The notes under the pieces were generated by a model, which did no database searches, had not been told where the DNA came from, and was given only the letters and a program-made list of their open reading frames with translations. Source: a virus (lineage: Duplodnaviria; Caudoviricetes). Taken from it: a DNA stretch of 34,624 nt. This document shows, piece by piece, positions 1 to 34,624 of the stretch (position 1 is the first letter of the stretch; each line of letters opens with the position of its first letter). A program made the translations under genes and the position numbers. The DNA lies in IMG/VR virus record IMGVR_UViG_3300043171_000124, positions 1 through 34,624 of that record; one strand, 5' to 3'.

Positions 1-127
1 TCATTTGATGATGAAAACTCTGCAGTTATTGTTCCATATACATTATACACCCCTGCTTTTTCAATTGTGAATTTATGTGTATGAACAGACTCGCTTGTAT
101 CCACTAGTGGGGTTACTGCTCCATTTG
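1..127. repeat. Terminal direct repeat (left copy), identical to 34498-34624; most likely assembler circular overlap
   Basis: Exact 127-nt match to the window end. It lies inside a gene that reads through the junction, and 127 is a common assembler k-mer size. Confidence 0.95.
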
Positions 128-419
128 CTTCATGGTGTATTGTGTCAAAAGCAGATATTTTAATAGGTGTTGCTGTTTGTGTTTGCCCACCTGTATATGG
201 AGTAGCTAATACCATGTGTGCATATCCAATGTTTGCAAGTTCTTCTAAAGCTGCTTGAATTGTTTCTGCTATCAATGAAGTTTCACTGTTTTCAAAAGGT
301 AAATATGCTATATCACTTTCGCCTTTGTCTTGCACCGCATCTGTTGATGCAGTTCCTCCTAAATTTACCCCCGAAATGTTTCCCGAATTTAAAACTGTCT
401 GTAAGTCAATATCAGCCAT
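1..419 (-). CDS. 5' part of a ~210-aa virion protein spanning the circular junction (continues 34497->34284); putative head fibre/decoration protein with beta-sandwich C-terminus
   Basis: ATG at 419 with SD AGGAG, overlapping the upstream stop. Translates MADIDLQTVLNSGNISGVNLGG...IAETIQAALEELANIGYAHM...VDTSESVHTH, in frame with ORF 34284..34601; 633 nt in total. Confidence 0.8.
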   Translation of the reverse strand, partial: MADIDLQTVLNSGNISGVNLGGTASTDAVQDKGESDIAYLPFENSETSLIAETIQAALEELANIGYAHMVLATPYTGGQTQTATPIKISAFDTIHHEANGAVTPLVDTSESVHTHKFTIEKAGVYNVYGTITAEFSSSN

Positions 420-702
420 TATCTACTCCTTTTTCCATTTGTTTTAGTCTGTTCTTTATATCCATTACGAAGTTTGCTTGACCTTGCTTGAGTCCTATGC
501 TGATTTGTGTATCATTTGGATGTGCTATCCATACATAAACATATTGCTCAGTCCATTGTTCAAGCAGTTTTTGTCCTGCTTCGCTATTAAACACTAGAGC
601 ATAGAGAGAATTCTCAGCTTCTTTAAGTAAGTTGGCTTGTCTCGCCTGCTTCTCTCGTGCTTTGTCTTGACCTTCTGTGTCTCTTGGGTCTAAATCATTC
701 AC
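412..702 (-). CDS. Small protein following the portal (Bbp19-like)
   Basis: 'YALVFNSEAGQKLLEQW...GLKQGQANFV' resembles the post-portal protein of BPP-1-like podoviruses. Probable GTG start at 702 overlaps the portal stop. Confidence 0.65.
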   Translation of the reverse strand: MNDLDPRDTEGQDKAREKQARQANLLKEAENSLYALVFNSEAGQKLLEQWTEQYVYVWIAHPNDTQISIGLKQGQANFVMDIKNRLKQMEKGVDNG

Positions 703-2227
703 CTTGACCGCCTTGTGCTGCTGCCATTGCTGCCATTTGAGCTTGCATTTTCTCGTCATACTCTTTTTTCTCTAAGTCATCACGTTTAAATGTTTTAGGT
801 ATGCCCATCTTATCTATTATGTAACCTGGTCCATCTTCCATTTTAACTTCACGAGCTACAACTTCAGGTGGAAACATCTGCATAATCTCTACTGTTTTCA
901 TAAACTGCATTATCTCATCAGCATCTTGTTGTCTTGCTAGTGGAGAAGTGAACTTGATTGTAATCTCTTTGCCATCTATCTTCATTGGTACTAACTTGCC
1001 AAGTCTTACTAAAATCTTTACTACCTGATTAAGTAGTCTTTCTAATAGTTCTGTTTGAAGTTTACCGGTAGCACTTCCGCTTGTTGCTTGCATATCTGCA
1101 TCTCTTATACTCATTTCAGTAGCAGTTCTTACAGGAGTTTCTTCTATTGAACCAAAAGGCTTACTAATCATAACCGTTCTTATTGACTCTTGTAAGCGTC
1201 CTATATCATATTGAAGGATATTGTAGTCGCCGCCTGCAACTAATGGTGCTAATGTTGGGTTATTTCTATCGTTTGAACCTACAACCATCACTCCACCAGG
1301 TGCTACTATTTGAGTATAAGGGTTTATTACCCCATCGTCTGTGGCTGTGAACATTGGATTAACTGACCACGCTGCTGCTCTTAAGTGGTCTTCTACCATC
1401 TTGTTAAGCGTCTTAATGTCTGGTAATGCTCTCATTATACGACCACGACCATAAACTTCACCAGGGATTGTTGATTCTCTAAACACTACCCATTCGCTAG
1501 AATCGTCTTCTTCTTCTAAAAGAACATCTTTATTTGTTTCATCAAGTAACATAGTGATATAGCTACCGGTCTTTTCATCTTTATAGACACCCTCGACTAA
1601 ATTAACCTCTGGATTATCTTCTAATTGCTTTTGTAGCTTATCATTTAGTTCAGCTTTAGGCCATATATATTCAATGTCTTTAACATTTACTTTTATATCA
1701 CGCCATACTGTCTCAACTATACCAAGTGCAGATTTCTCTATTAGTATTTCAGATAATGACACACTTCTAAAGTTAATTGCTGATTGAATACCATCGCCTT
1801 CTTCTACAATTATAGCTCCGGTAGATATACCTAAGTCTAAGAATGTTTCTTTGATCTGCCCGTTAAAGTTTGAGTGGTTGATGTGATGGAAGATAGTATC
1901 TGTTGCTTCTTCAAGATATTTTTCTACTTGTGCTTTTTTCTCTTCCGGTATCTCACTACCTGCTTCAAGCATAAACCATTTACGCCAAGCTGGAACAAGC
2001 TGAGACTCCATACGACTTGCATAATCTTCTAAAGCATATTCAGCGGTAGAGTCATAAACATATTCGCGTTTCTTTTGTCCTGGAGAGAAGTGGTCAAAGG
2101 TTTGAGATTCGGGTAAGGCGTAGCGGTAACACTCTCTAAGGTGTGATTCCCATTGAGCTTTTTTGTTTTGCCGTGCTTTGTTAACACGCTTTATCATTCT
2201 TTCGTAGTTAAATAGTTTTGGTTGCAT
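695..2227 (-). CDS. Portal protein (T7-like head-tail connector)
   Basis: 510 aa with motifs YDSTA, DLGISTG, GEVYGRG..ALPDIKTLN, TATE and SPLAR typical of podovirus portals. Confidence 0.93.
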   Translation of the reverse strand: MQPKLFNYERMIKRVNKARQNKKAQWESHLRECYRYALPESQTFDHFSPGQKKREYVYDSTAEYALEDYASRMESQLVPAWRKWFMLEAGSEIPEEKKAQVEKYLEEATDTIFHHINHSNFNGQIKETFLDLGISTGAIIVEEGDGIQSAINFRSVSLSEILIEKSALGIVETVWRDIKVNVKDIEYIWPKAELNDKLQKQLEDNPEVNLVEGVYKDEKTGSYITMLLDETNKDVLLEEEDDSSEWVVFRESTIPGEVYGRGRIMRALPDIKTLNKMVEDHLRAAAWSVNPMFTATDDGVINPYTQIVAPGGVMVVGSNDRNNPTLAPLVAGGDYNILQYDIGRLQESIRTVMISKPFGSIEETPVRTATEMSIRDADMQATSGSATGKLQTELLERLLNQVVKILVRLGKLVPMKIDGKEITIKFTSPLARQQDADEIMQFMKTVEIMQMFPPEVVAREVKMEDGPGYIIDKMGIPKTFKRDDLEKKEYDEKMQAQMAAMAAAQGGQGE

Positions 2228-2396
2228 CTTTCTCTACCTTTTTGCGTGTTCTTTTAGGCTTTTCTTCTTTACAATCACAATCAAAGAGTTTTAAGAAGTC
2301 CTCTTTAGTGTTAAAAGTTTGTCCGGGAAGAATCTTTGTTGTTTTATTACACTCTTTACATACTACCCAAGTGTAGTTAGCATTAACTTTCATCAT
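2208..2396 (-). CDS. Small hypothetical protein, Cys-containing (CxxC...CxC)
   Basis: 62 aa; overlaps both neighbours in an operon-like manner. Confidence 0.6.
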   Translation of the reverse strand: MMKVNANYTWVVCKECNKTTKILPGQTFNTKEDFLKLFDCDCKEEKPKRTRKKVEKDATKTI

Positions 2397-2593
2397 CCGC
2401 CTCCAAGTGTATCGGCTCTAACACCTGCTTCACCGCCTCTATATAGCAATGATCTTCTGCCTTTTTTCTTTCTTTCAAGGCTTTTTTGTTTTTCTTCTTC
2501 AACTAAATCTTTTGGTTCTGCTCGTTGTTTAGGAATTTCCGTGATTGCTTCAAATGTTTTTTTAAACACCGATTTGCCTGTGAATCCGCCCAT
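2393..2593 (-). CDS. Small pre-portal virion-associated protein (MGG...RRSLL...TLG type)
   Basis: 66 aa; paralogous motifs with 2595..2825; such short proteins commonly precede the portal in podoviruses. Confidence 0.7.
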   Translation of the reverse strand: MGGFTGKSVFKKTFEAITEIPKQRAEPKDLVEEEKQKSLERKKKGRRSLLYRGGEAGVRADTLGGG

Positions 2594-2594
2594 T

Positions 2595-2825
2595 TTATTC
2601 TCCTAGTGTGCCTGATTTGACACCTGCTTCATCAGTTCCAGCGAATAATAAAGACCTGCGCCCTTGTCGCTTTCTTTTTTGTCTTAACAATCTCTCTTCT
2701 TCTTTGGCTGTAACATCAGCTTCTTGTTTAGCTAACAAATCTTGTTGTTTTTTTGCTGCATCTGCTGCAACTCTCTCTGCTTTTTTAGCTGATCTTCCCG
2801 TTAAAGTATCTACAACTCCACCCAT
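2595..2825 (-). CDS. Small pre-portal virion-associated protein (MGG...RRSLL...TLG type)
   Basis: 76 aa; SD AAGGAG and its own extended -10 promoter upstream. Confidence 0.75.
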   Translation of the reverse strand: MGGVVDTLTGRSAKKAERVAADAAKKQQDLLAKQEADVTAKEEERLLRQKRKRQGRRSLLFAGTDEAGVKSGTLGE

Positions 2826-2854
2826 AACTACTCCTTAAAATTAATTAATATCAA

Positions 2855-2863
2855 ATTATAGCA
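2855..2863 (-). promoter_or_regulatory. Extended -10 promoter (TGCTATAAT) for the portal/head operon
   Basis: TGnTATAAT in an AT-rich gap about 30 nt upstream of ATG 2825. Confidence 0.65.
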
Positions 2864-2878
2864 CAATCTCTTCTAATA

Positions 2879-3232
2879 TTATTTAATATGAAATTCCTTC
2901 GGTATAAATTGATAAACATCAGGCTCTATTTCTATTGAATTGTTCCCCAACACATTCCTTTTGCCTGTGTACATAATAGGCATATTGTACTTGGTTGTAT
3001 AAACATCAAATAGTCCTACTCCAAGTTTTGACAACTCTACACTACCTTTTCTGTTGAATGGCTCTAAGTAATAGAAAGCGATGTAGTCATCCATTAAAGA
3101 ATAAAGGAATATCAAATCATCAGTAATTATATTAACGTGTGTTGTTGCGAGGTATTCATTGAAGCCATCTTCGCCATCTATTGTATGTTTGATGATGTGG
3201 TCTTTATGTTCTAGCAGGATCTCATCAGTCAC
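2879..3232 (-). CDS. Hypothetical protein
   Basis: 117 aa ORF with GTG start and GAGG SD; no motif recognised. Confidence 0.65.
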   Translation of the reverse strand: MTDEILLEHKDHIIKHTIDGEDGFNEYLATTHVNIITDDLIFLYSLMDDYIAFYYLEPFNRKGSVELSKLGVGLFDVYTTKYNMPIMYTGKRNVLGNNSIEIEPDVYQFIPKEFHIK

Positions 3233-3392
3233 TGTACCTCTTTACTATATATCTAATCTCTGCAAGTTGATTGTTTGCTTTTATTAGTTGTTTTTGATAA
3301 GTCTTTGCTCTTTCTCTCCACTCAATTAACTCATTGACTACTTGCTCCATTGTCACGTCAGGGTTATCTGCTAACCATTCTTTAGTTGTCAT
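3225..3392 (-). CDS. Small coiled-coil hypothetical protein (55 aa, not in ORF track)
   Basis: MTTKEWLADNPDVTMEQVVNELIEWRERAKTYQKQL...; overlaps both neighbours and fills the gap. Confidence 0.6.
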   Translation of the reverse strand: MTTKEWLADNPDVTMEQVVNELIEWRERAKTYQKQLIKANNQLAEIRYIVKRYSD

Positions 3393-4683
3393 ACGGACTC
3401 CAGTTATTAGTTTTGCCTTGCGCTTTGTCTTTGTGTTGCTCTAAAGGTTTTCTTCTGCTGAATCTAAGAGGGAATAGTTTAGCTATTAAATAACCACTAG
3501 CGTCAATCCCTTTATTGTCATGTCCATTCTTTTTATCGGGCATCTTTGTATTCTCATCATATGATTGTTGTTCTACTGCTCTCGTATATTTAGGACACAT
3601 TGTTGTGTTTATAAAGTATTTTCTCTCATTCATTGCATTACAGAACATTGTGTTCATTCCGTTTACTCTAGTCATAACACCAGGATTACTATTATCTACT
3701 CTCACGCTAAACCCTGCTTGTTTTAAAAGCTTAATGTCTGAACTATTACCATCTACTGATTTTCTTGATTTTCCTGCTGCATCAGGATACACAAATACTT
3801 TTCGCCCTGCATATATGTTCTCTAACACTTCTATAAGTTCAGGAGTATCAAATAAGTCTAAGTGTTCATCAACTGCATAGGCTTTCTGATCTTTGATTAA
3901 ATGAGGGATAGCAGACATGGCACCAACATTAAAATCTATTCCTATATGTAAATCACTCACCCCATCATCAGTTACACTTGTATCATTAAGAGTTCTATCG
4001 TATTGTGTGTAAACTGTTCCGCTTGTTAAGTTGGTAAACTCTCCATTAAGATATGCTTCGATAAGCTCGGCTGGATATTGTTGCCTCATTGTATCTATAT
4101 AGTCTTGAGGTAAGTGGTAGTTATCTGTGGTCTTAGCTCTGATTAGCCTCTTGCCTTCTCCTGCTTCCTCAACAAAGATTCTATACATAGCACGATAACC
4201 CTCAGGAGTAGATACGATTATCATTTGTCTTACATTACCTACACGAATACGACCAAGTAGTTTTATGTAAGCGTTGTATGCAAGTTCTGCTTTAGCTGTG
4301 TCGAACTCATCCATAATAACCCAAGCAGCATTAATTCCGATTAGTCTTTCATAACCTTCCATTGACTTACAGATTATTCTAGTCTCTTTGCCCTCTATTT
4401 GACAGTAGAAGATTGACTCTCCGGCTTTATACTCATACGCGATTCCAAAGTATTCAAGTGCTGTTTTGATTTCGGGTATAAGTATTTGTGTAAGTAGTGG
4501 GAAGTTTGGCTCTGTCACTATTCCATCGCATCCTGGATTAGCTTGTGCTAGTAGTATTGCTTTACGAGCAACAACAAAAGTTTTACCTGCCCCGAAGCCA
4601 CTTACTAGACCTAATATCTTAGTGGTGGTGTCTTTTATTATTGCGAATTGGTGAGGTAGTAGTTTAAGAGTTTTTGGCATCAT
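3382..4683 (-). CDS. terL: Terminase large subunit
   Basis: Q-motif LLPHQ, Walker A GFGAGKT, Walker B VIMDE, coupling motif STPEG, nuclease HIGIDFN and YPDAAG. Confidence 0.96.
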   Translation of the reverse strand: MMPKTLKLLPHQFAIIKDTTTKILGLVSGFGAGKTFVVARKAILLAQANPGCDGIVTEPNFPLLTQILIPEIKTALEYFGIAYEYKAGESIFYCQIEGKETRIICKSMEGYERLIGINAAWVIMDEFDTAKAELAYNAYIKLLGRIRVGNVRQMIIVSTPEGYRAMYRIFVEEAGEGKRLIRAKTTDNYHLPQDYIDTMRQQYPAELIEAYLNGEFTNLTSGTVYTQYDRTLNDTSVTDDGVSDLHIGIDFNVGAMSAIPHLIKDQKAYAVDEHLDLFDTPELIEVLENIYAGRKVFVYPDAAGKSRKSVDGNSSDIKLLKQAGFSVRVDNSNPGVMTRVNGMNTMFCNAMNERKYFINTTMCPKYTRAVEQQSYDENTKMPDKKNGHDNKGIDASGYLIAKLFPLRFSRRKPLEQHKDKAQGKTNNWSPYDN

Positions 4684-4891
4684 CTACTACTATGAATGTA
4701 TATTTATATCTTTGCTCTTGTTGGCTCATTGTGCAATTTATAATTTTTCTATATTCTTCTCCTGCTAACTTGAATACCTCTTTGTCAAAAGCCCTCATTC
4801 TGTAATCGTTGATGTCTACGGCTATTGGAGCATTCATCCCTTCTATCTCTGTTAAATTATAATTGGTTGTTATTGATACCTCTTTAATCAT
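4664..4891 (-). CDS. Hypothetical protein between terS and terL
   Basis: 75 aa ORF overlapping both neighbours. Confidence 0.6.
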   Translation of the reverse strand: MIKEVSITTNYNLTEIEGMNAPIAVDINDYRMRAFDKEVFKLAGEEYRKIINCTMSQQEQRYKYTFIVVDDAKNS

Positions 4892-5429
4892 CTCTCTTAT
4901 CCTCCACTATATTAACAACAGTTGTGCTTCCTACTGGTTTTTGGGTGTTGTCTTTTTCAAATATTCCAAAATGTTTTCCTAGAAGCTCTAGTGATTTTGT
5001 TTTGTCTTGAGCCTTGAACACAGGGATTTCAATATATTCACCATCTCCTATATGAATTGACTTTAGCCCATACGAAGAAAGAGCCGACTTTTGATTATCC
5101 GTTAATTCACTTAACTGCTTAACATCTCCATTATCGTGATAGAAGTCGGATTCTCGCATAAATGCTGTTTTTGCTATCTCTTGGACAACCTTATCCCCTG
5201 TAATTTCAGTTCTCTTTTCTCTCTCTTTTATATAGAACCTGATATACTCTTGAACTTTAACATGAGTTAACAGCCTACTTGCTTGTGATGCAGCGGTCTT
5301 TTCACTGTATCCTGCTTGTATTGCTGCCTCTTTCCCATTGAATCTTATAATGTAGTTTTGTGCAAATGTTCTGTATTGTTTATCTTGCTTTTTTGTAAGA
5401 TTTAGAGGTTTAGAGGTATCTTTCATCAA
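4884..5429 (-). CDS. terS: Terminase small subunit
   Basis: HTH motif NGKEAAIQAGYSEKTAASQASRLL and C-terminal DKTKSLELLGKHFGIF, classic for the Terminase_2 family; lies upstream of terL. Confidence 0.93.
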   Translation of the reverse strand: MMKDTSKPLNLTKKQDKQYRTFAQNYIIRFNGKEAAIQAGYSEKTAASQASRLLTHVKVQEYIRFYIKEREKRTEITGDKVVQEIAKTAFMRESDFYHDNGDVKQLSELTDNQKSALSSYGLKSIHIGDGEYIEIPVFKAQDKTKSLELLGKHFGIFEKDNTQKPVGSTTVVNIVEDKRDD

Positions 5430-5453
5430 GGCTCTTTTAATTGGTTTCCCATA

Positions 5454-5684
5454 TTATAGCATAAAGTGTTTTGCGCTTTTATAAATAACTGCTCTTTGCA
5501 TAATCGCTTGAGATGCTAATACTTTTTCATCATACTCTTTTAAAATAGTGTTTACTATTCGTGAGTTATTAAAATGATTGTAAATATTCTCTCTTCCATC
5601 TAATTTAATATAAGTATATATATCTGTTCTTAGTGTAATTAATCTACCAACTCTTTCTGCTATGATTTTATCTTGCTCATTCAT
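5454..5684 (-). CDS. Hypothetical protein
   Basis: 76 aa with SD AAGGA. Confidence 0.6.
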   Translation of the reverse strand: MNEQDKIIAERVGRLITLRTDIYTYIKLDGRENIYNHFNNSRIVNTILKEYDEKVLASQAIMQRAVIYKSAKHFML

Positions 5685-5744
5685 CTCTATCCTTTTGTTT
5701 TACTATAGGATACTTTGGCATTTGTAGCCCTATTTTACGAAGTT

Positions 5745-5996
5745 TCATTTTTTAACAAGACCACACTCTAATTGCTGTGAATCTCTCATCATCCTGATTA
5801 TTCTCTTTGTGCGTTGTAAGTATTCACACTCTTTTATGATTATACCTAAGTTATTCACAAGTAGATCGCACTGTTTCTTTTTTTGTATCTCTTTCTTGTA
5901 CAGCTTAAAGCTTCTGTCGTAGTCTGCTTTTGCTATCTCACATGCATCGTTTGCGCTTAAGCTTAATGCGAGTGCTATTAGTATTAAGTATTTCAT
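5745..5996 (-). CDS. Hypothetical exported protein (signal peptide, 4 Cys)
   Basis: MKYLILIALALSLSA-ND resembles a Sec signal peptide; mature part is helical and basic. Confidence 0.65.
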   Translation of the reverse strand: MKYLILIALALSLSANDACEIAKADYDRSFKLYKKEIQKKKQCDLLVNNLGIIIKECEYLQRTKRIIRMMRDSQQLECGLVKK

Positions 5997-6126
5997 TATT
6001 TATCCCTCAACATCTGCTTAATCTCCCTCTTCACCACTCTCATTGATTTAATGTGCTGTTTTTCTGCTTCTTTTACTTGTTTTGTGTTTGGTGTTGCTAT
6101 TGGTTGTGCTTTCATTGTTTAGCTCC

Positions 6127-6387
6127 TTAAAAGTTATCTATTCTACAAAGTGCTATATCTTCTGCAACTTTATCTATACTATCCCAACTCTCTCCACCAT
6201 CAAATGATATTTTGAGTGTTTCTGGTTTGATTTCTTCATAAAAATACTTAGCTACCATTTTACGAGTTCCATCACTGCCTTTGTATGTTTCTCCGCCATA
6301 GAGCGAGGTTATAATATTAAAGCCTCCATCAAAAGCACCCTCAACTTCCTCATCACTATCTATCTTCTCAGCTTTACATATAAACAT
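6127..6387 (-). CDS. Hypothetical protein (YopX-like N-terminus possible)
   Basis: 86 aa; 'KAEKIDSDEEVEG...EIKPETL' recalls YopX-related phage proteins. Confidence 0.55.
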   Translation of the reverse strand: MFICKAEKIDSDEEVEGAFDGGFNIITSLYGGETYKGSDGTRKMVAKYFYEEIKPETLKISFDGGESWDSIDKVAEDIALCRIDNF

Positions 6388-7646
6388 TAGTTATCCTTTC
6401 CATCAAAATGGAGACTGTCACGCTCTTCTTGAGTTGCTAGTCTCCATTTTCTTCTTATTTGTTCTGTAACTCCTTGTTTCGTATGAACTATGAATAATGT
6501 ATCTACATCAGACACCATCATACAAGGAAAATTACTCTCATCTTCATACCAGAGTTTCTTTATTGGTGTGAGGTCACGACTAGTGCCGATTATGTCCGAA
6601 TCAACACATACACCGCTTAAATCCCAAGTGCGAGAAAAAGCTCCCAAATCCTCTTTAGTATATCCTATTATGAAAATGCCTACCACTTTCAACAACTCAC
6701 CTTCAAACTCTGGTTTCTCAAATTCATAAACCTTATCATCTTCATCTGTTATGCTTATAGTTTGTTCCAATTCCGTATTGCCCAAATTATCGTTGGAGTT
6801 ATTGCTATTATTAACACTATTGCGAATTTCTGCTCTTCTGTCATCTTTTTCTCCTACTATAGAAAGCTCATCTATTCCGTGTATCGGCTTCTTAGCTTCT
6901 TCATATGTTAATTCTTCATCTTCCATTGAATTTATTTGAACTGTTTCCATTTTGGAAGTAGTTGGTTCAACTTGTGCATTATTTGCACTTGTTGGCTCAG
7001 TCCAACTTAAAGCTCCGTTGTTTATGTAGAATTGTTTATTGTTAGCTTTATATTTGTTATATGTAACACTTCCCTCTTCCATATACCGAGCGTGGTTATT
7101 ATGAATTAAAAAATACCAATCTACTCCATCTTCTTCATAAACAGTCTCTACAGTAATCCCATTCTCAACCAACAAATCATAAGCCTCTTGTGAAGCTTTG
7201 ATATAACCACCGTTAAAGAAACCATTGCAACCACCCAACTCTGGATAATTGTCTTTGTGTTTAATTTTACAGTCTTCACATAAGCTATTGCCGACTACTT
7301 CTTTACCACATTCCATACACATCATAGTTTCTTTACCATCACATTGTGGTTTAGCTAGTTGATATTTCCAATTAGGATTATAATTTTCAAAGAATTGGGC
7401 AGTGTGTGTAAGGGGTATAAAATATATACTTGATTGGCTTTTAAATTCAATTTCAACATCAGGATTAGCTATAACTGCATCAGCTACTTTTTTATCTTTT
7501 TTGGCTATATAAATGAATTGATTATCAAAGAGCATTACATTATCTACATCATAACATTTATAAATTTGTCCAATTTGAGGTTTAAAGTATGGCACCCACT
7601 TATCAGGATTCTTTTTATACTCTGCTTTCATTTGTTCATTGTTCAT
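6387..7646 (-). CDS. Large mosaic hypothetical protein with central zinc finger
   Basis: 419 aa; CMECG...LCEDC zinc ribbon, with low-complexity N/T-rich linkers separating modules. Confidence 0.75.
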   Translation of the reverse strand: MNNEQMKAEYKKNPDKWVPYFKPQIGQIYKCYDVDNVMLFDNQFIYIAKKDKKVADAVIANPDVEIEFKSQSSIYFIPLTHTAQFFENYNPNWKYQLAKPQCDGKETMMCMECGKEVVGNSLCEDCKIKHKDNYPELGGCNGFFNGGYIKASQEAYDLLVENGITVETVYEEDGVDWYFLIHNNHARYMEEGSVTYNKYKANNKQFYINNGALSWTEPTSANNAQVEPTTSKMETVQINSMEDEELTYEEAKKPIHGIDELSIVGEKDDRRAEIRNSVNNSNNSNDNLGNTELEQTISITDEDDKVYEFEKPEFEGELLKVVGIFIIGYTKEDLGAFSRTWDLSGVCVDSDIIGTSRDLTPIKKLWYEDESNFPCMMVSDVDTLFIVHTKQGVTEQIRRKWRLATQEERDSLHFDGKDN

Positions 7647-7813
7647 TTTGTTTCCTTTCGTTTTTCAGGTTCACTATCTTTTTCCATCTCGCGTCTTTTT
7701 GCTCTTTCTTCATCAGTCATTTTTCATCCATCCTTTTATTTCAACTTTAAAAGCTTCAAGTGCTTGTTTCATTTCGATATATTTTCTTTGTCTGTTTAGT
7801 TCAATTAGGTTTA

Positions 7814-8116
7814 TCATTTTGCTTTCCAATCATTACACCCAAAACCTTTATAAACCATTTTTTTGTAGCTTGTTTCTACTCCTAAACCACAATCACTAAA
7901 ACTATTTTCATCTATCTCTGTATTATTAAAAAATGCGCAAGTCTCACAAGTTCTTGATTCTAGTTCATCAAGAATTTTTATAGATTTTTCAACATTTTCT
8001 TTATCCGTACTAAGGTCATGTTTTTGTTGGAAATAGTCACTTGCGTACTCAGCCCATCCAATAGCCTCAGTAAGTGCATCTTTTATAAAACTTACTTCTT
8101 GTCTACTTAACATCAC
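7814..8116 (-). CDS. Hypothetical protein with C-terminal CxxC...C...FxCxxW module
   Basis: 100 aa; ends RTCETC...DCGL...FGCNDWKAK. Confidence 0.7.
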   Translation of the reverse strand: MMLSRQEVSFIKDALTEAIGWAEYASDYFQQKHDLSTDKENVEKSIKILDELESRTCETCAFFNNTEIDENSFSDCGLGVETSYKKMVYKGFGCNDWKAK

Positions 8117-8122
8117 TTCTCC

Positions 8123-8242
8123 TTAACCTGCATTTCTTAAGATCACATAAGACTTTTTCAACCCGACATTACAGTTAGGACATTTTAAAGTTCTTAGCAT
8201 GTATATTCTTTTGCACTTAGGGCATTGGTTTATTGTTTTCAT
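8123..8242 (-). CDS. Small zinc-ribbon protein (39 aa, not in ORF track)
   Basis: MKTINQCPKCKRIYMLRTLKCPNCNVG...; ATGA overlap with the YopX stop. Confidence 0.6.
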   Translation of the reverse strand: MKTINQCPKCKRIYMLRTLKCPNCNVGLKKSYVILRNAG

Positions 8243-8631
8243 TTTAGTAAATCTCCATTTTCATGTAAATTTCCGATGATTTCAGATGGAATTCCTGCTT
8301 TTATTCTATGTTTCAACCAGTCATATAGAAGCATTTGTTTTTTAGATTCACCATGAGGGACATTTACATAAAAAGCGCCATTTTTATAATACACTAACAG
8401 CTTCCATCTTTCATCAATTATATCATCCTGGTATATTTCTTCGCCATTTACGCCGTTTTTGTCTTTTAAGCCTGTGCCTTGCATAAGTTCAACAGTATCA
8501 TCTTCCATTTGAACATAATCCCCGTAAACTGTATCTCTTAAAGAAACTCCATTACAAGTAATTTTTATTTCTTCATTGCAAAATATTACTTTACATATCT
8601 TATCCCACGCTCTAAATTTAATCTCTCTCAT
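8239..8631 (-). CDS. YopX-family phage protein
   Basis: MREIKFRAWDK...ELMQGTGLKDKNG..EIYQDDII...EIIGNLHENGDLLK signature. Confidence 0.92.
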   Translation of the reverse strand: MREIKFRAWDKICKVIFCNEEIKITCNGVSLRDTVYGDYVQMEDDTVELMQGTGLKDKNGVNGEEIYQDDIIDERWKLLVYYKNGAFYVNVPHGESKKQMLLYDWLKHRIKAGIPSEIIGNLHENGDLLK

Positions 8632-8888
8632 AACTCTTCCCCCGTCATAACATTATTTGCACTTTCAAAAACCAACTCTGAATCGACAACCTTGTAGTAT
8701 CTTATGATGTTTGTTTCTTTATCAAAGATAGATACTCCAAAGCCTGTTTTTTCGTGATGGCTTAATGCTATGTTTGTGCTATCGTTTTCTAAAGAGTAGT
8801 TTAGTTTGTCATTATAGTCGATAACTTTGTCGTCTATTTTTAGTGTAACTCCGTTCATAATTAATCCCTTATAACGACTTGTTTCCAT
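8628..8888 (-). CDS. Hypothetical protein
   Basis: 86 aa ORF with ATGA coupling to YopX. Confidence 0.6.
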   Translation of the reverse strand: METSRYKGLIMNGVTLKIDDKVIDYNDKLNYSLENDSTNIALSHHEKTGFGVSIFDKETNIIRYYKVVDSELVFESANNVMTGEEL

Positions 8889-9012
8889 GCTTAACTAAAA
8901 GCTTGTCAACTACTACTTCTATTGAAGCGTAACCCTCTTTATCTCTGATTGCCTCTAACTGCTCTTTAGCCACTATTTTTACTTGAATATGTGTTTTTGT
9001 TTTCTTTTGCAT
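8869..9012 (-). CDS. Putative ribbon-helix-helix DNA-binding regulator (47 aa)
   Basis: KTHIQV (beta), AKEQLEAIRDKEG (helix), SIEVVVDKLL (helix); first gene at a divergent junction; SD AAGG before ATG 9012. Confidence 0.6.
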   Translation of the reverse strand: MQKKTKTHIQVKIVAKEQLEAIRDKEGYASIEVVVDKLLVKHGNKSL

Positions 9013-9159
9013 TTTAGACCTTCTTATCTTTAATATTAGCAATCTTAACATTATTGATTTTAAATACAGCTTAAATTCTATATATTTAATTCTTATCTAC
9101 CGCTTAAGCTACATTTAAAAAAGGTTCTGATAAACTTAGGAAGATTTAAAAAGAAAAGG
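9013..9159. promoter_or_regulatory. Divergent control region between the leftward and rightward early operons
   Basis: AT-rich intergenic region at the strand switch, with TTAAG/CTTAA tracts typical of Campylobacterota promoters. Confidence 0.55.
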
Positions 9160-9702
9160 TTGGAGAAAATGAAAACGCTAACAGTGGCAGTGGCAGAAGC
9201 TTTAATAGCTTTAGGGAATGGTGAGAAGGTTACGAGTGATTATTTGAAAGATAATGAATATATGTTCTTAGATAAAAATTGTGGCTTAATTAGCATTATG
9301 GGAGGTGTAGAGAATTATGATGTGAATAGTGTGCTTGTTGAAGATAGCCTCAGAATCTACGAAGAGTTTACTTATCCTATGTGGTTTGAGAATAAATCTA
9401 CTAAAGCAATCGTTAAATTTTCAAGCCTTAAAAAAGGCGTTTATGTAACGGCAGGAGCAAATAGAAAAGTTGGTGAAGCTTGTGATTCTTTTATTAGTCA
9501 TACTGATGTTTCGTGCTGGCAACAAGTAGAAGAACCAAAGAAGATGATTAAGGTTGCTAAGTATGCTTTTGTAAATAATGATTGTTGGGGAGAAACTGCT
9601 AACTTTTATAAAGATGATGCTGATTTTATAGCTAAATTGGCGCATGTTAAAAACTTCAAACGCTTGGACTACACAGAAATAGAGGTGGAAGACTATGAGT
9701 AA
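9160..9702 (+). CDS. Hypothetical early protein
   Basis: 180 aa ORF (ATG 9169 is an alternative start). Confidence 0.7.
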   Translation: MEKMKTLTVAVAEALIALGNGEKVTSDYLKDNEYMFLDKNCGLISIMGGVENYDVNSVLVEDSLRIYEEFTYPMWFENKSTKAIVKFSSLKKGVYVTAGANRKVGEACDSFISHTDVSCWQQVEEPKKMIKVAKYAFVNNDCWGETANFYKDDADFIAKLAHVKNFKRLDYTEIEVEDYE

Positions 9703-9735
9703 GCTACTAAATATAATTGAGTATTACTGTCTTAA

Positions 9736-9978
9736 ATGGTCAAAAAAGGTTTTCTAATGGACATTGACGAAAGAGAAATGGAACGCGAAAACCACGCTAA
9801 AGACATACTTCACGAAAAACAAATGAGAGATGAAGAGTATTTTATGGAGTGGACTATCGAGAACTTTCATTTCAGTAAAGCGATAAGTTTGTGTGATGCG
9901 GTAGATGTTCTAACCAAACATTGTTTTGAGTACGACCAAGATGTAAAAGTCTTGTTTAAACTGATGGGAGAAGTATAA
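9736..9978 (+). CDS. Hypothetical protein
   Basis: 80 aa acidic ORF within the operon. Confidence 0.6.
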   Translation: MVKKGFLMDIDEREMERENHAKDILHEKQMRDEEYFMEWTIENFHFSKAISLCDAVDVLTKHCFEYDQDVKVLFKLMGEV

Positions 9979-10102
9979 TGGAAGATTTAAAAGTTTATTT
10001 GATAGCAGTTATTGAGAGTCTTAAAGATGAGGATGAAGCGTATCTAAAAGGATATACGGAAGCTCACAGAGATATACTTAAAAGAATAGAAAAGGATGGA
10101 AA

Positions 10103-10600
10103 ATGACAACATATGATATAGGAAAAGAGTTTTTTGAGCTTCAAGAGTTGCTAAACCTTGAAGAGTTTGACGAATTAACCGGTGAACTGATTGACAATTC
10201 TGAAACGATAAAAGAACTGTCTGATAATTTAATGATGGCAAAAGAAGAAAAAGCAGATGGAATATCTTATATTATCAAAGATTTTAAAGATAGTGAAGCT
10301 TCTTTAGCAAGTGAGATAAAAAGACTGCAAGAGCGTAAAGCTATGATGGTTAGGAAGCAAGAACAACTTAAACAGTTACTTGGATACCTTTTGCACGGGG
10401 AGAAGCTTAAAACGGATAAATTTACTTTCTTTTATGCGACTACACAAAAAGTAATAATTACAGATGATACACTTATACCGGAAAAATTCTTAAAAGTTGA
10501 ATATAAAGTTGATAAAGCTTTAGTAAAAAAACAACTTCAAGAGTTTAAAGAGGTCGAGGGTGCAACACTAGAAATTACTGAAAGTTTGAGGATAAGATAA
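10103..10600 (+). CDS. Siphovirus Gp157 / Mu Gam-like protein
   Basis: EEKADGISYIIK...EIKRLQERK...IPEKFLK...VDKALVKKQL..VEGATL...SLRIR; adjacent to the recombinase. Confidence 0.9.
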   Translation: MTTYDIGKEFFELQELLNLEEFDELTGELIDNSETIKELSDNLMMAKEEKADGISYIIKDFKDSEASLASEIKRLQERKAMMVRKQEQLKQLLGYLLHGEKLKTDKFTFFYATTQKVIITDDTLIPEKFLKVEYKVDKALVKKQLQEFKEVEGATLEITESLRIR

Positions 10601-11220
10601 TGAGTGAAAAGAAACACGGAAATTTAGAGCTATGGGGAAAGGTTGAGAAGACTGATCCAAAATTCACAAAAAAAGTAACCTTTGGCAGAAAGTACACAGC
10701 GATTGATGCTCAATATCAAATAATGAATGCAACGGAGCAATTCGGTACTTATGGTAAATGGGGATTAAAAGATATTACTCACGAAAAGATATTTATAGCA
10801 GATGAAATTTTATTAGAGATAAAATGTAAATTCTTTTATCCTGATGGAGAGTTTGAAATGAATAACTGCTCTATGCTTTTAGCTAAAGACAAAAACGGCA
10901 ATCTTAGAATTGATACAGATGCTTATAAAAAACTTGAAACTGACACTCTAACTAAAGCACTTAGTAAACTTGGTTTTAATGCTGATATTTTCTTAGGTAT
11001 GTATGAAGACCAAAACTATGTCAATGAAGTTGGTGCAGAGTTCACGCAAATTAATAACGAGCAGAGAGTTATTTTATCTAAACTTATTACTGAAACAAAC
11101 ACAGATATAAAAGTGTTTAACGAGCATTTCAACATTGATACAGTTGCAGAAATGGCACAGAGTGACTATCAAAAAGCACTTGCGATGCTAAATAGTAAAA
11201 AGAACAAAAAAGATAAGTAA
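10600..11220 (+). CDS. Single-strand annealing protein (Sak/Rad52-like recombinase)
   Basis: TDPKFTK..TAIDAQYQIMNATEQFG..KKLETDTLTKALSKLGFNADIFLG; context Gp157-SSAP-SSB. Confidence 0.78.
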   Translation: MSEKKHGNLELWGKVEKTDPKFTKKVTFGRKYTAIDAQYQIMNATEQFGTYGKWGLKDITHEKIFIADEILLEIKCKFFYPDGEFEMNNCSMLLAKDKNGNLRIDTDAYKKLETDTLTKALSKLGFNADIFLGMYEDQNYVNEVGAEFTQINNEQRVILSKLITETNTDIKVFNEHFNIDTVAEMAQSDYQKALAMLNSKKNKKDK

Positions 11221-11582
11221 TGAACATATCTTCTAACTTCAACCGCTTCTATCACAAAGCAGTTTTAACAGAACTGTATCGAAAGTGTGGAACATTGAAG
11301 TTTAGACTATGGATAGATAACGAAACAGGAGGTATCTTTGAGTTTATAAAAGGCGAACATTTTAACGATATGGACGACCTTAAACAGTTGCTAAAAAATA
11401 TGAATGTTGATTATGCAGTTGAGGGAGATAGTAAAATCTCAACAAGTGAAATAGATAGTAAAGCATTATCACAGCATATTGAATTTGTAATTTCTTTAGC
11501 TGGAGAAAATGGAATAGAGTTTGGATTTATTCAAGACGAATGGGAACGCTTGTTAAATCAAACACATAACTATCATAGATAG
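11220..11582 (+). CDS. Hypothetical protein, possibly NinB/DUF1367-like
   Basis: NRFYH...STSEIDSKALSQHIEFVISLAGENGI resembles the NinB-like C-terminus; recombination context. Confidence 0.5.
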   Translation: MNISSNFNRFYHKAVLTELYRKCGTLKFRLWIDNETGGIFEFIKGEHFNDMDDLKQLLKNMNVDYAVEGDSKISTSEIDSKALSQHIEFVISLAGENGIEFGFIQDEWERLLNQTHNYHR

Positions 11583-11607
11583 TATTTTAAGATATGTATA
11601 AAAGGAA

Positions 11608-11793
11608 ATGAAGATGAACACGATAGTAAAAATAATAATGTGGATAATAGGGTTATTTGTAGTAGTTGGACCTTGGGTTTATCATTTAGTTTATTGTTTT
11701 AAACAACAAGAGTATATATTACTTCTAGTTGGTGGGATAATCCCTCCGATTGGATGGATACATGGGCTTGGCGCTTTTTTAGGGTGGTGGTAA
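11608..11793 (+). CDS. Small membrane protein
   Basis: Two hydrophobic segments; PPIGWIHGLG motif. Confidence 0.7.
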   Translation: MKMNTIVKIIMWIIGLFVVVGPWVYHLVYCFKQQEYILLLVGGIIPPIGWIHGLGAFLGWW

Positions 11794-11794
11794 G

Positions 11795-12325
11795 ATGTCT
11801 TACAATAAAATAATATTAGTCGGTAATCTCACAAGAGATATAGAGTTGCGTTACAGTCAGTCAGGTATGGGAATTGCAAACACAGCTATTGCCACATCAA
11901 GAAAGTTCACAAGCAATGGTGAGAAAAAAGAAGAGGTGTGTTTTGTTGATATAACTTTTTTTGCTCGTAGTGCTGAAGTTGCAAACCAGTACCTTAGAAA
12001 AGGCTCAAAGATTTTAGTTGAGGGCAGACTTAACTTTGACCAATGGGTAGATCAAAATGGACAGAAACGCTCTAAACACTCTGTAGTGGTTGAAACAATG
12101 CAGATGCTCGATAGTAAAGGTGAATCAAACAACGGTGAAACAAATCAAGCTCCTACACAAGGGCATCAAGCAGGACATGGTGACAATCAGGCATCTTCCA
12201 ATCAAACAACTCAGCATCAACAACAGACTCAGAGCTATCAACAGCCCGAACAACAAACTCAACAGCGACCAAGTGCAAACAGTGTTCCGGTGATTGACAT
12301 AGATGAAGATGAAATCCCTTTTTAG
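11795..12325 (+). CDS. ssb: Single-stranded DNA-binding protein
   Basis: YNKIILVGNLTRDIELRY...EEVCFVDITFF...KGSKILVEGRL; Q-rich linker; acidic tip IDIDEDEIPF of Campylobacterota style. Confidence 0.97.
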   Translation: MSYNKIILVGNLTRDIELRYSQSGMGIANTAIATSRKFTSNGEKKEEVCFVDITFFARSAEVANQYLRKGSKILVEGRLNFDQWVDQNGQKRSKHSVVVETMQMLDSKGESNNGETNQAPTQGHQAGHGDNQASSNQTTQHQQQTQSYQQPEQQTQQRPSANSVPVIDIDEDEIPF

Positions 12326-12333
12326 GAGCTACG

Positions 12334-12459
12334 ATGAAAGACAGACAAGCAATCCAAGCTGCTCTAATGGTAGCACTTAAGACAAAAGAGTTTTGGACTA
12401 AAGAAGTAGTGCGGTTGATTAATTTGTTAGAGAAAAGAGGTGAGGAAGATGCTAACTAA
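12334..12459 (+). CDS. Small hypothetical protein (41 aa)
   Basis: SD AGGAG; MKDRQAIQAALMVALKTKEFW... Confidence 0.55.
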   Translation: MKDRQAIQAALMVALKTKEFWTKEVVRLINLLEKRGEEDAN

Positions 12460-12592
12460 AAAAGCTCAGACTAGCAATAAAAGGTTAAAGCCGAAAGTGA
12501 AAACTAAAAAGTTAAAATACCGCTTCACAGTAAACAGCGATGGCTTCTTAGTGGCAAGGGCATATTATGTTATTCCGCTTAGAAAAGTCTGA
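12449..12592 (+). CDS. Small basic hypothetical protein (47 aa)
   Basis: SD GAGG; MLTKKAQTSNKRLKPKVK... Confidence 0.45.
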   Translation: MLTKKAQTSNKRLKPKVKTKKLKYRFTVNSDGFLVARAYYVIPLRKV

Positions 12593-12623
12593 TATGGTAC
12601 AATATTGAAATAAAAGGATTAAA

Positions 12624-12743
12624 ATGTTTGAACTAGATTATATTGATTGGGCGATTATCGTATTTTGTGTTGTTGGTGTAATTATTCTTGAGGTTGCTAT
12701 TTCTAGAAGCAGAAAATGGGGTGAAAATCCTAAGTTGTTTTAA
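12624..12743 (+). CDS. Small single-pass membrane protein (39 aa)
   Basis: SD AAGGA; WAIIVFCVVGVIILEVAI; TGGTACAAT -10-like element upstream. Confidence 0.55.
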   Translation: MFELDYIDWAIIVFCVVGVIILEVAISRSRKWGENPKLF

Positions 12744-12915
12744 GTGGTTATGGTATACTTATATTCACTATTCGAAAAAAAGATGTAAATTTAAATAAAG
12801 GATTGACATGAAAAAGATTTTATGCCCTGGTATATCAGGTGGCTAAATGGGGCGAAGAAGACTAGCCTCGTAGTACATAGGTTTTTACTTATGTACATCT
12901 AAGAACTTTTGATGG

Positions 12916-12988
12916 AGTGGTATAGCTTAACGGTTAGAGCATTTAAGGTCGATTGTGGTCGATGCTGGTTCGAATCCAGCTACCACTT
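12916..12988 (+). tRNA. tRNA-like element / pseudo-tRNA with aberrant anticodon arm
   Basis: Acceptor AGTGGTA/TACCACT, D arm TAGCTTAACGGTTAGAGC and T arm GCTGG-TTCGAAT-CCAGC are intact. The canonical anticodon stem does not pair, and there is no encoded CCA. Confidence 0.75.
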
Positions 12989-13001
12989 CACAAAGAGTTT
13001 A

Positions 13002-13010
13002 TGTTATAAT
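13002..13010 (+). promoter_or_regulatory. Extended -10 promoter (TGTTATAAT)
   Basis: Predicted start at about 13016-13017 coincides with the first base of a long RNA helix. Confidence 0.65.
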
Positions 13011-13015
13011 TAGAT

Positions 13016-13107
13016 TGAGTTTTTAATCGAGGATAGTGATACAATAGTTTTAGGTGACCCAAACCACCTCGCTCCTATTTGTTGACCTGTCTTTGATTAA
13101 GGATTCA
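13016..13107 (+). ncRNA. Candidate 92-nt rod-like structured RNA / leader
   Basis: 21 consecutive pairs (13016-13036 with 13087-13107) including 6 G-U; inner stems AATAG/CTATT and AGGTG/CACCT. Confidence 0.6.
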
Positions 13108-13173
13108 CGAGAGCGTTAAAGTTTGGATTTTTTCTTACTCTCCCTTAAATTTAATTATCCAGAAAATGAAGAT

Positions 13174-13917
13174 ATGAAAGATATATTAAACAAAATTCAT
13201 TTAGGTGATAGTTTAGAGTTAATGAAGCAATTGCCAGATAATTGTGTGGACTTGATTGTGACTGATCCGCCTTATCAGATAAACAGTACAAAGGCAGGAG
13301 GGAAAAGCAATCTTGCTAAATCGTTTCAAAAAGTTAATGACGAGATAGAAGATCTTAATATTGTTAATGGGTTCAATAAAGAGATTTTAGATCAGCTTGT
13401 TAGAATAAATAAAAAAGTTAATATGTATTTTTTCTGTAACAAAGCTCAAATACCAATGTATTTTGATTATTTTGTGAGAGATCTAGGGTGTAGTTTTGAT
13501 ATTATAAAATGGGTTAAAACAAATGCAGTTCCAACTTTTAGCAATAAATATTTATCCGATACCGAATATTGTCTATATTTTAGAAAAGGTGGTTACTGCA
13601 ATCCTGAAAATTACAAAGATGCATCAACGCTTTATATAGATCCTATAAACATAACAGATAAAAAAGACTATCAACATCCAACAATAAAACCATTAAATCT
13701 TATAAAAAGAATAATAAAAAATAGCAGTAAAAAGAATGAGATCATAATTGATCCGTTTATGGGAAGTGGTACAACTGCAAACGCTTGTATAAATCTTGAT
13801 AGACAATTCATCGGTTACGAAATAGAACCGAAATACCACGCTATTGCTTGTGAAAGAGTAGAAAGAGCCAAAGGAAACTTTGGATTGTTTGAGGGTTTAG
13901 AAAATGAACCAATCTAA
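13174..13917 (+). CDS. Orphan DNA methyltransferase (N6-adenine/N4-cytosine, beta class)
   Basis: VTDPPY (motif IV) precedes HPTIKP and IDPFMGSGTT (motif I). ATG 13174 preferred over TTG 13123. Confidence 0.95.
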   Translation: MKDILNKIHLGDSLELMKQLPDNCVDLIVTDPPYQINSTKAGGKSNLAKSFQKVNDEIEDLNIVNGFNKEILDQLVRINKKVNMYFFCNKAQIPMYFDYFVRDLGCSFDIIKWVKTNAVPTFSNKYLSDTEYCLYFRKGGYCNPENYKDASTLYIDPINITDKKDYQHPTIKPLNLIKRIIKNSSKKNEIIIDPFMGSGTTANACINLDRQFIGYEIEPKYHAIACERVERAKGNFGLFEGLENEPI

Positions 13918-14119
13918 AAAACATTCACTCTATGAAAGCATAACAAACATTTTAATAGGCTACGCAGTAGCTGTAATAAGCCAGATACTAATATTTCCGC
14001 TATTTGGTATAAATGTACCAATTGAAGATAATTTGCTTATAGGGCTTTATTTTACAATCATTAGTATAGCAAGAAGTTACACAGTAAGAAGATTTTATAT
14101 TTTAATTGGAAGAGGATAA
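13904..14119 (+). CDS. Small two-TM phage membrane protein
   Basis: QSKKHSLYESITNILIGY...SIARSYTVRRFY, a pattern common in phage genomes. Confidence 0.75.
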   Translation: MNQSKKHSLYESITNILIGYAVAVISQILIFPLFGINVPIEDNLLIGLYFTIISIARSYTVRRFYILIGRG

Positions 14120-14459
14120 AATGAGAATCTACAGAGCAAAGATGCAAAACATGGGAATCATCGAAAAAGACATCTTAACCATTCAGAATAAAGCTAATGG
14201 CTTTAGAACTGTTACGGTTAAAGATATAATGATTATCGACAACAGAGGGTACAAATGTGCTGCTCCAAGTTTTAATCTAAATGACCTTATTATCGCTCAA
14301 GCTGAGTTCACAGAAAACGTAAGGTCTCAAGTCAAAAAAAGAAATGTTGAGGTTTTAGCAATTCTTAGAAAACTTAGAGATGATTTGATTGAAAAAGATT
14401 TAGATTTTAAAAGGGTGCAAAACTTAAAAAAGGACAGCGTAACTGCTGATATGGTGTAA
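14106..14459 (+). CDS. Hypothetical protein
   Basis: 117 aa ORF; ATG 14121 after GAGGA is the likelier start. Confidence 0.65.
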   Translation: MEEDKMRIYRAKMQNMGIIEKDILTIQNKANGFRTVTVKDIMIIDNRGYKCAAPSFNLNDLIIAQAEFTENVRSQVKKRNVEVLAILRKLRDDLIEKDLDFKRVQNLKKDSVTADMV

Positions 14460-14464
14460 GGGTT

Positions 14465-15106
14465 ATGACAGATTTAATATTATTATTAATGAGTATAGGT
14501 ATTTTTTACTTAATTTATTTATTTACAAGAGATGCTGTAACAAAAAGTGTATATTCAACATTTAGTGAATCAGGGAAATCACTAATGACTAGATACGCAA
14601 TAGCAAAAATTGTGAAAGAAGTAGAAACATTTAATTTCACATTATACACAATTATTTCACATTATAATGAGACATTCACTATATGGAGAAGCAATAATGA
14701 TATGCCTTATCTTCATGGTGCTAATAGTTTTGATATTTATATAGTTGATGAACAATATAGTAGAGATTATATAAATAATGGGCATTGCAAGGAATATGAT
14801 ATGTTTAAATTAAAAGAGTCTTGGATATACATAAGTTCTTATATATTAGGAGAAGTACAAAAGCAAGTAACTGAGGAGCAGTTTACTAATTTAATGGTAA
14901 ATGTTTATAAACAATCAGCATCTGATGTTAGAGGACATACTCTATTACTAGACCATAAGAAAAGCAATATATTCATGCAAATAGAATTTGCTACTCCTTT
15001 TGACAAGATGCAGTATGATATAAAGTATTGTGATGGTGATATGTATAATGAAATTAGACACTATTTACCTAAAAATATAAGAACACTTGTAAATATCAAC
15101 CAATGA
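14465..15106 (+). CDS. Hypothetical protein with N-terminal membrane anchor
   Basis: 213 aa; LILLLMSIGIFYLIYLF; visibly more AT-rich codons than neighbours. Confidence 0.7.
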   Translation: MTDLILLLMSIGIFYLIYLFTRDAVTKSVYSTFSESGKSLMTRYAIAKIVKEVETFNFTLYTIISHYNETFTIWRSNNDMPYLHGANSFDIYIVDEQYSRDYINNGHCKEYDMFKLKESWIYISSYILGEVQKQVTEEQFTNLMVNVYKQSASDVRGHTLLLDHKKSNIFMQIEFATPFDKMQYDIKYCDGDMYNEIRHYLPKNIRTLVNINQ

Positions 15107-15140
15107 AAAACCTACTAATACTTAAATCAAAGGAGTAGTT

Positions 15141-15686
15141 ATGAAAAAAAGAAAATGTAAAGAGTGCAAAGAGTGGTTCACTCCAAGCCCTCATATGTTT
15201 TTACCTCCAACGTGTGAAAAGATGGACTGTCGAATATCTTACGCCAATAAACATTTAGCTAAAAAGAAACTTGAAGTCAAAAAAGAAGCACGAAAAGCAT
15301 TAAAAAAGTTTAACAGTTCAGATATAAACATACTCAAGAGATTAGCTCAAAAACTCTTCAATCAATACATACGGTTAAGAGACGGCAAAATCTGCATCAG
15401 TTGTGGTTTTATAGGAGATGGCAGACAATTCCACTGTGGACATTACAAATCTCAAGGGGGCAACTCACTACTTAGATACAACGAAGATAACTGCCATAGC
15501 CAATGCAGTATATGCAATAACCACCTTTCAGGCAATTTAGTACCTTATCGTGTTAATCTTATAGAGAAAATAGGACTAGCAAGAGTTAAAGAGATGGAAT
15601 CAATGAAAACCATCAAGAAATGGGATGAAGAAGAACTTAGTGAGATTATAACAATTTATAGACAAAAGATTAAGGAGTTGAAATAA
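15141..15686 (+). CDS. ninG: NinG (Rap)-family recombination endonuclease
   Basis: AQKLFNQYIRLRD..CISCG..HCGHYKS.G...LRYNEDNCHSQCSICNNHLSGNL..YRVNLIEKIG. Confidence 0.93.
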   Translation: MKKRKCKECKEWFTPSPHMFLPPTCEKMDCRISYANKHLAKKKLEVKKEARKALKKFNSSDINILKRLAQKLFNQYIRLRDGKICISCGFIGDGRQFHCGHYKSQGGNSLLRYNEDNCHSQCSICNNHLSGNLVPYRVNLIEKIGLARVKEMESMKTIKKWDEEELSEIITIYRQKIKELK

Positions 15687-15711
15687 GATATAATAACAAA
15701 AAGGACAGAAA

Positions 15712-15882
15712 ATGAAAGATGAAGTAATCATAGAAACAGACAGCATTGTTTTTGTATGGAAGCTAGATTCAACAGGAATAGAAGAAATTATACTCCCTGA
15801 AATTCCACAAACTGCTATGGTTGAGGATAATGTCGCCTATAATGCAAAGATTATTTTAACTCCTATTGAAAAAAAAGAATAG
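15712..15882 (+). CDS. Small acidic hypothetical protein (56 aa)
   Basis: SD AAGGA; MKDEVIIETDSIVFVWKLDSTG... Confidence 0.6.
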   Translation: MKDEVIIETDSIVFVWKLDSTGIEEIILPEIPQTAMVEDNVAYNAKIILTPIEKKE

Positions 15883-15885
15883 CTG

Positions 15886-15967
15886 TGGTATAATTATTGT
15901 CTAATCTGATACATTAGACCTATACGGAACATATTTGCTTTACTTATTAATTTAAGTAGGGTATAAT
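15886..15967 (+). promoter_or_regulatory. Tandem -10 promoters (TGGTATAAT 15886-15894; TTTAAGTAGGGTATAAT ending 15967) upstream of the ribozyme-tRNA unit
   Basis: Two perfect TATAAT boxes in an ORF-free region; the second predicts a start at about 15974. Confidence 0.65.
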
Positions 15968-16044
15968 TGTTTTTTTGCGATAGTAAATATTTACAGCGTG
16001 GGCTTCTCAGAGCCGTTGACACAGAAGCATCTAGCCCTACACAA

Positions 16045-16094
16045 CACGCCTGATGAGGATTTTAAATCCGAAACCTTGATTAAAAGGTAGCGTG
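16045..16094 (+). ncRNA. Type I hammerhead ribozyme
   Basis: Stem I CACGC/GCGTG; core CTGATGA (16050-56); stem II GGATT/AATCC; GAAA (16070-73); stem III ACCTT/AAGGT; cleavage triplet GUA with predicted cut between 16089 and 16090. All conserved core positions match. Confidence 0.92.
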
Positions 16095-16158
16095 GAGTCT
16101 CCCAAGTAGGGGAATAACTGGAGACCTAGACGGCTCACACTGTAAGTATTTATAAAAT

Positions 16159-16234
16159 ATGGATAAAGGCTTGATGGTAAGCCGCCTCACTTGGGCTGAG
16201 GAGATTGTAGGTTCGACTCCTACTATCCGTACCA
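16159..16234 (+). tRNA. tRNA-Pro(UGG), atypical
   Basis: Acceptor ATGGATA/TATCCGT, D stem GGCT/AGCC, anticodon arm CCTCA-CT TGG GC-TGAGG, T arm GTAGG-TTCGACT-CCTAC, ACCA end. Confidence 0.88.
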
Positions 16235-16237
16235 TAT

Positions 16238-16311
16238 TACAGGATCGTCTAATGGTAGGACAATACCCTTTGAAGGTATGAATCATGGTTCGAGTCCATG
16301 TCTTGTATCCA
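16238..16311 (+). tRNA. tRNA-Gln(UUG)
   Basis: Acceptor TACAGGA/TCTTGTA (U1-A72), anticodon arm ATACC-CT TTG AA-GGTAT, T arm CATGG-TTCGAGT-CCATG, CCA encoded. Confidence 0.93.
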
Positions 16312-16312
16312 T

Positions 16313-16388
16313 CTTCACTTAGCTCAATCGGTAGAGCATTGGATTCCAAATCCAAAGGTTATAGGTTCAAATCCTATGGTGTTGGCCA
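16313..16388 (+). tRNA. tRNA-Trp(CCA) with mismatched acceptor stem
   Basis: D arm GCTC/GAGC, anticodon arm TTGGA-TT CCA AA-TCCAA, T arm ATAGG-TTCAAAT-CCTAT, GCCA end. Acceptor CTTCACT/GGTGTTG has two U-U mismatches. Confidence 0.8.
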
Positions 16389-16409
16389 TTAAAAGTATTT
16401 ACTTTTTTA

Positions 16410-16418
16410 TGGTATAAT
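16410..16418 (+). promoter_or_regulatory. Extended -10 promoter (TGGTATAAT) into the structured non-coding region
   Basis: Consensus match just downstream of the tRNA array. Confidence 0.6.
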
Positions 16419-16424
16419 AACGAC

Positions 16425-16975
16425 ATATCAATTAAGCTCATTATTATGGGTTTATAGATAAGTTCTTAAATTTAGTTTTGTTAATATTCTCGTATAGCCC
16501 TACCAAGAAGCTAACTAAAATTAGTCTCACTTTAACGAGTGGGTCTATACGAGAATTATTCTAGTATCTTGGTAGGGTGCTTCTATAATTCTTCAAATGA
16601 ATATCAACTTCAATTTACCATAATAAAATCTTACTGAAAAAAAACTCTGTATAAAGAAATTTATACGACTGGAGAGGTTATAGAGTGTCCTCAGACCGAT
16701 GGCTCGTATGTTGAGCGAAGAAATGATATAGACTCCTAAACAGGCGACATTTAGTTGTGTGCTGTAGGTAATACAAGGGAATGGCATCCGCCTTGTTAAA
16801 TGTGTATATTCCTAGCGTGTAATAAGTGCTAGGGTATGTGTAAGCAAACGACGGCTCCGAAGTCATTTTTGTTGCATACTTTTATGAGAAATTTATCTAA
16901 TCGTATTTTTTCTCAGGATATTTGTATGCTTCGCTTCACTCCTTCCTAAGTCATATTACTTTAAGAGAGTAATTA
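16425..16975 (+). ncRNA. Hairpin-dense ORF-free region; candidate large ncRNA and/or replication origin
   Basis: Crossing 12-bp and 11-bp stems (16486-16577) and many hairpins, e.g. GTATAAA-GAAA-TTTATAC, ACATTTAG/TTAAATGT, TTCCTAGC/GCTAGGG, GCATAC/GTATGC. Confidence 0.5.
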
Positions 16976-16998
16976 ATAAATATAAGAGAGATTAAGAA

Positions 16999-17277
16999 AT
17001 GAATATAGAAGAAGCTAGTGAAAAATATTGCCCGATGAACGGCAGTAATTGTGTTACTGAAAAGTGTATGTTTTGGAATACTACAGTAGATGGTAAAAAG
17101 GAAGTTGATAGATATAAAATTCCTTATGATACATATCCAATGGACGCTGGAAATAAAGGCAGACAGTTAAAAGCAGATGGGTATATAGAAGAGTCATATG
17201 AAGTATATGTTAAGTATGAAGAAACTCACGAAGGTTATTGTAAATTCGATATTAACAATTCTAAAAAAATTAATTAG
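16999..17277 (+). CDS. Hypothetical Cys-rich protein
   Basis: EEASEKYCP...CVTEKCMFW...GYC pattern seen in phage proteins. Confidence 0.7.
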   Translation: MNIEEASEKYCPMNGSNCVTEKCMFWNTTVDGKKEVDRYKIPYDTYPMDAGNKGRQLKADGYIEESYEVYVKYEETHEGYCKFDINNSKKIN

Positions 17278-17322
17278 TCAGTAAAGAGATTAGTTATTAA
17301 AACTTAATAAGGGAATAAGAAA

Positions 17323-18069
17323 ATGAATGAAAAAACAATAGAGATTTTAAAAAAATCAACAGTTAGTGAAAATAGTGTTAAGTTACCAGATGTAATGCTA
17401 GATAGAAAAGAGTATATGGATGTTAAAAAAACATTAGAAGGGATTGGTGGAAAATGGAAAGGTGGGAAAACGAAAGCTTTTATTTTTACTCACGACCCAA
17501 AGCCTTTAATGGATGAGATTTTAGGTGGTAAAAAAGTAAATTTAAAAAAAGATTTTCAATTCTTTGGTACTCCTGAATTATTAGCAGATAGATTAGTGGA
17601 CCTTGCTGATATTTCAAAAGAGCATACATTCCTAGAACCGTCTGCTGGTCAAGGTGCAATTATTAAAGCAATCAGAAAAAAGGTTTTTACTAAGCCAATA
17701 GCGTATTATGAACTTATGCCTCAGAATAAAGACATCTTAAAAAAAATAGATGATAATATTTTGTTTCTTGGTGATAATTTTTTAGAACACAATATAGATA
17801 TTAAATTTGATAGAATCATCGCAAATCCGCCCTTTACAAAAAATCAAGACATTGACCACTTATGGAAGATGTATTATTGTTTAAATGATAAGGGGATATT
17901 AGTTTGTATTACCTCTACTAGCTGGTATAGAGGTTCACAAAAAAGACAAGTCGCTTTTAGAGAGTTTTTAGAAGAAGTAGATGCCGAAATTATAGAGGTT
18001 GAAGAGGGTGCTTTTAAAGAAAGTGGGACGAGTATTGCAACTTTAATTATTAAAATTACTAGAGTTTAA
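17323..18069 (+). CDS. Orphan N6-adenine DNA methyltransferase (motif I before IV)
   Basis: FFGTP, FLEPSAGQGAI (SAM-binding), IIANPPF (catalytic), GAFKESGT. Confidence 0.92.
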   Translation: MNEKTIEILKKSTVSENSVKLPDVMLDRKEYMDVKKTLEGIGGKWKGGKTKAFIFTHDPKPLMDEILGGKKVNLKKDFQFFGTPELLADRLVDLADISKEHTFLEPSAGQGAIIKAIRKKVFTKPIAYYELMPQNKDILKKIDDNILFLGDNFLEHNIDIKFDRIIANPPFTKNQDIDHLWKMYYCLNDKGILVCITSTSWYRGSQKRQVAFREFLEEVDAEIIEVEEGAFKESGTSIATLIIKITRV

Positions 18070-18350
18070 ATGACACCTCAACAACGTAAAAAGAAAAGCC
18101 GGCTTAAAAAAGTCCAAAAGATGAACAGAAAAAGAAATAAAGTTTATCAAGAGTATGTTAGATCACAGAGGAGTGAGGGATGAAAAGAGAAGAAGCATTA
18201 ACACATACAAAAGGAAGCTATACTCAAGAATTGTCAAAAAAAGATTTAGTTAATAAAATCTATGACGACTTTGAAAAACAACTAGAAGAAGCCAAAGCTC
18301 AAGGTTTTAGAGAAGCTATCAAAGAGATGGGGAAAGTGAAAGGATTGTAG

Positions 18351-18566
18351 ATGAAAAATGGAGATTATTGGTTTGTTGCATTTGAATTTCAAGCAACATT
18401 AGGAAACATTCAAAAAGGAAGCACAATTATAAAACTAGATAGAGATTTAGATTATGAAGTTTTATATGGCGATATAATAGAGTTTCTTCAAGATAAGTAC
18501 GATAAAAAAGGAGTTTACATTAGTGCTTTTAATAAAATAGGAAGCAAAGATGAACTGGAAAAGTAA
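18351..18566 (+). CDS. Hypothetical protein
   Basis: 71 aa within a run of short coupled ORFs (18070-18852). Confidence 0.6.
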   Translation: MKNGDYWFVAFEFQATLGNIQKGSTIIKLDRDLDYEVLYGDIIEFLQDKYDKKGVYISAFNKIGSKDELEK

Positions 18567-18852
18567 AGATTTAATATACAGTTATATGCTATTCGCCGGA
18601 GCGTGTGCTATTGTTGCAAGTGCTGTGTTTTGTTTGGTGAAGTATTGGGATAATGGGAGAGTGGTGTCAACCTTTATGTTTTAGATAATTAATGACACCA
18701 TAGTGTAAAATTGAGTTAAAAATAAAGGAGAAAAAATGAAAAAAGGTATTTTAAGATTAAAGTTTTTTATGGCAGTAGGCTTCACTTTAGGGATAGTGTT
18801 CTGGGGGACTATTATATATATCGCTTATCATTTTATTACAAAATATTGGTAG

Positions 18853-19152
18853 TTATGTTTTAGGTTGATACTCCAAGTGTATGTGGTCTTTCTCTAAGAC
18901 TACATCAAACTCATTACCTAATGCTACTTTTAAAAGTTTAGCTGCTTTTTTACCTTTGTCTTTAAAAAACCATGTTCTTAAATCTGCTCCTAATCCTAAA
19001 AAATGAAGTGAGCCTATTTTATGTTTACCATCTGTGACCGCTGTAACTACTAAGTCTTTACCTAGTTTTTTATATACGTCATTGGCAATAACTAAGCCTA
19101 ATAATAACTCAGTACGAATACCTTTAATCGACACACTTTTTTTTAATTGCAT
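18853..19152 (-). CDS. Endolysin, peptidase M15-like (Zn metallopeptidase)
   Basis: VVTAVTDGKH..SLHFLGLGADLR...DHIHLEY gives the H-x6-D...HxH zinc ligands; lies at the end of the late operon. Confidence 0.85.
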   Translation of the reverse strand: MQLKKSVSIKGIRTELLLGLVIANDVYKKLGKDLVVTAVTDGKHKIGSLHFLGLGADLRTWFFKDKGKKAAKLLKVALGNEFDVVLEKDHIHLEYQPKT

Positions 19153-19153
19153 T

Positions 19154-19384
19154 TTAAACCTTTCCGTATTTGACTAAACAAGCTGAAGCAGCAACAGCAG
19201 TAATTGCATATCTTCCCACTATATTATGTTTCCGTAAGCACTTTATAAAAACTTTTGTTTTACAATCATCATCGTGCTTCTCGCAACAATTTCCGATATA
19301 AACTTTTCTCCACATTGGAACATAAAACTTTCCTAGATACCATTGATACCAGTATTCAGGAAAGCCTGTACAAAAATCTTTCAT
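19154..19384 (-). CDS. Phospholipase A2-like miniprotein
   Basis: DFCTGFPE...CCEKHDDDC...FIKCL recalls the PLA2 CCxxHD active-site motif; SD AAGGA. Confidence 0.55.
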   Translation of the reverse strand: MKDFCTGFPEYWYQWYLGKFYVPMWRKVYIGNCCEKHDDDCKTKVFIKCLRKHNIVGRYAITAVAASACLVKYGKV

Positions 19385-19398
19385 TTATTTCCTTTACT

Positions 19399-19470
19399 TT
19401 ACTTCTTTTTCTTGGACTTACTGCTTGACTTTGTTGCGGTTCTTGATTTTGTTGTTCCTCTTTTAGGCAT
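19399..19470 (-). CDS. 23-aa highly basic peptide (not in ORF track)
   Basis: SD AAGGAGG 6 nt before ATG; MPKRGTTKSRTATKSSSKSKKKK; fills the gap in the operon. Confidence 0.6.
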   Translation of the reverse strand: MPKRGTTKSRTATKSSSKSKKKK

Positions 19471-19786
19471 GAGTTTCCTCCTTTAAATGATATTTGATTG
19501 TGATTGTTATAAAAGTTATAAACCCTATAATGTTTAAAAATTCGTAAAAAGCTACTTCTCCGGGAATGAAGAAAGTTGTTAAAAACCATAACTCACTTAA
19601 CAATAGTGCTATACATAAAAGAAAAAGTGATGTTCTGTACACATCAAATATAAACATATATTTAATATTATTTGGTGTCTTAGTACATTTAAACCATTTT
19701 GACACTGCATAAGTTACCCATAGTTTAAATCCTAACAGGATAACGTGAAATGAAAATGCAATAGCATCTAAATGTTCCAAACTCAT
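19463..19786 (-). CDS. Three-TM membrane protein; holin candidate
   Basis: Three hydrophobic segments; located upstream of the endolysin. Confidence 0.55.
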   Translation of the reverse strand: MSLEHLDAIAFSFHVILLGFKLWVTYAVSKWFKCTKTPNNIKYMFIFDVYRTSLFLLCIALLLSELWFLTTFFIPGEVAFYEFLNIIGFITFITITIKYHLKEETHA

Positions 19787-19804
19787 TATTTATTCCTTTC
19801 TTTT

Positions 19805-20098
19805 TTATGATGTCACTTTAGTTATTGAAGCACTAACCCATAAAACCCATACAAAAATGAGTCCTCCGAAAATAGACCAAACCCACTTCATTACTGTTGA
19901 TTTTCCTTTTTGAATGCCCTCTGTTTTTTCTATAGTAAGGTTTAATCTGTTTACAGCAACAGTGATTTTATCTAATTTGTCAGACAGTTTTTCAGCACTT
20001 TCTTTGTCGTTTATTCGCCTCTCTTTAATCAACTCAATAGAGGTAACAATCTCGCTTAGTTTTGCGTTTATTGCGTGTATTTCCTCTTTGTAGTCCAT
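19805..20098 (-). CDS. Coiled-coil protein with C-terminal TM (XhlA-like holin-associated)
   Basis: Heptad-rich N-terminus, then KWVWSIFGGLIFVWVLWV; lies between tail fibre genes and lysin. Confidence 0.65.
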   Translation of the reverse strand: MDYKEEIHAINAKLSEIVTSIELIKERRINDKESAEKLSDKLDKITVAVNRLNLTIEKTEGIQKGKSTVMKWVWSIFGGLIFVWVLWVSASITKVTS

Positions 20099-20107
20099 TT
20101 TTCTTCC

Positions 20108-20413
20108 CTATGCCGCATTTACACCAGTAACCAAAATATCCCATTCCGATGGAACAAAAGTTGTTGCTGTTGTAGTATTTGATATATAGATGCTATCGTT
20201 ATAAAATACTTGTCTCTCCGGTGGATAAGATTTAGTTTCGTACACGTTTACACTTTTGCCAACAATCGGCTTTGTATCATCATATACTTTAGCCATATTC
20301 AAATCTACTAAAACCTGCATTGTTTTTTCAGTAGCTCCGACAATCTCGATTTCTTCAATTAATCCTAAATCGTCATTCGTACAAGTTGCTATAATTCTCA
20401 TTTTATGCTCCAA
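20108..20413 (-). CDS. Hypothetical protein (C-terminal small beta/carbohydrate-binding-like repeat)
   Basis: YETKSYPPERQVFYNDSIYISN...FVPSEW resembles short CBM5/12-like modules. Confidence 0.55.
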   Translation of the reverse strand: MEHKMRIIATCTNDDLGLIEEIEIVGATEKTMQVLVDLNMAKVYDDTKPIVGKSVNVYETKSYPPERQVFYNDSIYISNTTTATTFVPSEWDILVTGVNAA

Positions 20414-20954
20414 ACAATTCTGTTAATTTAGCTTGTTTTGCTTCACTAGCAAGTCTCTTGGCTTCTTGAAGTTCCTGTTTTGTCACTTCTTGGTTTCCCC
20501 AATCCTCGCGCCATTTTCTTGTGTCTTTATCAAGCATAGTGTCTATCTCTAAAGATATGTTTGCTAGACTTTGGGGGTTGGCACTAAATTTAAATCCGGC
20601 AGGCACTTCACCCTCTAATGGTCTCTGCACTGTTAATTCAGAAAGAAATGTATCCATCGCTACCCATTTAACTGCGATTGCCTGCTTGTCTACTTCTGCT
20701 TGTATCTTAACCGCATCTTTTAAATATTTACCATTTTCATCAGGAGTCTGCAAATAAAAATCATAAAAATTACCATTAACATCTAATTCATATTCTATTA
20801 GTATTGGTAAATCATCAACATCAAAACCTCTTTTGAAGCCCTCGGGTAAAGGGGCGAACCAATTAGAAACTCTTTCATCTGAGTCTATTATTGTTGTAGC
20901 TTCGTCTATAAACTCAGTAGTCTGTCTTTGTGTTTGTGTGTTAAAGTATCTCAT
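20403..20954 (-). CDS. Putative tail fibre assembly chaperone (DUF4376-like C-terminus)
   Basis: Directly downstream of the tail fibre; 'FSANPQSLANI...WRED.GN.EVTKQELQEA' pattern. Confidence 0.65.
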   Translation of the reverse strand: MRYFNTQTQRQTTEFIDEATTIIDSDERVSNWFAPLPEGFKRGFDVDDLPILIEYELDVNGNFYDFYLQTPDENGKYLKDAVKIQAEVDKQAIAVKWVAMDTFLSELTVQRPLEGEVPAGFKFSANPQSLANISLEIDTMLDKDTRKWREDWGNQEVTKQELQEAKRLASEAKQAKLTELFGA

Positions 20955-22184
20955 CTATTTCCATCTCCCAGTTAATTTATATGTGATTCTACCTGTTCTT
21001 GTATTTACCGCTGACATTAACCAAGCTCTAGCAGTTGTTAGTGTTGGATACCCATTATAAGCACTAGTCCATACCACCGAGCTTGATTCATCTGTTGTAG
21101 CTACTTGTACTGGTATAGTAGTCACAAAAGCAATAGGTAAAGTCGATACATTTGGACTCTTTTTAAAAATATTACCCTCTGCCGCATCTACTGTTAAAAG
21201 GTTAGTATCAATGGTAGTTACCTCTAAATCCCCATTAGGATATTTAACATAACTACCATTGTCTGTACTACCTCTAATTGTACCATCAGGGTATATCAAA
21301 GCCGTTGGATTAGCACCTATTGCATCAGTATCAGTATAAGAAACACCTGCCCAATCTTGCCCCTCTGCTATTACGTCTGCCGTAGCATTAACCATATTGG
21401 TTTCAACAAAATCTTTTCTTGTTAAATCTTCATCTGCTATAGGAGTAATACCTTTCACTTGTCCTGTGAAGGTTGCACCAGCTAAAAGAGCATATAAAGT
21501 AGGATTAAAAACTGATGCTTTCGCAGCCCAATGCAGGGCTGAATAAACAGTAGGACTTCTATCGCTTGGTGAGCCATCTGTATATTCTTTTACAGCTACA
21601 TCTTCATCTTCGTTAGCCCAACTTCCTGCATCTAAGTTGCTATCTTCTGATGCTGAAGCACTATCTGCAGCAGATATAACAGCATCAGGTATAGTTGTAT
21701 CATTTTCAATCGCGTCTGCTGTGACATTCCATTTGAAATAAGCATCTGCTATTGGAGCAGGTAAATCAGCACTAACCCCTTGAACAGAAGCTGGAAGCCT
21801 TAGTTGTCTATCGCTATTCGCTTCTTGGTCCGCGATTAGATAAGTTTGATAGTTCTGATCTATATTTAAAGTATCCGCAAGTAAATCACCACTTGTTTGA
21901 AACTCTGTGTCACGATCAATATCTAATTCTCTAACTATTGTTATTGAATCATTTATTGTTGCTCCTGAAACAAGAGTAATGTCACCGCCTGTATCTCCTG
22001 TGATGCTTACTGTGTAATCTGTTGTGAGTGTTAACAAGTCTGCTGTGTCGTCTGCAACATCGCCTGCTGGTGTCTGATAGACTTTTATATCTCCATCATC
22101 GTATATTTTAAATAAGAAAGGGAAAACTGTTTGCCCTGCTGAAGCGGTTAGTTCTGTCCTTCCTGGGTTTGAATTAAATGCCAT
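20955..22184 (-). CDS. Tail fibre protein
   Basis: T7 gp17-like anchor (GQTVFPFLFKIYDDGDIKV...DYTVS...ITIVRE...LADTLNID), YSALHWA and GATFTG shaft motifs, NGSYVKYPNG...GRWK receptor-binding tip. Confidence 0.9.
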   Translation of the reverse strand: MAFNSNPGRTELTASAGQTVFPFLFKIYDDGDIKVYQTPAGDVADDTADLLTLTTDYTVSITGDTGGDITLVSGATINDSITIVRELDIDRDTEFQTSGDLLADTLNIDQNYQTYLIADQEANSDRQLRLPASVQGVSADLPAPIADAYFKWNVTADAIENDTTIPDAVISAADSASASEDSNLDAGSWANEDEDVAVKEYTDGSPSDRSPTVYSALHWAAKASVFNPTLYALLAGATFTGQVKGITPIADEDLTRKDFVETNMVNATADVIAEGQDWAGVSYTDTDAIGANPTALIYPDGTIRGSTDNGSYVKYPNGDLEVTTIDTNLLTVDAAEGNIFKKSPNVSTLPIAFVTTIPVQVATTDESSSVVWTSAYNGYPTLTTARAWLMSAVNTRTGRITYKLTGRWK

Positions 22185-22210
22185 GCTTTACTCCTGTTAT
22201 GTAATTATAC

Positions 22211-24529
22211 CTAATCTTGAATGAATTCTGTAATGCTTTCAACTGCTTCTCCTATTGGTTCTGTTGCTTCAGATACTATCTCTTGGGCTTCGTAAGCTCC
22301 TACTGCTTCTGTAACATCCTCGCGAGTGTCTTGAAGCCAATCAAACTTTTCTTGACCATATTCTTTCTTTCTTTTACGCTCTTTGCTTCTTTCAGATTTT
22401 TCATAATCTTCATCAAACATAATCTTTAGATTTCTTATTGCGTACTCATTCCAAATTGCTTGCGTGTACCAAGTCTTCACGGGGTTAGCGTGTCTGTTGG
22501 CAAAATCTATAAACTCTGAACCAAAATGAGTGTCTTCTCCAAGACCTAATTGTTGTAAATTTCCAATCGACAACTTTAAAGCATCTCCGATAACTCCCGC
22601 TGTTGGTCCGCCTGCTGTTATTCCTCTGCTTCCGCCAAATCTATTAACATCACTAAATAAAAAATCTCCAACAATTCCTATTCCCCCTCCTTGCATTGCC
22701 GCTGCTGCCCAAAACTTACGAACATCTTCTGCTGAGTTGTCTTCATCCCAAGGAACAAAACCTTTTCTTACTCCATAACCTTTCGAAGCATCTTTCCCCA
22801 TCATTGCTAAAGCACCTCCGGCAGTCATTAAAGTAAATAGCATTGCTCCATAAGCATATCTTCCTATGCCAGTATTTTGTCTAATCATTCTTGCACCTTG
22901 TTTCATCATAAAAGAGGCAGGGAATGTCATAAACTGCGTAGTGCTTCTTCTTATTTCGCCTGTTACTGTACCTTTTGCTTCTCCTGCAGTTGATATTGCT
23001 CTAGCTCTTGAATCTCCCATGATAACAGCATAGTCTGATTCTTCCATTACTTTTTCTAATAGTTCTATATGTTCGTCAACTGATAAGTTTTTTAGCTTTC
23101 TTTTTCCTAAAAGTTTTTTAAAGAATTGAGCCTTAAAAGACAGTCTTGCTGATTCGGTGAGAACATTCATCATAGTAGCTCTCATAACTGCTTCTGATGC
23201 AGTAGCCCACCATCCTGATCCAAGCTCACTAAATCTTCTTGTAACTTCTGAACCAAATACATCTGCACCTAATCCCATAAGTTGTTCTTCTTCAAATGTT
23301 CTTTTTCCACCTGCTCTTATAATGTTTTTGAAATAACCGCCCATTGTTACAAGAGGATTCATACCTTTATAACCTGCTGTGAATGAAGCAAGAATAGGGT
23401 CAGTTATTGTTGAAATTGCTGCATTGTTTAGAAGTGTTGCTGTGTTGATTGCTCGACCTGTTTGCAATGCTCTGCCAAAAACAAATCTTCCTGTGTCTCT
23501 ATCTACTTTCCCACTTACAACATCATACATTGCTTCTAGCGTATCTAATCCTGCTGCTGGCTTATCTTTGCCTGCTATAACATTTTTTGCTTCTACCCCA
23601 TCCATTAAAGTTTTAAACATTGCATCGGGGTTTGGTCCAAGAGTTTCGATAAGTGCCATATCTGTTGTCATTCTTCTTATATGATCGTCTATTGTTGCTA
23701 AAGGGTCTTTCGCTCCAAAGCGTTCTTGATAAGTAAGCCAAGACTCCCCATCTGCAAAATCTAACACTCTTTCTTCTGCGTGTTTGTTGGCAATAGATTT
23801 TCCTCTGCCTCCACTTACACCTGTTTCACTAATTTTATTAAGACCGTTAGTAGCGATAGTATCATATACATAGCCTAAATCTAATACACCTCTATCAATA
23901 TCCATTTTTGTTGTATCATCAAGTAAATCATAAGTAAATTTAGTCCACTCTTCTTTAGGTGTTTTCATAATTGTTAAAGCATCGTGCGACTGTGGTAAGT
24001 AACCTTTTCCTGTTCTTAATACTCCAACATCTCCACCAAACTTATTAAATCTTATTCGCATAAAATCTAATGCTTCTTTAGCTTCTCCTGCCATTTTTGT
24101 TGCTAAAGGATTTACTTTCTCTCCATCTATTACAGCTTTAACAAAATCTCTTCCAAGTTCAGTATTTCTTTTCAAGCCCCAAAGAGTTGTTGATAAGTTT
24201 TGCTTTAGTGTAGGGATAAAGCTTTCAACATAGCCTTGCAATGCTTTTTGTTTATATTCTACATTTGAATTTTGTGCTTTTGCCCAAGTATCATTAGTTA
24301 TTATTGCGACCAACCCTGCTTTTGGTCCTTCGGGATGAGTGTTTATTAAATTCTCTAATCTTCCATGCGCTTGAAGTCTCATTTCTAAAAGTTCTTTTGC
24401 TCTTGCATTTCTTGCTTTTAATTCTGCCAGTTTCTCTGTTTTGCTTGTTGCTGACTTCATATCATCTATAATATGTTGTGGCACATCTTTTAATAAGTCT
24501 GCGCAATCTCTATCTACTTGAGTAGGCAT
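22211..24529 (-). CDS. Large internal virion (ejection) protein
   Basis: 772 aa helical; YLPQSHD, GTVTGEIRRSTTQF, AAMQGGGIGIVGDFLF typical of BPP-1-like core proteins; precedes the tail fibre. Confidence 0.8.
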   Translation of the reverse strand: MPTQVDRDCADLLKDVPQHIIDDMKSATSKTEKLAELKARNARAKELLEMRLQAHGRLENLINTHPEGPKAGLVAIITNDTWAKAQNSNVEYKQKALQGYVESFIPTLKQNLSTTLWGLKRNTELGRDFVKAVIDGEKVNPLATKMAGEAKEALDFMRIRFNKFGGDVGVLRTGKGYLPQSHDALTIMKTPKEEWTKFTYDLLDDTTKMDIDRGVLDLGYVYDTIATNGLNKISETGVSGGRGKSIANKHAEERVLDFADGESWLTYQERFGAKDPLATIDDHIRRMTTDMALIETLGPNPDAMFKTLMDGVEAKNVIAGKDKPAAGLDTLEAMYDVVSGKVDRDTGRFVFGRALQTGRAINTATLLNNAAISTITDPILASFTAGYKGMNPLVTMGGYFKNIIRAGGKRTFEEEQLMGLGADVFGSEVTRRFSELGSGWWATASEAVMRATMMNVLTESARLSFKAQFFKKLLGKRKLKNLSVDEHIELLEKVMEESDYAVIMGDSRARAISTAGEAKGTVTGEIRRSTTQFMTFPASFMMKQGARMIRQNTGIGRYAYGAMLFTLMTAGGALAMMGKDASKGYGVRKGFVPWDEDNSAEDVRKFWAAAAMQGGGIGIVGDFLFSDVNRFGGSRGITAGGPTAGVIGDALKLSIGNLQQLGLGEDTHFGSEFIDFANRHANPVKTWYTQAIWNEYAIRNLKIMFDEDYEKSERSKERKRKKEYGQEKFDWLQDTREDVTEAVGAYEAQEIVSEATEPIGEAVESITEFIQD

Positions 24530-26169
24530 TTTTCAACACTCCTTAAATGGTCTGCTTCTATATCGACTTCATCTCGAAGTTCTTTTGCTGATTTATAAAT
24601 AGCTTCACCTGCTTCGTCTGTTCCTGTGTAAAGTTTTAGTTCTTTTTTTAATCTAGGTTTTAGTTCAGTAACTTTTAACTTTTGAGGCTCAAAATATACA
24701 GTGTGCTTTTCTTTTCCTTTTCCTATTATGTTGGAATAGTGCCATTTTTCAAAACCTTTATTAAGATAAAAGTCCTGCAATTCTTCAACAATCATATCTG
24801 CATCATATTTTGAAAAACCCTCTTCATATCTTAGTCTTTGAATAGCCTCTTTAATTGTCATGTTCTCTGTGTCAAACGGAAATAAGTTGCTTTTTGAAGC
24901 TAGTTCCGTGTCAATATTTAAGCCTTTTATTTCTTTAGTGCTAGTTACACCATATACTCTAACATTTTTGCTGTCTCCTAACATAGTAAATGTTTTAGCA
25001 TCTTTTATTGATGATGTCGTGTAGAAACCTGAGCCGAAATCGCCTGTTGTTTCTTTATCTCTTACTCTTAGTTCTTCCAAAGTCTGTGTAGTTCCGTGAA
25101 ATTCCTGAAAATCTTCATCAATGTCTTTTCGAGGTTTTATTTCAAAATCATCTACTTCTGAAATAACTTTAGCTTGCGCATTAGCTACTACTTCGGGATT
25201 ATGTTCAGGAACATCAGGAGCATTATTAAGTTCCCGACCTTTGGTATTGGGATTTTTTATCTCTGTAACTTCTGTACCAAACTCTGTTTTATGTAAATTT
25301 TCCACATGAGATGAAGCGTCTTCTGTTACTTGTGTAGATACAAGACGCTCATAGTCTTCGCCCAACTCAGGGTCCTTAATCTTTAAAGCTTTTATGCCGC
25401 TTGATGTTAAATCAAATGCTGCACTACTTGTACCTCTAAATAATCCTGCGGTGGCTATACTTGATACTGCTGTTGTTGCTTCTGATAAGATAGAAGTTTT
25501 TATCCCTAATTCTTTTTTAAACGAATATACTTCTGGGGCAATACTTGACTGTGCAAGCGTTTCAATACCCATTTCTTCAAAAGCTGCTCTACTTGCATTT
25601 TGTATTATTGTTCCGCCTGCTTTCCATGTTCCAAGAGGGAAAGTTTGAAGAGTTTTAATGTCAGTTAAAGCACCGCCTGCTGTACCAATCATCTCCATTC
25701 CCCAATAATCAGATTCTTCTAATACTTTGTTTGTTTCTGCGTATTCAGTATTTGCTTTTACTAATATCTCTTCATTAATATCATTAAAGTTTTTAAGACC
25801 TTGATTTTTTTGTAGCTCTTTCATTTTCAAGAAGTCTTGTGTTAAAAAAATATCTGCATTAAAAGGGTTTGTTTGTATAAAACCTTCAACCATCTCAGGG
25901 TTTGTTTCGTACAATGCCTCAAGTTTATCAATATCTCTTACATCATAGTTTGATACTCTTTTGTAAAGGTCAGCGTTATCAGGGTCTTTAGAAGTCCATT
26001 CTTTGCTTGTGGCTTCCATTACTTCTTTATAATGTTTATCTTTTGAATTAGATTGACTAACTGCTACAAAGTTATTGTAAGCAGCTTGTATTGTTTCTAT
26101 TCTTGATGGCTCGTGAGTATATTCTTTTATTCCAGAAGCATCATTGAGTTCTGTTTCAGTAAATACCAT
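24514..26169 (-). CDS. Internal virion (ejection) protein with ADP-ribosyltransferase-like insert
   Basis: 551 aa in the ejection cluster; Gly/Ala-rich middle; FHGT...DFGSGFYTT..AKTF in the C-terminal third. Confidence 0.7.
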   Translation of the reverse strand: MVFTETELNDASGIKEYTHEPSRIETIQAAYNNFVAVSQSNSKDKHYKEVMEATSKEWTSKDPDNADLYKRVSNYDVRDIDKLEALYETNPEMVEGFIQTNPFNADIFLTQDFLKMKELQKNQGLKNFNDINEEILVKANTEYAETNKVLEESDYWGMEMIGTAGGALTDIKTLQTFPLGTWKAGGTIIQNASRAAFEEMGIETLAQSSIAPEVYSFKKELGIKTSILSEATTAVSSIATAGLFRGTSSAAFDLTSSGIKALKIKDPELGEDYERLVSTQVTEDASSHVENLHKTEFGTEVTEIKNPNTKGRELNNAPDVPEHNPEVVANAQAKVISEVDDFEIKPRKDIDEDFQEFHGTTQTLEELRVRDKETTGDFGSGFYTTSSIKDAKTFTMLGDSKNVRVYGVTSTKEIKGLNIDTELASKSNLFPFDTENMTIKEAIQRLRYEEGFSKYDADMIVEELQDFYLNKGFEKWHYSNIIGKGKEKHTVYFEPQKLKVTELKPRLKKELKLYTGTDEAGEAIYKSAKELRDEVDIEADHLRSVEKCLLK

Positions 26170-28224
26170 TTACTTCTCCAATATGATTGGATTCTTGTTA
26201 GAATCTTGTAGCACATTGCCCATTGTATCATAGAAAGCATATCTATTATTGCCAACAGATGTTATCCTCACTCTGTTTCCTCTGATAAAAAGCAATGCTT
26301 GATCTGGTGTCATGCCAGCAACATTTTTAAAATCTTCAGGAGATAGCGTCTCGTCTCTCCATTCTTCAAATTCATCTTTTGTTGTATTATCTGGCAAAAA
26401 GAAGTCTTGTCTATTAATGCTATGCAACCCGTTTGTTATATCTGATAAAACGCTTCTTTCTTGTTTACCTTTAAGATCAGTTATATCCCCTCTTTGTTCT
26501 GCTAAGAAAACTGAATAAGCAAGAGATGAATCTACTAGTGATTTCATATCATCAGCGTTGCCTTTAACAAAAGCATTTCCTACCTTACTAAGAATTGTTT
26601 TTCTAAACTCTTTTATGTAATCTTGATTTCCTATTGTTCTTAATAATTCTTGACCTCTTAAAACACCTACTGCTATTTCTTCTTTGCCTTCAACAGTAAG
26701 ACTGGCTGTATATGTGAACACACTTGCGCCCTTCTTTCTAAGTTGTTGCATTACTGCATCTACTTTTGTTGGTGCTGTCGTTACAATCATTTCGATAAAG
26801 TCTATTTTTTCAGATATTGGAGTGTCTGCACTCTCTAGATAAGCACTCCATTCCGAAGCTTCTCCATCAGTGAATAGCTGTGTAGCATTTTTCCCATACT
26901 CTATTTTGTTTTTAGTTTGGTTTTTTGCACGATTTCCCAATTCTCTTAATATTCCAGGAAAACCATCAGCCACACCCATAGGAACTAATGGTTTTGAATC
27001 TCCTCTCATTACACTTAATGTTTGAGGGTCTTTCTTCGCCATAGATTTTGTAAAAGCTATATTCTTTTTAATAGCATCTCTTACTTTTACTGCTGCGCTA
27101 TCTATAATATCAACGCTTTCTAATTCTGCATAAATTGCTTCTTTTTCAGCTATTGTTTTATCATCAAACTTTTTCATAAATTCGTATGCTTCATCTTGCA
27201 CTTCATACTCATCTTGTTTTGATAAAGAGGCGTAAGGCTTTAAAGCTTCTGCTTCTTTCACAAGTGCTGCTGGTGGTTCTTTTCCTATGGCTCTTATCTC
27301 ATTAACTTTTTTTATAACAAGATTGGCTCTTTCTTTATAATCTACCTTATCAGCTTTGTTGCTTTTCACTTCAGCATTTAAATCTCTTTGCATCTCGTCT
27401 GCAAGTTTTTCTCTTTGTTCGTCTGTGTAGCCCTCAACATCAGAAGTTCTAAATGATTCTATATAGTCATTACTTCCTTGTAAATCTCCATCTTGAATAT
27501 GCTTATCATTTATACCTTTAAACATTGCAGTTGATGAAGCGAATTTTATGTCTGCTACACCTTTTCTATGTTGTTCTGCTGTGATTGTACCAGCTTCTAG
27601 TGATGATTTTAAAGCTTTTTCCCCTTTATCCATCTCATACAGCGCTAAGTCGAAGTTTCCTTCTCTTGATGCCTTAGAAGCGTTCTGAGTAGACAGTAAA
27701 AATAGTTCGTTTGTAAGTGCTAAATCTTTTTCTTTGTCTAATTTAATTCTGTTATTATTTACTTGTCCTGCGAAATGAGCTTTGTTTGCTTCAAAGTCTA
27801 TTGCATATTCTGCTTTTAAACGGTCTGGTAATAGTTCAGAAGTCTTGTTATACATCTCATCAGTAGCTTCTTTAAATGCTACGGGATTGTTTTTAAATTT
27901 ATTATATGTTTCTTCAAACTTAACACCGGTGTCAATAGCTAATTGTTTTTTATGCATATTGTTAAGGGCATTAGTATATGTTTGCCCGTATACTGTCATC
28001 TCTTCATTTACTTTCGCTTGCATACCTCTTTGTGCAAAAGCTTGTTCTGCATCTTGTTTTGCTTGGACTTCTGTTTCTTTAGCATATCTATCTATAGCTA
28101 TTCCTGCAAAAACATCTATTCTATCAGCTAATGTACCAAACATTTGTGCTTTCGCTCTTTGTGCGATTCCTCCGCCTGTTTGGGGAGTTGGTCTTGGTGC
28201 TTTGTATCTTGGTAATTCAGCCAT
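26170..28224 (-). CDS. Internal virion (ejection) protein
   Basis: 684 aa, helical, MAELPRY N-terminus; position equivalent to T7 gp15. Confidence 0.72.
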   Translation of the reverse strand: MAELPRYKAPRPTPQTGGGIAQRAKAQMFGTLADRIDVFAGIAIDRYAKETEVQAKQDAEQAFAQRGMQAKVNEEMTVYGQTYTNALNNMHKKQLAIDTGVKFEETYNKFKNNPVAFKEATDEMYNKTSELLPDRLKAEYAIDFEANKAHFAGQVNNNRIKLDKEKDLALTNELFLLSTQNASKASREGNFDLALYEMDKGEKALKSSLEAGTITAEQHRKGVADIKFASSTAMFKGINDKHIQDGDLQGSNDYIESFRTSDVEGYTDEQREKLADEMQRDLNAEVKSNKADKVDYKERANLVIKKVNEIRAIGKEPPAALVKEAEALKPYASLSKQDEYEVQDEAYEFMKKFDDKTIAEKEAIYAELESVDIIDSAAVKVRDAIKKNIAFTKSMAKKDPQTLSVMRGDSKPLVPMGVADGFPGILRELGNRAKNQTKNKIEYGKNATQLFTDGEASEWSAYLESADTPISEKIDFIEMIVTTAPTKVDAVMQQLRKKGASVFTYTASLTVEGKEEIAVGVLRGQELLRTIGNQDYIKEFRKTILSKVGNAFVKGNADDMKSLVDSSLAYSVFLAEQRGDITDLKGKQERSVLSDITNGLHSINRQDFFLPDNTTKDEFEEWRDETLSPEDFKNVAGMTPDQALLFIRGNRVRITSVGNNRYAFYDTMGNVLQDSNKNPIILEK

Positions 28225-28236
28225 TAAAATTCCTTA

Positions 28237-28659
28237 CTAATATAATCTGTCTGATGCACGAGCTAATTTTGGTCCAGTTGAAGTTACTTTTGCGCCACCG
28301 ATTTGAGAAAATGCGTAAGCTGTCGTTCCTGCTTCAAATAACCCTTTAAGCATAGAGGTTTGTTCTGCTCGTCTGCCCGTTGCTCTTAAGGAAGCTGCTT
28401 TAGCTTTACCGCCTGCTTTAATCATAGCAATATCTTCCCCGGCTCTTGCTATATCAGCTTTTCTTATCGCTAGTGGTGAACCTTCTCCCGCTGCTCTACC
28501 ACCTGCACCTGTGATAACAGCTTGCATTGCTAAAGCGTCCTGTAGCATTTCACGTCTTTCAAGTTCAGAGGCTTTTGCTTCCATTCCTACTTGTTGTGCT
28601 TCAATATCATAACCTTTTCTTTGCGACCTTGCGCCCAACATTGTTGGAATTCCACCCAT
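28237..28659 (-). CDS. Small internal virion protein (T7 gp14-like position)
   Basis: Ala/Gly-rich, 140 aa, AGG...EGSP motif; follows the tail nozzle. Confidence 0.7.
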   Translation of the reverse strand: MGGIPTMLGARSQRKGYDIEAQQVGMEAKASELERREMLQDALAMQAVITGAGGRAAGEGSPLAIRKADIARAGEDIAMIKAGGKAKAASLRATGRRAEQTSMLKGLFEAGTTAYAFSQIGGAKVTSTGPKLARASDRLY

Positions 28660-28668
28660 AATATCTCC

Positions 28669-30453
28669 TTAATACTCTATTTCACTATCTATGCCCAATA
28701 GGACAAACGGAAGTGGATTTTGTTGCGTTACTGTTACTTCTACTAACCTATCTGTATAACCGAATAAGTAAATCTCGTGAATTCCAGTAAAAGGTTCAGG
28801 TGCTTCATCTAATACAACCGTAAACTGTCTATCGCTTAAATAGTTGTGCATTACATAAACACCAAGACTCTCATTTAAGTGTAGTATTACACGATTAACT
28901 CTTTTTCTTAGATTTACAATAGGACCGTTTTCAGAAGTATCTACATTTAGAGGCAGAGTTTTTACAACTACATCATAATCTAAACCGACTTCTAAAGCAT
29001 AAGCATCTCTTGAAATATCAACGTGGTTTAAATCAGTTCCATCATCAACAAAAGTTGCATCTGGCATAATCGAACCATCTGCTATAACCTTAAAAGTAAG
29101 AGTTAATAGTAATTCTTTATAATCAGTTGTAATGCTTGTCACCGCAACACCTGTTGAAAAGTCAGTCCATGTTACATTATCACCGTTAAAAGTTACATTA
29201 TCTGCTCCATACACAACATTATAGGTCGTTGGTTTAGTTCCAATTATGTGTACATTATGATCTGTAAAAGTTCCCTCTGCTAGCATCTCTATAAATATTT
29301 CGCCTTCTCTTTCTACTAAGAAGTAAGTCTCTTTATCTACTACTGCAACATCTTCAAATGTTCCTTGTGTGGTCCATTTAGTCCAACCTCTGATGTCCTC
29401 GTGTCTCATAGAGTTCATAACTGCTACTGTGCCATCACCGTTTACTACATATACAAAGTCAGATATGTCTGTGGCTGTTCCTCTTATGGTTGAGATTGAG
29501 CGAATATCATTTAACAGGTGTGAAGATAAAAGAGAAGCGTTTAAGGAAACATAACTGTCCTCATTAAAACTCCACATAAACTGTCTAATGGTTCTTCCTG
29601 AACTATCAACAAAGAGAGTTGCACCATCAACTGAAATAGGTTTCTCTTTCTTTGCTCCATAACTTGTTTGCCTTAACCAGCTTGAATCAGTAGGAGTTAT
29701 CAGTTTAGAAGTGTTGTAAAACTCTCCGCCTGATGTAAACACTTGCAAGTTACGTCCTGAAAAAATACCATTGATTGCGTTAAATTGGTCAGTATCCAAT
29801 GTGTCAAAGATTGCCTCATCTGCTGCGCCTGTTCCTACATTAAAGTTAAAAAAGTCATTAACTACTGAACCCCAAACAGAGTTTATTTTATCTCTAGAAC
29901 CACCAAAATATAAGCGTCCTTGATGAAAAGTAGCCGTTCTTGGCCATCCTCTAGTAGCACTCCAAACATCTTCATCTCCTGATCCAAAATTAAATTGTGG
30001 TACATTTGTCAAAGAGATTGTCGTTAAAGTCCAGTTAGTATCGCTTCCTGCTCTTTGAAGCTGTCTTGGTGCGTGTTCTTCATGTACTAATATCATTGTG
30101 TCTGCTGATTGGATTACATCAACTTCTCTAACTTGTTCTATTGTAGTATATGGACTTACTTCAGTAGATTTTAACTCACCATCTTTAAATATCTTCACCA
30201 CTAGAGGATACATAAGGATTAAGTAGCTTTGAGTAGAAGAGAAAACAAATGACTCTATTCTCGCGTCTTGTCCTACATAAGAATCGGTTATTTTCGCAAG
30301 TCCTGGTCTGCGTCTTACTCCACCGTGAGGAAGGATAACAACGTTCTCAGCTTCAGTTAGACCATTATAATACTTATTTATATCAATACGACCTCTAAGA
30401 GTAGGAGCGATTGCACCTGCTGTCATATTTGACTGAATAAGTCTGCGCTTCAT
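28669..30453 (-). CDS. Tail tubular protein B (nozzle, T7 gp12-like)
   Basis: QSNMTAGAIAP.LRGR.D, PHGGVRRRPG, QSADTM, GWPRTATFHQGRLYFGG, WGSVVNDFFNF. Confidence 0.92.
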   Translation of the reverse strand: MKRRLIQSNMTAGAIAPTLRGRIDINKYYNGLTEAENVVILPHGGVRRRPGLAKITDSYVGQDARIESFVFSSTQSYLILMYPLVVKIFKDGELKSTEVSPYTTIEQVREVDVIQSADTMILVHEEHAPRQLQRAGSDTNWTLTTISLTNVPQFNFGSGDEDVWSATRGWPRTATFHQGRLYFGGSRDKINSVWGSVVNDFFNFNVGTGAADEAIFDTLDTDQFNAINGIFSGRNLQVFTSGGEFYNTSKLITPTDSSWLRQTSYGAKKEKPISVDGATLFVDSSGRTIRQFMWSFNEDSYVSLNASLLSSHLLNDIRSISTIRGTATDISDFVYVVNGDGTVAVMNSMRHEDIRGWTKWTTQGTFEDVAVVDKETYFLVEREGEIFIEMLAEGTFTDHNVHIIGTKPTTYNVVYGADNVTFNGDNVTWTDFSTGVAVTSITTDYKELLLTLTFKVIADGSIMPDATFVDDGTDLNHVDISRDAYALEVGLDYDVVVKTLPLNVDTSENGPIVNLRKRVNRVILHLNESLGVYVMHNYLSDRQFTVVLDEAPEPFTGIHEIYLFGYTDRLVEVTVTQQNPLPFVLLGIDSEIEY

Positions 30454-31013
30454 TAGAATCTCACTTGCGTATAAGGACTTTGAGAAAAAGTGTCACCTGG
30501 TCTTTGAGTAGAATCGGCAAACTTTGCTCTTTTTAGTTGCATTTCATACATACTTGCATAGTAATCTGCTCTTGTAGTGTTTCCAACTACCGGAATTGCT
30601 AACTGTGAAGCCATAAAGAACTCAAAAGCTTTTATAAAATAAGGAGGAAGATTATCCTCATTTACTCTGTGAATGTAATCAATCTCTTCTGTTATATTAT
30701 TACTATGTAATTCACTTCCATATACCTCGTAATCAAAACCTACATCTTTTCTAATAAGATAAAGTATGTCATTTGGTAATTGGAACTTATAAGTGAATCC
30801 ATTTAAAGGTGTACCGGATAGTCTTGCTAACTCTGCTTTTTTAGTTGCAAATCTCCATCTGTGAATAGTCAACATATTCAAGTATGATTGTTCATAAAGA
30901 TTTGATGCTGCTTGCGCTCCTGCTCCAGGTTCTTCAAAAGAAGCAATCGGTGGATGCCCTAAAAGTATAAGAGCATTAGAACTTATCTGTATAGCGGATG
31001 TTGAACCAGCCAT
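30453..31013 (-). CDS. Tail tubular protein A (adaptor, T7 gp11-like)
   Basis: ISSNALILLG..PIASF...HRWRFATKKAEL...FQLPND; upstream of the nozzle. Confidence 0.9.
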   Translation of the reverse strand: MAGSTSAIQISSNALILLGHPPIASFEEPGAGAQAASNLYEQSYLNMLTIHRWRFATKKAELARLSGTPLNGFTYKFQLPNDILYLIRKDVGFDYEVYGSELHSNNITEEIDYIHRVNEDNLPPYFIKAFEFFMASQLAIPVVGNTTRADYYASMYEMQLKRAKFADSTQRPGDTFSQSPYTQVRF

Positions 31014-31014
31014 T

Positions 31015-31224
31015 TTATACCTCGCTTAGTCCTGCGATTGTCGTATCAGGCTCTACTTTAAATACTGTTCCATTCTTTGCTGTACCCGTAAGTTCTTCAA
31101 AGACTGCATACTCTTTAGTTACTATACCGTTTAGTGTAGCACCTGCCACAACAGAATCTGCTTTGTAAGCAACAGCGTTTGTCGCATCGTTTACCAATTT
31201 GAATTTAACATGATAGTTAGCCAT
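31015..31224 (-). CDS. Small structural/hypothetical protein
   Basis: 69 aa, SD AAGGAG, between the capsid decoration gene and the adaptor. Confidence 0.7.
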   Translation of the reverse strand: MANYHVKFKLVNDATNAVAYKADSVVAGATLNGIVTKEYAVFEELTGTAKNGTVFKVEPDTTIAGLSEV

Positions 31225-31246
31225 TTTATCTCCTTGTAGATTAATT

Positions 31247-31269
31247 GGAATAGCCCGAAGGCTACTCTG
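31247..31269 (-). terminator. C(UUCG)G hairpin after the capsid genes (partial terminator or mRNA stabiliser)
   Basis: Minus strand AGAGTAGCC-TTCG-GGCTATTCC; no strong U-tract follows. Confidence 0.6.
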
Positions 31270-31277
31270 TTAAGCTA

Positions 31278-31535
31278 TTAAGCTCCTAGTGTGAAGCCTG
31301 TAACAACAACATCTGCTGCTGAAATAGAAACAACATACAGTAAAACTGGTGCTGTGTCAGATGTTGATGCAATAATTTGGTCATCAACTGCTAAAAGGCC
31401 TGCAATACCATCAAAAAAGCTATCAGCGATTACTTCTGCTTTTGTGTTAGTTGAACCCTTATATGTGAAAATCTTAGGGGCAGCGTTACCTGCACCCATA
31501 CTTGAATACCCTACTAATGTTCTGTCAAATGCCAT
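31278..31535 (-). CDS. Putative capsid decoration/cement protein
   Basis: 85 aa, beta-rich, directly after the major capsid gene. Confidence 0.65.
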   Translation of the reverse strand: MAFDRTLVGYSSMGAGNAAPKIFTYKGSTNTKAEVIADSFFDGIAGLLAVDDQIIASTSDTAPVLLYVVSISAADVVVTGFTLGA

Positions 31536-31545
31536 TACTTACTCC

Positions 31546-32376
31546 TTAAGTGTAGTCTGCGTCAACCGCTACAATACCTTCTGAATCAATAGCGATAGAC
31601 CCAGCTTGCCACATACCCATAGATAACCACGATTTTTTGTGTGCTACATAATCAACTCTTGTTGTCATGTCAATGCTTACTGCGTGACCGATAGCTGATT
31701 TGTGAAATGCAAAGTTAGTGAATACATCACCACCTGCTTCAGGTAAACCACCCTCAACACGAGTACCGATAACTTTAAAAGTGAATCCTAAGAAAGTGTT
31801 TACCTCTCCATGTACTAAAGCTTTCACTGCTGCATAGTCTGAACTTGTAACTTCTGTTTGCTCTAATAGAGAATCAAGACCTTGATGATCTGTTAAGAAG
31901 TAACGGTCTTCCATTGGTGCTTCAACTGCATTTAATGCTTTAGCTGCTGAACGAATCTTAGCAACTAATAGTTTAGTACCGCCTGCTGCTACTGTTGAAC
32001 CAGCGCCTGCATCTAGTGCATCTATAATTGACTGATCGTCACGTCTACCCATTGCACCTGCTGTTGTTTCCGCTAATTCACGAACCTCATCAAAGTTCAC
32101 TTCTGCTTGATTATAAATATCCGTATATTCCGGAGCTTCATAACCTACAAGAGTAGCTACTTTTAAACTGTGAGCGATGTCCATTGGAACAACATCTGCT
32201 GATGGTCCATTTGTTTGTGTCGCTGCACCTTTACCCATTAGACGGAAATCATATTTGTCTCCGACAACTCCTGTTCTTAGCCTTACACATTCACGAAGTG
32301 TTTGCTTACCTTGATATGCGTGTTTAACTTCAGAATCAAACTGTTCTGCTGCTACTGCGCTTAAATTAACTGACAT
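31546..32376 (-). CDS. Major capsid protein (BPP-1 Bbp17-like)
   Basis: QFDSEVKHAYQ, AMGRRDDQSIIDAL, EVTSSDYAAVKALVHGEVNTFLGFTF, AFHKSAIG. Confidence 0.93.
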   Translation of the reverse strand: MSVNLSAVAAEQFDSEVKHAYQGKQTLRECVRLRTGVVGDKYDFRLMGKGAATQTNGPSADVVPMDIAHSLKVATLVGYEAPEYTDIYNQAEVNFDEVRELAETTAGAMGRRDDQSIIDALDAGAGSTVAAGGTKLLVAKIRSAAKALNAVEAPMEDRYFLTDHQGLDSLLEQTEVTSSDYAAVKALVHGEVNTFLGFTFKVIGTRVEGGLPEAGGDVFTNFAFHKSAIGHAVSIDMTTRVDYVAHKKSWLSMGMWQAGSIAIDSEGIVAVDADYT

Positions 32377-32547
32377 GCTAATTCCTTTTTGATAAAATAG
32401 TTTTTGAAATATTGCTGGGAGTGTTTTGGGTATCTCCTGACAATTCAGGAGGTCATCGCACTCAGCGACAAACTTCTAAACTAATCAGGCTCTTTTGAAG
32501 AGGTATCTGTTGTTTATCTGTTTAGGATATTTCTTAAACTAATTATA
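32377..32547 (-). promoter_or_regulatory. Capsid promoter (TATAAT 32547-32542) and structured ~160-nt 5' UTR
   Basis: Two hairpins, each flanked by AGATACC (32486-32509 and 32428-32454), plus an enclosing stem. Confidence 0.6.
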
Positions 32548-32605
32548 CACTTTATTTTAATTTAATAGTATGTGTGTTAAAGTACCTACGATTGAAGGAG
32601 AAGAG

Positions 32606-32899
32606 ATGGCTAAAATTAGCATGACCAAAGAAGAAGAGTTTTTAAACTACATAATTAAACATATCTCTATTGCTTTTGATGTTTCGACGCTCGGGACAGA
32701 ACTTAGATTAAGTCTTGATGAGAATAAACTGCTTGATGTAGCTTCTCGTATTGCCAGTGAAGCGATTGACTTTACCGGAAAAGGTATTGACAAAGTTCAT
32801 ATAAGAATTGGCGATTATGATTTAAAAGCAAAAATGAAAACAGAGACAAGGCATACCAACCATAAGATAGGGTTTGTAAAGGAAGATAATGAACAATAA
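32606..32899 (+). CDS. Hypothetical protein (opposite-strand cassette)
   Basis: SD AAGGAG before ATG 32606. Confidence 0.7.
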   Translation: MAKISMTKEEEFLNYIIKHISIAFDVSTLGTELRLSLDENKLLDVASRIASEAIDFTGKGIDKVHIRIGDYDLKAKMKTETRHTNHKIGFVKEDNEQ

Positions 32900-33032
32900 A
32901 ACAGAAGCAGTAAAAGTAACTCTTCGCCCAACACAAATAAAAAAGGTTCTAAGAGTTGCTAAAAAAGACTATGAGGGTAACTTTAGCTTGACTTTAAGAG
33001 TTATGATTGATAAGTTTGAAGAAGAAAAATGA
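32889..33032 (+). CDS. Putative ribbon-helix-helix regulator (47 aa, not in ORF track)
   Basis: MNNKTEAVKVTLRPTQIKKVLRVAKKDYEGNFSLTLRVMIDKFEEEK fits a beta-helix-GxxS-helix pattern. Confidence 0.6.
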   Translation: MNNKTEAVKVTLRPTQIKKVLRVAKKDYEGNFSLTLRVMIDKFEEEK

Positions 33033-33127
33033 TTAGATGGTTTTTAAATTTAAACGATGGTCAACAACAAACGGTATTTGTCGCTGCTGTGTTGGTTGTT
33101 TTTTTAATTACGTGGATAATAAAATGA
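33029..33127 (+). CDS. 32-aa single-pass membrane peptide (not in ORF track)
   Basis: MIRWFLNLNDGQQQTVFVAAVLVVFLITWIIK; ATGA-coupled on both sides. Confidence 0.6.
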   Translation: MIRWFLNLNDGQQQTVFVAAVLVVFLITWIIK

Positions 33128-33381
33128 CTAGAGAAGAATACGACAGCTTATTAGATTATCATTTTCAATATGACGATGAAAGTAAAATAATTGAAGCTCA
33201 GCAATATGTAAAAGAGTTGGAAGCTAAAATAGAAGAGTCTGATAAAAACTCTCATAAAAGTTGTAATAACTGCAAAAGCTTTCCTTACTTTTGCTCTGTT
33301 GGAACAGCAATAGAGATAAACGAACTTAGAGACTTGGATGATTTTTGGTGTGGAGAATGGAAAATAAAGGAAGAGGAATAA
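33124..33381 (+). CDS. Hypothetical protein with C-terminal CxxC...C...FxCxxW module
   Basis: ATG 33124 coupled to the upstream stop; ends KSCNNC...FCSV...FWCGEWK. Confidence 0.65.
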   Translation: MTREEYDSLLDYHFQYDDESKIIEAQQYVKELEAKIEESDKNSHKSCNNCKSFPYFCSVGTAIEINELRDLDDFWCGEWKIKEEE

Positions 33382-33385
33382 CCCT

Positions 33386-34093
33386 CTATCCTTGCGCTAA
33401 AAGTTTAGCACTGTAGTCTTCTACTTTCTTTCTGTAAGAAGGGTCGTTCATCTTTCTGTTTTTATACTCATCCATAGCAAACTGCATTTTATGCAACTCT
33501 TCTTTATTGTATGTCTTAACAGGAGCAGCGACTTGTTCACTTGCGAGTGTAGTCTTTTTAGTCATACCGATAAACGCTTCGATAAGTTCTACTCCTCCAG
33601 GTTGGTCTTTAGCTAAATCAAGTAAACCTTTAGTTCTATCATCAACCTCCAAGTTAGCATTAATAAAATCATCTATGTTTTGGATTCTCTCATTAGCATT
33701 AGCACCTAAATCTTTTTTAACTTGATCTGATTGCGCTTGCATATCTTCTTGGTTTGCTCTCTCATTGTTTAAAAGAACATTAACTAAGTTTTGATAACCC
33801 TCGTTAGATAAGTTATTCTCTTTACCGTAAGCCTGAATTTCTGCAAGTATTGGATGTTCGTTATTAATCTCTGTGCCTTCTGCAAGACTGTATTCATCTG
33901 GGCTTCCACTAAACGAGCCGAATTTTGATTGTAGATTCTCATAGCCTTTCTCCAATTCTGAAACTGATGTATATTTACCATTTGCATATTTGGTGACTTG
34001 CTCTGTAGATTCTCCGGTATCTGTAACAGTAGTGGATTCTGTTGAAGCACTTTGTGAAGTTTGTTCTGTCTGGGTCGTAGTATTATTTTCCAC
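33386..34093 (-). CDS. Capsid assembly scaffolding protein (T7 gp9-like)
   Basis: Acidic T/E-rich N-terminus, NGKYTSVSELEKGYENLQSKFG, C-terminal DPSYRKKVE. Confidence 0.88.
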   Translation of the reverse strand: MENNTTTQTEQTSQSASTESTTVTDTGESTEQVTKYANGKYTSVSELEKGYENLQSKFGSFSGSPDEYSLAEGTEINNEHPILAEIQAYGKENNLSNEGYQNLVNVLLNNERANQEDMQAQSDQVKKDLGANANERIQNIDDFINANLEVDDRTKGLLDLAKDQPGGVELIEAFIGMTKKTTLASEQVAAPVKTYNKEELHKMQFAMDEYKNRKMNDPSYRKKVEDYSAKLLAQG

Positions 34094-34164
34094 GAGTATC
34101 CTTTTTTATGAAGTATTGTACATAAGTACAAACTAATGCTCTCCTAAGAGAACACTATTTGCGC

Positions 34165-34272
34165 TTACTTGTTTCTACAGACATCACATCTTTTTAGTTT
34201 TACTTTTTTCGTTCTAAATGCCTTTTTACACTTAGAACAAATTTTTTCGTAAGTTTTTAAGATGCATCCCAT
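34165..34272 (-). CDS. 35-aa basic zinc-ribbon protein (not in ORF track)
   Basis: MGCILKTYEKICSKCKKAFRTKKVKLKRCDVCRNK; SD AAGG. Confidence 0.55.
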   Translation of the reverse strand: MGCILKTYEKICSKCKKAFRTKKVKLKRCDVCRNK

Positions 34273-34283
34273 AGAGCCTTCCT

Positions 34284-34624
34284 TTAAAATACTTTACGCT
34301 GGATAGTCATTGTTGAACTAGTTATTAAAAGACTAATTGAACCACTATCTGCAAATGCGTATAATTCTAAAAAATCTGCCTCATCATATTCAAAATCCCC
34401 TATATATGTAAACTGAACTGCTTTGCCTGTTCCACGACCTTGTAAATTCGCCTTTGCGCCAGTTGGATTGCCATTCTTATATAGTTCTATTGTCATATCA
34501 TTTGATGATGAAAACTCTGCAGTTATTGTTCCATATACATTATACACCCCTGCTTTTTCAATTGTGAATTTATGTGTATGAACAGACTCGCTTGTATCCA
34601 CTAGTGGGGTTACTGCTCCATTTG
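34284..34624 (-). CDS. 3' part of the junction-spanning virion protein (C1q/BclA-like beta-sandwich)
   Basis: FTIEKAGVYNVYGTI...IELYKNG...ADFLELYA resembles the C1q/TNF-like fold. Confidence 0.75.
   Translation of the reverse strand, partial: NGAVTPLVDTSESVHTHKFTIEKAGVYNVYGTITAEFSSSNDMTIELYKNGNPTGAKANLQGRGTGKAVQFTYIGDFEYDEADFLELYAFADSGSISLLITSSTMTIQRKVF
34498..34624. repeat. Terminal direct repeat (right copy)
   Basis: Identical to 1-127. Confidence 0.95.

Follow-up and report, generated by a model that had tools for sequence, protein, structure and literature searches.

A hammerhead ribozyme motif in the linker of a conserved, predicted double-pseudoknot RNA upstream of phage tRNA genes

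What might a hammerhead ribozyme do just upstream of a phage tRNA operon? The stretch of DNA analysed here (the window) is a whole virus record of 34,624 nt with direct terminal repeats at its ends, and its PHROGs matches include terminase, head-tail adaptor, major head protein, tail proteins, exonuclease, SSB, methyltransferases and NinG. The hammerhead and the tRNAs occupy a non-coding region on the + strand, 3' of NinG and one small ORF. A previous sequence-only reading reported three CCA-ending tRNAs on one strand, separated by 3 and 1 nt, and a predicted cut 69 nt 5' of tRNA-Pro; both statements were confirmed, the latter by the coordinates. It proposed that the hammerhead acts on the 5' leader of these tRNAs, which are as follows.

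16159-16234, + strand: tRNA-Pro(UGG), CCA encoded
16238-16311, + strand: tRNA-Gln(UUG), CCA encoded
16313-16388, + strand: tRNA-Trp(CCA), CCA encoded, with two U-U mismatches in the acceptor stem

The same reading placed a type I hammerhead at 16045-16094 with a GUA triplet and a predicted cut at 16089/16090, and a structural descriptor indeed found the canonical core and three stems there, as its sole match in the whole genome. Stems II and III are closed by loops and stem I is open, as in the type I structural definition. Matches of equal quality appeared in 0 of 150 dinucleotide shuffles, and loose matches averaged 0.013 per genome. The Rfam hammerhead models, which had been proposed as a check, gave no match at the gathering score and none at E ≤ 10.

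16045-16094, + strand: type I hammerhead in the scaffold linker, predicted cut 16089/16090
16045-16049/16090-16094, + strand: hammerhead stem I, 5 bp, open stem
16050-16056, + strand: hammerhead core CUGANGA, perfect
16057-16061/16065-16069, + strand: hammerhead stem II, 5 bp, 3-nt loop
16070-16073, + strand: hammerhead GAAA
16074-16077/16084-16087, + strand: hammerhead stem III, 4 bp
16087-16089, + strand: hammerhead GUA triplet (NUH), predicted cut 16089/16090

When we compared the 45 hammerhead-bearing members of the RNA family described below, the stem I pair next to the cut was CG in 21, GC in 18, AU in 5 and UG in 1, and stem I had at least 3 bp in 43 of the 45. The triplet was GUC in 30 and GUA in 12 (42/45 for the two), and these patterns speak for selection on the hammerhead. 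Stem II varies freely among the homologues; its first (basal) pair is canonical in the window and non-canonical in 31 of the 45, and these 31 hammerheads may cleave slowly. The core is degenerate in two members, L294 and that of phage Gaia (L466). In predicted folds, stem I forms with a probability of 0.53-0.93 in nascent transcripts up to 16138, of 0.06 in the nested-only fold of the full RNA, and of 0.94 with the pseudoknot strands blocked. With stem I covarying across 45 homologues, the sequence comparison indicates that 16045-16094 is very likely a real ribozyme, whose cleavage is predicted. A 16-mer from the hammerhead matched 32 loci, with the motif in none, and a loose hammerhead pattern gave similar real and control counts among 41 capsid relatives, none of which had a tRNA.

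The sequence-only reading saw the hammerhead and overlooked a larger RNA that encloses it, at 15984-16152. The segment 15974-16158 folds far better than its shuffles (z -4.0), and a 13-bp stem closes 15984-16152 around the hammerhead. The hammerhead site is the linker in a conserved RNA of about 95 nt (15997-16136), hereafter the scaffold, for which a double pseudoknot is predicted.

15984-15996, + strand: 5' strand of P0, a 13-bp outer closing stem with 16140-16152
15997-16002, + strand: conserved scaffold leader motif, whose G16000 makes an isolated covarying pair with C16118
16002-16007/16023-16028, + strand: 5' hairpin Pa, whose loop holds the PK1 5' strand 16010-16017
16028-16034, + strand: conserved junction
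16033-16034 facing 16103-16104, + strand: 2-bp mini-helix, with an A-A mismatch in the window
16035-16040, + strand: PK2 5' strand
16091-16125, + strand: scaffold 3' domain, made of the conserved segment 16091-16096 and hairpin P4
16097-16102/16120-16125, + strand: hairpin P4, whose loop holds the PK2 3' strand 16106-16111 and a conserved A-rich junction 16112-16119
16129-16136, + strand: PK1 3' strand, pairing with 16010-16017
16140-16152, + strand: P0 3' strand, ending 6 nt 5' of tRNA-Pro

The predicted energies are -12.5 for PK1, -8.1 for PK2, -13.6 for P0 and -6.0 kcal/mol for stem I, and stem I takes its 3' strand from the conserved scaffold segment 16091-16094. Searches with scaffold patterns gave 72 and 73 viral loci and 32 genome-contig loci. 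A parser accepted 124 of 178 loci, window included, which make 97 distinct members; 13 of the 54 unparsed loci were later shown to be members and are left out of the counts. Since the parser demanded Pa, P4 and PK2, the pairing of these elements is partly by construction. In a MAFFT alignment of 32 sequences, 94.8% of the cells pair, compared with 37-46% in slid controls, and 22 of the 34 scaffold pairs change on both sides, a number reached by 0 of 500 shuffles. PK1, which the parser did not demand, has at least 6 bp in 93 of the 97 members versus 24% of swapped pairs, and all eight of its pairs show double changes in the 32-sequence alignment. The lone pair G16000-C16118, likewise not demanded, is formed in 58 of 59 filtered members (GC 43, UA 15) and in 32 of 32 aligned sequences, while 16033-16104 is paired in 73% of the filtered members. 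The scaffold also has many invariant unpaired bases and lone pairs. Based on compensatory changes in the sequence of one divergent member, L124, 16030-16032 may pair with 16094-16096. A helix of 16030-16034 with 16126-16130 was ruled out by the variation of its 3' partner among members, and pairing of the UGG motifs with tRNA CCA ends was rejected because CGG takes the place of UGG in four cultured-phage members and the leader motif is variable. An HDV-like topology was also rejected, as the strand order differs from that of HDV.

The scaffold occurs in cultured phages of Arthrobacter, Mycobacterium, Microcystis, Pectobacterium and Enterobacter, and the genome-contig matches carry labels from several phyla, some of them perhaps misbinned phage contigs. 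It was found in one of 46 records related to the window phage, many of which are fragments (one of 10 near-complete records). L124, one of 27 NinG relatives, has the hammerhead in the same architecture, with compensatory helix changes and no tRNA nearby, and a covariance model gave it 21.6 bits (E 1.5e-6). Each of the six closest relatives carries the hammerhead, and one is identical over 72 core columns. We scanned 66 of 183 flanking ORFs, mostly same-strand and longer ones, around 48 members; 16 match head, packaging or connector families, and such genes flank 13 of the 48 members. A conserved partner protein was rejected, as none recurs among the scanned ORFs apart from the head genes.

The scaffolds of 16 member loci had no Rfam match at E ≤ 5, a BLAST search with the entire intergenic region returned tRNA matches only, and one weak partial plasmid match had an E of 0.8. 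Closing-stem patterns matched at least 119 loci in which no scaffold was seen, and later ones matched 10 viral and 12 metagenome loci, among which only the L124 phage was re-found. In the literature, with most subscription papers outside the search, no description of the scaffold RNA was found, and four motif strings were absent. Fremin et al. 2023 list 8,495 candidate IMG/VR RNAs in the available text (PMC10690425), and the scaffold may be among those candidates. From sequence, many unrelated phages appear to share an uncatalogued RNA, predicted to be a double pseudoknot, in which the hammerhead is optional but fixed in its site.

The members show three layouts. First, 52 of the 97 have no hammerhead core, and the linker is 3-7 nt long in 49 of those. 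Second, 45 of the 97 have a hammerhead in the linker (35 of 47 in a search that did not select on the insert), always at one fixed linker, where the scaffold C-G-U serves as the stem I 3' strand. Other inserts occupy the hammerhead loop in L297 and L307. Third, the scaffold is circularly permuted at four loci, namely L434, L435, L467 (Pectobacterium phage Pappous) and L468 (Enterobacter phage SDFMU_EhYP), with the order hammerhead, 3' domain, a hairpin joining the old ends, and 5' domain. These permuted genes break exactly at the hammerhead site and the hammerhead leads in 4/4; two further phage records are identical to L467 over the permuted stretch. Cultured phages represent each layout: Mwe-JY26 has no hammerhead, Constance and Karkharias an internal one, and Pappous and SDFMU_EhYP the permuted form.

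Contigs of six public runs, compared at 80% likeness and coming from related elements rather than from the window phage, cover 15986-16041 and 16082-16157 and leave the hammerhead core uncovered. In the marine contig X7-12, 16041 is joined to 16090 via 2 nt and the hammerhead is cleanly absent; the shorter side of this alignment is 55 nt, and its halves have 9 and 7 differing letters. In contig X3-9 (shorter side 30 nt), 25 letters replace 16038-16108, with a compensated PK2 and no hammerhead. A weakly resolved scaffold tree, built from 72 core columns, has 17 changes of hammerhead state, compared with 31.5 in shuffles, and four of the changes are forced by strong branches, indicating that the hammerhead is clustered on the tree and not fixed; the tree cannot tell gain from loss. 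A closing stem of at least 8 bp is present in 21 of 45 hammerhead-bearing versus 13 of 52 hammerhead-less members (P=0.03; swapped controls 5-7%), a modest difference that is confounded by the greater share of hammerhead-less members in tRNA arrays; phages that are related also do not count independently. Closing stems are likewise stronger with the hammerhead than without it, at medians of -15.5 and -8.9, respectively (swapped, -6.5 and -8.0), four values being inflated by repeated flanking hairpins. Near-identical hairpin repeats of about 20 nt were observed on both sides of the scaffold in L305, L310, L328 and L335.

How, then, is the hammerhead related to the tRNAs? The sequence-only reading had named hammerheads unlinked to tRNAs in homologous phages as evidence against itself, and such hammerheads were found: 33 of the 44 other hammerhead-bearing homologues have no tRNA within 1.4 kb. 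A tRNA lies within this distance in 11/44 members with a hammerhead versus 22/52 without, and downstream within 100 nt in 8/44 versus 14/52 (P=0.34). Among the six closest relatives, a tRNA is nearby in two and absent in four. Where a tRNA lies no more than about 400 nt away (11 cases), the cut would leave a leader of 51-245 nt, and both cleavage products are predicted to stay paired. The scaffold itself is near tRNAs in 28 of 83 viral members versus 1 of 112 control loci. The controls fitted the pattern by chance and probably come mostly from coding DNA, and phages that are related do not count independently. Every one of the 33 tRNA-linked members is on the tRNAs' own strand, many of them 1-4 nt from a tRNA end. 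Judged by these loci, the tRNA link is that of the predicted enclosing scaffold RNA, not of the hammerhead. Of the uncoupling that had been proposed, one part stands, in that a cut here would part the upstream RNA from the tRNA precursor and leave a 5'-OH end, but the view of the hammerhead as a tRNA 5'-leader processor is not supported.

Several further observations concern tRNAs. In L303 (1573-1982), a hammerhead-less scaffold lies between tRNA-Cys and tRNA-Tyr, beside a permuted tmRNA gene and a portal gene. In the window the acceptor stems are atypical, with A1-U72 in tRNA-Pro, a U discriminator in tRNA-Gln and the two U-U mismatches in tRNA-Trp; they depart from the usual bacterial identity elements, and these tRNAs may be poorly charged or decoys. 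At 12916-12989 (+ strand) there is a tRNA-like gene with an irregular anticodon arm and no encoded CCA, which ARAGORN cannot assign and Rfam scores at 46.9 bits. In other phages, scaffold-free type I hammerheads lie 18-74 nt 5' of tRNA or tRNA-like genes (L132, L133, L134, L136 and L137; 5/7 loci, with a pattern that demanded both parts), including two records of about 340 kb, and these would be better candidates for leader processing than the window.

The TATAAT box that the sequence-only reading saw 5' of the hammerhead is present in the window.

15962-15967, + strand: -10 box TATAAT, a possible but weak promoter for a transcript of the scaffold RNA and the tRNAs

We regard this promoter call as weak, because a -10 box lies within 60 nt upstream in only 8 of 96 members, and a conserved promoter of the scaffold RNA's own was rejected on the same count, the reverse strand giving 6 of 96. 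Matches resembling promoters are no commoner in this region than expected by chance (8 versus 7.1 in shuffles), and 15866-15894 matches the promoter consensus better. Downstream, 16486-16577 (+ strand) is a second candidate RNA, located 3' of another TG-TATAAT (16411-16418). It forms an H-type pseudoknot with perfect stems of 9 and 11 bp, which was equalled by 1 of 1000 mononucleotide shuffles and 0 of 111 other genome windows. A homologue of this candidate was looked for and none was found. Since its 9-mer 16495-16503 is shared with the scaffold PK2 strand (16032-16040), cross-pairing is possible. In L124, the divergent scaffold is followed at 641-735 by a second promoter-like box and a long structured non-coding segment, echoing 16411-16580 of the window. 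Further on, 16627-16982 is mostly non-coding, and contigs of all four public runs compared match it at up to 98-99% identity, with its flanks uncovered. Its predicted fold is no more stable than those of shuffles (z -1.3), and neither Rfam nor the phage records gave a match; the stretch is a candidate for an origin-like DNA element or another RNA.

We suggest that the optional hammerhead insert would cut once, at 16089/16090, making the scaffold RNA a two-piece molecule with a free 5'-OH before the conserved CGUGGA, and we give this reading a probability of about 0.58. Its first two steps are shown by the comparison: a scaffold of about 95 nt, in which two loop pseudoknots and some isolated long-range pairs join hairpins Pa and P4, and a hammerhead that always sits in one linker and borrows the scaffold C-G-U as its stem I 3' strand. 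The hammerhead would then cleave, the weak stem I (-6 kcal/mol) could open, and PK1, PK2 and P0 would hold the halves together. The cut would be a maturation, not a destruction, of the scaffold RNA, because the permuted members encode, on a single strand headed by the hammerhead, that same opened molecule. As in established tRNA processing, cleavage by host RNase P at tRNA-Pro would free the 3' end of the scaffold RNA, so that the tRNAs would punctuate the transcript and the hammerhead would make no tRNA end. The tRNA 5' ends that RNase P generates carry a phosphate. Cleavage by small ribozymes yields a 5'-OH and a cyclic phosphate, according to the available text of PMC6765202. The last step is the weakest, a guess that we hold to be less likely than not: the product might be a trans-acting RNA, made late and in abundance, that serves as a decoy by binding a host factor of broad conservation. 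The accessory distribution, the unrelated hosts, the highly expressed locations and the lack of a partner gene point to such a trans-acting RNA.

Against this nicking and maturation stand a nick that is dispensable, two degenerate cores and only four permuted loci. The nick cannot be essential to the scaffold, because over half of the members work without a hammerhead. It is also possible, though rather unlikely, that the scaffold represents a small phage RNA of a new class, catalytic or ligand-binding, made as a pro-RNA that its built-in hammerhead would activate; the nick would free the 5'-OH and CG(U) and let the active double-pseudoknot core form, and the permuted genes would have fixed the opened form.

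Four other explanations have to be weighed against nicking as maturation. The one that survives best, although we consider it improbable, is a natural allosteric ribozyme, in which a scaffold aptamer shares CG(U) with stem I and a ligand or protein switches cleavage and the stability of the downstream RNA. Among hammerhead-less members retrieved with a pattern that left this base open, 12 of 12 have a C before GUGGA, suggesting that the segment shared with stem I has a second role, and the many invariant unpaired bases and lone pairs would suit an aptamer. Perreault et al. raise regulated phage hammerheads as a possibility in the available text (PMC3088659). However, the ribozyme to be controlled is missing in 52 of the 97 members, permuted members would make the aptamer after the ribozyme, and there is no conserved downstream gene, a same-strand ORF lying within 120 nt 3' of only 14 of 44 hammerhead-bearing members.

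Alternatively, the cut could destroy the scaffold RNA, serving as a timer or off-switch, or a permissive loop could tolerate the hammerhead as a passenger. The insert is dispensable, degenerate in two members and replaced by others in L297 and L307, and its state changes repeatedly on the tree (17; 4 forced), as expected of a timer or passenger. Core and stem I are nevertheless kept with compensation, the closing stem is commoner in hammerhead-bearing members, and the cut of the permuted members makes the start of an otherwise intact scaffold, so that this explanation has little chance of being right.

A punctuating or protecting role in cis, where the cut parts the transcript and the knotted 3' half with its 5'-OH shields a tRNA precursor or head-gene mRNA from decay, appears quite improbable. 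The frequent location in head operons, including the position 5' of scaffold and capsid genes in phage Pappous, is in its favour, and the available text of PMC6765202 mentions a suggestion that bacterial hammerheads process polycistronic transcripts. Many members, however, are wedged between two tRNAs (L330, L360, L442, L460), whose processing would excise them, and the dense tertiary conservation goes beyond the needs of a spacer.

Processing or gating of the tRNA operon 5' leader by the hammerhead, as a 5' counterpart of theta ribozymes, fits the shared strand, the 69-nt distance to tRNA-Pro, the 8/44 homologues with a tRNA less than 100 nt downstream and the scaffold-free hammerheads 5' of tRNAs at 5/7 loci selected for both, but is highly improbable given the 33/44 without a tRNA within 1.4 kb, the lack of enrichment over hammerhead-less members (P=0.34), the tRNA that is upstream and not downstream in L435, and a cut that leaves a structured leader of at least 51 nt with a 5'-OH and thus still needs RNase P.

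According to the available text of PMC6765202, what self-cleaving ribozymes do in bacteria and phages is largely elusive, and the nicking reading would give such phage ribozymes a testable job. The same RNA without a ribozyme, with an internal one, or permuted behind one is a natural ready-made experiment in cultured phages. Published criteria for biochemically sophisticated RNAs, as given in the available text of PMC5737381, are occurrence in several phyla, pseudoknots and many near-invariant bases. The scaffold agrees with these published traits, suggesting a candidate new ribozyme, aptamer or anti-host RNA. A fold of about 95 nt that tolerates nick and permutation would also be a useful engineering scaffold.

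Among known systems, two-piece (permuted) tmRNA (Rfam RF04321) has one-piece, two-piece and permuted gene layouts in one family, as the scaffold has permuted layouts. In two-piece tmRNA host nucleases open the molecule, whereas in the scaffold a built-in ribozyme is predicted to do so. The scaffold has no tRNA-like domain or tag reading frame, and ARAGORN and Rfam found no tmRNA in the window.

GOLLD and ROOL resemble the scaffold as structured, pseudoknotted non-coding RNAs that often lie near tRNAs and in prophages, and the available text describes them as possibly co-transcribed with tRNAs, with ROOL averaging 581 nt (Weinberg et al. 2017, PMC5737381). The likeness is one of context only: the scaffold core measures about 95 nt, matches no Rfam model and may include a ribozyme. 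The theta (HDV-like) ribozymes of gut phages are likewise self-cleaving motifs in phage tRNA regions; in the available text their cut sites adjoin tRNAs and trimming of 3' trailers is proposed (Kienbeck et al. 2024, PMC10879173). Unlike them, the window motif is a hammerhead with no HDV-like Rfam match, its predicted cut lies 69 nt away from the tRNA, and linkage to a tRNA is optional. Finally, the window motif is like the type I hammerheads of bacteria, prophages and phages in its consensus core, three stems, open stem I and phage intergenic site, as far as the available text of Perreault et al. 2011 describes them (PMC3088659). The pseudoknots of that text join hammerhead stems I and II, while those of the window do not; the window motif is embedded in a larger, predicted double-pseudoknot RNA with which it shares stem I, and which also exists without the hammerhead.
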